DNA of 64,000 nucleotides, from positions 17,862-81,861 of the forward strand of contig CAYVDE010000002.1 in assembly GCA_964450535.1 (NCBI GenBank), in the 5' to 3' direction. The position numbers and the translations under genes were made by a program. Below the pieces are notes generated by a model that searched no databases, was not told the DNA's origin, and saw nothing but the letters and a program-made list of their open reading frames with translations. Source of the stretch: an uncultured Desulfobacterales bacterium. Its GTDB lineage: Bacteria; Desulfobacterota; DSM-4660; Desulfatiglandales; HGW-15. This document shows, in pieces, positions 1 to 64,000 of this stretch (position 1 is the first letter of the stretch; each line of letters starts with the position of its first letter).

Positions 1-697
1 CAACGGCCTGTATTCGCCCCCCTGTCTCTGCGTAATAAGCCTCGCGGGTCCTGTCCAGACCGTGGGAGCGGTACATATTATCCAGCCTTTCCAGGGTCAG
101 GTCTTCGGGGTTCAAGCTCCGCAGGGACATCTCATGGGGGCTCAGCACCCGCCCCAGGAGCTCGAGTACTTCCCAGCGCTGCTCCACCGGTACGGAATGG
201 ATGCGGGCCGCTTTACATGGAGGGGCGGCGGCCCCGCCTTTGACCGGGAAATAGAAATAGTCATATAGATTTTGTGTGCTCCCTGCGGCCCTTGCCTTTC
301 CCAGGAACTTGCCGAGATTGGAAAAACGAACATCCGCCCGGCCGTTCTCCGGCCGCCAGTAGAAGATGCCGTGGTCCAGTTCCTCGTTGGTCATCATCCA
401 TTTGATGGCCCGGCCCAGTATCAGCTTCATGCCCCAGGGGTCGGCCAGGCTGGCCATGTGATGAACCATCCATGAGGACTGGTAATAGCGGGTGATGGCC
501 AGGGCGCTCTTGATATGGCCGCCTCTGGTATTGGTAAAGAGTCTGAAGACTTCCTGGCCCGATTGGAGCAGCCTGGCCCAAGTGTTTTCTATGCCAGCTA
601 AATAAGGTTGGAGTTTTAGCTCCTTGGCCTGATACACAAAGCCGGAGTTCCGGTAAAATCGCCACAATTCATCGAAAGATGTTGGCGAAGTGCTCAT
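1..697 (-). CDS. hypothetical protein (C-terminal end lies outside the window)
   Basis: The minus-strand frame is stop-free from the ATG at 697 to base 1 (MSTSPTSFDELWRFYRNSGFVYQAKELKLQPYLAG...). It is probably missing from the ORF track because no stop lies in the window. Composition is globular and non-repetitive. No family recognised by eye. Confidence 0.5.
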   Translation of the reverse strand, partial: MSTSPTSFDELWRFYRNSGFVYQAKELKLQPYLAGIENTWARLLQSGQEVFRLFTNTRGGHIKSALAITRYYQSSWMVHHMASLADPWGMKLILGRAIKWMMTNEELDHGIFYWRPENGRADVRFSNLGKFLGKARAAGSTQNLYDYFYFPVKGGAAAPPCKAARIHSVPVEQRWEVLELLGRVLSPHEMSLRSLNPEDLTLERLDNMYRSHGLDRTREAYYAETGGRIQAV

Positions 698-1129
698 GTT
701 CTCCCAAGGCTGTAACAGGACAGGATCAGGATAGGAACTTGCTTTTTGAGTAGAAGGATAGCGGAACACATCTTCGGGTGTCAACGAGAAACGCATAACC
801 ATATGTAACGGTCAGGAAAAAGCTCGTTAGGGTCAGCGTTATGGACACGGAGGAAGTTCAAGTCGTTTGATGGAGTATTTCGAGGAGCAGGGATGAAAAG
901 GGCTTGATCGGGCAGTACTTCACCTATGCCGGGCTGAGGAGCACTTCCCGGGCTACGCCGACCAGTCGATGGGGAAGCTCGGCTCTATCGAAACCGCTTC
1001 CCAAGTCCAAGCGCAATACAGTGTCGTTCTGCAATACTGGCGATCTAAGACACGACTGTATGTAGATGATACGATAATTATACTTTTTTAATAGTCAAAC
1101 GCAAATACAATGAAAGGAGATATAAATTC

Positions 1130-1906
1130 ATGGAGATTGGAAAACAAATCATTGAAATAGCAATTAAAAGTGGAGCTAATTTCGCAGGTATTGCAAATTT
1201 AAAAGAACTCAGGACTTCTTCTTCCCATTTGATATACAACCAATTGGACAATTATTCAGGGGTTGGAACCATAAAAGATGATGATACGCTCACGGAAAAC
1301 CAGCTCTTCAACTGGCCGGAGACCGCAAGGTCTTTGCTCGTGATCGGTTTGTCACACCCGCGAGACCTGCCAAAACTCGATTGGTGGGATGGCAAGGGGA
1401 CCCCCGGCAATCGCCTTCTAATTGATATCATTAGGCATACTCAAAAGCAAATTGAAAGCAATTTGAGGATAAACACCCAAAAACTTCACTATTATGTCGA
1501 AAAAGGAGGTGTGTTTCTCAAGGATGCCGCAGTACTGGCCGGGTTGGGATGTATTGGGAAAAACAATATGCTGGTGACCAGAGACTACGGGCCACGAGTT
1601 CGACTGAGAGCCCTCTTCCTTGATGAAGAAATCGATCCCACCGGACCTGTCGAGTTTGATCCCTGTGCAGACTGCAAAGCTCCCTGCAGAAGGGTTTGCC
1701 CGGAAAAAGCCATGGTTGAGAAGGTGATCTCGTTTGAATCCATCGAAGATTCTCTGGATTTACCTGCAAGGGATGGTGCCTATGACAGAAAACTCTGCAA
1801 TATACGAATGGAAAAAGACATTTACGAGAGCAATGAATATGCCGACGGACAAGCCCCGGTCAAATACTGCCGAAAGTGTGAGTTTGTCTGTCCGGTAGGG
1901 AAATAG
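1130..1906 (+). CDS. epoxyqueuosine reductase (QueG)-like 4Fe-4S protein
   Basis: 258-aa ORF with a GGVFLKDAAVLAGLGCIGKNNMLVT core typical of the QueG family. Two Cys clusters (CADCKAPCRRVCP, CRKCEFVCP). AGGAG RBS about 9 nt upstream. Clearly more AT-rich than its neighbours. Confidence 0.6.
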   Translation: MEIGKQIIEIAIKSGANFAGIANLKELRTSSSHLIYNQLDNYSGVGTIKDDDTLTENQLFNWPETARSLLVIGLSHPRDLPKLDWWDGKGTPGNRLLIDIIRHTQKQIESNLRINTQKLHYYVEKGGVFLKDAAVLAGLGCIGKNNMLVTRDYGPRVRLRALFLDEEIDPTGPVEFDPCADCKAPCRRVCPEKAMVEKVISFESIEDSLDLPARDGAYDRKLCNIRMEKDIYESNEYADGQAPVKYCRKCEFVCPVGK

Positions 1907-2219
1907 CGCTATTTCAGAAATTGTATTTTTCAGTCTATTTTCTGGTACATGAAGAAGCGTGCAATTGCCGTGTATACATGCGTTCACGGCGAAACCTCCC
2001 TGAAATGCGTTTTGGTTGGACGGGGCTCCAGGCCGTGAACACTGTTCATTTTCTGCGGCTTCCGTGATATGGTCAGGACTGTTCTGAAAAAAGAAATCGT
2101 CTTCGCTCCGGCGACCTGAGTGCAGATTCGGGGTTGATACTGGACTCGGGCTGGTGGCAGGTATTGTTTTAGTAGCACTGGCTTGAAGAGAAAAGGCAAT
2201 TATTGCTGAGCGGCATAAT

Positions 2220-3101
2220 ATGTATCGCAACTTCAAAGAAATAGTATGCAGGGCAAAGACCCTCGGCCCCCGCAAGGTGGCGGTGGTCTTTCCTGACGAG
2301 CCGGATGTGATGCGTGCTGTCAGGGACGGAATTCAGGAGGGTTTGATAGCACCTGTCCTGATCGGCGACCGGGGCCGGATCGAGTCCGTGGCCCGTGCGG
2401 CCGGGTTCCCCATCGAGCATGTGGAAATCATTCATGAACAGGACCCGCAAAAGGCTGCTGATATCAGCGTGGACATGGTGAAGAGAAAAGAGGCCGCTTT
2501 CGTGGTCAAGGGAAATATTCTCACCACCTTTCTCTACAAGGCCCTGATCCGCAACACCCGGGAGTCGGACCCTCAAAACGGACCCTGCACGCTGTGTTTT
2601 CATGAGGCCCCTGGCCTGGACAAGATTTTTCTCATAACCGATCCCGGGGTGAACATCCTGCCCGGGAGGGGGGAAAAGGAGAAGATCCTGTTAAACGCCC
2701 TCTCCTGCTTTCGCAGGGTGGGAAGCTCCAGGCCCTCGGTCATGATACTGGCCGCAGAACGTGTGGACGGGTCGGACTCTCCTGCAATGCGGGATGCAGC
2801 GGCCATACGGAGGTCCGCGGAGCAGGGGAGGCTTGGACATTGTGAGATTCTGCCCGATCACAACCTGCCCATACGAATTCCTGAGGGGGAGTCGTTCACT
2901 TTCCCTGACATCTTTCTGGTCCCCAACATCGAGACCGGAAACCTGCTGGTGAAGAGCATTGATCATCTCCTCTCAGGGATCCGGCAGTGCGCCACCGTGG
3001 GGGAAGGGATCCTTTTGACCCCGTCGCGATCGGACGGGTATGAGGAACGGATGACCAATCTGGCGCTTGGTCTGGTCCTGTCGGCAAAGGAGGGTGAATA
3101 A
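2220..3101 (+). CDS. ptb: phosphate butyryltransferase / phosphate acyltransferase family
   Basis: 293 aa. N-terminus ...KVAVVFPDEPDVMRAVRDGIQEGLIAPVLIGD... and overall layout match the phosphate acetyl/butyryltransferase family. First gene of a ptb-ptb-buk run. Confidence 0.8.
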   Translation: MYRNFKEIVCRAKTLGPRKVAVVFPDEPDVMRAVRDGIQEGLIAPVLIGDRGRIESVARAAGFPIEHVEIIHEQDPQKAADISVDMVKRKEAAFVVKGNILTTFLYKALIRNTRESDPQNGPCTLCFHEAPGLDKIFLITDPGVNILPGRGEKEKILLNALSCFRRVGSSRPSVMILAAERVDGSDSPAMRDAAAIRRSAEQGRLGHCEILPDHNLPIRIPEGESFTFPDIFLVPNIETGNLLVKSIDHLLSGIRQCATVGEGILLTPSRSDGYEERMTNLALGLVLSAKEGE

Positions 3102-3102
3102 T

Positions 3103-3975
3103 ATGGAGGCCCCCTTCCACACTCTCATTCAGGCTGCAGGCATGCAGGCCCGGGGTCGAAAACTGTTCGTGTCGGGCCGTTATGATGCGGCCGCTCTGGA
3201 TGGTGTGCTGCGGGCCCGGGATCAGGGATGGGTCACCCCCGTTGCCTGTGGTGGTGCTTTCAGGGACATCTCCGGGGAAATGGAGGTGGTTTGTCCGGAG
3301 GCTGATATCCAAGCTGCCAGGCAGGAGGCCTTTGGGCTGGCCCATGCCCGGAAATCCGCCCTGGTCCTGGATACGGGACCCCTGGATCCCGGGTTTTTCT
3401 CCTCCCTGACCCGCACACTCCAGGCACACTCCAGTAAGGAGAGACTCAGCTATGTCAGTATACTTCATGCCCCCAAAGACGGCCGGCTGACCCTGCTGAC
3501 CGATCCGCTGGTGAACCATACGTCCGATATCCGGGACAAAATCGCGGTCACTGAAAACGCCATACGGGCGGCAAAGGCCCTGGGCATCGAAGGGCCCAAG
3601 ATAGCAGTGCTCTCAGCGCTCGAACTTGTCAACCCGGCGATCCCTTCCACAATTGAAGCGGCCGTTCTTTCCAAGATGTCCAATCGGGGCCAGTTCGGAG
3701 ATGCCATCATCGAAGGCCCCCTGGCCATGGATAACGCCGAATCCGCATCAGCAGCAGGGCACAAAGGGATTCACAGCCCTGTTCCCGGTGATGTGGACAT
3801 ATACCTGTTCCCGGATCTGGAATCCGCTCAAACTACTGCCCGGTTCCTGAGCTTACTGGGGCGATCGCCATTGGCGGGGGTGTTGATGGGGACACCTTGT
3901 CCGGTGGTGATCCGTTCCCCACTTGAACCCCCTGAATCGTGGATGCCCAATATGGCTGCGGCCCTGTTGCTTTGA
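3103..3975 (+). CDS. second phosphate acetyl/butyryltransferase family paralogue
   Basis: ATG at 3103 lies 2 nt after the ptb stop and follows an AAGGAGGG RBS. IEGPLAMDNAES and PGDVDIYLFPDLESA segments are typical of the family. The longer track ORF from 3067 overlaps ptb and is unlikely to be the true start. Confidence 0.7.
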   Translation: MEAPFHTLIQAAGMQARGRKLFVSGRYDAAALDGVLRARDQGWVTPVACGGAFRDISGEMEVVCPEADIQAARQEAFGLAHARKSALVLDTGPLDPGFFSSLTRTLQAHSSKERLSYVSILHAPKDGRLTLLTDPLVNHTSDIRDKIAVTENAIRAAKALGIEGPKIAVLSALELVNPAIPSTIEAAVLSKMSNRGQFGDAIIEGPLAMDNAESASAAGHKGIHSPVPGDVDIYLFPDLESAQTTARFLSLLGRSPLAGVLMGTPCPVVIRSPLEPPESWMPNMAAALLL

Positions 3976-4023
3976 TCCCGTACGAATTCCCGGACACGCA
4001 TCTCCATTGATCGGTCATAAGCC

Positions 4024-5103
4024 ATGGACAAGATTCTGGTCATCAACATAGGGTCAACATCCAGCAAGGTGGGCCTCTTTCAAGGCCGGGGCGCGGTGTT
4101 CAAGGAGACCGTGGGGCATGCACCGGATGCCCTCTCAGGTCTCCACGGGCACGGGGATTGGCTGCGGTTCCACCAGACGTGCGTGGATCAGGTGCTTGAA
4201 GCCCACACGCATGAACTTGACGGCCTGGCCCTGGTGGTCAGCCGGGGCGGCCTGACCCGACCCGTTTCCGGTGGTGCTTACACGATCGATGAGCACATGC
4301 TGCTGGACCTCTCTTCCGGTGAATTCGGATGGCACCCCTGCAATCTTGGTCCGGCCATTGCTTTCAACATCGCAGCGCAAAAGGGCGTGAAGGCCGTGGT
4401 CTATGACACACCGGTGACCGATGAACTGGAGCCCCTGGCCAGGTTTTCCGGGCTGAAGGGCATGGACAGGGAGGCGGCATTCCATGTCTTGAATCACAAA
4501 TCCGCGGCCAGGAAAGCAGCCCGTAACCTGGGCCTGGCCTATGAAGGCGGTGGTTTTGTGGTGGCCCACCTGGGCGGGGGCATCACTGTCTGCGCCCACA
4601 GGGACGGCAAGATCATTGACGGTACCCACGGGCTAAGTGAAGGACCATTCACCCCGCAACGCACCGGATCACTCCCCATTGAGAAGATTGTCAATCTCTG
4701 TTTTTCCCGGAGGTACAATAAAGACGAAGTGCTGGGCCTGCTGTTGCGTCAGGGAGGGGTCCGCTCTTATCTGGGCACCCATGATATTGAAGCAGTGGAA
4801 AGACTCGTTGACCAAGGGGATCAAGAGGCCCGTCTTGTGCTGGAGGCCATGGCGTACCAGATTTCAAAGGAGATCGGAGCCATGGCATCCGTGTTGATGG
4901 GGCACGTGGATGCCGTGGTGTTGACCGGGGAGTTGTGCCGCGCCTCAACCGTTGTGAAGGCTGTGAGGGAGCGGGTCGCTTTTCTGGCAGAGGTCCTGAT
5001 TTATCCGGGCGAAGATGAACTGGAAAACCTCGCATCCGGCGGATTCAGAGTCCTTTCCCTGGAAGAGCCTGTAAAGGTCTATGGCATAAGAGCCGGGGAT
5101 TGA
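4024..5103 (+). CDS. buk: butyrate kinase
   Basis: 359 aa. N-terminal MDKILVINIGSTSSKVGLF (ASKHA phosphate-1 motif). Length and operon context with ptb fit butyrate kinase. Confidence 0.85.
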   Translation: MDKILVINIGSTSSKVGLFQGRGAVFKETVGHAPDALSGLHGHGDWLRFHQTCVDQVLEAHTHELDGLALVVSRGGLTRPVSGGAYTIDEHMLLDLSSGEFGWHPCNLGPAIAFNIAAQKGVKAVVYDTPVTDELEPLARFSGLKGMDREAAFHVLNHKSAARKAARNLGLAYEGGGFVVAHLGGGITVCAHRDGKIIDGTHGLSEGPFTPQRTGSLPIEKIVNLCFSRRYNKDEVLGLLLRQGGVRSYLGTHDIEAVERLVDQGDQEARLVLEAMAYQISKEIGAMASVLMGHVDAVVLTGELCRASTVVKAVRERVAFLAEVLIYPGEDELENLASGGFRVLSLEEPVKVYGIRAGD

Positions 5104-5253
5104 TCTTTTCAGGCTGCTCCCTTTCCTCCAAACCATGGACCCCGCGGTCTTCCTTCACACAGCGGTAGACATCAAGCTTTTCGTGTACAAGTATCATTTT
5201 ATTCTCTATGGACGGACGCGAATGTCGGCTTCAAATCCGCTCTGGTATTCACC

Positions 5254-5751
5254 ATGCATCCCACATCTCGGTTGACCCAAATACTTGGCCTCGTCGGCTG
5301 GCTTTTATTAACTTTTTCCGCGGGTGCTGTCGGCGGTATTGCGTCGATCGATGCCGGGGCTTTCTACAGGGATCTTGTTCGCCCGGAATGGGCGCCGCCT
5401 GCCTGGGTGTTCGGCCCGGTATGGTCCGTTCTTTATGCCGTCATTGGTGTCGCGGCTTGGCTGGTATGGCGTGCACGAGGTTTCCGGGCCGGGACCTTCC
5501 CACTTATCCTGTTCATAGTCCAACTGGCTCCAAATGCCTTGTGGACATGGCTGTTCTTCGCCTGGCGGCGGGGAGGGCTGGCCCTCGCAGATATCCTGAT
5601 CCTTTGGGTCCTCATCCTCAGCACTGTCATCTGCTTCTGGCGCATCCGGCCGATCGCCGGCCTGCTGCTGGTCCCTTATCTCTTATGGGTCGGTTATGCC
5701 TGCGCGCTCAACTTCTCCTTGTGGAAGCTTAATCCCTTGTTGTTGATATAA
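5254..5751 (+). CDS. tspO: TspO/MBR family tryptophan-rich sensory protein
   Basis: 165 aa with five hydrophobic helices. Trp-rich motifs (RPEWAPPAWVFGPVWSVLY, NALWTWLFF, PYLLWVGYA) are characteristic of TspO. Confidence 0.85.
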   Translation: MHPTSRLTQILGLVGWLLLTFSAGAVGGIASIDAGAFYRDLVRPEWAPPAWVFGPVWSVLYAVIGVAAWLVWRARGFRAGTFPLILFIVQLAPNALWTWLFFAWRRGGLALADILILWVLILSTVICFWRIRPIAGLLLVPYLLWVGYACALNFSLWKLNPLLLI

Positions 5752-5829
5752 TCTGCTTTTTTCCTAGGTTTACCCATCGGCGAAAGGGTAGAGGAAGGAA
5801 CTTTTTCAATGCCGGGTAAAAGGGAATAA

Positions 5830-7074
5830 CTAAACGGAGGTCTGGGATATTTTAGGGATCGCAGGTCTAAGAAATAAGGCAATCAAGAAGCTGGTGAAAG
5901 ATAATACGACTAAAAAAAGGAAAATCAGATGGTAACTAAGAGTAATATCGAAGACAAGACCTGCCAGTACAGGGCCGACGGCCCCGCCCACGGTTCCGGA
6001 AAAGGCAACTATGCCGAAAAAGGCCCCATGTGAGCGAAGGCCGAATAACTCGGCTACAATGGGCGAAATCACGGTAAAGATCCCGCCGTGGGCAATGCCG
6101 TAGATTGCAGCAAAAAAATACAGCATCCAGATTCCTCGAGCTATACACAGCCAGAGGAAGCTGAGGATCAGGAGAACCAGGCATGCCATAAGGCATTTCT
6201 TGGTGCCGATCCTGTCGATGGCAATGCCCACAGACAGCCGGCCGAGCATGCTCACCCCTCCGATGGTGGATAAGATCCCTGCCGCCTTAATTGTCGCGAT
6301 TCCGATGTCGGTGGCGTGCGGAACAATGTGTACCAGGATGGTGAGCATACAGGAGACGGCCAGGAGATTGATAGTGCAAAGCATCCAGAACTGCCCGTTG
6401 CGGAGGGCTTCCTGAAGCGAGAGGCCGTTTTCGGAGCTGCGGCGCGGCCTTGTCGCCGGTTCCGTTCGGCCATTGGAAGGCTGTATCATTTGACCCGGAT
6501 CACGGCGAAGCAACTGACCCGAGCCGATAATGAAGACGAGCACAATAATTCCGACAACGATATAGGCGTAGCGCCAGCCCAATTGGGTTATGAACAGTCC
6601 GGCTATGAGGGGCATCAACAACTGGCCGGCGCCGGTTCCCACTTTGACCAGCCCGGTCATGAGGCCCCGGCGCAGATGAAACCACCGGGCCGTGGTGGTC
6701 AAGGGGATGACGTCGATGCCGCTTAAACCGATACCCGCCACCAGACCGTAAAAGATGTACAGTTGCCAGACGGCGTTGAGCTGGGAGAGCAGCAGGTAGC
6801 TGCAACCCAAGAAAAGGCCGGTAACCGTCATAATTACTCGCGGGCCGAATTTGTCATTCAAGTTTCCCGCCAGGATACCCAGAAAACCCATAAGGAGAAA
6901 TGCCATTGATGAGGCACCGGAAATCGTGGTCCGGGACCACCCGAACTCGGCCAGTAATGATTTGAAAAACACACCGTAAGCAATAAAACTGCCGACTCCT
7001 ATGCCTTGAACCAGAAAACAGGCCAGGATGATGATGTAACCGTAAGAAAATCTGAATTTTTTCTGTCTGGTCAT
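5830..7074 (-). CDS. MFS transporter
   Basis: 414 aa with about 12 predicted TM helices split by a central hydrophilic loop. G-x-L-x-D-K/R-F-G-P-R motif (AGNLNDKFGPR) after TM2. Confidence 0.8.
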   Translation of the reverse strand: MTRQKKFRFSYGYIIILACFLVQGIGVGSFIAYGVFFKSLLAEFGWSRTTISGASSMAFLLMGFLGILAGNLNDKFGPRVIMTVTGLFLGCSYLLLSQLNAVWQLYIFYGLVAGIGLSGIDVIPLTTTARWFHLRRGLMTGLVKVGTGAGQLLMPLIAGLFITQLGWRYAYIVVGIIVLVFIIGSGQLLRRDPGQMIQPSNGRTEPATRPRRSSENGLSLQEALRNGQFWMLCTINLLAVSCMLTILVHIVPHATDIGIATIKAAGILSTIGGVSMLGRLSVGIAIDRIGTKKCLMACLVLLILSFLWLCIARGIWMLYFFAAIYGIAHGGIFTVISPIVAELFGLRSHGAFFGIVAFSGTVGGAVGPVLAGLVFDITLSYHLIFLFLVVLSFTSFLIALFLRPAIPKISQTSV

Positions 7075-7348
7075 CTTTTAACTGTACCAGGGACGGTCCC
7101 TACCGTAAACAGAATTGATTGTCCAAATGACAACTGAATAATTGACCGGCCCCTGACTTGGTTAAGGCGCTTCCTGTGCACCCGTGGGAGAGCCCCCGTC
7201 ACCCCGGCAGGCACCCAAAAAGGTGATGAGCCCCAATTCACCCGGCGTATTGTGCGGCAGGCGGGAGGAGGCTTTCCGGTTGACACCCAGCCTTGTGGGT
7301 ACGTATCCTAGACTGCAAAGTTGCGCCGCGTTCCGGACGAGGGGTGAA

Positions 7349-8368
7349 ATGCCTCGACTCACACGTCATAAAGCCTTCTATCCTCTGCTCGTAATATGCT
7401 TTCTGTTTCTTATGGTGCACCCATTACATGCGCAGGAGAATTCCTCTTCCGGCCAAGGCGCCTATTACAGCCTGAGCATAGAAAATGATCTTTTTGCCAA
7501 CCGGGATAAGCGCTATACAAGCGGGGTTCGAATCTCATCCCTTTGGGCCGAGGAAAGACTCCCCGGTATATTACGGCGCAACCTGGGTTGGATCCCGTTT
7601 TTCCCTGAGCATGGTAAAAAGCGCTTCGGCTTTCAGGTGGGCCAGAGCATGTTCACTTCCGACGATATTTCCCAGAGAGATCCGCCTCGAGACGAGCGCC
7701 CCTATGCCGGCTGGCTGTATGCAACCATGGAGGTCAGCTCGGACACGGACTACAGACTGGATCAATTTCAGATAACCCTGGGCATTGTAGGTCCGCATTC
7801 TATGGCTGAACAAACCCAGAAAACCGTTCACAATATTATCGGCTCACCCAAGCCCATGGGGTGGCAGGCTCAGCTCAAGACTGAGCCCGGCCTGAATCTT
7901 TCCTATCAGCGCAAATGGAAGGCGCAGAAAGAAATTATCAGACTGGCCGGGCTGGGTGTTGATTTCTCTCCCTATGTCGGCGGGTCGGTGGGCAATATAT
8001 TTACCCATCTAGCCGCAGGCGGCATATTCAGAGTGGGATTCGATTTGCCGAGAGATTATGGGCCGCCTTTGATCGGCCCAAGCATGGCCGGCAGTAATTT
8101 TTTTGTGCCCACCAATAATTTCGGATGGTATCTGTTTGTCGGCTTTGAGGGCAGGGCAATCGGCAGGAATATTTTTCTGGACGGCAATAGTTTCAGAAGC
8201 AGCCGCAGTGTGGGTAAGAAATACTTCGTGGGCGATATTATGGCCGGAGCGGTTATTACATTCAAGAAGATCCGCCTGGCCTACACCCATGTACAGAGAA
8301 CAAAGGAGTTCAGAGGGCAGGACGGCAAGGACCATTACGGTGCCGTCACTTTGACGGTCAGGTTTTGA
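7349..8368 (+). CDS. lipid A deacylase LpxR-family (DUF2219) outer membrane protein
   Basis: ATG at 7349 gives a signal peptide (MPRLTRHKAFYPLLVICFLFLMVHPLHAQ). YYSLSIENDLFANRDKRYTSGVRIS matches the family N-terminus. The C-terminal aromatic residue (...VTLTVRF) is typical of beta-barrels. Confidence 0.65.
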   Translation: MPRLTRHKAFYPLLVICFLFLMVHPLHAQENSSSGQGAYYSLSIENDLFANRDKRYTSGVRISSLWAEERLPGILRRNLGWIPFFPEHGKKRFGFQVGQSMFTSDDISQRDPPRDERPYAGWLYATMEVSSDTDYRLDQFQITLGIVGPHSMAEQTQKTVHNIIGSPKPMGWQAQLKTEPGLNLSYQRKWKAQKEIIRLAGLGVDFSPYVGGSVGNIFTHLAAGGIFRVGFDLPRDYGPPLIGPSMAGSNFFVPTNNFGWYLFVGFEGRAIGRNIFLDGNSFRSSRSVGKKYFVGDIMAGAVITFKKIRLAYTHVQRTKEFRGQDGKDHYGAVTLTVRF

Positions 8369-8447
8369 AGATATTTTAGTCCGATCGAGCTTTCATGCGG
8401 TTGCAGACAAGATACCACGGCTTCAGCCGGGGGAATCTATCAGACGG

Positions 8448-8801
8448 TTAGTTGGCACTTAATTCCTCCATAAGCCACCTGCGGACATCCTCGGTAAGGC
8501 CCCAGACCCCTTTATTGTGGCTGATTGATTTGAGAAAACGTTCTCTCACCATGTCCGGCAGTTCTATATGGGCCAACTCATCAGCACCTTCCGTGTCCCG
8601 GCGGATGAAAAGCACCTTTGGAGGATCCTCCCAACTCGTAATAACGAAGTAATGGGAGACGTCATTCTTGGATTTGATCATCCGGCCGTGCGACCAGTTA
8701 TTACCCCACTCCAGGTAGAGTACAATGGCCTCCTCGGGGGTCATATGCCAGTCGATGGCGTCTATCAGGTTCCTGTCTTTCCTTATTTCTTGCAATTCCA
8801 T
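8448..8801 (-). CDS. hypothetical protein
   Basis: 117-aa ORF of ordinary composition with a GGAGG-like RBS upstream. No family recognised. Confidence 0.45.
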   Translation of the reverse strand: MELQEIRKDRNLIDAIDWHMTPEEAIVLYLEWGNNWSHGRMIKSKNDVSHYFVITSWEDPPKVLFIRRDTEGADELAHIELPDMVRERFLKSISHNKGVWGLTEDVRRWLMEELSAN

Positions 8802-9102
8802 GGTCAGGCGCCTCCAACCGGAAAAAATCAGAATATATGCTCAAATTACGTATAGTTTTCAAGATGTTCCACAAGGAATCGGCCTTAGGCCTTCAATCAA
8901 GTCCTTGTAAACCTATTTGTTTTGTAGAGCCTGATTTTTGGTTTTGGTTTCCAAAACCGTTTCTTTCGCCTTGATTGCCCGTACCGGGTGTAGCATGATA
9001 GGCCCCCAAATTGCTCCGGCCGTCTGCCGGCGGGACTTCCTCGTGCCGCAGGGACATTGAGATCAGATGCAGCCGGTTCTTTTCAGCTTACAAGGAGGAA
9101 CT

Positions 9103-9408
9103 ATGGCAAGGAAGCGGATTCCGGACAAGATAAGACAAAAAGTAATCCGAGACTACGAAGCCGGGAAGCCAAAGGCCAGGATTGCCGATGCATACGGCAT
9201 CAGCACGACCAGCGTGACCCGCATAGTCAAGGAGGAAGGGCCTAAGGGTATGGAGCCCGGCTCGAGCGTGAAGCAACCCCCTTCCAAGGAAGCCCCGTCC
9301 CCGGAAATGCAGCAGAAGATATCAGAGACCGAACGGAGGATCAGCGAATTGGAGAAGAAGATCCTCTACTACGAATCCAAGAAAAGAGGTGGGGGGACTC
9401 GGGCGTGA
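9103..9408 (+). CDS. small helix-turn-helix protein with coiled-coil tail
   Basis: ATG at 9103 follows a strong AAGGAGG RBS. IRQKVIRDYEAGKPKARIADAYGISTTSVTRIVKE is a resolvase/transposase-type HTH. The C-terminus is charged and heptad-like. Confidence 0.5.
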   Translation: MARKRIPDKIRQKVIRDYEAGKPKARIADAYGISTTSVTRIVKEEGPKGMEPGSSVKQPPSKEAPSPEMQQKISETERRISELEKKILYYESKKRGGGTRA

Positions 9409-9428
9409 CCAGGCGCCGTGTTTAAAGC

Positions 9429-9836
9429 CTATTTGCAGTCTCCCAGGCGCTTCCCGGTTATAGTGCTTTCAATGGTCATGCCGCCCGCATCGATGACCGT
9501 GGTCATGGACCCTTGGAACGAGGTTCCATGGTACTCGATACGTCCGGTGCTCTCAACGTCTCCTCCCTGACCGCTGCAAATCATCGTCCACGTGACCGTA
9601 TTGCCGGACACCTTCATGTCGATGACCTCGCATTCCTGGCCGGGCTGGGTCCCGGTGGGAACCATGTCGTCCTCTGTCAGGCATTGGGTAATGGTAGAAG
9701 GGGGGATATTCATTCCCTGCATTTGGGACTTGGTGGTGATTTCCCAGAGGCCGGGTTTCATGTTGGGTGAGCCCCCGGCCATGGATATCGCCGGCAGGAG
9801 CAGGAAGATCAGCAAAAAGAAGAGGGCCTTTTTCAT
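9429..9836 (-). CDS. DUF3617-like secreted protein
   Basis: 135 aa. Signal peptide MKKALFFLLIFLLLPAISMA. KPGLWEITT...QCLTEDD...C...MKVSGNTVTWTMIC pattern is typical of DUF3617. Confidence 0.65.
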   Translation of the reverse strand: MKKALFFLLIFLLLPAISMAGGSPNMKPGLWEITTKSQMQGMNIPPSTITQCLTEDDMVPTGTQPGQECEVIDMKVSGNTVTWTMICSGQGGDVESTGRIEYHGTSFQGSMTTVIDAGGMTIESTITGKRLGDCK

Positions 9837-9968
9837 CGCAGTGTTCCTCCCTGATTAGATTATTCGTTGAGCAGGCCGGGCTGCCGGTCCCGTTCATCCT
9901 CTCCGGAAGATGGCAGCCCGCACCGATGATGCTTTGTGCTTAACGGACAATCACCCGGTTTGTCAAGT

Positions 9969-9998
9969 AATAGGGAACGCGATAATAGGGAACGCGAT
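9969..9998. repeat. perfect tandem duplication of a 15-bp unit (AATAGGGAACGCGAT x2) upstream of lexA
   Basis: Read directly from the sequence: 9969-9983 is identical to 9984-9998. It lies about 110 nt upstream of the lexA start. Confidence 0.95.
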
Positions 9999-10106
9999 TA
10001 CCCCTTGACTTGCAGTATAATATTCAGTAAATTTGTTTGTGACTGTAAGTTTCGCTGTATATTTTGACCGGCGGAACAGGATTCTTTTCTTTTCCCGGAG
10101 GCAGGC

Positions 10107-10712
10107 ATGAAGCTGACCGGCAAGCAAAAGGCCTTTCTGGCTTATCTTACCCGCTACCTGGAGGAGTGGGGGCAGTCTCCCAGCTTCGACGAGATTCGCG
10201 CCCACTTCGGGTTCCGTTCCTATAACACGGTGTCTACCTATTTGTCTCATCTGGAGCGGAAGGGATACATCCGCCGGCCCGGGGCCAAGAACCAAAAGCG
10301 CGCCATAGAGGTGATCCGTCCCGTGGAGAGCCGCCGGTTCGAGGTCCCCCTCCTGGGGGTAGTTGCGGCGGGACGGCCCATAGAGGCCGTGGAAACCCCC
10401 GATGTGATCGAGATTCCTCAGTCCATGCGGGGACGGGGGGACCGTTTCGTGCTCCGCGTACAAGGGGACTCCATGCGGGACGACGGAATACTGGACGGCG
10501 ACTACGTGGTGGTCCGCAGGCAGCCCACGGCGGAGAACGGCGAGACAGTGGTGGCGCTTGTCAACAACGAGGCCACAGTTAAGAAGATCTACCGTCGGGG
10601 AGACCATGTTGAGCTCCGACCCGCCCACGCGGGCATGCCGTCGATCCTCGTTCACAAAGGGGACCTGCGGATCGAGGGGCGGGTGGTTGGAGTGGTGAGA
10701 CATTACAGGTGA
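10107..10712 (+). CDS. lexA: LexA repressor (S24 peptidase)
   Basis: 201 aa. N-terminal winged HTH. Ala-Gly cleavage site (VVAAGRP). Catalytic Ser motif (GDSM) and Lys (ATVKKI). Confidence 0.9.
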   Translation: MKLTGKQKAFLAYLTRYLEEWGQSPSFDEIRAHFGFRSYNTVSTYLSHLERKGYIRRPGAKNQKRAIEVIRPVESRRFEVPLLGVVAAGRPIEAVETPDVIEIPQSMRGRGDRFVLRVQGDSMRDDGILDGDYVVVRRQPTAENGETVVALVNNEATVKKIYRRGDHVELRPAHAGMPSILVHKGDLRIEGRVVGVVRHYR

Positions 10713-11887
10713 CACGCCGCATCATCCATCTACACATCCCGGCCTTTTCCATCGCCGTGGAGAGGTTGGCCCGGCCCGAACTCCGGGAACGGCCTGTGGC
10801 TGTGGCATGGGGCCGGACCGCCAGGGCCTCGGTGCTTTCCGTCTCCTCAGAGGCCCGGGCGGAAGGGGTCGCAAGGGGCATGCCCCTGGGCCGGGCCCGC
10901 GATGTCTGTCCGGGGCTCACCGTGTTTTCGCCGGACCCCGGGAGGATTGAAAAGGCCGGTCGTATCCTGGTAGGGGTGGCAGCGCAATATACCCCCATCT
11001 GGGAGCCTCCAAGGCCAGGCCACGTCTATCTGGACGTAACAGGCACCTCCCGTCTGTGGGGAGGGGCCAAGGACACGGCCGACCGGATCCGCAGGGAGGT
11101 ACTGGTGCGGCTTGGACTGGCCGGCACCGCAGGCGTGGCCGTCAACAAGATGGTCTCGAGCATCGCCTCACGCATCCATCCCGTCCCGGGTATCCTGGAC
11201 GTGGACCCCGGCCGGGAACGGCTCTTCATGGCCCCCCTGGAGGTGGACGTGCTGCCCGGCATCGGCCCGGTTCGCCGTAGAACTCTCCTGGAAGAGCTGG
11301 GGATCACTCGGGTCCGGCAGGTGGCGGCCCTGGAGTCCCTGGACCTTCGGCTCCTTTTCGGACGCTGGGGCGAAGTTATCCACCAGCGGGCCCTGGGCGT
11401 CGACTCCACCCCGGTGTATCCGCCCCTGAAAAAGCCTGAGGTGGTGGAAGAGACCACCCTTTCCGAAGACGACAATGACGACCGCAGGCTTCTGGGGTTG
11501 CTGTACGGGATGGTGGAGCAATGCGCCTGCAGGCTTAGGGAACGGGACCTGGCCCCTAAAAAGGCGGGTCTTCTTATCCGGTATGCGGACGGCCGGGAGG
11601 CGTCGGCACGTAAAGCCCTTTCCGGCGGAAGTGCCTGGGACATGGACCTCTACATCCCCATGGAGCAGGCTTTCTTAAGTACCTGCAACCGCAGGGTTCG
11701 GATCCGGTTCATGCGGGTCTGGTTTACGGACCTGACCCCTCCTTCCGGCCGCCAGCTCTCCTTGTTCCCGCCTGCGCCTTCCCCCGGGGAGGAACGGGCC
11801 GGGGTGACCCGCGCCTTGGACCGCATCCGGGCGCGTTACGGCTACAGTGCGATTTGTTGGGGGCGTGGCCCTTCGGGCCGGAGGTGA
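10709..11887 (+). CDS. imuB: ImuB-like catalytically inactive Y-family DNA polymerase
   Basis: GTG start overlaps the lexA stop (GTGA). Y-family fold motifs are present, but the DinB catalytic positions are replaced: IIHLHIPAFSIAVE versus IIHVDMDCFFAAVE, and PGHVYLDVT versus SLDEAYLDVT. Confidence 0.75.
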   Translation: MTRRIIHLHIPAFSIAVERLARPELRERPVAVAWGRTARASVLSVSSEARAEGVARGMPLGRARDVCPGLTVFSPDPGRIEKAGRILVGVAAQYTPIWEPPRPGHVYLDVTGTSRLWGGAKDTADRIRREVLVRLGLAGTAGVAVNKMVSSIASRIHPVPGILDVDPGRERLFMAPLEVDVLPGIGPVRRRTLLEELGITRVRQVAALESLDLRLLFGRWGEVIHQRALGVDSTPVYPPLKKPEVVEETTLSEDDNDDRRLLGLLYGMVEQCACRLRERDLAPKKAGLLIRYADGREASARKALSGGSAWDMDLYIPMEQAFLSTCNRRVRIRFMRVWFTDLTPPSGRQLSLFPPAPSPGEERAGVTRALDRIRARYGYSAICWGRGPSGRR

Positions 11888-12070
11888 GTGCGATACTTCG
11901 TATCGCAGGTGTTGAAAGCTGTTAAGGGAAAAGCCTCACACCAATAATTCGGACGTCATAGATTCAAGGACGGCGGAACAGGGGAGGGATCTCCGAAGGC
12001 AAGCCGGCAGGACCGACCAGCCCGGGGAGCGCAGGAGCGAGAGGCTCCTCAACCACCGCAGCCCTCCGGA

Positions 12071-12126
12071 CCACGCACCACGCACCAAGAACCAAGAACC
12101 AAGAACCAAGAACCGAGAACCACGAA
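12071..12126. repeat. eight tandem heptanucleotide units (2x CCACGCA, 4x CCAAGAA, CCGAGAA, CCACGAA)
   Basis: Read directly from the sequence. The array ends 12 nt before the dnaE2 ATG at 12139. Confidence 0.9.
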
Positions 12127-12138
12127 GAACACGGAACC

Positions 12139-15100
12139 ATGCCCATGAGCGGTTTTGCCCACCTGAACGTCCACTCCCACTACTCCCGGGGCTGGGGCAT
12201 CCCGGACGTGGAGGATCTATGCCTGGCGGCTCGAGCCCTGGGAATGGATACCCTGGCCCTGACGGACACCAATGGCCTCTACGGCCTGATCCCGTTTCTG
12301 GAGGCGGCTCGGGAGGCGGGCGTCCGGCCCGTGGTGGGAAGCGAGCTTGTGGCCGGACCCCACCGCGCGGTCCTCCTGGTGCGGGATGAGAACGGCTACG
12401 CCAACCTCTGCCGCCTGATCTCCGCGCGTCACTGTGATCCTGAGTTTGATCTTGCCGTGGCCCTGAGGGTGCAACGAAGGGGCCTGATCGTAATCTCGGA
12501 CGACACCAAGGTGCTCAAGGCCTTACGCAAGGACGGGGTAGAAGATCTCTTTGTGGAGGTGTCCCCGGGCTACGGCATGGCCCGGTGCATAGCTTTTTCC
12601 CGCCGGAGCGGCATCCCGCCCATAGCCACCAACCGTGCCTGTCTTCTGGGCCGGGACCAGTTCCCGCTCCACCGGGTCCTTCGGGCCGTGGCCCTGAACA
12701 CGAAACTGTCGCGCCTAACCCCCGCGGACACCGGCCGTGAGTACAATACCCTGTGCACCCCCCGGGACATGATCGACCGGTTCCCTCACGCCCCCCAAGC
12801 GATCCGGAACACCCTTAGGGCGGCGGATCGATGCAAGAAGGACTGGCCCCTGGGCCGGCTCATATTCCCCCGGTTCGAAAGTATGGATGATGACGAGGCA
12901 TTTGAGCGGCTCCGCCGGCTCACGCTGGAGGGGTGCCGCAGGCGGTACGGCCGGATCACCCGGGCGGTTCGGGAGCGGGTGGCCCACGAGATGGACATCA
13001 TTCGGGAAAAGAACTTCGCCCACTACTTTCTGGTGGTGGCCGACATCACTTGCAGGGCCCCACGGTCGTGCGGTCGCGGAAGCGCGGCGGCCTCCATCGT
13101 GGCCTACGCCCTGGGCATCACCCACGTGGATCCCATACGGCACAATCTCTTTTTCGAACGGTTCCTGAACCCGGGCCGCAAGGACCCGCCGGACATCGAT
13201 GTGGACTTCGCATGGGACGAACGGGAACAGGTTCTGGACTATGTGTTCGCCCGCTACGGTCACGGCCGGGCCGCCATGGTGGCCAACCACAATACCTACG
13301 GGGCCCGCTCGGCCATCCGGGAGGTGGCAAAGGTATTCGGCCTTCCCGACGAGGAGATCGGCCGGGTCACCGGCAAGATAGGCTTCGGGTGGAGGTTGCG
13401 CGACGTATGGGAGGACCTGGAGACCCATCCCAGGATGAGGGAGCTCCGGTTCGATCCTCCGTGGGACGAGATTCTTGCCACGGCCGTCCGGCTCGAAGAC
13501 CACCTGAACCATCTTTCCGTCCATTGCGGCGGCGTGGTGATAGTGCCCGACGAGGTGCGCAGGTATTGCCCGGTGGAGATATCCGCCGGCGGGGTCCAGG
13601 TGCTCCAGTGGGAGAAGGAGGCCGTGGAGGAGGCGGGCCTGGTGAAGGTCGACCTCCTGGGAAACCGCAGCCTGGCCGTGATCCGGGACGCCCTTGCCAT
13701 GGTGGAGAGAAACACTGGTCGTCGCATCGACTACGCCGGCTGGGACCCCGTGGATGACCCAAAGACCTTGAAGGTCTTTTACCGGGGCGAGACCATGGGT
13801 GTCTTCTACTTCGAGAGCCCGGCCACACGGCAGGTGCTTGTCAAGGTGGCGAGCGGCTTCACCCTGGAGGAGTATATCCGGCGTAATCACTTTCTCCTGA
13901 ACGTGATAGTGACCTCCATCATTCGGCCCGCATCGAACCGCAGCATTCAGGACTGGGTGACCCGCCTTCACGGCGCCCCTTGGGATGTGCCTCACCCGCT
14001 TCTCAAGCCGGTGCTCCAGGAAACCCTGGGCGTAATGGTCTTTCAGGAACAGCTCAGCCGGGCCGCCATTCACCTGGCCGGGTTCAACCCGGCCGAGGCC
14101 GACACCCTTCGAAAGGTGGTGAGCAAGAAGCACCGGGAAAAAAAGCTTAGGGATTTTCACGAGCGGTTCCTTCGAGGAGCCGGGGAAAACGGCGTGCCCG
14201 CGGTGGTGGCTCAAGACACGTGGGACATGATGATGGGTTTTGACGGGTACAGCTTCTGCAAGCCCCATTCGGCCAGCTACACCATGGTGGCATACAAGTC
14301 GGCCTGGCTCCGTGCACACTACCCGGCCGAGTTCATGGCCGCCGTGGTGTCCAACGGCGGGGGATACTACTCCGCCTTCGGATATCTCTCGGAGGCTCGA
14401 CGGATGGGCCTTAAGCTGCTTCCCCCGGACGTGAATGAGAGCGAGATCGCCTACACGGGAAAGGGGCGGGACGTTCGGGTGGGATTCATGCAGCTGAAGG
14501 GCCTGCGCCGGGAGGCCGTGGTGGCCCTTGTTCGGGAGCGGGACCGGAACGGGTCGTTTGCCTCGTTTTCATCCTTTCTGGAACGGACCCGGCCGCACAT
14601 CCGGTTCCAGGACGCGCGGGTCCTGATCCGTGCCGGGTGCTTCGATAGGATCGAAGGGGAGGACCGGCGGCCCGCTCTTTTATGGCAGGCCCTGAGGTTC
14701 TTTGACCGGGATGAGAGCCGGGCTCAGGCCCGGCTTTTCAGCCCCGGGGCATCCGTTCGAGGTGAGAAACCGGACCGGGCTTTCCTCCCTCTGGACCTCG
14801 AGACCCGGATCCGTAACGAGGCGGAGACCCTTGGGTTTCCCCTTTCCGTCCATCCCTTGATGCGGTATGGGAATATGCTCGGGCGGACATCCCGGTGCCC
14901 GGCGAAAGACCTTCCGTCAAGGGTGGGGCGGACCGTCACCCTCGTGGGGTGGCCGGTTACCGGCAAGACGGTCCACTCCCGCAGGGGCGAACCCATGAAG
15001 TTCGTCTCGTTCGAGGACGAGACCGGCCTCTACGAGACAGTATTCTTTCCTCGGGAGTACCGGCGGTTCTGCCACATGCTCGGAAAGAGCCGGGCCTACG

Positions 15101-15237
15101 TTTTGCGGGGGAGGGTTCAGAAGGACCTAAACGCGATCACCGTCACAGTTGGCTGGATAGAGTTCTTGGAGCGGCACCCCACGGCCTTCAAAAGGACTTC
15201 GCAGCTTCCCGAAGCCCTTCCTGGGCCGCCGGGCTGA
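12139..15237 (+). CDS. dnaE2: error-prone DNA polymerase III alpha paralogue DnaE2 (ImuC)
   Basis: 1032 aa. N-terminal PHP domain (HLNVHSHYS...LALTDTNGLYG). Pol III alpha core and a C-terminal OB region. Located downstream of lexA-imuB. Confidence 0.9.
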   Translation: MPMSGFAHLNVHSHYSRGWGIPDVEDLCLAARALGMDTLALTDTNGLYGLIPFLEAAREAGVRPVVGSELVAGPHRAVLLVRDENGYANLCRLISARHCDPEFDLAVALRVQRRGLIVISDDTKVLKALRKDGVEDLFVEVSPGYGMARCIAFSRRSGIPPIATNRACLLGRDQFPLHRVLRAVALNTKLSRLTPADTGREYNTLCTPRDMIDRFPHAPQAIRNTLRAADRCKKDWPLGRLIFPRFESMDDDEAFERLRRLTLEGCRRRYGRITRAVRERVAHEMDIIREKNFAHYFLVVADITCRAPRSCGRGSAAASIVAYALGITHVDPIRHNLFFERFLNPGRKDPPDIDVDFAWDEREQVLDYVFARYGHGRAAMVANHNTYGARSAIREVAKVFGLPDEEIGRVTGKIGFGWRLRDVWEDLETHPRMRELRFDPPWDEILATAVRLEDHLNHLSVHCGGVVIVPDEVRRYCPVEISAGGVQVLQWEKEAVEEAGLVKVDLLGNRSLAVIRDALAMVERNTGRRIDYAGWDPVDDPKTLKVFYRGETMGVFYFESPATRQVLVKVASGFTLEEYIRRNHFLLNVIVTSIIRPASNRSIQDWVTRLHGAPWDVPHPLLKPVLQETLGVMVFQEQLSRAAIHLAGFNPAEADTLRKVVSKKHREKKLRDFHERFLRGAGENGVPAVVAQDTWDMMMGFDGYSFCKPHSASYTMVAYKSAWLRAHYPAEFMAAVVSNGGGYYSAFGYLSEARRMGLKLLPPDVNESEIAYTGKGRDVRVGFMQLKGLRREAVVALVRERDRNGSFASFSSFLERTRPHIRFQDARVLIRAGCFDRIEGEDRRPALLWQALRFFDRDESRAQARLFSPGASVRGEKPDRAFLPLDLETRIRNEAETLGFPLSVHPLMRYGNMLGRTSRCPAKDLPSRVGRTVTLVGWPVTGKTVHSRRGEPMKFVSFEDETGLYETVFFPREYRRFCHMLGKSRAYVLRGRVQKDLNAITVTVGWIEFLERHPTAFKRTSQLPEALPGPPG

Positions 15238-15934
15238 ACCAGATATCCAGGAAACGCTCGTTTTTCTCCCGTCCGTACTTCTCGTATCGTTCCCGGACCG
15301 GATCTACACGGTTCTCCTTGATGGCGGCAAAGGACTCCTGCGGGAGTGCCGCAATCTCAGCCACTATCTCCAGGGCCCTGTCTTCCACCTCTTCCCTGGA
15401 AACCACGCGATCCACAACACCGCTTTCCTCGACCCTCGAGGCCTCCAGGAGCTCCCCACGGTACATTATGTCCGTGGCCGTCCGGTCCCCGGAAAGGTGC
15501 CTGAGGAGCAGATCCGCGGCATAGGGCACGGGCACACCGAGCCGGCTTTCGTTCAACCCGACCAGGGTTCTGCCCGAGGCGGCGATGCGAAAGTCAGTGG
15601 TGAGCATGAGGATTGTGCCCCCTGCCACTGCATGACCGCATATCGCCGAGGCCGTGGGTAGAGGCGCCGTGGCTATTTCCATAAGAAGGTCGCCGAACCC
15701 GTGGAAGAAATCGGACATGCCTTTACGATCCAGATAAATAAGATTAGGGAGGTCGAAGCCTATGGAAAAGAACTTGTTTCCGCCGGCCAGAACGATTCCC
15801 CGATATTCCGAACGCGCCTGTCTGAAGATACGCGAAAGATCATCCACGAGCTCGGGCCCGATGGGGTTGGTGACGCCGTTTGTCAACCGGAGGATTGCGA
15901 CATCGCCCCTCGATTCAAGTGTTACCTTGTCCAT
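15188..15934 (-). CDS. enoyl-CoA hydratase/isomerase (crotonase) family protein
   Basis: 248 aa. GDVAILRLTNG...GIVLAGGNKFFSIGFDL and GHAVAGG segments match the crotonase fold. Confidence 0.8.
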   Translation of the reverse strand: MDKVTLESRGDVAILRLTNGVTNPIGPELVDDLSRIFRQARSEYRGIVLAGGNKFFSIGFDLPNLIYLDRKGMSDFFHGFGDLLMEIATAPLPTASAICGHAVAGGTILMLTTDFRIAASGRTLVGLNESRLGVPVPYAADLLLRHLSGDRTATDIMYRGELLEASRVEESGVVDRVVSREEVEDRALEIVAEIAALPQESFAAIKENRVDPVRERYEKYGREKNERFLDIWFSPAAQEGLREAAKSF

Positions 15935-15947
15935 GGGGTCCTCCTTA

Positions 15948-17360
15948 CTAAAACCGGGTCTCTCCGAGTTTCTCCAGGATCATTGCATAGGCACGTTGTC
16001 CCCGTTCGAAGCTGGAGAGCCTGAAAAACTCGTTGGGCGAGTGCTGTCGCTCGTCCGGAAGCCCGAATGCGAAGACAATGGTGCATGCCTTCAGTTCACG
16101 TAGAAAGATCCCGTTCACAGGGATCGTGCCGCCCATACCTACGCGGAGGGGCGGCTTTCCGTAAAGGTCTTCCAGTATCGAGGCGGCGACTTCAAGACCG
16201 GTGTGGTCCTTGGGAATGCGATATGGAACCGCCCCGTTTTCCGCCCGTGTGGCCGTAACCCTGACTCCGGAGGGAGCGGTCCTCTCAATGTGTTCGGCCA
16301 CGAGCCGGGTGATACTTTCGGGATCCTGATCCGCTACGAGCCGGCAGGATATCTTGGCGTGGGCCGTGCTGGGAAGTACGGTCTTGACTCCGGATCCCTG
16401 AAAGCCCCCATAGATGCCGTTCACTTCGAGAGTGGGCCTGGACCAGGCCCTCTCCCAGGTGGAAAACCCGGGCTCTCCGAAGAGTTCCAGGGCGCCGACT
16501 CCTGCAAGATAGGCCTCACGATCGAATGGGACACCGGCGATCGCATTTCGCTCCTCCTCGCTGAGTGGACGAACATCGTCATAGAATCCTTTCACAGCCA
16601 CACGGCCGTCTTTGTAATGGAGAGACTCAAGAATGTAAGCCAGTGCGTGAATCGGGTTGGCAACGGTGCCGCCGTAGGTGCCCGAATGAAGGTCGTGCCC
16701 CGGCCCCTGGACATCCAGAAACACCGAGCACAGGCCCCTGGTGCTCATCACCAGGCAGGGCTGATCTTCTTTCAACTGGCCGCCGTCCCCGCTCAATACA
16801 AGGTCGCATGAAAGGCGATCCCGGTTCTTGGCCAGGAATTCGGGAAGCTGGGGGCTGCCGATCTCTTCCTGCCCTTCGAAGAAGAATTTAATGTTGACCG
16901 GGAGGGTGCCGGAAGTCTTCAGCATAGCCTCGCATGCGGCAATGGTCAGGAACATATTCCCCTTGTCGTCGCTGGCCCCCCGGGCGTAGATTCGGCCGTC
17001 CCGAAGGGACGGCTCAAAGGGAGGAGTCTCCCAGAGGTCCAGGGGATCAACGGGCTGCGTGTCAAAATGGCCGTAGATGAGGACAGTGGGCTTGTCCGGG
17101 GCTTTCAGCCAATCCCCGTAGACCACGGGATGTCCTCCTGTGGGGAGGATTTCTACACTCTCGATTCCGGCGGCATTCATGCGGGCCGCGACCCACTGGG
17201 CGGCCTTTTCAACGTCGGACCGGTGCTCCGGAAGGCTTGAAATGCTTGGAATGCGAAGGAAATCAAGCAGTTCTTCAAGAAATCTATCCCGGTTTTTTTC
17301 GAGATACGCATGCCATTGGCTCATCGGTTCTGCTCCTTGGTCCTGATAGGTTTCATTCAT
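15948..17360 (-). CDS. M20 family metallopeptidase / dipeptidase
   Basis: 470 aa. LIYGHFDTQP, ARGASDDKG and FFFEGQEEIGS motifs supply the M20 metal ligands. Confidence 0.85.
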   Translation of the reverse strand: MNETYQDQGAEPMSQWHAYLEKNRDRFLEELLDFLRIPSISSLPEHRSDVEKAAQWVAARMNAAGIESVEILPTGGHPVVYGDWLKAPDKPTVLIYGHFDTQPVDPLDLWETPPFEPSLRDGRIYARGASDDKGNMFLTIAACEAMLKTSGTLPVNIKFFFEGQEEIGSPQLPEFLAKNRDRLSCDLVLSGDGGQLKEDQPCLVMSTRGLCSVFLDVQGPGHDLHSGTYGGTVANPIHALAYILESLHYKDGRVAVKGFYDDVRPLSEEERNAIAGVPFDREAYLAGVGALELFGEPGFSTWERAWSRPTLEVNGIYGGFQGSGVKTVLPSTAHAKISCRLVADQDPESITRLVAEHIERTAPSGVRVTATRAENGAVPYRIPKDHTGLEVAASILEDLYGKPPLRVGMGGTIPVNGIFLRELKACTIVFAFGLPDERQHSPNEFFRLSSFERGQRAYAMILEKLGETRF

Positions 17361-17391
17361 AAAGCGGTTTATCTGCGGAGGTAATGCCCCT

Positions 17392-18435
17392 CTACTCGAT
17401 TTTCAGGCCCAGATCGGGGCTCCGTGCGGAGGACGACAGGTCCAGGTTGTCCAAAAGGGTCTGAGGAAGTTCTTTATCGAATCGAACGCGAATCGAGTAC
17501 TCGTTAAAGGGGAGGGGGTCGATTCCAATGATACGCCCCGAGGTGCGCAGGCCTTTCATCCCTCCTTTCAGTGGAAGGTGGCACGTCATTAGAAGGCGCC
17601 GTCCCATAAGTTGACGTGCAGTTTCCGGCTTTGAAATACGGATTGTAAACGCCGTTCCACCCTTGGAGATATCGATGAATCCCCCCTTGAAAGGCTTTCC
17701 CATTGGTTTCCCGTCTTTTCCCACGAGTTGAAGACCTATGGTGCCGGACAGGTCTATCCTGTCCTGGTTTCGTTGGCCCTGGGTCTTCCGATCCAGGGTT
17801 TCCTGGGTTCCCCCGGAGCGAAAGCAGAACTCTGCCAGTTTGCCTTCGAGTCCGGGAAACAGGTCTTGCCAGTCCCTCAGGGCTGAGTTTTCCAGGACAC
17901 TCGCTCGAACAGGTGTGAGAGTGAATGCGGAAAACGAGCAAAAGGCGGTTCTGGAAAAAAAGGTCTCGGCCCCAAACATGTTCCCCGGTCCGAGGTTCTT
18001 CAAGAGCGTCTCGCTTTCGCCTTGACCACGGGTTATCTTTACCTCGCCCTCGTCCAGGAGGTAGAGGTTCCGGTTCTTTTCGCCCTCTTTAAACACCGGT
18101 TGGTCTGCCTCCAAAAGGACGGACTTCAAGGCAAAGTAAAAGGCGTTGGTTTCTTCGGTGGACAAAGTGGAATACAGGGGGGCGAAGAGTTTCATGTGGC
18201 CCTCGTCCCTGGATTCGGATTTTTCCTGTTCGATGATTTCGCCGGACTTCACGATTTCGCTGAGGGCCATGGGGTCCGCCTCAAACAGGCGGTCTCTGAG
18301 GGTTTCCGCCTTAGCGAAGTTTTTCATTTTTGCATATGTAACGATAAGATCGTAGAGGTCCGGCACCGCAGACTGTTTGTCTCCCTCCTGCAGGGCCTTC
18401 TCAACACGGGCCTCCTTTTCAAGAAGATCGCTCAC
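17392..18435 (-). CDS. cyclic-nucleotide-binding domain plus PilZ domain protein
   Basis: 347 aa. cNMP-binding beta-roll (LYLLDEGEVKI...FGAETFF). C-terminal PilZ motifs RNQDR (RxxxR) and DISKGG (DxSxxG). Confidence 0.7.
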   Translation of the reverse strand: MSDLLEKEARVEKALQEGDKQSAVPDLYDLIVTYAKMKNFAKAETLRDRLFEADPMALSEIVKSGEIIEQEKSESRDEGHMKLFAPLYSTLSTEETNAFYFALKSVLLEADQPVFKEGEKNRNLYLLDEGEVKITRGQGESETLLKNLGPGNMFGAETFFSRTAFCSFSAFTLTPVRASVLENSALRDWQDLFPGLEGKLAEFCFRSGGTQETLDRKTQGQRNQDRIDLSGTIGLQLVGKDGKPMGKPFKGGFIDISKGGTAFTIRISKPETARQLMGRRLLMTCHLPLKGGMKGLRTSGRIIGIDPLPFNEYSIRVRFDKELPQTLLDNLDLSSSARSPDLGLKIE

Positions 18436-18774
18436 GGTCCGTTCCTCCTTTCCCGCCTATTTTGAATCATCACAGGATATAGTTTTGGATTCAGGATATC
18501 GCATAGCACACCGATGTTGCAGTAAAGTCTCTCCTTTTTTGACATTTACGTCAAGTGCCCCGGATTCGTATGCGAACCCGATTGTTATTCTATCCCACCA
18601 CGAAGACCACGAAGGACGGGAAATGTTAAAAAATGGAATGAGTGGAAGCCATGGATCACACTGATCACACGAATAAGGAGAATGGTAAGAGGTGGCAGGC
18701 CCTGGCTTAGTGGCCGTGGGGCGTGCGATCAGGAGGATAAAAACGGTTGGAAGGATGAAAAAATATTTTCAGGC

Positions 18775-18802
18775 TTGATTTTATTTCAATTTACCCTATA
18801 AT
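18775..18802 (+). promoter_or_regulatory. candidate sigma70-type promoter of cspA (TTGATT-16 nt-TATAAT) preceding a ~130-nt leader
   Basis: Hexamers read at 18775-18780 and 18797-18802. Long 5' leaders are a known feature of cold-shock protein genes. Confidence 0.45.
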
Positions 18803-18938
18803 ACCACCTGCGCAAACGGTTGGCATCCTGTTTTTGAGCCGTTTATGAGGCAGGCAAGCAAGGCCTCGCGCAGGTTTTTCACCGCCCTGGAATAATCTCA
18901 GGGCCCTTTTCGAGACCTTTTTTAAAGGAGTAAGGAAG

Positions 18939-19139
18939 TTGGCAAGCGGCATAGTAAAGTGGTTCAATGAAAAAAAGGGGTATGGCTTCATCGAAAATGA
19001 CGATGGGGGCGATGTATTTGTTCATTTTTCAGCCATTCAGGGAGACGGATTCAAAACGCTCATTGAGGGTGAGCGGGTAACCTTTGATATCGAACAAGGT
19101 CAAAAAGGGCCCTCTGCGGCTAACGTCGTGAAGATGTAG
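18939..19139 (+). CDS. cspA: cold-shock protein (CspA family)
   Basis: 66 aa with RNP1/RNP2 motifs (KGYGFI, VFVHF). TTG start lies 8 nt after an AAGGAG RBS. Confidence 0.9.
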
Positions 19140-19168
19140 CCCATCTTTCCGTCGCCGGTTCACCGAGA

Positions 19169-19212
19169 GGGGCGCCGCACTTCCTGCGGAGGCGGCGTCC
19201 CTTGTTTTTTTT
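19169..19212 (+). terminator. Rho-independent terminator after cspA
   Basis: GC-rich 10-bp stem (GGGGCGCCGC / GCGGCGTCCC, one G-U pair) followed by TTGTTTTTTTT. Confidence 0.65.
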
Positions 19213-19330
19213 ACCCCCTCATTCAAAAGCCTTATCCTGTTTCTCTCCTGTATTTCCTCCGTTCGCAAACAGCATGCCGCCCGGCGATTTGCAGTAAAGC
19301 TCAGAGCTTGAAGCTGGAAGAAAAACAGTT

Positions 19331-19771
19331 ATGACTTCTTCAACCATTCAAGTAACTCGGGAGATTGCGATTTCCGAGGCGGAGATCGAGGAGCGGTTTG
19401 TGCGCGCTTCGGGGCCGGGCGGTCAGAACGTGAACCGGGTGGCCACGGCTGTGCAGCTCAGGTTCGATGCTGCACGATCCCCTTCCCTGCCTGATGAAAT
19501 CCGTTGGAGGCTAATGCGTCTTGCCGGAAAGCGGTTGAACCGGGACGGCGTAATAGTGATAGATGCGCGAAGGCACAGGACTCAGGAGCAGAACCGGAAA
19601 GACGCCCTTGATCGCCTGGTTTCCCTTATTAAAGAGGCCTCGGAACGGCCCCGCCCCCGTAAACCTACGCGACCCACCAATGCTTCACGCAGGCGTCGTC
19701 TGGAGAGCAAAGTGCGTAAGGGGAGAATAAAACGCTTGAGGCGACCCGTCAGCGACCGGGACTACCGCTGA
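19331..19771 (+). CDS. arfB: alternative ribosome-rescue factor ArfB (peptidyl-tRNA hydrolase)
   Basis: 146 aa. GGQ motif (SGPGGQNVNRVATAV) and a basic C-terminal tail. Confidence 0.85.
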   Translation: MTSSTIQVTREIAISEAEIEERFVRASGPGGQNVNRVATAVQLRFDAARSPSLPDEIRWRLMRLAGKRLNRDGVIVIDARRHRTQEQNRKDALDRLVSLIKEASERPRPRKPTRPTNASRRRRLESKVRKGRIKRLRRPVSDRDYR

Positions 19772-19797
19772 TCACGACCGATTCGGCCAAGGCAGCC

Positions 19798-20004
19798 TCA
19801 GAGCCCTTCCCACAGCGACCAGAATGCGGGAAAGCTCTTGCTGACACACTCCGGCTCCTGAATTCGAATACCCGGTACCCTTAGACCCACCAAGGCCAGG
19901 CTCATGGCGATTCGGTGGTCATTGTGTGGATTCAGGGGTGCTCCTCGAAGCGGGGCCCCAACTACCTCGGCGCTGTACGGATGCCTCTTTATTCGGCAAC
20001 CCAT
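19798..20004 (-). pseudogene. aroA: 3'-terminal remnant of aroA (EPSP synthase)
   Basis: Only the last ~65 codons of an AroA-like sequence are present (ERMGCRIKRHPYSAEVVGAPLRGAPLNPHNDHRIAMSLALVGL...PECVSKSFPAFW). The upstream ~370 codons are missing, and trpD starts divergently at the break. Confidence 0.6.
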
Positions 20005-20892
20005 GCGCTCGAGAATGTCATGGATCAGGAAATGGAGACCGCCATTGGGGAAATATTCGAGAACAGGGCCACTCCCGCCCAGATCGGTGCGTTCATCGCG
20101 GCCCTGAGGATCAGGGGTGAGACCGTCGTAGAGATCACCGCGGCGGCAAAAGCTATGAGGAAGAGGGCCTCGAAAGTATCGGTGGATAACGGCCTGGTGA
20201 ACATCGACCGGGACGAGATAAACATCGAGGAGGAGACGATCCTGGATACCTGCGGGACGGGCGGCGACGGGACGAACACCTTCAACATCTCCACGGCTAC
20301 TGCATTCGTCGCTTCAGGCGGCGGAGTGCGAGTGGCAAAACACGGGAACCGGGCCGTTTCCAGCCGCTGTGGAAGCGCGGACGTTCTTTCTAACCTGGGA
20401 GTTCGTCTGGACATCAATCGCTCAAATATTGAGCAGTGCATCCGCGAGATCGGTATCGGGTTCCTGTATGCCCCTTTGTTTCATGATGCCATGAAGTATA
20501 CGGCGGCTCCCAGGCAGGAAGTCGGAATCAGGACTGTATTCAACCTGCTGGGTCCGCTCACCAACCCGGCCGGTGGCACGACCCAGGTCCTTGGAGTATA
20601 CGAGCCGCGATTGACCGGTACCATGGCCGAAGTGCTGGACCGGCTAGGGTGCCGGGAGGCCTTTGTGGTGTGCGGTGAAGAGACTCTGGATGAAATCAGT
20701 ATCTGCGGACCTACCAGAGTGTCTCACTTGAAGGATGGAGCGGTCCGGACATTCAGGATGGAGCCCGGGGACTTCGGTTTCGATCGAGCCGAGCCCCGAG
20801 CCATCAAAGGGGGCGCGGCGACAAGGATGTATTCACCATTGCCGAGGCACTGGGGGACAAGGGCTGGAAAAGGTTTTTGCGTTCCAGAGTGA
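19981..20892 (+). CDS. trpD: anthranilate phosphoribosyltransferase TrpD, apparently frameshifted/truncated at the 3' end
   Basis: GTGGDGTNTFNIST, KHGNRAVSS and FNLLGPLTNPAG motifs are present. After ...AIKGG the family-like sequence (GDKDVFTIAEALGDKG) continues only in another frame. The last ~45 residues expected for TrpD are absent. The start could be 19981 or 20020. Confidence 0.7.
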   Translation: MPLYSATHALENVMDQEMETAIGEIFENRATPAQIGAFIAALRIRGETVVEITAAAKAMRKRASKVSVDNGLVNIDRDEINIEEETILDTCGTGGDGTNTFNISTATAFVASGGGVRVAKHGNRAVSSRCGSADVLSNLGVRLDINRSNIEQCIREIGIGFLYAPLFHDAMKYTAAPRQEVGIRTVFNLLGPLTNPAGGTTQVLGVYEPRLTGTMAEVLDRLGCREAFVVCGEETLDEISICGPTRVSHLKDGAVRTFRMEPGDFGFDRAEPRAIKGGAATRMYSPLPRHWGTRAGKGFCVPE

Positions 20893-20901
20893 GGTTTAAT
20901 C

Positions 20902-21681
20902 ATGCTTGAGCAGGAAATCAGGGCCCGGTCCAAGGTGAAACCTATTCTACTTATGGCGCATACGGTGCTGGGATATCCATCTCTCGACGGGTCCCGAAAG
21001 ATGATCAAGGCCCTGAACGGAGCCGGGGCGGACATGCTGGAACTCCAGATCCCGTTCTCGGACCCGGTGGCCGACGGCCCCGTTATCTGCCGGGCCAACG
21101 AAGAAGCGATCCAAAATGGAGCTTCGGTATCAGCTTGTCTCGGGCTGGTTCAGAAGGCTTCGGAAATATTTAGGGGCCCGGTCATAGTTATGGCCTATTA
21201 CAATACGGTGTATTGTCAAGGTGTTGAGCGTTTTGCCGAAATCCTTGCGCAGGGAGGCGCGGCAGGTGTCCTTGTTCCCGACCTTCCGCCGGAAGAGGGA
21301 GAGCGCCATTTCCATTCATTACGGTCCAACGATCTGGCCTCGATTCTCACGCTTACTCCCACCACGGCCACGAGCCGCATGGAACGCATGAACTCTTTGG
21401 GCGACGGCTTCCTCTACTGCGTGGCAAGGAGAGGTGTGACCGGCGCAGTTACCAGATTTACACCTGATGTCTCCTCCTACCTCCTTCGATGCCGCCAGGC
21501 CTCAACCCTTCCGCTCGCCGCAGGATTCGGAGTTTCCTCCAGAAAGGACGTGGAGTTTCTGGAAGGCAGGGTGGAGATACCGGTTATTGGGACCGAACTG
21601 ATCCGCCGCATGGAGGCCGGAGGACCTGAAGCGGCTATCGAATTTCTGGTATCCCTAATGGAGTCAGGTCTTGTTTTTTGA
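20902..21681 (+). CDS. trpA: tryptophan synthase alpha chain
   Basis: 259 aa. ELQIPFSDPVADGPVI active-site segment and GFGVSS phosphate-binding loop. No trpB is adjacent. Confidence 0.9.
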   Translation: MLEQEIRARSKVKPILLMAHTVLGYPSLDGSRKMIKALNGAGADMLELQIPFSDPVADGPVICRANEEAIQNGASVSACLGLVQKASEIFRGPVIVMAYYNTVYCQGVERFAEILAQGGAAGVLVPDLPPEEGERHFHSLRSNDLASILTLTPTTATSRMERMNSLGDGFLYCVARRGVTGAVTRFTPDVSSYLLRCRQASTLPLAAGFGVSSRKDVEFLEGRVEIPVIGTELIRRMEAGGPEAAIEFLVSLMESGLVF

Positions 21682-21764
21682 CTTTTTCGCAGAACCGTTG
21701 TTTATAGGGTTGTCTTAAGGAGGTTAAGGAAAGTCAAAAAAATCAAAAAACAAGACTTGACCCC
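21662..21764. repeat. inverted-repeat element, copy A (arms GTCAGGTCTTGTTTTTTGAC / TCAAAAAACAAGACTTGAC)
   Basis: Left arm 21663-21687 and right arm 21733-21764, read directly. The same arms recur at 34414-34516 and 52501-52570. Confidence 0.85.
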
Positions 21765-22437
21765 ATCGGTCGTCTATACAGGCATTCCAATCGAGCTTGA
21801 TTCGGCAGGTGTCCTTAAAGGACAGGGAATTGATCCGAAACGGGCAGGAAAGGCGCTCGTTGGCATGGCCGATGAGGTGATTCAGGAGGCACTGGCCCTA
21901 ATGACCCCTGCTTCGATTCGGAGCGTCCTGACGGTGAGGGATTTCCATCACGAAAGCATTGTGCTGGCAGAGGGGGGGGTGTTCGAAGGCCCATTGGCAT
22001 CAAGGGCCCTGGCCGGGTCTAGAGAGGTATCGGCTGCTGTCTGTACCGTTGGACCGGCCCTTGAGGCTAGAGTAAAATTGCTTTTCCCGGAAGATCCTGT
22101 GAGGGCCATGGCGCTGGACGGGGCCGGTACAGAAGCCCTTCGGCAGGTCTCCCGGTTCGTGGTTAAAGGGATACGTGAGGAGGCCACCTCAAAGGGGTGG
22201 GGTTCGGGCATGCGGGCCCAGCCGGGGCAGGAGGGTTGGTCTATCCGGCAGCAGCACGTGCTCTTCGACCTGGTACCGGCAGGCCGTATCGGGGTGCACC
22301 TGACCGACAGCGCGCTCATGATCCCGCAGAAATCGGTTTCCCTGGTGATCGGCATGGGACCGGACATGCGGCCTGACGGTGTTGCCTGTGATTACTGCTC
22401 CAAGAGGGAACGCTGCCCGTGGAGGATTTCGAGCTGA
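21757..22437 (+). CDS. methionine synthase activation-domain-like (Met_synt_B12-like) protein
   Basis: 226 aa. Overall pattern plus the LMIPQKSVSLVIGMG segment resemble stand-alone vitamin-B12-dependent methionine synthase activation-domain proteins. The TTG start lies inside repeat copy A, so the start is uncertain. Confidence 0.55.
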   Translation: MTPSVVYTGIPIELDSAGVLKGQGIDPKRAGKALVGMADEVIQEALALMTPASIRSVLTVRDFHHESIVLAEGGVFEGPLASRALAGSREVSAAVCTVGPALEARVKLLFPEDPVRAMALDGAGTEALRQVSRFVVKGIREEATSKGWGSGMRAQPGQEGWSIRQQHVLFDLVPAGRIGVHLTDSALMIPQKSVSLVIGMGPDMRPDGVACDYCSKRERCPWRISS

Positions 22438-22468
22438 TCCTGTTCCTGCCGGTGTATCGCATCCGGGA

Positions 22469-23122
22469 TCACCGTTCAGGGGGATCGGCCGGCGGAACTT
22501 CGGTGATGTAGGGAAAGTGCTTTTCGATGCAGGCCGGGCAGATGCCGTGTGAGAAAGTCGCATCTGAGTGACTGGTGATGTACTCCTCAACCTGGGTCCA
22601 GTAACCTTCATCATCCCGGATCTTCTTGCAGTAGGAACATATGGGCAGGAGGCCGGAGAGCAATTGCACCTTTTCCAAGGCCTCGCGAAGTTCCCGGATC
22701 AAGCGATCCCGTGTGTCCCTGGCCTCCTTCAGCTCTATATGGGTCTTGACCCTTGCCAGGAGTTCTACGGTCTGGAAAGGCTTGGTCACGTAATCCAGGC
22801 CACCGGCCTCGAATCCCTTGACGATGTCATCGGTTTCCGTCCTTGCAGTCAGGAATATGATCGGGGTCTCGCGCGTCTCATCAATGCCCTTGAGAGTCCG
22901 GCACACCTCGAGGCCGTCCATGCCCGGCATCATGATATCGAGCAGGATGAGGTCGGGTTCTAGTTCCTGCACCATGTCCAGTGCCTGTTCTCCGCTTGTG
23001 GCGAAGGCGATATGGTATGAATGCTCGCTCAAGAGATTGGCCAGAACCCGTATATTTGTGTCCACGTCGTCCACTATGAGCACGAGCGGGCTTTTTGCAG
23101 GAAAGGTCTTGGTGGAGGACAT
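22469..23122 (-). CDS. response regulator (REC) with Cys-rich C-terminal module
   Basis: 217 aa. REC domain with phospho-acceptor context LILLDIMMPGMDG. Coiled linker. C-terminal CSYCKKIRDDEGYW...FSHGICPAC four-Cys motif. Confidence 0.8.
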   Translation of the reverse strand: MSSTKTFPAKSPLVLIVDDVDTNIRVLANLLSEHSYHIAFATSGEQALDMVQELEPDLILLDIMMPGMDGLEVCRTLKGIDETRETPIIFLTARTETDDIVKGFEAGGLDYVTKPFQTVELLARVKTHIELKEARDTRDRLIRELREALEKVQLLSGLLPICSYCKKIRDDEGYWTQVEEYITSHSDATFSHGICPACIEKHFPYITEVPPADPPER

Positions 23123-23194
23123 CCTTTCTCCTTTGACTCAGAAGAGATTCTGCGCTCTTCGCCCGGGACCGCCTGGATGGGCCGGGGCGGTGCA

Positions 23195-25168
23195 TCATTT
23201 TTTCGGCACCAATGATTCACCGGTCAATTGCGAGACCTCGTTACGGAGCTCGGGAAAGCTCGCAAGGGTGCGCTGTATTCCATCGATGTCAAAACGGCCG
23301 GCCGCCTCTATCAGTTCAGTGCCCCACCGGTTGAGACCAAGGATACGGCCCTCGGTCCCCAGGTCCCGGATCTCAATGGCAAAATCCTTGATTTCATCTA
23401 TGACCATCCGCTTTTTAACGCGTTCCCATTGCTCCTGAAAGCGGGTTTGTAGGGCGTCCACCACCCGTGACAGTTGCTCAGGGCTATGGGTGGTTTCCGG
23501 GATCGGCTCCGCCACACTCTGAAACGTCAATAGGTCCAGGTTGTCGAAATCACTCAGTCCCCCGGTTTCAGAGGCATCGGCCACGGCCACGTCGCGCAGG
23601 GTAACCTCGAACACGCTTCCCTTTCCCGGGGTGCTCAGGACGGAAATGCGCCCGCCCATAATGTCAACGAGCCGCTTGGTTATGGCCAGGCCGAGACCGG
23701 TGCCCTCGTACCTTCTGGTGCTCTGTCCCTCGTGCTGACGGAACGCATCGAAAATCAGGCCGAGCTGTTCCGGGTTGATACCGATCCCAGTGTCCCGGAC
23801 GGAAAGGATCAGGTCAATGACATCTCCTCTCGATCCCTTGTCCTTTTTCGTCAAGGTCAGTTCAATGAGTCCCTCGTGCGTGAAGTTGACAGCGTTGCCC
23901 ACCAGGTTAAAGAGGATCTGGCGCAGTCGGACTTCATCGAGCATCAGGACCTCGGGGATGCTCGGGTCGATATTGATCCTGAAATCCAGGCCCTTTTCCT
24001 TTGTCTTCCAAAGAAAAATGGTTTGCTGTTCATGAAATACAGATCGGAGTTCCAGGGGCCTGTTCCGTATCTCCATTCTGCCTGCCTCTATCTTGGAGAG
24101 ATCCAGTATGTCGTTGATCAGGCTGAGCAGTGTCTTGGCGCTGGACATGACTGCCGAAAGGAATTCCCTCTTTTGCTTGTCCTGGATCTGCCCGTGCAGG
24201 ATCTCTGTGAAACCCAGTATGGCGTTCATGGGCGTACGGATCTCATGACTCATGGATGCTAGGAACAGGCTCTTGGCGCGGTTGGCGGACTCTGCCTCCT
24301 CGCGGGCGACCTGGACCTCTTTGAGGATTTGGTTCAACTCGCGGTTTTTGACCTTGAGTTCCTCGGTCCTCTCCAGCACCTTTTGTTCCAGGGTCCGGTT
24401 GGAATCTTCCAGCTTACGGTTGGCCTCGGTGAGATCGGCGACCAAGCCCTGTATCGACCCCCGCATGTGATCCAGGGCCGTGGCCAGGCTGCCGATTTCA
24501 TCCCTGCTGGCGGTATCGATGGGCGTGTCCAGATTGCCCCCGGCAATGGAAATAGCCGAGTTCTTGAGGCGCAGGAGGGGCCTGAAGACATACCTCCTTG
24601 TGACGGCGATGGATGTGAGGGTGATGGCGGCGATGATCAGGCCGGTGAGCCCTACTATAGCAAGGATGCTGCGGTGTATTTCCTGCCTGGCCAGGTCGCG
24701 GGAGATGGCTACTTCGAACATCCCGATCTCGGTTCCCATCCTCTTGATGCTTACGGTACGGGTAATGAAATCCGAGGAATGGACGAGGGTCTCGAACCCA
24801 TTCGCCTGTTCCCCGGGGCGGGCACGGCCTGCTATGATATCACTTCCTGAGATAACCCTGGCGAACACCACTGTCTGGTTTACGAATATGGCTTCCAGGA
24901 AGTCGTTCACTACAGCGTGGTCGATCTGCCATACAGCCGAGGCCAAAGAGGTCTCAGCGAGCTTGACGATTGCCGTCACCTCCTGTTCCAGGTCTTGGTT
25001 GACACGATCGATTGTGTAAAAAACCACTACTGCGGAAAAGAGGATCATTATCAGGGTCACGATACCGGTCAGTGAATAGCTGAAGCGCCTGCTGAGCCCC
25101 ACGTTATAGATTCCGGATTTCTTGACGGAGTCGAGCGGGGGCAATAACTTTTTGTCATTCATTCCCAT
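23195..25168 (-). CDS. membrane sensor histidine kinase (2 TM, HAMP, HisKA, HATPase_c, C-terminal helical extension)
   Basis: 657 aa. H-box [11 protein letters not shown] and G-boxes DTGIGI / [13 protein letters not shown] domain follows the second TM helix. Confidence 0.85.
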
Positions 25169-25977
25169 TTTGTCTTGATTGCATCCAGGGTGCCGTTCTG
25201 TTCCAGACAGCGTTTGCCCAGATCAAAGGACGAAAGGACTTTCGATGTGCGTTTTCCCGACTTGAAACCCATGATGAATTCCTGGGCCGACCCCCATGAA
25301 GGAAGCTTATTGAAGCGACCGGCGAGGTTTTCCTGCCGGAGGACATAGTCGAAGGGCACATCATAGCCCACCATGCCGAAGACCCACCCCTTGCCGACCA
25401 TTTCGAATCCCTGAAGAATGGAATAGGCCTCCACCTTGACAATGTCGTCATTCGCCTCCCATTCCCTGCCGAAGGCCCACCCCTTGACCCCCACGATCTG
25501 TTTTCCATTGAGGGACTGGAGGCCGTCAAATGTGAACTCGACTGAGGCGGGGACATATACCACAAAGGCGGAGTGGATAACGGGCTCCTCTGAAAAGAGG
25601 AACTTCTTTTCTCTATCTGACGTCTTCATAGCGGGAAAAATCACATCCGCCTTTCCGGTCTCCACGTAATGCATGCCACGTGACCATGGGACCACTTGGA
25701 GCACGATAGTGTAGCCGCTTGCGTGAAAGCTTTCCCTTACAACGTCCCAGGCATACCCTTGAAGCCGGGAGGAATCGGTTCCGGGCGGTATGCTCTCCTC
25801 GACCAGATCCGGGGCGTTTTCCTTGTCAAAGCAGTAGGGAGGAAAGTCCGTAAGGGTGGCTACTCGGACCATGTTTTCTCCGGCCCCGGCGCACAGGGGC
25901 GGACCTGGTCCACATGCGAGCAGGAACGAGCATACGGCAAATGCCGATACGCGCCGGTGAATCCCTGTTCGTTTCAT
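25159..25977 (-). CDS. periplasmic solute-binding protein, family 3 (SBP_bac_3-like)
   Basis: 272 aa with a signal peptide. TLTDFPPYCF...GYAWDVV...VPWSRG...G.ADVIFP pattern. The stop overlaps the histidine kinase start. Confidence 0.7.
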   Translation of the reverse strand: MKRTGIHRRVSAFAVCSFLLACGPGPPLCAGAGENMVRVATLTDFPPYCFDKENAPDLVEESIPPGTDSSRLQGYAWDVVRESFHASGYTIVLQVVPWSRGMHYVETGKADVIFPAMKTSDREKKFLFSEEPVIHSAFVVYVPASVEFTFDGLQSLNGKQIVGVKGWAFGREWEANDDIVKVEAYSILQGFEMVGKGWVFGMVGYDVPFDYVLRQENLAGRFNKLPSWGSAQEFIMGFKSGKRTSKVLSSFDLGKRCLEQNGTLDAIKTKWE

Positions 25978-26019
25978 CTCTGGTTCTCCTCGTGCGGTGC
26001 CGGCTGATAAAGACCCGGT

Positions 26020-26844
26020 TCATCGCCACTTGGCTTCAATGGCCTCGTATATACCCTTCTTGATTATCCGGTCCTTCCCCATGTCGAAATCGTCAAGAAT
26101 TCGACGGCTCTCAGGACTGGACCTTGCGCCGGCCAGGTACTCGTCGTTCCGGTCAAAGGATGGAAGCTTTTGATATCTATTCGTTATGCCTTCTTTTTTG
26201 AGGACATAATCGAACACAATATCATATCCGGCCACACCGAAGACGCGGCCCCGATCCAGCATTTGAAAACACTGAAGGATTCCGTCCAATACCTCCCTTT
26301 GAATCTCATTTTCCTTTACCCATGCCTCTCCGTAGCTCCAGCCCCGAATAACGGCGATCCTCTTGCCTCTAAGGCTTTGAAGGCCTTCCCATTCAATGTG
26401 GCGTGACGCAGGGACATAGATGAGGTACTTGGCGGTGTTGACCATTTGTTTTGAATAATCGAGGGTTTTCTGCCGTTCCTCTGTCAATGCAGTGGGAAAG
26501 ATGACATCCGCCTTGCCTTGCCTCACATAAGACATGCCCCGCTCCCAAGGGACTACGATCAAACGGATCGTGTAACCCATCTCATGGAGGCTTTCCCTGA
26601 CTATATCCCAACTGAATCCCTGGAGCTGCGCCGAGTCCGAGCCGGGTGGTATGGTCTCCACGGCAATCGGTTCCGCCCCGTCGATCTGGAAACAATAGGG
26701 CATGTAATCGGAAAGCGTGGCTATAGTGGCAACGGAGGCTTCCTCGGCAAAGGACCTGGAGGGTTCCCCTGCGAACATAATGAGGGCTGCCTGGAAAAGC
26801 CCGACAAGCAGGAGAACCTCTGCAGACCGGAATACTCGTTTCAT
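26020..26844 (-). CDS. periplasmic solute-binding protein, family 3, paralogue
   Basis: ATG at 26844 follows an AAGGAGAGGG RBS and gives a signal peptide (MKRVFRSAEVLLLVGLFQAAL). The sequence aligns along its length with the neighbouring SBP. Confidence 0.7.
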   Translation of the reverse strand: MKRVFRSAEVLLLVGLFQAALIMFAGEPSRSFAEEASVATIATLSDYMPYCFQIDGAEPIAVETIPPGSDSAQLQGFSWDIVRESLHEMGYTIRLIVVPWERGMSYVRQGKADVIFPTALTEERQKTLDYSKQMVNTAKYLIYVPASRHIEWEGLQSLRGKRIAVIRGWSYGEAWVKENEIQREVLDGILQCFQMLDRGRVFGVAGYDIVFDYVLKKEGITNRYQKLPSFDRNDEYLAGARSSPESRRILDDFDMGKDRIIKKGIYEAIEAKWR

Positions 26845-27002
26845 GCTTACCCTCTCCTTACCGCACCGACAGTGCTTGCATGTATTCCAGGACCGGCGGC
26901 AGGGCGGAATTTCTCCCGCCACCTCCCGGGTTGAAGGAGCTCGGGTCCCCGCCCCAAAAATTTGCAATATATATGCCAGACAGCGGTAATTCGAGGGGCG
27001 GT

Positions 27003-29921
27003 TCAGAGGACGTTTTGGATCTCAAGCCACCCGGGACGATCGACTACGGCGGCCTCAATGGCGTGTTTTGAACCCAGAACTTTGACGATACCCGTATCCC
27101 TGACACCGTCCAAGACTTCCGCAAAGGAACGAAAGTGCTCTTCAGTGGTCCCCAGTACTTCTTCCCGAACTCTTTGCCGTTCCTTGCCGGTCTGTCCGGT
27201 CAGGCGGCGGAGTAAGGAGAAGTGACCGGCCGCGTCCGGAAGCCTGTACTGATCGATTTCTCCGATGGTACCTACGACGGCCTTGGTGAGCTCGCTTTTG
27301 CCCAGGGAGACGGAGCGGAGAAATTTGCTCGATTCATCAAAGACCTTCAAGGTTTCCAGCAAGTTGGGGTCCCTATAGGAGACGAAGGTAAGGGCGTTGG
27401 AAAGCCTGTCAATGCTGCAGAAGGCACCGTACGCCCCTCCCAGCACCCGAATGCGGTCCCAGAGCCATGCGTTGCGGAGGAACCTGGTGATGACCAGGGC
27501 GGACCCGTCAAACTCGTAGCCGAGGGGGTCCAGGACCGCTCCCTTGCCCACATAGTTTACGTGGGCCGGAATGGTAAGCCCCTCGAAACAGGGCGGGTGG
27601 ACGGGTATCCAGGCTCCGGCAGGGGCCGCTGTGTCAGGCAGGGCTTTTAATAATTCGGTTACCAGGGGGTCTACCCGGGACCAACCCTTGTCGTCAACCG
27701 TGATATTGAGAACCAGGGCCTCTCGCCGCACCAGGGCATGGCGCACCTCTTCGAGGCGGGAGAGCACCGCCGGCCAGTCCCGGTCCACCATGTCTACGAG
27801 CTCTCTCAGGAAAAACAGGTAGTTCAGGCCGCCCATCTGCTCGGCGGCCCAGTTCGCCTCCCCGAAATGAGAGGAGATCCTCGTGCTCACCACCTGGTGT
27901 CCTGAAGGAACCAGACCTTGTTCTTTGCGGGCCTTGGCCTGGAGGACTATCTGACGGAAGCGCTCCCGGTCGTCCAACTTGACCTCGAGAAGGATGTCCC
28001 GGAGAATATCCACCAGGTCTCCGGCCTTGGGTGTCATGGCCTTGGCCCGAAGAAACATCCATGCGGCTCCCCGCGAATTCTCGCGTGACGCGGACAGGAA
28101 AAAGGCGGGGTGTATGCCTCCGGTCTTTCGGCTGATTCGCTCGGTGAGTTCGACGTAATCCTCGCTTCTGGTTCCCATCTCCATGAGGGCTCGGCCGAAG
28201 AGCCGCACAAAAGGGAGGAGCCCGGGTCGAAGCGAGTGGAGGTTGAAGCCCAGGTCCAGGTAGGTGATCCCGTTCGTAAAGAGGTCGTGGACCACCACAT
28301 CAGTGCCGTGACGTTCCCCAAATTCCTCGGGTATCTCCTTGTTCTTGCGGGGCAGGTCCTTCAGGCGGAGCGTGGGAATGGCGGCCAGGGCCTCGGGAGG
28401 GTCAGGCTTTTCCTGAATCTCCCGAAGAGTTTTTGTCGTTTCAATGGCACTTTGCAGTTCCTGTGGTCCCATGGCCTCCCGGGCCTTTTGGAGCAGCTCC
28501 TGCTCCTCTGCCGCCTGCCTTGACGAAAGACCCGGTTTTGGAGTCAGGACAACAGTGGTCCTGTGAGGGTTGTCCAGAAACCATTCCGCTATCATTCGGG
28601 GGAACAGGGAATCATCCTCGTTGACTCGGGACTTGAGTGCCGAGAGGGGCGCTTCAAAGGCCACAAGCGCCAGGGGATCCCTGTCGTAAAGCCATGTCGT
28701 GAGGCTGCGGAGCATGAGAAGGAGACCCCTGGGATACTGGCCGGTGTTGTTCTCCCGTAGACCGAATTCGAGCGTGTTCATGGCGGCCTCCACGGTCAGA
28801 GGGCCTATCCGTTCCTGGGACAGCCGCCTCAGAGTGTCCGAAACCAGGGGCTCTATGCGGTCCAAGTCCTCCGTTTTTACGCCCTTGAGGCCGGTGGAAA
28901 AGAACATCTGGCGCAGCTCACTCTCCAGCCCCCCGCCGGCCAGGGATTCTCCCAGCCCCGATTCGATTAGGGCCTTCCTGAGCGGGGAGCCGGGCATCCC
29001 CAGAAGGATGTAGTTAAGCACGTGAAAAGCCAGGCTGTTCACAGGATCTGGTTCTCCGGGAAACAGCCAGTTTACGGTGACCATGCCTTTGGAGGACGCC
29101 TGCTCGTCCTCGCCGGGATCAAAGGGCTCTGTGAGGCGAAGGGGTTTCCTGAAAGGCTCCTGAAGAGGGACCGTGGAATCGATTTCGAGCCGGTCGAAAT
29201 CGAGGAGGTAGCCTTGGGCGATCTCCAGCCGCTTGTCCGGATCATCGTCGCCGTAGAAAAACAGGCGCGCGTTGGATGGATGGTAGTACCTGCGGTGAAA
29301 ATCCTTGAACTGCTCGTAAGTCAACTCAGGGATGCGCCGGGGATGCCCTCCGGAGTCCAGGCCGTAAGGCGTGTCAGGAAAGAGCGACTGCTGGCTGAGT
29401 TCGGCCATGAGGGAATCGGGCGAGGAGTAGGCCCCCTTCATCTCGTTGTAGACCACCCCCTTGAACACCATGGGGCCGTCGGCCCGATCCACGTCGAAAT
29501 GCCACCCCTCCTGCTGGAAGACAGCGGGCGTGATGCGTGGATAGAATACGGCGTCGAGGTAGACGTCTATGAGATTGTAGAAATCCTGCGTGTTCTGGCT
29601 TGCCACTGGGTAACAGGTCTTGTCCGGATAGGTCATGGCGTTTAAAAAAGTCTTGAGCGAGCCTTTGAGGAGCTCAACAAAGGGTTCCTTGACCGGGTAC
29701 TTGCGAGAGCCGCACAGCACAGAGTGCTCCAGGATGTGGGCCACCCCGGTGGAGTCTTGCGGAGGGGTCCGAAAGGCTATGCCGAATACCTTGTTTTCAT
29801 CATCGTTTATCAGACTGAGCAGTTCGGCCCCGGTCTTCACGTGACGAAAGATCTCGGCGCGTGTGTTGAGCTCGGGAATATCTCTGGCGTCAATGCGCTC
29901 AAAGCCATGCAAGTCGGTCAT
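27003..29921 (-). CDS. M16 (insulinase/pitrilysin) family metalloprotease, PreP-like (M16C)
   Basis: 972 aa. Inverted zinc motif HILEHSVLCGS near the N-terminus. Size and four-domain layout match presequence-protease-like enzymes. Confidence 0.85.
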   Translation of the reverse strand: MTDLHGFERIDARDIPELNTRAEIFRHVKTGAELLSLINDDENKVFGIAFRTPPQDSTGVAHILEHSVLCGSRKYPVKEPFVELLKGSLKTFLNAMTYPDKTCYPVASQNTQDFYNLIDVYLDAVFYPRITPAVFQQEGWHFDVDRADGPMVFKGVVYNEMKGAYSSPDSLMAELSQQSLFPDTPYGLDSGGHPRRIPELTYEQFKDFHRRYYHPSNARLFFYGDDDPDKRLEIAQGYLLDFDRLEIDSTVPLQEPFRKPLRLTEPFDPGEDEQASSKGMVTVNWLFPGEPDPVNSLAFHVLNYILLGMPGSPLRKALIESGLGESLAGGGLESELRQMFFSTGLKGVKTEDLDRIEPLVSDTLRRLSQERIGPLTVEAAMNTLEFGLRENNTGQYPRGLLLMLRSLTTWLYDRDPLALVAFEAPLSALKSRVNEDDSLFPRMIAEWFLDNPHRTTVVLTPKPGLSSRQAAEEQELLQKAREAMGPQELQSAIETTKTLREIQEKPDPPEALAAIPTLRLKDLPRKNKEIPEEFGERHGTDVVVHDLFTNGITYLDLGFNLHSLRPGLLPFVRLFGRALMEMGTRSEDYVELTERISRKTGGIHPAFFLSASRENSRGAAWMFLRAKAMTPKAGDLVDILRDILLEVKLDDRERFRQIVLQAKARKEQGLVPSGHQVVSTRISSHFGEANWAAEQMGGLNYLFFLRELVDMVDRDWPAVLSRLEEVRHALVRREALVLNITVDDKGWSRVDPLVTELLKALPDTAAPAGAWIPVHPPCFEGLTIPAHVNYVGKGAVLDPLGYEFDGSALVITRFLRNAWLWDRIRVLGGAYGAFCSIDRLSNALTFVSYRDPNLLETLKVFDESSKFLRSVSLGKSELTKAVVGTIGEIDQYRLPDAAGHFSLLRRLTGQTGKERQRVREEVLGTTEEHFRSFAEVLDGVRDTGIVKVLGSKHAIEAAVVDRPGWLEIQNVL

Positions 29922-30011
29922 GGGAGTCTCCTATATTCTTGATCCGTTAACTTCTCTCCGACACCGATGCTGTTTTGCTTCGAAGAACAGCGTAAAACCG
30001 GTGTAATCGAG

Positions 30012-30551
30012 TCAAGGGTCCATGTAATAGCGATAGAACGCCGCAAGCACCAGAGCGTGGGTGATCCGGTTTTCCCGAATCAGCCGGGGGATGTCGGAAA
30101 GCGGCCGAAGCAGGACCTCAATGTCCTCTTTGTCGTCCTGATCCTGATCGCCCTTTGAGAACACATCGCGGGCCAGGAACGTATGACAACGGTTGTTGAG
30201 GATTGCGGGATTCGGGTGGACATAGCCCAGATAGGCCATGCCACGGTCCATGTATCCTGTCTCCTCGGCCAGTTCTTTTCGAGCCGCATCCTCGGGCGTG
30301 TCCCCGGGTTCGACGATTCCACCGGGGATCTCCAGGGTGATATCTCGAATTCCGTGCCGGTACTGGCGGATCAGGACCACCTCCCCGGACGGGGTTACTG
30401 GGATGACGTTGACCCAATCGGCGGATTCCAGGATGTAGAAGTCGTGATCCCTGCCCGTACGGGGGGAACGTGCACGGTCGGTACGGAGGTGGAAGACACG
30501 GTATGATTTCTCCCGCCGGCTTGACAGGACTTCCCAGGGTTTCGTCGGCAT
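30012..30551 (-). CDS. NUDIX hydrolase
   Basis: 179 aa. Nudix box GGIVEPGDTPEDAARKELAEETGY. Confidence 0.8.
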   Translation of the reverse strand: MPTKPWEVLSSRREKSYRVFHLRTDRARSPRTGRDHDFYILESADWVNVIPVTPSGEVVLIRQYRHGIRDITLEIPGGIVEPGDTPEDAARKELAEETGYMDRGMAYLGYVHPNPAILNNRCHTFLARDVFSKGDQDQDDKEDIEVLLRPLSDIPRLIRENRITHALVLAAFYRYYMDP

Positions 30552-30669
30552 CGGTTTTCCTCACTGTTCTCTCAAGGTGTTTGATCCACGGACTATAGGT
30601 GAAATCGACCGGGAGATCAAGAGAGGGTCCCCGACGGTGCCGGGTGGTGAGGGTATTTTTGTTTCAGGG

Positions 30670-32622
30670 CTATGGCGGCGGGTTTCCTTCCCGGCGGAAG
30701 AAGGCCTCAACGTCGCTTAGGTCGTGCTTCACCGGCATGGCGGGCAGGCTGTGCAGGAACTGCCCTCCGTAGCGGGCGGTGACGATCCTTGCGTCAAGGA
30801 TTGCCAGGATTCCAAAGTCCGTGCTGCTCCTTATCAGGCGTCCCAGGCCCTGCTTGAGCGCTATGATCGCCGCCGGAAGCTGATAGTCCATGAAGGGGTT
30901 TTCCCCTCGCTTGCGGATAGCCTCAATGCGTGCCGCCACCAGCGGGTCCCCGGGTGAGTCGAAGGGGAGCTTGTCCACTATGAGGCAGCTCAGGGTCTCC
31001 CCAGGGACGTCGATCCCCTGCCAGAACGACCCCGTGGCCAGGAGCACGGAATGGACATCCCGGGTGAACCGCTCAAGCAGGATCGATTTCGGGGCCTGCC
31101 CCTGTCGGAAGAGTGCGTATGGCAGGTCTGAGGAGAGATGCTGGTGCACACGGTTAAGGTTCTGGTAGCTGGTGAAGAGCACCAGTGCCCGGCCTTTGCT
31201 GATCTTCAGTATTTCCTGAATTCGCTCGGCCGCCCGATCCGCGAAGTCCGATTCGGACGGCAGGGGCAGGTCCCTGGGCACATACATGAGGGTCTGGGCC
31301 TGGAAGTCGAAGTGGCTTTCGTGGATGCCCTCCAAGAGGTCGTCTCGGAGACCCAGCCTGGAGCGCACGTAGTTGAAGTTTCCATCCGTTGAGAGGGTGG
31401 CCGAGGTGAGGACGAGGGTGTCCAGTGTGTCGTAAAGGTGTTCGCGGAGAGGACCGGACACGTCCAGGGGCGAGGCGTGGAGTAGGACTCCGGTTTTGCG
31501 GCGCTCGTACCATGACAGCCATTCGGGGTTGTCCGCCTCCAGGATGACGTCCAGGGCCCGGGCCAGGTTTCCGGCACGTCCGGCAAAGTTCTGGAGTACG
31601 GGATCGGAGGCTTTTTCAAGGGCGCACCGTTCCTGAACCCTTTCCAGTTCACGGTGCAAGACCGCTGCTGTTTCTTCCTGAAGAAAAGCGCGGGCGCTGT
31701 CGTCCAGCAGACCCCGCTCGGACCTTTCACGAAAAAAGCCGCGTACGGCCTCTGCAGAGAAGCGTATGGACTTCAGGGCCTTTTCCAGTTTTTTCCGGTC
31801 GAATCCGGGATCGTCGCCGGCTGCGCGGACCGCCTTGTCCGCATCCGACACAAGGTCCACGAGCTGGTTGGTGCTCAGCCTTTCCCCGAAATAGGCCGTG
31901 GCCGTGTCCTCCACCTTGTGGGCCTCGTCCATGACCACCACCTGGAAACGGGGCAGGATCTCGCCGAATCCTCCTTTCTTGACCATAAGATCGGCAAAGA
32001 AGAGATGGTGGTTCACGATGATGATGCGGGAGGCTGCGGCCTTCCTGCGGAGTGCGTTGAGGAAGCAGTCGTCATAGTGGTTGCAGCGGGGCCCTAGACA
32101 CTGCTCGGATGTGGACGAGACGGCATCCCATAAAGGGTCGTCGTCGGCGAGCCAGTCGAGTTCGGCGCGATCGGCGAACTCCGTCTTTCTGATCCAGCGA
32201 CCCATGCGCTTTTGAACACCGGCCATGCTTTTGCCAAAGAGGTCGGGGGAGGCCTTTGTCTGGTAATAGCGGTGAAGGCAGAGGTAGTTTGCACGCCCCT
32301 TCATGAGCATGGCATCGATGTCCATGTCTATTGCCCGGGCGAGCAATGGGATGTCCTTGAAGGCTATCTGTTCCTGAAGGTTCTTTGTCCCTGTTGAGAT
32401 GACGGCCTTTTTCCCGGAGAGGACAACGGGGGTCAGGTAGCCAAGGGTCTTGCCCGTGCCCGTGCCGGCTTCTATAAGGACGTGGCGCTCCTCCCGGAGC
32501 CCCCGATCGATCAGGCGGGCCATAGCGAGTTGGGAGGCCCGGAACTCAAAACCTTCCAGACGGCGGGAAAGGAGTCCTTGGGGCCCCAGCACACGTTCAA
32601 TCTGGTCGGCGGCTGAAGACAT
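30670..32622 (-). CDS. dinG: DinG/XPD-family ATP-dependent DNA helicase
   Basis: Walker A EAGTGTGKT, DEAH box VVMDEAHKV and an Fe-S Cys cluster (CLGPRCNHYDDC). Start placed at ATG 32622 (alternative 32697). The track start at 32790 would overlap the divergent gene. Confidence 0.8.
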   Translation of the reverse strand: MSSAADQIERVLGPQGLLSRRLEGFEFRASQLAMARLIDRGLREERHVLIEAGTGTGKTLGYLTPVVLSGKKAVISTGTKNLQEQIAFKDIPLLARAIDMDIDAMLMKGRANYLCLHRYYQTKASPDLFGKSMAGVQKRMGRWIRKTEFADRAELDWLADDDPLWDAVSSTSEQCLGPRCNHYDDCFLNALRRKAAASRIIIVNHHLFFADLMVKKGGFGEILPRFQVVVMDEAHKVEDTATAYFGERLSTNQLVDLVSDADKAVRAAGDDPGFDRKKLEKALKSIRFSAEAVRGFFRERSERGLLDDSARAFLQEETAAVLHRELERVQERCALEKASDPVLQNFAGRAGNLARALDVILEADNPEWLSWYERRKTGVLLHASPLDVSGPLREHLYDTLDTLVLTSATLSTDGNFNYVRSRLGLRDDLLEGIHESHFDFQAQTLMYVPRDLPLPSESDFADRAAERIQEILKISKGRALVLFTSYQNLNRVHQHLSSDLPYALFRQGQAPKSILLERFTRDVHSVLLATGSFWQGIDVPGETLSCLIVDKLPFDSPGDPLVAARIEAIRKRGENPFMDYQLPAAIIALKQGLGRLIRSSTDFGILAILDARIVTARYGGQFLHSLPAMPVKHDLSDVEAFFRREGNPPP

Positions 32623-32767
32623 GGACAGGACCTTATACGGTGGCGGACGGTCCGTCAATGTCAAGAAGAAAGGCTTTTTCAAGGAGCCTGCTGCCATGCT
32701 ATGAGTAAGAGACAGGTTCCGTGTGCAGGGCAGAGTCTGCGCCCACAGGTACACTGAGAGGTCATGA

Positions 32768-33034
32768 ATGAAGATCCGTCTTAGATCCACTTATGCCGTA
32801 GGCCTGACGGCGGGCCGGAGTGAAAAGGATGCGCCTGAGTCAAGGGACACCCTTGAACTGGCCTCAGGGACCACGGTCCAGGAAATGCTCGAGCGGTTCC
32901 CCGGTCTGGGTCCTCCTGATTCCTATGACGACATCATGATCCACGTGTTTGTAAACGGAAGCCTTCGAGGGTTCGATCATGTGCTCGATCACGGCGATGT
33001 CGTTGACATCCATATCCCGGTTTCCGGCGGATGA
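32768..33034 (+). CDS. MoaD/ThiS-family ubiquitin-like small protein (C-terminal Gly-Gly)
   Basis: 88 aa ending ...DVVDIHIPVSGG-stop. The beta-grasp-like pattern VFVNG...L.DGD.V matches the family. Confidence 0.6.
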   Translation: MKIRLRSTYAVGLTAGRSEKDAPESRDTLELASGTTVQEMLERFPGLGPPDSYDDIMIHVFVNGSLRGFDHVLDHGDVVDIHIPVSGG

Positions 33035-33094
33035 CCGGCCTGTTCCCGGCAGAATCGCCCTATAACTGCATGAAAACATTAGGCGTTCGCAGAA

Positions 33095-33445
33095 CTATTT
33101 CTTGGCGGACGCCCTCCAGTCCCTGAGGCTCATTGCCACTTCGGCCACCCTGCGCCCCTGGGTTAGGGCGATTTCCAGGTCCTGTTCTTTCGGCTGAAGG
33201 GAGTTGTACGGACCGGCCAGGGTACTTGCGCTGTAAGGCGTCCCTCCCCGGGCCTCGGCGTGGATCATGCCCGGCAGGGAATATGGTACGCCCACCATGA
33301 TCATGCCGAGGTGAAGGAGCGGAATCATGGTGCTCAAGAGGGTGGTCTCCTGGCCTCCGTGGCTTGTCGAGGTGGAGGTGAAGACCCCGGCCGGCTTTCC
33401 TTCCATCGCGCCTTTCATGAACTCCCAACCATTACTCCATGGTTT
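33095..33445 (-). pseudogene. wrbA: 5'-truncated wrbA (NAD(P)H:quinone oxidoreductase) remnant
   Basis: Only the C-terminal half of a WrbA-like flavodoxin fold is present (GKPAGVFTSTSTSHGGQETTLLS...HLGMIMVGVPY...RGGTPYSASTLAG). Homology ends at an in-frame TAG (33446-33448) followed by AT-rich non-coding DNA. Confidence 0.6.
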
Positions 33446-33507
33446 CTAAAAGTTGATTCTCTCTTAAATCAATATTTATTCATGTCCATATGGCCGGGAG
33501 ACAGGGT

Positions 33508-34413
33508 TCACCCGGGTCCGGTTGCCGGCACACTGCAGCAGGCGGACACGCTCCGGTGAAAGGCCTCTTCCGCGGCCTTCACTTCTCTTATGCGTCCGGG
33601 GTCCAGAAAGGGCCCGTAGAGCCGGTCTTCAGGGTCCGGTTCGCGCCCCAGGAGTTTTCGTTCCAGCAGCGCGAGGGCCTGAATGGACTTGTCGCAGATT
33701 GGGTACCCCTTGTCGTCGAGAGCGATTCGGCGCTCAAGAGAAACCGAGGATACGTTGTTTATATCCACGACTTTTATGAATCCCGAGGGTGTCAGCAACA
33801 GGTTGTTCACCCCGGCCAGATCGGGGATCAATGAAGAGTCTCGAACCATTCGTTTTATGCGGTCTATGAAGGAAGCGGCCCGGTCTTTAACGGCACCCAT
33901 CGAGCCTTCCTGAGCCAAGTAGACCATGCCCGGTTCACGGTTGCGAGCTCGGACCAGGAGTTCATCCAGGAGGTTTTCCCGGAGCGGGCTCCATGGGTCC
34001 AGGGGTACTCCTTCCACGTATTCCTGGAGACCACAGAGCAGCGGGCCTCGATTCTCTCCGGAGCGGTAGTCCACCAGGAATTCCTCGGACAGAGCCACAT
34101 GCCGGGGCGAAAGGTAGTGCTCGACGAGCCTCACCCTTCGAATCTCCTTAAGGCCCTCGGAAGGCTCGCGAAAGCGGCTACGGAACACTCGAAACATCTT
34201 GACCGGCCTTGCCCGGGGAAACCGGAGGACCCCGTCCTCCATGACACCGACCCTCTCGGCGTTCACGTCATCCGGATTCAGTACCTCCAGGATGTGGGAG
34301 CGAAGACCCTGCCGGTAATGCCTCCGGAAAACGTATGGGGGGTCGGCACGGATGAAGTTGAGTCCCAGGATGTCTTCAGGTCCGATCCTGAGCCTGTCTC
34401 GAATGTCGGTCAT
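33508..34413 (-). CDS. hypothetical protein with protein-kinase-like catalytic-loop signature
   Basis: Start moved to ATG 34413 (MTDIRDRL...), because the longer track ORF runs through repeat copy B. LIPDLAGVNNLLLTPSGFIKVVDINN resembles the kinase-fold catalytic loop plus metal-binding Asp. No defined family recognised. Confidence 0.5.
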   Translation of the reverse strand: MTDIRDRLRIGPEDILGLNFIRADPPYVFRRHYRQGLRSHILEVLNPDDVNAERVGVMEDGVLRFPRARPVKMFRVFRSRFREPSEGLKEIRRVRLVEHYLSPRHVALSEEFLVDYRSGENRGPLLCGLQEYVEGVPLDPWSPLRENLLDELLVRARNREPGMVYLAQEGSMGAVKDRAASFIDRIKRMVRDSSLIPDLAGVNNLLLTPSGFIKVVDINNVSSVSLERRIALDDKGYPICDKSIQALALLERKLLGREPDPEDRLYGPFLDPGRIREVKAAEEAFHRSVSACCSVPATGPG

Positions 34414-34516
34414 GGGGTCAGGTCTTGTTTTTTGACTTTTCTGAGTTTTGTTATCCTTTTTCGGGAACTGTGTCGGCATTATTTCAGGGAAAAAGTCAAA
34501 AAACAAGATCTGACCC
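34414..34516. repeat. inverted-repeat element, copy B (GGGGTCAGGTCTTGTTTTTTGACTTTT ... AAAAGTCAAAAAACAAGATCTGACCC)
   Basis: Arms at 34414-34440 and 34491-34516 read directly, separated by about 50 nt of unique loop. Confidence 0.9.
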
Positions 34517-34572
34517 AAAGGCTTACCTACCGAAAAAATGTGCATCTGAAACGGCCCTACCAAACCGAACAA

Positions 34573-35022
34573 ATATATCGTAATATCAATATGTTAAATA
34601 AATACGCCATTGCTGTTTTACTCTCTTTACAGCCCTTCGCCTCTAATTCTGACTGAGTTTTAGAGAGCCTATAATATTGATATTCAAGCAAATTTCAGTC
34701 AAATGCACAATTATATATGATATTTTGCACATATTTTTGTGTAAATAGACATCATTATTAATCTAATTTTAAAACATTATTAATAGCATTATTTTGATTG
34801 ATTTTGAATATTATGAAAAATAAATCATTTATCAGGTACTTAAAGAGCATTTTATATTACATACCGGCTGTTTGGGCCGAAATGGGTTGAATCGAAGTTA
34901 ATGGCACGTATTTTGATAAGAAGAACGTGCTATATGGGCCTCCTAAAGTTAACCCGGCTGCTTGGGGCATCTTCCTCGCTGAATGTCTCAGACGGCGATT
35001 GGAATTCAGGAGATCAAAGGCG
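34573..35022 (+). promoter_or_regulatory. very AT-rich ~450-bp leader/promoter region of the Rhs cassette
   Basis: Composition changes abruptly against GC-rich flanks, with long A/T runs (e.g. 34680-34860). No credible ORF. It ends at the RBS (AGGAG at 35008) of the first cassette gene. Individual promoter elements not resolved. Confidence 0.4.
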
Positions 35023-38000
35023 ATGGGAATTACACGCGTGTTTCTTCTTATCTCGATTATGGCGTCTTTTTCATGGGGCGGTGTCTGCCCGCTGGTCCGG
35101 GCAAATGTCGCTGCTCCGCCGGAGATCCTCTATCTGTCTTCGGGGTCAGGGGACATAGCATTGGATTTGGAGCCGACGGACACTGAAGGTTTTTTCTTCA
35201 CAGGATGTGAGGCTCTTACCACCGTCGAGGTGGACGGGAGGCAAGTCCCTCACAATATCACTTTGGACGGTGGCGATCGTGCCATTGCAACGGCCCCGTT
35301 TTCCGGCCTCGAGGACGGAAGGCACAAGGCCGCGGCCGAGAGTCCCTGGAGCGTGGAGCAGGGCCCTTCCAGAAGGGAAGTCCTTTTTGTTGTGGACACC
35401 GAGCCTCCGGAACTCGAACTGATCGAACCGGAAACCGGGGAGCTTCAACCTAACCAGACCACCTTTCTGGTCCGTTGCCGTGACACCGTGGCCGGGGTTT
35501 CCCCGGACCCTGGTGCTTCCGGGCTCTCAATCACAATCAACGATAACGAGACGGCATGGGAATTGACTGAGGCGGACGGGGACCTGTTCTTCCTGGTCTA
35601 CTGTGTCACTCCCCAGTGGGAGCCGGATCAGGTCGTCAGGCTGCACATGAGCCTGAAGGACCGGGCAGGGAACCTTGCCGACTTGAACCGTTCCTTCAAC
35701 GTCGAGGTCCACGAGGATGAGTGGGATCTCGAGACAGTCAACTGTGTGGAAGGGGACGGCAGGACAGAGGGATTGTATGTCCTTCGTCGCATCCCTTTCC
35801 CTCTCAGGACGTCCATTCACTGGATAGGTTTTGATGCCGCGAACAGATCGATGACCCTTCCCATGGAACTGTCCACCCTTCAGGGCCTTCCTCTGGATCC
35901 CGGCATCTACGATGCCCTTGAGATAGTCGGCAACCATCCTTGCCTTCATGTGGACCGGCTTCAGAGGGCTCCGTCCGGGTCAGCTGTAGATTTCCGTGTA
36001 AGCCAGGTTTCCATGCCTGAATACAATGATTGCTTGGGGTCAATCACGATTAAATACCCCGAGTCCGTGGTTTTCGACTACGAGCTGGGCTGCCCGGAGG
36101 GGGAGCCCGGGATCATAGGTTCAGTGATGACTGCGGAAGGGCCCATGAAGAGCTACAACGTCCCTGTATCCCTCTACGGGGAGGGGGGCGGCTATTCGGA
36201 CAAGGTCCTGTTTCAGGACGGTCACCTGGTTTATCAAATTACCCTGACAGACTCGGGCGGCCTGGACACGTCGAACTCCTGGTTTGAAATGGAAGGGACA
36301 CGCGAATGGCTCACCGAGGTGGCGCAGGGGGTCTACGAGGCCTCGGTGCCCGTGATCCGGGAGGGCCTTTATGTCTATACCACGAGGCTTGCCCTTTCAG
36401 GCCTGTCGGAGTGGGGAGACGTCCGGGAAGGGGAGGTGATAGATGGGGGACGCTCTCTGCTCAAGACCGGGGACTTCTTTCTGGAACTTGACCCTCCCCT
36501 GATCGACCACTTCCACTATGACCGGGAGAACGAGTGTTTCAGGGCCATGGTGTCAGACCAGGGGACCTCGCCCGAGGACCTGGTCATGGAGTTGGTCGTT
36601 TCGGGAATCGGCGGGCTGGATCCCGGTTTCGACCCTGCCGCAGGGACCGTGGAGGCCTCGTTCCCAATGCCGGCGGGTGTTCAAGCGGGGCTTCTCAAGG
36701 TCACGGACCTGGCCGGGCAGACCACCACTGCGGTCTGCCAGGCCTTCGGCACCACGCCGCCTTCGCTTCCACTGGAGGGACACCACACAGAGTATCCGGC
36801 CACGGTCAAGGAGGCCTCGAGATCGGGATCAGTGAGGCCTTCGGGCGATTCGAGCGGGCTCAAATCCAGGCAGTACCTGGGGCAGTACAAGGACGGCAAG
36901 CAGGCTGTCGTTGAATGCATCAAAACGGCGGTTCCCGTCACAAAGGAGCACCCCCTTACGATCTGCCTGAAAGCCGCCCATGCCCGTTTCGGGACCGTCA
37001 CTGCTCCCGGTAACGAGCAGGGGTCTTCCTTGAAGATGACCTCACCGCCTGCACCGGAACCAAATCCGGCGTTAGCCCTGGCTGAAAAAGAGTGCAGGGA
37101 CAAGTACCCGCCGGGAACCCGCCACACCTGGAAATACGAATACACGGAGGAGTGCCGGAAAATATGGGTCGATACCCTTCCTCCTCGGATTCGGGACGTT
37201 ACCTTTCTGCCGGCTGGAAGGCGGGTCACCGCTCTCATCGACGATCACGGCATGCCTCTTTCGGATCTCCGCATAGGCTATTACATCACGCAGGATCCTC
37301 ACATCAACCCCTACAGCCGTATTGGGAATGCCTTCACCTTTGATACCGTAACCGGCCTGTTTGTGGGCGAGGCATCCCTGCTGAACGAGACGGAGATTTT
37401 TAAGGTCGAGATCAAGGCCACGGACGCTGCAGGGAACTGGAGCAATAACTGGCTTGAAGTAACGGCCCCGGTCAGTCCTCCGGACGTGTCTCTGGAAATC
37501 CTCAGAAAGGGGCCCGTGGCCTTCCCCTGGGGTACCTGTTATGACCGTTCGGGCATTGATCACCGAAAGACAAGAGCCTGGTTGGACGGGCGGCGTATAA
37601 ACCCTGTGGGCCTGCGCTACGGGCAATGGGCGGCAGGGCCTTCTACGGATCAGGTGGAGTTCGGGCCTGTGACCGAAGAGGGCCCCCACATGGCCCTGCT
37701 GGATGTTACGGACTTCGCCGGTCTTTCCTCCGAGGCCTCCGCCGCATTTAGTGTGTCCATCCCCCCAAAGATCGAGAACTTCCGGCATCTCCCAACGACC
37801 CTTCAGAATGCCGGAGGTCCCGCCTTCTCAGCCTTTATTCATGATAGCGGCAAAGACCTGTACCTGGAGGGCATTGAACTGGCTGTGGACGGAGCCGCCG
37901 TGGATCGGGACCGCCTCTATTATGACCCCCGGACCGGATATTTTGCAGCGGACGGTCCTATGGACCTCTGTCCAGGCATGCACCTGGCCCGGTTGACTGC

Positions 38001-39150
38001 AAGGGACGCCCACGGAAACAGCGATGAGGCCTTTCTCAGTTTTGTTCCGGGCGAGCGCATCCATATCCATGGCAAGGACCGGGGCGACCTCTCAATAGAG
38101 GAGGTGACCCTCTGGGAACTCCAGGAACACAACGGCGACGGCAAGGCCAATCCCGGTGAGACGATTCGCCTTTTCGTCAGTTTGACCAATTATGGGGCCC
38201 GAAAGCTCACCGCCGTGTCCGGACGTCTTGAGTCCCATGAGCCGGGCATTGTAGTGGAGCGGGACGAGGCCTCTTTCGGGGACCTTGAACAGGGCCGGAC
38301 GCTCACCCCGATGCATGGTTTTGACATCCGTATCGACGAGGGCTTTCTTGAAACTACATTCACCGATCCTTATGAGGCCGGTTTCACACTTGAGGCCGTT
38401 GATGAGACCGGTAAGACCTGGCTGCTTGACTTCAGTGTGCCCGTGTACCGGGCCACACTTCCGTTTCTCGTGCAGCCGGCCTCCCCCTCCCGCGGGAAGA
38501 CCGACCCTGCCGATCCCGATAGCATCTTGATCAGCGAGGTCATTGTCACCCTCGACACACTGCCTCCCAACACGGAAGAAACGGCGATCGAGGTCGCGGG
38601 TAAGGCGGTGAGCACTGCTTCGCTCATAGATGAGGTGATGGTCCGGGTAAACGGGGCCATGCACGCGCCGGACTGGAACCCCGTGGACGGGTCCTTTGTC
38701 GTGACCGTAAATCTTGACCTGGGGGACAACCTGATTGAGGCCGAGGCCGTTGACCTGACAGGCGCCATGGGCATGGACATGGGCTTTGTCCATCGCACGG
38801 CGCCGTATGTCCCTCCGGATATCCGGATCACGGAACCGGCCGACGGGGCGGACCTTGAATTGGATCCGGGATTCCTTCTGGGGAACTTCGATCCGGGGAG
38901 TTCAGCCGTGGCGAATATCCAGGCATCAATGACCGCGGAAGGGGAGACCGTTTCCTTTCCCATCGGCTATTCCAGCAGCGAGGGCGCTTTCTGGGCCGGA
39001 GGCGGGGCGCCTGAAAACCTGATCGTGTACTTCCGCCCCAACTGGGGATTTCCCACGAGGACCACTATCGTGCTGACTGTGATTCTAACCACCACGGACG
39101 GAGACACGGTGGAGGATACGGTGACCTTCACCTTTTTCATTCCACACTGA
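35023..39150 (+). CDS. large secreted multi-Ig-like-domain protein (1375 aa)
   Basis: ATG 35023 follows an AGGAG RBS and gives a signal peptide (MGITRVFLLISIMASFSWGGVCPLVRA). Recurrent Ig-like module starts (VVDTEPPELELIEP, WVDTLPPRIRDV, SPPDVSLEIL, IPPKIENF, YVPPDIRITEP). CARDB-like module NGDGKANPGETIRLFVSLTNYG. Confidence 0.7.
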   Translation: MGITRVFLLISIMASFSWGGVCPLVRANVAAPPEILYLSSGSGDIALDLEPTDTEGFFFTGCEALTTVEVDGRQVPHNITLDGGDRAIATAPFSGLEDGRHKAAAESPWSVEQGPSRREVLFVVDTEPPELELIEPETGELQPNQTTFLVRCRDTVAGVSPDPGASGLSITINDNETAWELTEADGDLFFLVYCVTPQWEPDQVVRLHMSLKDRAGNLADLNRSFNVEVHEDEWDLETVNCVEGDGRTEGLYVLRRIPFPLRTSIHWIGFDAANRSMTLPMELSTLQGLPLDPGIYDALEIVGNHPCLHVDRLQRAPSGSAVDFRVSQVSMPEYNDCLGSITIKYPESVVFDYELGCPEGEPGIIGSVMTAEGPMKSYNVPVSLYGEGGGYSDKVLFQDGHLVYQITLTDSGGLDTSNSWFEMEGTREWLTEVAQGVYEASVPVIREGLYVYTTRLALSGLSEWGDVREGEVIDGGRSLLKTGDFFLELDPPLIDHFHYDRENECFRAMVSDQGTSPEDLVMELVVSGIGGLDPGFDPAAGTVEASFPMPAGVQAGLLKVTDLAGQTTTAVCQAFGTTPPSLPLEGHHTEYPATVKEASRSGSVRPSGDSSGLKSRQYLGQYKDGKQAVVECIKTAVPVTKEHPLTICLKAAHARFGTVTAPGNEQGSSLKMTSPPAPEPNPALALAEKECRDKYPPGTRHTWKYEYTEECRKIWVDTLPPRIRDVTFLPAGRRVTALIDDHGMPLSDLRIGYYITQDPHINPYSRIGNAFTFDTVTGLFVGEASLLNETEIFKVEIKATDAAGNWSNNWLEVTAPVSPPDVSLEILRKGPVAFPWGTCYDRSGIDHRKTRAWLDGRRINPVGLRYGQWAAGPSTDQVEFGPVTEEGPHMALLDVTDFAGLSSEASAAFSVSIPPKIENFRHLPTTLQNAGGPAFSAFIHDSGKDLYLEGIELAVDGAAVDRDRLYYDPRTGYFAADGPMDLCPGMHLARLTARDAHGNSDEAFLSFVPGERIHIHGKDRGDLSIEEVTLWELQEHNGDGKANPGETIRLFVSLTNYGARKLTAVSGRLESHEPGIVVERDEASFGDLEQGRTLTPMHGFDIRIDEGFLETTFTDPYEAGFTLEAVDETGKTWLLDFSVPVYRATLPFLVQPASPSRGKTDPADPDSILISEVIVTLDTLPPNTEETAIEVAGKAVSTASLIDEVMVRVNGAMHAPDWNPVDGSFVVTVNLDLGDNLIEAEAVDLTGAMGMDMGFVHRTAPYVPPDIRITEPADGADLELDPGFLLGNFDPGSSAVANIQASMTAEGETVSFPIGYSSSEGAFWAGGGAPENLIVYFRPNWGFPTRTTIVLTVILTTTDGDTVEDTVTFTFFIPH

Positions 39151-39156
39151 ATTCGG

Positions 39157-40962
39157 ATGTCAAAAATGATTCGCAATCTCAACCTAATGCTTTTTGTAGC
39201 CGGCCTGATCGCAATGAGCCTCCCTTCATTATGTGCAGCCCAGAGCGGTCTTAGAATTCCTTATTCCGACGCAGGGGTTTTCGATCCCAATGAGGGACCG
39301 ATAAGGTTTGATTACAGGCTGTTAAAGGACGCGAGGGAGGTGGAGATACTGGTCATTGATTTTCGGGGTCAGGTCGTCGAGCGCCTGGCTTTTGTGGAAC
39401 TCACGGCCGGAGACCATGCCTTTGAATGGAGCGGCCGGGATGAGAACAACGAGAACCTGCCCAAAGGCGGATACCGTTTCGAGTTCAGGGTTACGTTCGA
39501 GGACGGGCTCGAGGAAGAAGGCGCCATGGAGGTGCGCATCGCCGCAAAGCCGGAAAAAAGGGTGATGCCTCCGCCCGACCTTTTGCCCCGGGAAGAGCCC
39601 TATCATCTAATCGACGGGTCGATCTCCACATACTGGAGGAGAAATTCAGAGGATCCGGAAGAGGTTCAAAGGATGAACGAGCAGCGCGTGTGGACGAGAC
39701 TTCGTTTGAGAGGAGAAGGCCACAGGGCTGAAGGCGTGTTTTCCATGCGCAGGCCGCATGGCGGATCGCCGACCTATGAGGGAAGCAGTGCCATGGCGGA
39801 GAAGAACTGGGAGGATGGAAGGTTGAGGGGAGTGTTCCGGCAGGGCCTTGGAAACTTCGATGACCCAATGAAACTGTTCAGCGATTTCCGCACCGAACGG
39901 AAAAAGACGGGAGTGCGCGTGGATCATGACTTCGGCCGGGCCGAAGTCAGCCTGCTCGGATTTGCCGCAGAGGGAAATATAGACGGCAATGAGCAGGGAG
40001 GAGCGTTCCGCCTGGGGCTCGAGGGGCCTTGGAAAACCAGGGCGGGGATCACCTTGACCGGGAGAAGGTCCTTGCCGGAGGAAGGCGACTCCCGTACGCG
40101 AGAGCGGGCAGGGGCAATGGACCTGGCAGTACCGCTTCACGAGACCACGGAACTGCAGTTTCAAGCTGTGGCTACGCGGGATTCAAGTGGAGTCGGGGAC
40201 ACCGGAAGCCTCGTGCGGATTGAGCACGACAGCGGAAACCTTCGGGCGTCCGCAGGCTACTATGACCTTGGCGAGGGCTTCTCCGCCCCGTTTTCCGATC
40301 CCATCAGGCGCGTGAGTTCGGACGCACGCGGCGTGGTGGCGGGGGTGGATGTTCTTCACCCGAAGACCCTCTGGGCCTTCTCGTCCGTGGCTTGCTCATT
40401 TCGCGGGTTTTCCCTCAAGCGCTGGAGCAGCGGGGAGAGTCTTCGTGAAGGAGACGCCTCCCTTCGGCTGCGCCTGGCCAAGTCCGACAGCATACTCTTT
40501 CGCTGGCTGGGACGAGAAGAGGGTGAGCAAAGGACGAACACGCTTATGGGAACCGGACGGCATGCGTGGAACGACACATGGTCAAGCTCCCTTCAGATCA
40601 ACACCACCAGTTCGGCATTTTCCAAGACCTGGCGCTGGCGGGTGGATACCTCATATCAGAAGGACGGACGCCTGTTTCGGGTCGCACTAGAGCGCGTCCG
40701 TCGAGTCATCGAGACCTCTTCGGATTCCCCCTACATCGAGACGGGCCTTCAGTTGGATGGGAACATGGAACCCTTCAGCGCCCAGATCTCCGCCCGGAAG
40801 AACAGAAGGGGAAACGAATCCGGTGTGAATCTGTTCGGAAGGGTGTCGTTCGAACCTGAACTCCTTCACCGCTACAGGGTGAACACATACTTGGCCCTTG
40901 GAAACCGGGCGGCCTTCAAGACCGAGAAGCAAATTGAGATGGGCCTGGAGATGAAATTTTGA
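39157..40962 (+). CDS. putative outer membrane beta-barrel protein with N-terminal FlgD-Ig-like domain
   Basis: Signal peptide (LMLFVAGLIAMSLPSLCAAQ). FlgD_ig-like segment EVEILVIDFRGQVVERL...AGDHAFEWSGRDENNENLPKGGYRFEF. About 450 aa of alternating-polarity strands end in GLEMKF. Starts 6 nt after the previous stop. Confidence 0.55.
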   Translation: MSKMIRNLNLMLFVAGLIAMSLPSLCAAQSGLRIPYSDAGVFDPNEGPIRFDYRLLKDAREVEILVIDFRGQVVERLAFVELTAGDHAFEWSGRDENNENLPKGGYRFEFRVTFEDGLEEEGAMEVRIAAKPEKRVMPPPDLLPREEPYHLIDGSISTYWRRNSEDPEEVQRMNEQRVWTRLRLRGEGHRAEGVFSMRRPHGGSPTYEGSSAMAEKNWEDGRLRGVFRQGLGNFDDPMKLFSDFRTERKKTGVRVDHDFGRAEVSLLGFAAEGNIDGNEQGGAFRLGLEGPWKTRAGITLTGRRSLPEEGDSRTRERAGAMDLAVPLHETTELQFQAVATRDSSGVGDTGSLVRIEHDSGNLRASAGYYDLGEGFSAPFSDPIRRVSSDARGVVAGVDVLHPKTLWAFSSVACSFRGFSLKRWSSGESLREGDASLRLRLAKSDSILFRWLGREEGEQRTNTLMGTGRHAWNDTWSSSLQINTTSSAFSKTWRWRVDTSYQKDGRLFRVALERVRRVIETSSDSPYIETGLQLDGNMEPFSAQISARKNRRGNESGVNLFGRVSFEPELLHRYRVNTYLALGNRAAFKTEKQIEMGLEMKF

Positions 40963-41060
40963 GGTCCTGTTTGTTGTGGAAGCCAAAAGCCCCGGACCCT
41001 TGTCGCACTTGGGCCTGCCAGGACGTAGTGGGGTCAGGCCGCACACAGAAAGGAACAGCC

Positions 41061-42077
41061 ATGGGAAACAGTCGCAGACTCCTGATCAGGACATTAACGA
41101 CTCTGTTCGTTTGCCTTTTTATGGGCTTTGGATGCGCGGCCCTCAGGACCGAGTTCTATCGGGGAGAGACCGCTCACCTTCTCAAAAAGGGAAACCGCTA
41201 TTATCGGAGCGGAGAGTACAAAGAGGCCCGGGCCCGCTACGAGGATGTGGTGAGGCTGGACCCCGGGTCTGCGCGGGCCCATGCCGGGCTGGGGAACATC
41301 GCGTATGTGCGGGGGGAATTCGCCACGGCCGCCGGCCTCTACCTGCAGGCCGTAACCCTTGATCCTTCGCTCGAAAAGGCACTGATGCCCCTGTACCTGG
41401 AAGCAAAGCGCCATCACGAGGCCGAGGAACTCAGAAGTCTCGGAGCGGACCTCGATCACGTGATCGAGCTTCTGACAACAGGCAGGGAGGATGATGTGGA
41501 GGCCCTGTTTGAAAAAGGCATGTCGCCCTCCAGGCTTGCCGGGCGGGCCGGATACCTCTCATCTTCAGACCAGGATCGTCTTTTGAATCTTGCAGGTGAA
41601 AAGGCCGCGGCGGGCAATGTTCCGATCATGTGCGCCCTGTTCTACGGGCACCTCCTTGCATGGGACGATCACCGGGCCTTTCACGCCGCTCGCCTTCTCA
41701 AGTCGGCCGCAGTAACGATGGAGGGACTTGAACGGCAGGAGGCGTATATGGCGCTTGGGGCGATTTACGTCCGTCTAGGCCGGGAGAACGACGCTGCCGG
41801 GGCTTATGAGCAGGCGCTCCTGGCAGGCAGCCCAGGGGAGGACGTGCTTCCGTATTTGGCTGCGCTTTACGGTGTTCCTGTGGACGCTTTTGGTGAGGTC
41901 AAAGAAATGATGATCGAATCCGCCGGGGTTGAAGACCGGTCGATTGAGACACAGACCAGCGGACGAATCTCAGGCAGCCTCAGATCATCCCCCAACCCCG
42001 GCCGGAGCGCCATGGCAGTGACCCATCACGAAGGTCCTGACCGCGGCCGGGCAGTGGAGGTGCTTCCGGTCGAATAA
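41061..42077 (+). CDS. TPR-repeat lipoprotein
   Basis: ATG 41061. Lipobox LFMGFG-C. TPR-type repeats (YYRSGEYKEARARYEDVVRLDPGSARAHAGLGNIAYVRGEFATAAGLYLQAVTLDP). Confidence 0.65.
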   Translation: MGNSRRLLIRTLTTLFVCLFMGFGCAALRTEFYRGETAHLLKKGNRYYRSGEYKEARARYEDVVRLDPGSARAHAGLGNIAYVRGEFATAAGLYLQAVTLDPSLEKALMPLYLEAKRHHEAEELRSLGADLDHVIELLTTGREDDVEALFEKGMSPSRLAGRAGYLSSSDQDRLLNLAGEKAAAGNVPIMCALFYGHLLAWDDHRAFHAARLLKSAAVTMEGLERQEAYMALGAIYVRLGRENDAAGAYEQALLAGSPGEDVLPYLAALYGVPVDAFGEVKEMMIESAGVEDRSIETQTSGRISGSLRSSPNPGRSAMAVTHHEGPDRGRAVEVLPVE

Positions 42078-42115
42078 TATAGGAACACCCTATTCTTTCA
42101 GGAGTGATAATTCCG

Positions 42116-45100
42116 ATGAAAAGAAGCTGCTTACTCATAGCGTCAGTGTTTGTGGTTTTCCTCGCCTCTCACCTGCCTGCCCGGACCATCCACCTGGGGA
42201 CCATCAAGGTCCCCACCTACAAGGTGACCGGTATCACACCCCAGTTCACGGAAGACGGCTCCCTCATGCTCACAGCCCAAGTCAACATGCCTGTTACGCC
42301 TCCCCTCAGGATCATATGGCGTTTCAAGGGGGATGACAGGGGCTATGCCTTTTTGTCCGACGAGGGGGAGTCCGTTTTACTTTCCATCGGAGAGCAGGAG
42401 GCCGGGGTGATAGTGGAGGCCTGCCTTGCCGAGGGTGAGCGCTCGGGCGGGTGCCGCTCCATCACCCTTACCGCTGCATTGCTGGACCAGGTGCAGGACG
42501 AGGCCGCGTGGAAAGACCTTCTCGTGCCCGACTTCACCGAGCCCGACTTCATATGCCAGGTCATGGAAGACGACCGGTACCAGTTCATCTTCTATGAAGT
42601 GGCCTCCCGTGTGCACACGGTTACAGGTGAGTACCTGAGGGAGAAAGAGGACCTGGCCGTGAAGGTGCCGGGAGGCATGCTCTCCATCAAACGCCAATAC
42701 CGGTCAGGCACCTGGACCTGGGACCACGAGCGGCACGATTTGACCCTCAAGCGGGGGCCGGAAGGAAATATCGACTCAATAATTAAAGGTGCCACCCAGT
42801 ACCGGGCGGTTCCTGATGATGAGGGAGTGTTTACAGACGGCATATACCACATCCACAAGACAGATGAAGGTTTCCTTTGGGAGAGCAGGCACGGCCAGTG
42901 GAAGCGGTATAACCTTGAAGGCCGGCTAACCGCCTATGGTGACCGAAACGGTGTCACAGGCCGCATCCTGTTTCAGAAAGGAAGACCCTTCTGTATTTCG
43001 GATCGGAACAACCAGGGGGTCCTATGGTTCGAGTATGACGATTCAGGTCTTCTTCGCACGGCCTATGACCAGAACAATCGCGGCGTGACATACCGCTACA
43101 GGCAAGGCTGCCTCAGTGCCGTCACCGATGTCCTTGGAAACGAGACCAGGTTCTCATACGACGAAAAGGGCAGGCTTGCAGAGGTAATCGAGCCTGAAGG
43201 TGCAAGGACTCGAATCACCTACGATCAGCTGGGCCGGGTGGTATCCATACAGAAACAAGGCAGAGAGGCGGAACCCGAGTCCGCTGCAGGACACACCTTC
43301 ACCTGGGCCTACGACCGTGACCTGTCCCTATACTATGTGGGCATAGACGACCCGTCAGGAAAACTCACCGAGATCTGGTCCAACAAAGAGGGCCAGGCTC
43401 GAAGGGTGGACATAAACGGCCGCACGGTCCACAAAACAGTAGAAAAGGACAACACCCTGGAGGTCACCGACTCACGAGGCCTCACCACCCGCAAGACCTT
43501 TGATGACAGAAGAAACCTCCTTGAAGTCATCCACCCGGACGGATCAAGAATCAAGAGGGAGTACGAGCCCCGGTTCAACAGAAAAACAAAGGAGATAAAC
43601 GAGAACAACGTTATCACTCTTTTCTCCTATGACGACAAAGGCAACCTGGTACAAAAGACAGAGGCCTCGGGCACCTCTGATGAGCGCAAAACCCAGTACA
43701 CCTATGACCCGGACGGAAACCTCCTGAGCATACGCCAACCCGGTAACCAGCATACCAGAGAAGCCGTCACCCGCTACGCCTACGACGCCTTTGGAAACCG
43801 TATCAAAGAGACCGATCCCGAGGGAAACACCACTGAGTACATGCACAATGCCCTTGGAAAAGTAATCACCAGGACCGATGCAAGAGGCAAGCGGTGGAAC
43901 TACGCCTACGACCGGGCCGGCAGGCTCGAGACCACGACGGATCCTTTGGGCTTTGTCACCAAATACTTCTATGATGCGGCGGGCAACAAGGTCCGGGAGG
44001 TCGATCCAAATGGCAGGGTGCAGCTCTTTGCCTACGACTGGGAAGGCAACCTGATCAGGGTCACGGATGCGGCAGGCAAGGAGACCTTGTTCGAGTACAA
44101 CGCGGATAACAGGCTTGTCAGGCAGATCGATCCCGAGGGCAGGTCCATTCGTTACGAATACGACACCGAGGGCAGGCTCATCAAGACCATTGACGGGAGC
44201 GGCAACGAGATCGTGACGGCGTATGAAGAGACGACCATTCCAGGGTGCCCGTCCTGCTCTGGCGGGAGTGATGCGCAGCCTTCGCACATAATATATCCCA
44301 CATTTGAAAAGGCCTTCACCTACGACCTGAGAGGCCGCAAGATCATAGAGAAAGACGTCCTGAGCGAGACAGAGGAGTATGAGACCCTGTTCAACTATGA
44401 CGACCTGGGCAATCTGATCGCAAAGACCGACAAGGAAGGCAGGACCACGACCCACAAGTACGACTCATTGAACAGGGTCACCAGGGTTGTGGATCCTCTG
44501 AACCAGGAGACCCAGTACTACTATGACAACCGCAACAACCTGATCCGCCTCACCGACGCCAAGGGCCAGGCCACGCAGTTTGAGTATGACCTGAACAACA
44601 GGCTCATTAAGGAGATCAGGCCCATGGGCCAGGAGACCTCATACTCATATGACGGTGAGGGCAATCTCATAGAGAAGCTCGATGCCAAGGGTCAGAAGAC
44701 CGAGTACGGGTACGATGATGCGGGCAGGTTAGCTGGGATCCGATACTACAATACAACTGAGCAATCAACACCGGTCAAGACCGTGACCTTTGCCTATGAC
44801 GAGGCTGGCAACCTGATATCCTACAATGACGGCTCCACATCGGGCTCATACACATATGACGCCGCTTACAGAAAGACCTCTGAAACGGTGGATTACGGCT
44901 CATTCTCCAAATCCATTAGTTACACCTACCATGGCAACGGTCTCAAAAAGACATACACGGACCCGGAGGGCGTGACCTATGCCTACGTCTACAACGCCAA
45001 CAACCAGCTCGCAGAGGTCCGGATACCGGGGCAGGGCTCCATCACCCATACGTCCTACAACTGGACCAGGCCTGAGGCCATAACCCTACCGGGCGGATCC

Positions 45101-52487: not shown

Positions 52488-54408
52488 ACCCGAACCCATT
52501 GGGGTCAGGTCTTGTTTTTGACTTTTCAGCTTCGTTTTCGATTCCCCGGATTGCCCGGCAAGACCTGATTCCATCATGTGGCACTGCAAGGGCAAGATAG
52601 CTGTCCCCCTCCCGGTACATCAGCCTCTTGTCCACCATCATGCGCAGGAAACCCCGGAGACGGTCCTCTGCGTGCCCTGGGAAACAGCCGATGATTTCCC
52701 GGAACGAGCGGGTTCGATCGCAGAAAAGGTAGATTTCCCGTGAGTCCCCCTGGAGTCGATGGGTCATGGCATCAGTCCCTTTTCGCCTTTGGAGGATTAT
52801 AAGGAAGTCTCCGCCGTCCCGGAAGGACAGGATAGGCCCGCTTCGAGGCAGCCGGTGCAGTTCGTTGTAAGATCTCTGCCACTCCCGGACGCGATCCCGT
52901 ACAGGCCGCCATATCTTATGACTGCTGCGCACGCCTCCATGATAGCCCTGGACCATGAGCGTAAGGCCCTGGAGGATGCGGGCTGGAAAGAGTTGGCCAT
53001 AGTATCGGTGATTGAACGTCTTTCGAATGCCATACCTCCTGGGAGCGTCCCAAAACGGGCTTCCCAGACCCAGCCAGAAGAAAACCGTCTTAAGAGGTCT
53101 GAAGCACTGGACAAACTCGAGGGTCCTGAGGGTCTCGGCAATATCGTTTTCATCGCTTCCCGGCACATGGAGGATCAGGTTTCCCGCCAGCTCCGGCATG
53201 CCCGGCATCTCGCAACGCTTCATGATCTCGAGGTTGTTGAGGACGGTCGTGCCTTTGCGGAGTTTGCGGAGAAGGCTTGTGCTTAAGGCCTCTATGCCCA
53301 CCTGGACTTCCCGCATGCCTGCGGCGGCCATGACCTCGAGGTCCTCGGGGGGCGTGGTGGCCCGGATCTCGCCGAAGAACTTGAAATCCCTGGAAAGACG
53401 GGCCACTCCTCCAAAGACGGCCTGGGATTGCCCGGCCGGGAGGAGGTTGTCCATGAACGCGACGGAGAGCACCCGGTGGGTGCGGGTGAGCTCGTCTATC
53501 TCACGCACGACCCTGTCGGGGGATTTGGCCCGGTAGCCCTTCCACTGGAGGTTCAGGTTGCAAAACCGGCAGCCGCGTTCCTTTCCTGTGGGAGATACCC
53601 CCCTCCACCAGCATCCGCGCGATATCTCCACAGGCAACTCCGGGATGAATCGTGAGTCCCGGGGCAAGGAATCGAGGGCTTCAAAGTATTCTCCGTAATC
53701 CGGAAGGGGGAGCAGGTCAAGATGAGACACCTGGCTGAAGGATCCATTGTCTGGGCCTTGCCGGGGCAGGAGGCCGGGAAAGGGCCGGACGCGGGCCTTT
53801 TTACTGTTAAGTGAAGACCTGGCAAGGTGGAGGAGGGGCTCCTCACCCTCTCCGCTGACCACGAAGTCGAGGTCCGGGAAGGTGTCGAGAATGCTCCGAC
53901 CCATGGCCCCGGCACAGGCCGATCCACCCGCAGCAAGGACGGACGAGGGTGCCAGGCTTCGTATCCTGCGGGCGAAATAAAGGGAGCTTGTGAGTTGCCC
54001 CAGGCAGATGGAGAACCCAACCAGCCGGTAGCGTTTCCACGGAATCCCTTTTAAAAAACTTTCGGTGGCTTCTTCGAGGCGGCCGCAGACAGAGGCAAGG
54101 ACGTCCTTGCCGGCCAAAGGAGCGCCGCGTGCCTTTCTTTCCCAGAGGCGGTAAATGTCATCTCTCTTCTCAGGGTAGAGAAGAGCGGCGTAAGGGGCCT
54201 CGGCGAGCCAGGTCCGTTTGGATATGGGACTGTAAAGAGAGTATCCGAGGTCCGCCGCAATGGGAAGATATGCGTGAAGGGCATGGATGCGGGCGTCGGG
54301 CAGGAAGGCGCCTACATAGGCCTTTAATGCCCCGAGTTGTATGGAAGGCCGGTTGAAAAGGGGCCAGGGGGCCGAGACCAGGGCGATATGCGGAGGGTCT
54401 TGTGCCAT
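52426..54408 (-). CDS. B12-binding-domain radical SAM protein (RiPP-maturation C-methyltransferase-like)
   Basis: 660 aa. N-terminal B12-binding-like region (IALVSAPWPLFNRPSIQLGALKAY...). Cluster motif RGCWW...GCRFCNLNLQWKGYRAKSP resembles the CWW...CxFCGLN signature as I recall it for that family. Confidence 0.7.
   Translation of the reverse strand: MAQDPPHIALVSAPWPLFNRPSIQLGALKAYVGAFLPDARIHALHAYLPIAADLGYSLYSPISKRTWLAEAPYAALLYPEKRDDIYRLWERKARGAPLAGKDVLASVCGRLEEATESFLKGIPWKRYRLVGFSICLGQLTSSLYFARRIRSLAPSSVLAAGGSACAGAMGRSILDTFPDLDFVVSGEGEEPLLHLARSSLNSKKARVRPFPGLLPRQGPDNGSFSQVSHLDLLPLPDYGEYFEALDSLPRDSRFIPELPVEISRGCWWRGVSPTGKERGCRFCNLNLQWKGYRAKSPDRVVREIDELTRTHRVLSVAFMDNLLPAGQSQAVFGGVARLSRDFKFFGEIRATTPPEDLEVMAAAGMREVQVGIEALSTSLLRKLRKGTTVLNNLEIMKRCEMPGMPELAGNLILHVPGSDENDIAETLRTLEFVQCFRPLKTVFFWLGLGSPFWDAPRRYGIRKTFNHRYYGQLFPARILQGLTLMVQGYHGGVRSSHKIWRPVRDRVREWQRSYNELHRLPRSGPILSFRDGGDFLIILQRRKGTDAMTHRLQGDSREIYLFCDRTRSFREIIGCFPGHAEDRLRGFLRMMVDKRLMYREGDSYLALAVPHDGIRSCRAIRGIENEAEKSKTRPDPNGFGFSPAAAGSPGESDGSPCPPG
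52501..52570. repeat. inverted-repeat element, copy C (full left arm, degenerate right arm)
   Basis: GGGGTCAGGTCTTGTTTTTGACTTTTC at 52501-52527. Partial complementary CAAGACCTGA at 52559-52568. Confidence 0.75.
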
Positions 54409-54525
54409 GGTGCTGGTATCTTGCCTCTATTTCCTTCAGGTTCTTCGCGTGCTTCGTGGCGGATTACGATTCATTACCGCCTCGAAGGACACGAAGAGCG
54501 GGGAAGGAGAAAACGCAAGCAAGAC

Positions 54526-55995
54526 TCATGTGTCTCTGACGGCGGGCTTCAGGTTCAAGGTCTTCCGAACAAGGTCTTTCTCCCGGGAGTAGTCTGTGAC
54601 GCGCTGGAGCATGATCTTTTGCGCCATGACCGGCCCGGCTCCGTGCCACGTGCCCACTCCATGCAGACCGGCCGTCCAGTTCTGCAGGTGCTTATGGACC
54701 TTTAAGATGTTCTCGGTGGGTTCATCCGAGCCGAAGCTGTAGAATTCCTCCACGTAATTCTTGACCTCGGGATTCTTGAGTTCCTTGAGGCTGGGCAGGG
54801 TCACGATGAGCCCCCCGCCGATGTCCCCTGCAAGTGCCATGACGCGCCAGAACGCGTTGCACACATTGAGCTTGGAGACGTTTCCCATGGTTTCGTCCGG
54901 GAGAAAAACCCCGCTTCCTACGGGTTCCTCGGCCCCTTTATGGGCCGCCGCGAGCCCGCAGGCCCTGCCGGTTTCCCGAAGCACGATCATCTCCATGAGC
55001 TGCTCGTTGATGTGTGTGACCTTTTCGAGCCCCTTGTACTCCTGGATCAGTTTGCAGGCCCCTATGATCTGATTCATGAACCCGACCTTGCAGGTGCCCC
55101 CGCAAGTCATGCGGTGAGTCCGGGCGAACCGGGTGACCAGCTTCACGGAGTAAGGGGTTTCCCCGCAGTGAAACACCCGTTCCCACGGGACAAAGACGTT
55201 GTCGAATATGACCATGGATGTTTCCCGCTGCCCGAACACGGGGTTTCCCAACTCTTCCAGGTCTTCGGCCATGTCGCGCTCGGCGCTGAACGGGGTGTAC
55301 TGGCACACAAAGGTGATGCCCTGTGCGTCCACCGGCGTGGCAAAGGCCACGGCGTAGTCTTCCTCTCCTTCAAAGTGAGCGGCCTGTGGAAGCACCACGA
55401 GTTCGTGGCTGGCGAAGGCCCCGCTGATGTTGATCTTGGCTCCTCTTACAGTAATCCCCTTGTCGTTCCTGTCCACGACTTTCAGGCTGAGGTATGGGTC
55501 CGGCCAGTCCAGGGTCTTCTTGCCCCGGCTCCCCCGCGGTTCAGTGAGTGCCCCGGCCACGGAAAGGTCTTCCCTTTGAACCCACTTCAGGTAGTCGAGA
55601 AAGCGGGGATGGTATTCAGTACCCAGTTCCCGGTCCATCTCCCAGGTTGTGCTCGCCAGGGAATGGAATGCATCGTATCCCACGCAGCGGTAAATGCAGG
55701 TGCCCAGCCTTTCTGCGGTAAAGGTGCCGGCCTCGGCCTTTTTAACCAGGTCGTCCGTGCTCCCGCTGACGTGGGTGTAACGATTGACCACATCGTTTAT
55801 GAGCGGGGAAAAGCAGGACATTACGGCGCTGGATTCCGGGTCGAGCGCCCACTGGTAGCTCGCCTTGTTGGCTTCCACCACGGTGCGGGTGTTTCGATTC
55901 TCGAGCAGGTCTTCCACGCGCTCGCCGTTCATGAAAACGCGGGGCTTGATCCCCTTAATGCTCTCTTCGAATTCCTCGGGTGTCTTCAGGGTCAT
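54526..55995 (-). CDS. abfD: 4-hydroxybutyryl-CoA dehydratase / vinylacetyl-CoA isomerase family (4-HPA hydroxylase fold)
   Basis: 489 aa. It aligns by eye along its length with AbfD (RCVGYDAFHSL, VVRGAKINISG, GGLIVTLPS segments). Confidence 0.8.
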   Translation of the reverse strand: MTLKTPEEFEESIKGIKPRVFMNGERVEDLLENRNTRTVVEANKASYQWALDPESSAVMSCFSPLINDVVNRYTHVSGSTDDLVKKAEAGTFTAERLGTCIYRCVGYDAFHSLASTTWEMDRELGTEYHPRFLDYLKWVQREDLSVAGALTEPRGSRGKKTLDWPDPYLSLKVVDRNDKGITVRGAKINISGAFASHELVVLPQAAHFEGEEDYAVAFATPVDAQGITFVCQYTPFSAERDMAEDLEELGNPVFGQRETSMVIFDNVFVPWERVFHCGETPYSVKLVTRFARTHRMTCGGTCKVGFMNQIIGACKLIQEYKGLEKVTHINEQLMEMIVLRETGRACGLAAAHKGAEEPVGSGVFLPDETMGNVSKLNVCNAFWRVMALAGDIGGGLIVTLPSLKELKNPEVKNYVEEFYSFGSDEPTENILKVHKHLQNWTAGLHGVGTWHGAGPVMAQKIMLQRVTDYSREKDLVRKTLNLKPAVRDT

Positions 55996-56045
55996 GATCG
56001 TTTCCTCCTTCAGGCGGGTTGAGGGTGAGTTGGCAATCGTCCGGT

Positions 56046-57905
56046 TCAGACGGGTGAGAGCCGCAGGACGTGGTATCCCTTCTCGGTAAGGAGTCGGCGT
56101 ATTTCTTCGGGCAGGTTAAGCGTGGTTGCCAGGAGGAGGCGGCCGGCGCTGTCCTGGAATGACGCCCCCGGGATTCTAAAGCGGATGTTCCGGTGCTCGT
56201 TTCGTTCAGAGGCCGTCACATCCAAAGGCCCCGGTTCAAAGGGTATGCCCAGGAACTCGAGGAGACGTGTAAGGACGCGAAGAGGGTCCTTTTCTCCGGA
56301 CAGGGAAAGATAGGAGAGGTCCCTTTCCTTCAAAAGGGTCATTATCTCGGAGCCGGCGCCGGACAGGTCCAGCATAAGCTTCTTTCCCTCCTTTTCAAGT
56401 AGGTAATCGGCCTTGACAAACAGGTTGAAGTCCACTCCTTCCCGCTTTTCATAAACGGGAATCTCCACGTTTCTCATGAAATCAAGTCGATTCAGATCCA
56501 GAACGGTCTCAACGAGAGATGAGAGATCCGGACCGGAACCAAGAACGGTTCCGGCCTTGGGGAGGGCATCCTTGCCGGTACGGGGTGGAGGGAAATCAAC
56601 TGCCTTTACACCCTGCCTGGCCAGATATTCCCGGATCGGTTTCGGCGTGGGAGGTGTGTTTTCATCCAGCAGGGTGATCAGAAGGGTTTCGCCGTCTTTG
56701 CGAAGGATCCAGTCCGCTGTCAGCTTTGCCTGAATCATCCCCCCGAGTTGGACGGCCTCCTCCTCTCCCATGAGAATTCCCAGGTTGCACTCCGGAAGGA
56801 TCCGATCCAGGGCACCCGCCAGGTCGTCTCCCTCCGTAAGGTGAACGATCCGGTAGTGATTCCATGTCCTCTCGAGCAGCGAGGCCATGTCCCCCGGGAG
56901 GGTGTTGTGCAAGTCCACAATAACCTTGAGCCCGTTGGAGAGGTCTATCATGGGATAGGTGTCGGCACGCAGGTTGACCTCGCCTTGACCCTTAAGCGGT
57001 ATGTAGTGTTGGCCGTGCTGGATCCACTCTTCTCCAAGGGTCCGGAACAGCTGTCCGAGTTCGTCCCTGAGGGGATTGGGACTTTCCGGGACCGGGCTGA
57101 TCCGCACAGCGGTCTGCGGGGGAGGCTCCATTGCGAGTTCGGGCATGACTTCATGACGGGGAAGCTCCACCGGCTCACGGGTTTCAATGGGCATTCGGAC
57201 CAGTTCTGGGGTGAATACCGGCAATCGAATAACCTGTCCTGGATAGATCAGGTTGACATCCTGCACGGAAGGGTTGAGCCGGCGCACGGTCGACAGGTAT
57301 CTTTCGTAAAACGCAGCATCCGGTGCTTCGTACTGCCGGTTGATGATTTTTACAAAGTTGTCGCCCGGCTGAACCGTGTAGCCTCTCAGCTCAATGTCCC
57401 CTAAATCATCCAGCGTTACGGATACGGGTTCGGCAGGAGGCGGCGAGGCATGAACCCCTTCAACGGGCGAAAGGGTCAGCGGGATCAGTATTTTTTGGCC
57501 CGGGTGAATGTGGTCCAGATTGGAGAGATCCGGGTTGAGCTTCTTGAGGATATCGAGGATGTCTGCGAGGTTTCGCTTCTCGAGAAGCTTTCGTTCCCGG
57601 AGAAGCTGCCAGATCCACTCTCCCTCTCCTACTGAGTGGATCTCTGTGAGGACCCTCCGGCCTGAGACCTCCAAGATTTCCCTTTCCGCCCCGGGCGCTG
57701 CGTCTGTCTCGGCGGTTTTTATAAGGGTGATGTCGTAAGTATCCTCTTGTGCCTCTTCGGCGATGGTGGGTGTGGATCCCGACAGGATAAAAGCCGCTAT
57801 GAGGCAGAGTATGCTGTTGACAATCCTGAAAGGGCTCTTCACATTGTCCCCTGTGTTCAAAGGCGGGTGAATCGGCCCGATAATTATTCCCTTGCTTCGC
57901 CTCAT
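56046..57905 (-). CDS. secreted LysM-like domain protein
   Basis: 619 aa. N-terminal hydrophobic signal/anchor. Two LysM-like segments (…LNPDLSNLDHIHPGQKILIPL; YTVQPGDNFVKIINRQY…NLIYPGQVIRLPV). Confidence 0.6.
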   Translation of the reverse strand: MRRSKGIIIGPIHPPLNTGDNVKSPFRIVNSILCLIAAFILSGSTPTIAEEAQEDTYDITLIKTAETDAAPGAEREILEVSGRRVLTEIHSVGEGEWIWQLLRERKLLEKRNLADILDILKKLNPDLSNLDHIHPGQKILIPLTLSPVEGVHASPPPAEPVSVTLDDLGDIELRGYTVQPGDNFVKIINRQYEAPDAAFYERYLSTVRRLNPSVQDVNLIYPGQVIRLPVFTPELVRMPIETREPVELPRHEVMPELAMEPPPQTAVRISPVPESPNPLRDELGQLFRTLGEEWIQHGQHYIPLKGQGEVNLRADTYPMIDLSNGLKVIVDLHNTLPGDMASLLERTWNHYRIVHLTEGDDLAGALDRILPECNLGILMGEEEAVQLGGMIQAKLTADWILRKDGETLLITLLDENTPPTPKPIREYLARQGVKAVDFPPPRTGKDALPKAGTVLGSGPDLSSLVETVLDLNRLDFMRNVEIPVYEKREGVDFNLFVKADYLLEKEGKKLMLDLSGAGSEIMTLLKERDLSYLSLSGEKDPLRVLTRLLEFLGIPFEPGPLDVTASERNEHRNIRFRIPGASFQDSAGRLLLATTLNLPEEIRRLLTEKGYHVLRLSPV

Positions 57906-58050
57906 TTGACCCCGTTCTGGTGGCCGGGTCCGAATCAGATTAATTCTAGATAGTTAGCCGGAACGATGTCAACGGTTTTTCAGAAAAGGCTGTTTTCCAC
58001 CATATATTGGAATTAGGGATTTGTAAAACACATTATATGGTATTTTTTCT

Positions 58051-58079
58051 TTGCATGTCCATCCATATTTTGATAAAAT
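58051..58079 (+). promoter_or_regulatory. candidate sigma70-type promoter upstream of smc (TTGCAT-17 nt-TAAAAT)
   Basis: Hexamers at 58051-58056 and 58074-58079 within an AT-rich divergent intergenic region. It would give a ~135-nt leader. Confidence 0.35.
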
Positions 58080-58219
58080 TTTTGTGATTTGCATCCTGCG
58101 ACCCGAGCGGCCAGGACCGTGTAGGGCAGTATTCCCCATCCCCAGAGGGTGCTTCAGTACCACATGGTGCCTGGGGACCGAAGACATTGCTACAGAATTC
58201 CTTTTTTTGGGAGGAATCC

Positions 58220-61200
58220 ATGAAAATCAAGAAAGTTTCCATCGTCGGGTTCAAATCCTTCATGGACCGCATGGAAGTCTCCCTGCCCGAGGGGATAAGT
58301 GCAGTAGTAGGTCCTAATGGTTGCGGTAAGAGCAACATCGTGGACGCGATCCGATGGGCCATGGGCGAACAGAGCGCCAAACAGCTGCGCGGGCGTCAGA
58401 TGGAGGACGTCATCTTCAGTGGGGCAGGCGAATTCAAGCCCATGGGAATGGCGGAGGTCTCCATACTGTTCGAGAACGGTGGCGGCTCTTTTCCAGGGGA
58501 GTATGCGCAGTTCACTGAACTGGCGGTTACACGTAGACTCTACCGGTCCGGGGAGAGCGAGTACCTGATAAACCGTGTCCCCTGCCGCCTCAGGGATATT
58601 CAGGAGATATTCATGGATACGGGCCTGGGCAGCAAGGCCTACTCTATTATCGGACAGGGGAGGATAAGCAGCATTATCGAGCAGAAACCCGAGGAGACCA
58701 GGGCAATGCTCGAGGAGGCGGCCGGCATTACCAAATACAGGAAAAAGGTCGATGAGTCCCGGCGCAGGGTGGAGTTGACGAAAACAAACCTCCAGCGGGT
58801 GGACGACATTCTCGCCGAGGTGGAGAGGCAGATGCGCTCCCTCAAGCGACAGGCGGCCAAGGCAAGGCGATACAAGGCCCTGAGCGAGGAGATCGAGCGA
58901 TTGGAGTTGAGCCTCCACGCCAATTCCTACAGCGAGCTGCAGGGTGAGTCGGAGAAGAGCATTCGGTCCACTGAAAGCCTCCTTGAGGAAGAGGGAGTGC
59001 TCGCTTCCAGGTTTTCTGCAAGACAGGCCGATGTTGAGCGTATGAATCTGGAACTTGCACAGATGGACGAGGAAATCAACCGGCTTCGTGATCGATTCCT
59101 GACCCGGAAGGAATCCGTGACCCGGAAGGAATCCACGCTGGAGTCCTTGGCCGGTGAGAAGCGGATGCAGGCCGCCTTGGAGCAACGTCTCGGGGAAGAG
59201 AAGCTGGATATAGACCGAAGGCTCAAGCGTTTCAGCGAGGAACGCGTGGAACTCGAGGACCGGGTCGCGGTCTTGCGGGAAAACGCGGGTGTACTGGAGG
59301 GTGAACTGGCCCTGATGGACCATCGTCTCAAGAGGCGCAATGCTGTTCTCGAAGAGATCCGCACCGAGTATGAGCGGGCCCGAACCGATGTCAACAACGG
59401 TGTGACCAGGGAGATGGGCCTGAATCAGGAGTCGGGCTACCTGAACCGGCGCATTGGAGAAATCACGGACGGAAGGGCAAGGCTGGAACAGGAAAACGCG
59501 GAGGTTGCCGAAAAGATCGAGCGCATGGTCGAGGCGTCGCGCAGGAAGACCGAAACGCGGGAGGCCCTGGCTGCGAAGCTTGCCGGTATCCAAGAGGACC
59601 TTGGCCTGGAGAGGGAGAGCCGGGAAGAATTGGAGCAGGTCCGGCGCAGGGAAGAGGCGGATCTAAAAAAGGCGGAGACCGAGCTGGCTAATAAGGACTC
59701 CCGGTTGTCCAGCCTTCGTTCCCTCACGGAGAACTTCGAGGGCTACAAGTTGGGCGTCCGCACCATCATGAAGGCAAAAGACCTCGAGGTGAGGAATCAG
59801 GGGCGTGTCCTCGGGCTGGTGGCCGATATTATCCAGGTGCCCCCGGAGTTCGAGCAGGCGGTCGAGGCGGTCATGGCCGATCGCCTCCAGTACATCGTGG
59901 TTGAGGGGCTCGAGGACGGCAAGGAGGCCGTTACCTATCTGAAGGAACGGGCCCGAGGCCGCAGCAGCTTCGTCCCTTTGCGCCATTTGCGGCCCAACGG
60001 CAACGGCAACGGAACCGGAAACGGCCTTCCACTTCTTCGGGACCGGGTTTCCGCCCCTGAGGCCTACCGCCCGCTGGTACATACCCTTTTGGGGGATGCC
60101 GTGATCGCCGAGGACCTGGACCAGGCAATATCCGTATGGTCCCGAAACGGGATCCGGCAGTGCCTCGTGACTCCTGACGGCGACATGATCGACGAACGAG
60201 GCGTGATCAGCGGTGGGAAGGTAATGCAGAGTTCCCATGGGCTTCTTGCTAGAAAGCGGGAGATCTCCGAACTGGAGCAGCAGGTGGCCGCAGGCCGGAA
60301 AGAAGTTGAGACGCTGATTGCAAGACTCGAGCAGATCGATCACGAAGCACAGGAGAAGAGGGCCCGGATGGAGTCTCTGGAATTGAAACGGGAGGAGTGC
60401 CGGGACCAGATTAACGAACATGACCGAGCCATTCTCCGGCTCAGCCACGAGCTGGACCAGCTGGAGCGCTTTTCGGATCGAATATCAGGAGAGTTGGACC
60501 AGAAGGACAAGGAAAAGGAAAAACACCGCCAGGCCCTTACTCGCATCGAACAGGAGCTGGCTTCGTGCAAGGAGACCATTCGCCAAAAGGAGGTCTACCT
60601 CAAGGGTAAAGAGGCTGAATTGAAGGAGAGCGAAGAGGAGGCCGACAGATTCCGCAGCGAACTGACGCAGCTTCGAATGGACGTTAATATCGCAAAGGAG
60701 GAGGAAAAAGGCCTTCTCAGGCAGCTCGAACGGATTGACGAATATACGGACGAAGCCCGGGAGAAACTCGAGAAGATAGACCGGGACGCCGAGACGGCCC
60801 GTGAGACGTTTCAGGCGTGTGAGGAGCGGGAAAAGACGTTAAGAGAAGAGCTGGCGGAACTCCGCGAACGGCTTGCCGCGGCCGAGGAAACCGTGAACAA
60901 GGCGGACATGGAACGCGGATCCTTCAAGAACCGAATCCGCGAGGAGGAAAAAGAGGTCGGGGCTATTCGAGGGGAACTGGACGACCTCAAGGAGCGAATC
61001 AATCGTGCCCGTATGCAGCAATCCGAGATCACGCACCGCATGAACAGCCTTGTCGAGATTGTCCGGGACAAGTTCAACCTGGAACTAACCGAAGTTTACA
61101 GTCAGTATGTGGAGGAGGGTTTTTCGTCGTCGGAGACCCGGGAGATGGTCGAAGAGAAAAAGCAGTATCGGGAAAAACTAGGGGAAGTGAACCTGGCTGC

Positions 61201-61792
61201 CATCCATGAGCACGAAGAACTAAAGGAGCGCTACGTCTTCATCACAGGACAGAGGGATGATCTCCTGAATTCCATAGAATCGCTGAACAAGGCCATACGG
61301 AAGATCAACCGCATCTGCCTGGAGAAATTTTCACAGACCTTCGTCGAGGTGGATCAAAAGATCCGTGAAGTGTTTCCCATCCTGTTCAAGGGTGGGACCG
61401 CAGGCCTGAAACTCACCGACGAGAGCCGGCCCCTGGAAAGCGGCGTCCTCGTGGAGGTGAGACCTCCCGGAAAGAAACTGAGTCACATGGGCCTTCTCTC
61501 GGGCGGCGAAAAGGCACTGGTGGCAATGGCCCTGCTTTTTGCCATATATCTGATCAAGCCGAGCCCCTTCTGCCTTTTGGACGAGGTGGATGCGCCGCTC
61601 GATGAGGCCAACCTCGATCGTTTCAACAACCTGCTTGGTGAGATTCGAAAGTATTCTCAGGTGGTTCTGGTTACCCACAACAGGCGTTCCATGGAGATTG
61701 CCGAGCGGCTCTTCGGGGTGACCATGGAAAAGGCCGGGGTATCCAAGCTGGTTTCAGTAAACCTGGGCCAATCCATACTCCTTGCCGCCTGA
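58220..61792 (+). CDS. smc: chromosome segregation protein SMC
   Basis: ATG 58220 follows a GGGAGG RBS. Walker A GPNGCGKSN, long coiled coils around a hinge, signature LSGGEKALVAMALLFA and Walker B LLDEVDAPLD. Confidence 0.95.
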   Translation: MKIKKVSIVGFKSFMDRMEVSLPEGISAVVGPNGCGKSNIVDAIRWAMGEQSAKQLRGRQMEDVIFSGAGEFKPMGMAEVSILFENGGGSFPGEYAQFTELAVTRRLYRSGESEYLINRVPCRLRDIQEIFMDTGLGSKAYSIIGQGRISSIIEQKPEETRAMLEEAAGITKYRKKVDESRRRVELTKTNLQRVDDILAEVERQMRSLKRQAAKARRYKALSEEIERLELSLHANSYSELQGESEKSIRSTESLLEEEGVLASRFSARQADVERMNLELAQMDEEINRLRDRFLTRKESVTRKESTLESLAGEKRMQAALEQRLGEEKLDIDRRLKRFSEERVELEDRVAVLRENAGVLEGELALMDHRLKRRNAVLEEIRTEYERARTDVNNGVTREMGLNQESGYLNRRIGEITDGRARLEQENAEVAEKIERMVEASRRKTETREALAAKLAGIQEDLGLERESREELEQVRRREEADLKKAETELANKDSRLSSLRSLTENFEGYKLGVRTIMKAKDLEVRNQGRVLGLVADIIQVPPEFEQAVEAVMADRLQYIVVEGLEDGKEAVTYLKERARGRSSFVPLRHLRPNGNGNGTGNGLPLLRDRVSAPEAYRPLVHTLLGDAVIAEDLDQAISVWSRNGIRQCLVTPDGDMIDERGVISGGKVMQSSHGLLARKREISELEQQVAAGRKEVETLIARLEQIDHEAQEKRARMESLELKREECRDQINEHDRAILRLSHELDQLERFSDRISGELDQKDKEKEKHRQALTRIEQELASCKETIRQKEVYLKGKEAELKESEEEADRFRSELTQLRMDVNIAKEEEKGLLRQLERIDEYTDEAREKLEKIDRDAETARETFQACEEREKTLREELAELRERLAAAEETVNKADMERGSFKNRIREEEKEVGAIRGELDDLKERINRARMQQSEITHRMNSLVEIVRDKFNLELTEVYSQYVEEGFSSSETREMVEEKKQYREKLGEVNLAAIHEHEELKERYVFITGQRDDLLNSIESLNKAIRKINRICLEKFSQTFVEVDQKIREVFPILFKGGTAGLKLTDESRPLESGVLVEVRPPGKKLSHMGLLSGGEKALVAMALLFAIYLIKPSPFCLLDEVDAPLDEANLDRFNNLLGEIRKYSQVVLVTHNRRSMEIAERLFGVTMEKAGVSKLVSVNLGQSILLAA

Positions 61793-61876
61793 TGCAGACG
61801 TCTCTAATCTGAACCCCGGTTCGGAAAAATTTCTTGAAAGCCCGAATCGGTTGGTCTACAAGATAGACATATTCTA

Positions 61877-61907
61877 CCGCCCCGTTCTAACGGGGCGGTT
61901 TCGTTTT
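61877..61907 (+). terminator. Rho-independent terminator after smc
   Basis: Perfect 8-bp GC stem CCGCCCCG / CGGGGCGG with a 6-nt loop, followed by TTTCGTTTT. Confidence 0.7.
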
Positions 61908-61978
61908 GTAAAGAGGCGGCTCGAGGCCGGGCCCCGTGGCCTGAATTCCTCTTGCCCGTAGGGGGTCTTATTAAGAGC

Positions 61979-63070
61979 ATGATCAACTGGTTCAAAAAGA
62001 AGAAAAAGCGGACCGACGAAGAATTGACGCCACTGCCGGAAGAGCTTCTTGACGGCGAGCAGCCGGCCGAACCGGGAGCGAACGGGGAATATGGCGAAGA
62101 GATGGAACCTGGAGGGCTCCAAAAGGAAGAGGGTGTAGAAAAAGATATTGATAACAAGAGTTTTTTTCAGCGGCTCAGGGAAGGGCTTTCCAAGACGCGT
62201 TCGGGCCTGGCGGGGCGTCTGGACCGGCTGGTTTTCGGGAGGAAGGAACTGGACGACGGGCTCTTGGAGGAACTCGAGGAAATCCTTTTCACTTCCGACC
62301 TGGGCGTGGCCGCGACCCAGGATATAATCGACCGCGTTAAGGAGAAGGTGGCGCGAAAAGAGCTGAGTGACGCAGGAAAACTCAAGGACTCATTGAAGCA
62401 GGAGATGCTTTCCTTTCTCATGGTCCCGGAGCATCGCCGATCCGAGCCCGGCCCTGGCGAACCCCGGGTCATCATGGTCGTAGGCGTAAACGGAGTGGGT
62501 AAGACGACCACCATAGGTAAAGCTGCCAGGTACTTCAAGGACGAGGGCAAGACCGTCATGCTGGCAGCGGCCGACACCTTTCGGGCTGCGGCTGTGGAGC
62601 AGCTCGTGATCTGGGGCGAGCGAACGGGCTGTGAAGTAGTACGGCAGCGGGAAGGGGCCGATCCCTCGGCCGTTGCCTTTGACGCTGTCTCAGCCGCCGT
62701 CGGAAGGAACATCGATGTGGTCCTCATCGATACCGCAGGACGGCTTCATACCCGGAGCAACCTGATGGAGGAACTCCAGAAGACCCGGCGCGTGGTCGGC
62801 CGCAAGCTTCCCGGCGCGCCCCATGAAATCTGGCTGGTTCTGGACGCCACAACAGGGCAGAACGCCCTGAGCCAGGCCCGGATCTTCAACGAATCCCTGG
62901 GAATCACCGCCATTGTACTTACCAAACTGGACGGAACCGCAAAAGGCGGTGTTGTTGTGGGAATTTGCCGCGAGCTCGGTCTGCCGATTCGATACATAGG
63001 TATAGGGGAGAAGATCGACGATCTCCGCCCTTTCGACCCAAAGGCCTTTGTGGAGGCTGTTTTTGATTGA
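61979..63070 (+). CDS. ftsY: signal recognition particle receptor FtsY
   Basis: Starts MINWFKKKKK. Acidic A-domain. NG domain with GVNGVGKTTTIGK, DTAGR and TKLDG motifs. Confidence 0.9.
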   Translation: MINWFKKKKKRTDEELTPLPEELLDGEQPAEPGANGEYGEEMEPGGLQKEEGVEKDIDNKSFFQRLREGLSKTRSGLAGRLDRLVFGRKELDDGLLEELEEILFTSDLGVAATQDIIDRVKEKVARKELSDAGKLKDSLKQEMLSFLMVPEHRRSEPGPGEPRVIMVVGVNGVGKTTTIGKAARYFKDEGKTVMLAAADTFRAAAVEQLVIWGERTGCEVVRQREGADPSAVAFDAVSAAVGRNIDVVLIDTAGRLHTRSNLMEELQKTRRVVGRKLPGAPHEIWLVLDATTGQNALSQARIFNESLGITAIVLTKLDGTAKGGVVVGICRELGLPIRYIGIGEKIDDLRPFDPKAFVEAVFD

Positions 63071-63097
63071 AACAATTCTACTCGGCCCCTAAGGCGA

Positions 63098-63598
63098 ATG
63101 GGAGAAATGGTGCGTATGAAGAGACACGTTATGCGCAAGAAGATCATGTGGGGTGATCTGGATTCCCTTGGAATCGTGTTTTATCCGCGTTACTACGAGT
63201 GGGTCGACGCATGCGGCCATCTCTTCTTCGAGTCAATGGGACTTCGATTAGGAGATCTTTGGAAGGAAAGGGGGCTCCTTTTCGGCTTGGTGGAGACATC
63301 GTGCCGGTACCGGCGGCCGGGCAGGTATCACGAGGAGATCGAGATCATTACCACAATCGAAGAAGTCAGGAGCAAGACGGTGCTGCTCAAGCATCTCATC
63401 CGCCGCGCGGTGAGCAATGAAATCATGGTCGAGAGTTATGAGAAGCGGGTGTGCCTGGATTGCTCCGACTCTGAGAACCTGCGCGCCGTGCGGATCCCCG
63501 AGGACATAGCCCGCATGCTGGAAAAGGTTGCGAATGATGAGCCTGGGGAAATCAAAGCGCCCGCATCCAATCCGGGCGCAGACCCACCTCTCCCCTGA
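63098..63598 (+). CDS. acyl-CoA thioesterase (4HBT/YbgC-like hotdog fold)
   Basis: IMWGDLDSLGIVFYPRYYEWVDACGHLFFESMGL is the typical 4HBT N-terminus with a catalytic Asp. Several in-frame Met codons (63098-63146) leave the start uncertain. Confidence 0.7.
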   Translation: MGEMVRMKRHVMRKKIMWGDLDSLGIVFYPRYYEWVDACGHLFFESMGLRLGDLWKERGLLFGLVETSCRYRRPGRYHEEIEIITTIEEVRSKTVLLKHLIRRAVSNEIMVESYEKRVCLDCSDSENLRAVRIPEDIARMLEKVANDEPGEIKAPASNPGADPPLP

Positions 63599-64000
63599 GT
63601 GCCCCGTCGATGAGGTCGATCGCCTCCTGCTTGCCCCTGGGGAGCCGGGCCTTTATGGGCAGGTAGTTGGATGCGTGATTGGAAAAGAACAGACCGCGGG
63701 TCAGTTCCGTGTGGGCCAGCATCTCCCGGAGTTCGCGAAGGAGGCCCTCCGGATCCGGGAGCTGGAATTCCCCGCGCCGATATGCGTCGTACAGCGGGGT
63801 CCCGGGTATGAGCATAACGCTCAGGGCCCCTACATAGTCGGGGTCCATGGCGCTCAACAGCTTTCCGGTCGCCCGCGAGTGCTCCAGGGAACGTTCCGTC
63901 CCCGCTATTCCCAGCAGCACGGTCACCGAAAGCTTGATTCCCGCATCCTTGACTTTTCTTCCCATTGCGATCAGATTTTCCGCGCTCGAGCCCTTGCAGA
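63552..64000 (-). CDS. radical SAM family protein, C-terminal part (N-terminus beyond window end)
   Basis: The frame stays open to base 64000. ...LSVTVLLGIAGTE...FFSNHASNYLPIKARLP... resembles the C-terminal half of radical SAM TIM-barrel proteins. The cluster motif is not in the window. Confidence 0.5.
   Translation of the reverse strand, partial: CKGSSAENLIAMGRKVKDAGIKLSVTVLLGIAGTERSLEHSRATGKLLSAMDPDYVGALSVMLIPGTPLYDAYRRGEFQLPDPEGLLRELREMLAHTELTRGLFFSNHASNYLPIKARLPRGKQEAIDLIDGALRGEVGLRPDWMRAL

Follow-up and report, generated by a model that had tools for sequence, protein, structure and literature searches.

Paired inverted repeats at gene boundaries of an uncultured Desulfobacterales bacterium are probably the orphaned ends of a TIRtron

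Three inverted pairs of the arm GGGGTCAGGTCTTGTTTTTTGAC(TTTT) were found in the window, the whole stretch of 64,000 nucleotides that was analyzed, at positions 34414-34516 (copy A), 21660-21764 (copy B) and 52501-52574 (copy C). Re-reading of the sites placed the three copies described in the initial annotation correctly to within 1-2 nt, and the irregularities reported there were also recovered: the 7-nt A-rich insertion in the right arm of copy B was recognized as a TCAAAAA duplication, and the right arm of copy C is indeed degenerate, with the outer 16 nt alone retained (Table 1). A 24-nt arm probe, allowing up to three mismatches, gave four matches in the window against 0.00 expected (0 of 100 shuffles). 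Copy C was missed by this probe because it has one T fewer, and was recovered by blastn and a 12-mer. The outer end of copies A and C, like that of every copy of the genus, reads GGGGTCAG, which fits the motif GGGGWSAS; the outer end of copy B, GGAGTCAG, has one mismatch to this motif. Hereafter, G000 is the window's own genome, G001 to G007 are the comparison genomes, and C-numbers are contigs within the named genome.

Table 1. Positions in the window of the repeat copies, their parts and the segment between copies A and C.
Feature	Position	Strand	Description
Copy A, left arm (putative TIR)	34414..34440	+	GGGGTCAGGTCTTGTTTTTTGACTTTT, 0 mismatches to the probe; outer end fits GGGGWSAS (PMC3733652)
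Copy A, loop	34441..34490	.	Homologous to the loops of the orthologous copies in G002 and G004
Copy A, right arm (putative TIR, inverted)	34491..34516	-	AAAAGTCAAAAAACAAGATCTGACCC; 1 mismatch to the left arm (A for G)
Copy B, left arm	21660..21687	+	GGAGTCAGGTCTTGTTTTTTGACTTTTT; GGAG replaces GGGG; carries the last 7 codons of trpA (MESGLVF) and TGA
Copy B, right arm	21730..21764	-	Internal 7-nt TCAAAAA duplication; includes TTG 21757-21759
Copy C, whole unit	52493..52576	.	84 nt missing from the orthologous site of G002
Copy C, arms	left 52501-52526; right 52559-52574		Left arm full, one T shorter; right arm outer 16 nt only (CAAGACCTGATTCCAT)
18.2-kb segment	34414..52576	.	Bounded by copies A and C; context, outside the repeat proper

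All of the copies lie at gene ends or starts, as had been stated, and this holds for copy A (CAT), copy B (the TGA of trpA and a TTG) and copy C (the tail of a radical-SAM gene). The GGGG end of the left arm of copy A abuts the CAT at 34411-34413, confirmed as the minus-strand start codon of a 301-aa gene, and the homology of this gene to its orthologues ends at its ATG, beside the repeat. In copy B, the stop codon of trpA (TGA, 21679-21681) falls within the left arm, and the downstream 226-aa gene has its first in-frame start in the right arm, at the TTG at 21757. This TTG is the sole in-frame start upstream of the conserved part of that gene, the first ~12 residues of which are unlike those of the orthologues, and the right arm may supply a start codon to this one gene. 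Copy C follows a 69-aa ORF and falls within the tail of the radical-SAM reading frame, to which it adds 28 in-frame codons. Three genes run into an arm and take from it their stop codon and a tail of 7 residues, M(G/E)SGLVF*: trpA, a WecB-like gene at C56:2889-3992 and a PutA/aldehyde-dehydrogenase-like gene at C1:6901-9408. All three enter the arm in its one quickly stopping frame. The proposal that the outer end contributes an ATG or TTG stood within the window, but not as a trait of the family, the bases before GGGG being variable across phyla. The mini-ORF ATG GGG TCA GGT CTT GTT/GAA TTT TGA (MGSGL[VE]F) was also considered as a conserved peptide and rejected, because the ATG is confined to the genus and the bases that precede GGGG vary across phyla. 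These gene-end effects, as well as the placement of stable hairpins in 5' or 3' untranslated regions, are incidental.

Copy A is the left boundary of an Rhs cassette, and copy C lies at the right end of the same 18-kb segment. The initial annotation had assigned the left boundary to copy B, which was wrong, since copy B is ~13 kb away. In G001, G003 and G005 only 42-44 nt separate the radical-SAM gene from the 301-aa gene, and in the window the two are split by 34414-52576. This segment contains an outer-membrane trio and Rhs, and a Mo-oxidoreductase / 4Fe-4S ferredoxin / GltD-like cluster; its right part adjoins pdxA in G006 and G007.

Each copy was expected to fold into a long hairpin, and both RNA and DNA folding went well beyond shuffled sequence. 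The minimum free energies of copies A, B and C as RNA were -46.6, -37.3 and -30.6 kcal/mol (z-scores -7.4, -4.6 and -4.7), and the DNA z-scores were -6.8, -4.3 and -3.8. The pairs do fold, whereas a single arm does not (dG -1 kcal/mol, z -0.2 to -0.8, with 44-75 of 200 shuffles folding equally). An intrinsic terminator was rejected: the stems are A/T-rich in their inner half and the bases after the hairpins read AAAGG (A), ATCGG (B) and ATCATG (C), so that the earlier observation that no T-tract is placed for termination was borne out at the three copies. An integron attC site was likewise rejected, as no R''/R' cores (RYYYAAC ... GTTRRRY) were found at the arm ends. No integrase was detected by Pfam in the 16 flanking and segment ORFs (the ORFs between copies B and A were scanned in part), and no Rfam family was matched in the whole window at gathering thresholds.

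The motif is not limited to the three sites, nor is it missing from relatives, the two circumstances under which the initial annotation would have abandoned the idea of a repeat family. The genome-wide search for the arm was performed on the G000 assembly, a MAG of 3.77 Mb in 288 contigs with 56.5% G+C and 96% completeness. Beyond the window, four further arms, all of them single, were found by blastn (C56:3969, C1:6924, C115:8346 and C49:19568, the last one incomplete), where chance expects none. In the same genus, where AA replaces TT at core positions 14-15, the number of arms reached 19 in G001, 17 in G003, 17 in G006 and 6 in G005 (an incomplete genome). Many of these are inverted pairs with GGGG outward and others are single; the pairs span 57-923 nt from outer end to outer end, and their loops are unrelated. 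In only one case, loci L007 and L016 of G001, did two pairs of the same genome share an identical arm and loop (34 nt visible) at different flanks, which fits the copying of whole pairs. Since several contigs end inside a pair, the repeat breaks short-read assemblies, and its recognition therefore prevents mis-annotation; for annotation it also matters that the arms create or alter gene ends (trpA and the WecB-like and PutA/aldehyde-dehydrogenase-like genes).

A RAYT-type transposase, the presence of which was a proposed check, was found in the sister species G003 and G001, but only as a relic in the window's own genome. In G003, inverted arms at C33:50(+) and C33:972(-) bracket one ORF of 291 aa, and the same arm-bracketed unit is present in contig C103 of G001. 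The 291-aa protein matched Pfam Y1_Tnp (6.8e-14) and HTH_23/HTH_28, with the HTH at the C-terminus, and scored 86.6 bits against the NCBIfam equivalog NF047646, "REP-associated tyrosine transposase" (cut-off 80). RAYT-like genes with long flanking inverted repeats have been named TIRYTs and the units TIRtrons; their TIRs share GGGGWSAS, and the families are "moderately abundant" and occur as singles, dimers or groups (Di Nocera, De Gregorio and Rocco, 2013; PMC3733652). Most TIRYTs belong to TnpA-REP subclass 2.1, which carries a C-terminal HTH/Bac_DnaA_C-like domain (Quentin, Siguier, Chandler and Fichant, 2018; PMC6006769), and the HTH tail of the protein described here matches this subclass.

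Motif conservation was analyzed in 7-9 arm-adjacent homologues from different phyla (49-74% identity in alignment A1), and the HUH motif (NHYHLL), the catalytic Tyr motif (RYIVLNPVRA) and HYSTVSR were invariant. A 7-sequence TIRYT profile found E. coli TnpA-REP (PDB 4ER8) as the best solved structure, with E=0.0012 over the HUH and Tyr motifs; the single-sequence search of the PDB gave 0 matches. The anatomy of the unit is constant across phyla, and both the 5' and the 3' arm are present around the gene in other phyla at loci L019, L072, L102, L107, L136 and L043. The distance from the start of the 5' arm to the ATG is 45-47 nt, or in some cases 53-54 nt. At six loci the 3' arm covers the last five codons and the stop, with its outer end exactly 4 nt beyond the stop, and the tail encoded within the 3' TIR is S-K-x-K-T-stop or a near variant (SNFKT, SQFKT); at L043 the 3' arm lies 33 nt past the stop. 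Only Y1/HUH genes were found between two arms, except for the unit of G006, which is disrupted and has its transposase gene truncated after 53 residues. There is one cognate TIRYT copy per genome. The genus also has paralogous TIRYTs, 35-43% identical and with the N-terminus MPRxARIDAPGALHH, which carry their own, different TIRs beginning with (A)GGGGACG; this is the expected one-enzyme, one-repeat pattern.

In G000 itself, the scan of the whole assembly found no intact Y1 transposase, as no Y1_Tnp reached the Pfam cut-off. The cognate gene is reduced to a relic of ~200 bp (C115:8373-8563), directly beside the arm at C115:8346, in which pieces of residues ~162-207 and 258-277 are retained. The gene next to the relic (ending in ...MRYYYDLLPD*) shares 79.5% identity, over 1296 nt, with the neighbour of the G001 TIRtron, and a neighbour ending in ...YYYDLLPD* adjoins the unit in G001, G003 and G006 as well as the relic in G000. 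Therefore, the unit has been at one locus since the ancestor of the genus and has decayed in G000. The cognate gene of G002 also survives in pieces only. Since no intact transposase is left in G000, the three window copies and the four single arms are most likely stranded, non-autonomous relics, orphans of their transposase; an intact gene could sit in unassembled sequence, as G000 is a 96%-complete MAG in 288 contigs. This is a clean orphan case, in which the repeats outlive the transposase and orthologous copies are decaying, and it bears on the question of host benefit.

The copies differ in age. Copies A and B are older and shared. Copy A, with a homologous loop, also occurs in G002 and G004 at the orthologous site, and it predates the split from both. 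Its arms have decayed in these sisters, with 4 and 3 mismatches in G002 and a left arm almost erased in G004; copy A therefore behaves as neutral sequence, which argues against a conserved host function. The left arm that is still perfect in G000 hints at later activity, gene conversion or selection. For copy B no clean empty site was found in G002, where the site holds a short, different and degenerate TIR pair and trpA ends at its own TAA; in the window, trpA reads into the arm of copy B and ends in ...MESGLVF* because of an indel.

At copy C, the closest relative, G002 (C132), lacks exactly the 84 nt at 52493-52576, with flanks 95% and 88% identical. This single filled/empty comparison (n=1) is unpolarised, and corresponds to an insertion in G000 or a precise loss in G002. 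No target-site duplication was found there, nor at the perfect pairs of other phyla. On this comparison the hairpin pair behaves as one unit without target duplication, as expected of HUH/Y1 "peel and paste" enzymes. No presence/absence polymorphism of copy C was detected in other metagenomes (runs X3 and X7), in which ~98% identical strains span copy C intact.

The breadth of the arm was analyzed with an exact scan for the 21-nt core GGGTCAGGTCTTGWWTTTTGA in one genome per species, which found at least 120 loci where ~1 chance match is expected in 596 Gb. The identical core is carried by at least 73 assemblies, with labels from more than 15 phyla. Represented in these labels are Desulfobacterota, Nitrospirota, Nitrospinota, Elusimicrobia, Spirochaetes, Chlorobi, Actinomycetota, Acidobacteriota, Clostridia, Thermotogae, Alpha- and Gammaproteobacteria (including Legionella longbeachae), Dehalococcoidia and Omnitrophota, among others. 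Conservation ends sharply beyond GGGG...TTTTGA in the cross-phylum matches listed. A TIRYT lies beside the arm in 13 of the 120 loci listed, and the other 107 have none within the examined stretch; a single variant at the two variable (W) core positions was observed in 23 of the 29 multi-copy assemblies listed. In a sample of 401 genomes of the phylum, the core with up to one mismatch was found in 34 (27 of 255 genera), at 1-17 copies each, and a reversed-pattern control gave no match in any of the 401. The genomes sampled across the phylum each have a private core variant. TIRYTs at E<=1e-50 were detected in 16 of 33 arm-positive genomes (G000 excluded) vs 66 of 367 arm-negative ones, so the co-occurrence of arm and TIRYT under so strict a pattern is loose, an enrichment and not a strict rule. 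A literature search by arm sequence returned unrelated primer matches only.

Taken together, it is highly probable that the arms are the terminal inverted repeats of a TIRtron with a RAYT-like Y1/HUH transposase that has been orphaned in G000. The idea of a mobile, REP-like palindromic element rather than a terminator is supported by the arm-flanked gene for Y1_Tnp plus HTH in G003 and G001. The label "MITE/REP-like" was right as to REP-like, given the RAYT-type enzyme, but the element is neither a canonical REP nor a DDE MITE: it is a TIRtron variant (TIRYT) because the single arm is not palindromic and there is no GTAG tag, and it is not the MITE of a DDE transposon because there is no target-site duplication. 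With the start of the arm and the HTH in the protein, it agrees with TIRYTs in every testable feature, and the gene-less copies are dispersed as singles, dimers or groups, represented in G000 by three pairs and four singles. The kind of element (TIRYT/TIRtron) has therefore already been described, and the copies of G000 are a decaying orphan instance of it; an odd feature of the window is thereby explained as a known type of selfish DNA.

The proposed TIRtron is a unit of ~925 bp composed of a 5' TIR, a spacer of ~45 nt and a TIRYT gene with its last five codons and stop inside the 3' TIR. Gene-less TIRs are present as single arms or as GGGG-outward inverted pairs, and a pair on one DNA strand forms a long hairpin. 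By analogy with TnpA-REP and IS200/IS605, the TIRYT probably acts on single-stranded DNA at replication forks. Cleavage would take place beside GGGG/CCCC, at the base of the hairpin, and the pair would be moved in one piece with no duplication of the target; recognition of the conserved 22-bp core may fall to the HTH. The searchable literature yielded no biochemical study of a TIRYT, and cutting and mobilisation are put forward here as predictions, with indirect support from the precise presence/absence of 84 nt at copy C and from the single repeat variant per genome in most multi-copy genomes. In G000, the TIRtron has decayed to the ~200-bp relic at its ancestral locus, leaving the remaining TIRs non-autonomous. 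The origin of the loops as deletion remnants of the TIRtron interior was tried and rejected, as only 7-9-nt chance matches were found. In most pairs the loops bear no relation to each other and have no similarity to the TIRtron interior, and the loop of copy A was unlike those of copies B and C and unlike that interior in sequence comparison.

A bolder reading, which must be considered unlikely, is that the 22-bp core GGGGTCAGGTCTTGWWTTTTGA represents one ancient TIRtron lineage of many phyla, with transposases ~45-55% identical and a near-invariant DNA end, and that the pairs additionally serve as points at which chromosomes break and rejoin. If true, it would mean an unusually rigid, sequence-specific recognition of the end, in which the C-terminal HTH perhaps reads the duplex or the stem of the hairpin, unlike the hairpin-plus-guide recognition of REP and IS200/IS605 ends, and repeated horizontal transfer would be possible. 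The interest of the case lies in the cross-phylum invariance of the 21-22-nt core, in the clean orphan example and in the coincidence of copies A and C with junctions, and it provides a nucleotide-level description of a TIR core common to many phyla in a little-studied family.

This last coincidence could also be taken to mean that the arms are primarily recombination or rearrangement sites, and that the repeats mediated the insertion or translocation of the 18-kb Rhs-bearing segment. Copies A and C lie within ~3 nt of both junctions of this segment, which splits a gene pair that is adjacent in G001, G003 and G005, and the outermost arms of A and C are inverted with GGGG outward, as in a TIRtron. 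However, the right junction is kept in G002 without copy C, which is therefore not needed to keep the segment, and no detectable breakpoint coincides with copy B or with any of the four single arms. Moreover, the right part of the segment is genus-core DNA, located elsewhere in G001, G003, G006 and G007, which points to a rearrangement and not to a simple foreign or mobile island, and the Pfam scan of the ORFs of the segment found no integrase or transposase. As a primary role this is improbable; as a side effect, a role in rearrangement would be compatible with the TIRtron explanation.

In another explanation, which is in line with the stability of the RNA hairpins, the repeats would be selected by the host as RNA elements (mRNA 3'-end stabilisers, partial terminators or 5'-UTR regulators) and their likeness to transposon ends would be secondary. 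Copy B is in the 3' region of trpA and copy C between convergent genes, places where REP-type hairpins are generally known to stabilise transcripts (PMC3733652). Nevertheless, it is the sequence of the arm that is conserved and not compensatory pairing, single arms that do not fold are as common as pairs, and copies are located, in one orientation or the other, at 5' and 3' ends as well as within reading frames. The decay of the orthologous A copies in the sisters, with the left arm essentially gone in G004, and the lack of a T-tract after the hairpins and of an Rfam match at gathering thresholds, also make a selected RNA function quite improbable.

That the copies are MITEs, internally deleted derivatives of a conventional DDE insertion sequence mobilised in trans, would account for terminal inverted repeats of ~27 nt, a length of ~100 bp, the lack of coding capacity and the location at gene boundaries. 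Against it, target-site duplications are missing at the sole filled/empty site and at the perfect pairs in other phyla, a DDE parent is not found between two arms, which hold only Y1/HUH genes (the disrupted G006 unit aside), and the loops have no relationship to each other or to the interior of the element, so this origin is highly improbable.

Finally, the arms as operators for a DNA-binding regulator, with the HTH of the TIRYT as a possible repressor, forming a regulon and not a mobile family, would be in line with the conserved C-terminal HTH, with the constant 45 nt between the arm and the TIRYT start, the expected place of an autoregulatory operator, and with the arms that abut the starts of two window genes, but the probability is negligible given that G000 retains the arms and has lost the protein, that many arms overlap gene 3' ends, and that copy number and positions differ between sisters while the flanking genes share no function.

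The TIRtron explanation is thus the preferred one, and the published TIRYTs/TIRtrons are the closest of the known systems in their features: a RAYT-like Y1/HUH gene with a C-terminal HTH flanked by long inverted repeats that fit GGGGWSAS, one of the flanking repeats overlapping the 3' end of the gene, and a moderate abundance (1-19 copies per genome in this case) in the form of singles, dimers and groups. They differ in that the published shared motif has 8 nt, whereas here a 21-nt core is identical across at least 73 assemblies, and in that G000 is an orphan with a decayed gene and a filled/empty site without target duplication is documented here.

REP/REPIN-RAYT systems were reportedly described by Nunvar in 2010 and by Bertels and Rainey in 2011. 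They share with the repeats studied here the enzyme superfamily (the best solved match being 4ER8), doublets that form hairpins, the absence of target duplication and the location of copies at gene ends, and in both cases the gene is single-copy, vertically inherited at a fixed locus and flanked by its own repeat. In contrast to those systems, the repeats described here have no GTAG/CGTC tag, the arm beginning with (A)ATGGGG in the genus and with nGGGG elsewhere; the single unit is not a palindrome; copies are counted in tens and not in hundreds; the spacers of the doublets are unrelated in length and sequence; and the protein has an extra HTH domain.

The likeness to IS200/IS605 (TnpA Y1) lies in the HUH/Y1 chemistry, the absence of target duplication, the precise excision and the presumed single-stranded hairpin substrate. 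However, the ends of IS200/IS605 are two different subterminal hairpins and not inverted repeats, and the transposase gene itself multiplies there, whereas multiplication is here limited to the ends, with a gene in single copy. Lastly, bacterial MITEs (RUP, NEMIS/Correia and ERIC) are also non-coding elements of ~100 bp that lie at gene boundaries, have terminal inverted repeats and can contribute stops, starts and RNA hairpins, but they are DDE-derived and have target-site duplications and conserved interiors, features that the repeats described here do not share.

Three genes that are unrelated to one another enter an arm (the ~27-nt terminal inverted repeat, TIR, of the first family) in one common frame: trpA, a gene for a WecB-like epimerase and a PutA/aldehyde-dehydrogenase-like gene. 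Their products share the C-terminal end M(G/E)SGLVF-stop. This quick-stop frame was used by all of the ORFs seen to enter an arm (3/3), which suggests that selection acts on which arm insertions survive.

Coordinates of the features (own genome, GCA_964450535.1)
Feature	Location	Strand	Remarks
trpA, arm-derived end	window 21658-21681
226-aa gene	window 21757-22437		downstream of trpA
18.2-kb segment	window 34414-52576		outer-membrane trio + Rhs; Mo-oxidoreductase/4Fe-4S/GltD-like cluster
Radical-SAM ORF tail	window 52426-52580	minus
WecB-like gene, entering an arm	C56:2889-3992
PutA/aldehyde-dehydrogenase-like gene, entering an arm	C1:6901-9408
Second repeat sites	C1:41829-41960; C37:16817-16942; C63:17296-17404; C217:2151-2330; C199:581-3324; C230:2432

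The first in-frame start of the 226-aa gene is a TTG within the right arm of copy B, and no Shine-Dalgarno sequence was found for this start. Its initial ~12 residues are unrelated to the orthologues in the relatives G005 and G001, which have an ATG start and their own upstream region. The radical-SAM ORF extends beyond the homology with G001, where the homologue terminates in ...AVRLRRNR*; after the homologous part it runs in-frame through copy C and then antisense to a 69-aa ORF (52278-52487). The true end of the radical-SAM protein is uncertain. Other repeat arrays lie in the spacer after the homologue of the 69-aa ORF in two relatives. In G001 (L199, C69 ~21560-21930) these are units of the CCGTGGTTCGTGG type, which are arranged in tandem and occur in either orientation, and in G006 (L201, C173 ~8540-8700) they are TATAGGGACG(T) units followed by the perfect palindrome GGGTAAAAAACCCCAGTTTCTGCGAGAAACTGGGGTTTTTTACCC.

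The radical-SAM gene and a 301-aa gene, spaced by 42-44 nt in G001, G003 and G005, are interrupted in the window by the 18.2-kb segment. At both of its junctions the TIR pairs, A and C, lie no more than ~3 nt away. On its right side the segment consists of core DNA, which adjoins pdxA in G006 and G007.

Paralogous genes for RAYT-like Y1/HUH transposases (TIRYTs) were detected in the sister genomes G001, G003, G004, G006, G007 and G008, with one to five per genome (L177-L186). They encode 332-361 aa with the N-terminus MPRxARIDAPGALHH, and at least some possess inverted repeats of their own, starting AGGGGACGT... or GGGACGGGGATAAA...; no TIRYT gene of this type was found in the window's genome. 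The stretch C144:4823-5128 of the latter may be a third transposase pseudogene. Its Y1-like match is weak, at 27% identity to residues 82-184 of TIRYT, and is broken by a TAG and a TAA stop.

Outside the window, the same genome holds 14 copies of a second repeat, (T/C)CGGGGACACCATAC..., compared with 0 for the reversed control. Most are inverted pairs spaced by 110-180 nt, and in G001 and G006 this repeat often adjoins first-family arms. Between the pair C199:2607/3324 lies the sole sub-threshold Y1_Tnp fragment of the genome (C199:2759-2893, 20.9 bits). The second repeat is of the type of the published TIR signature GGGGWSAS (PMC3733652), and together with the C199 fragment it probably represents a second decayed TIRtron (a TIRYT gene with flanking TIRs) with its own orphan TIRs.
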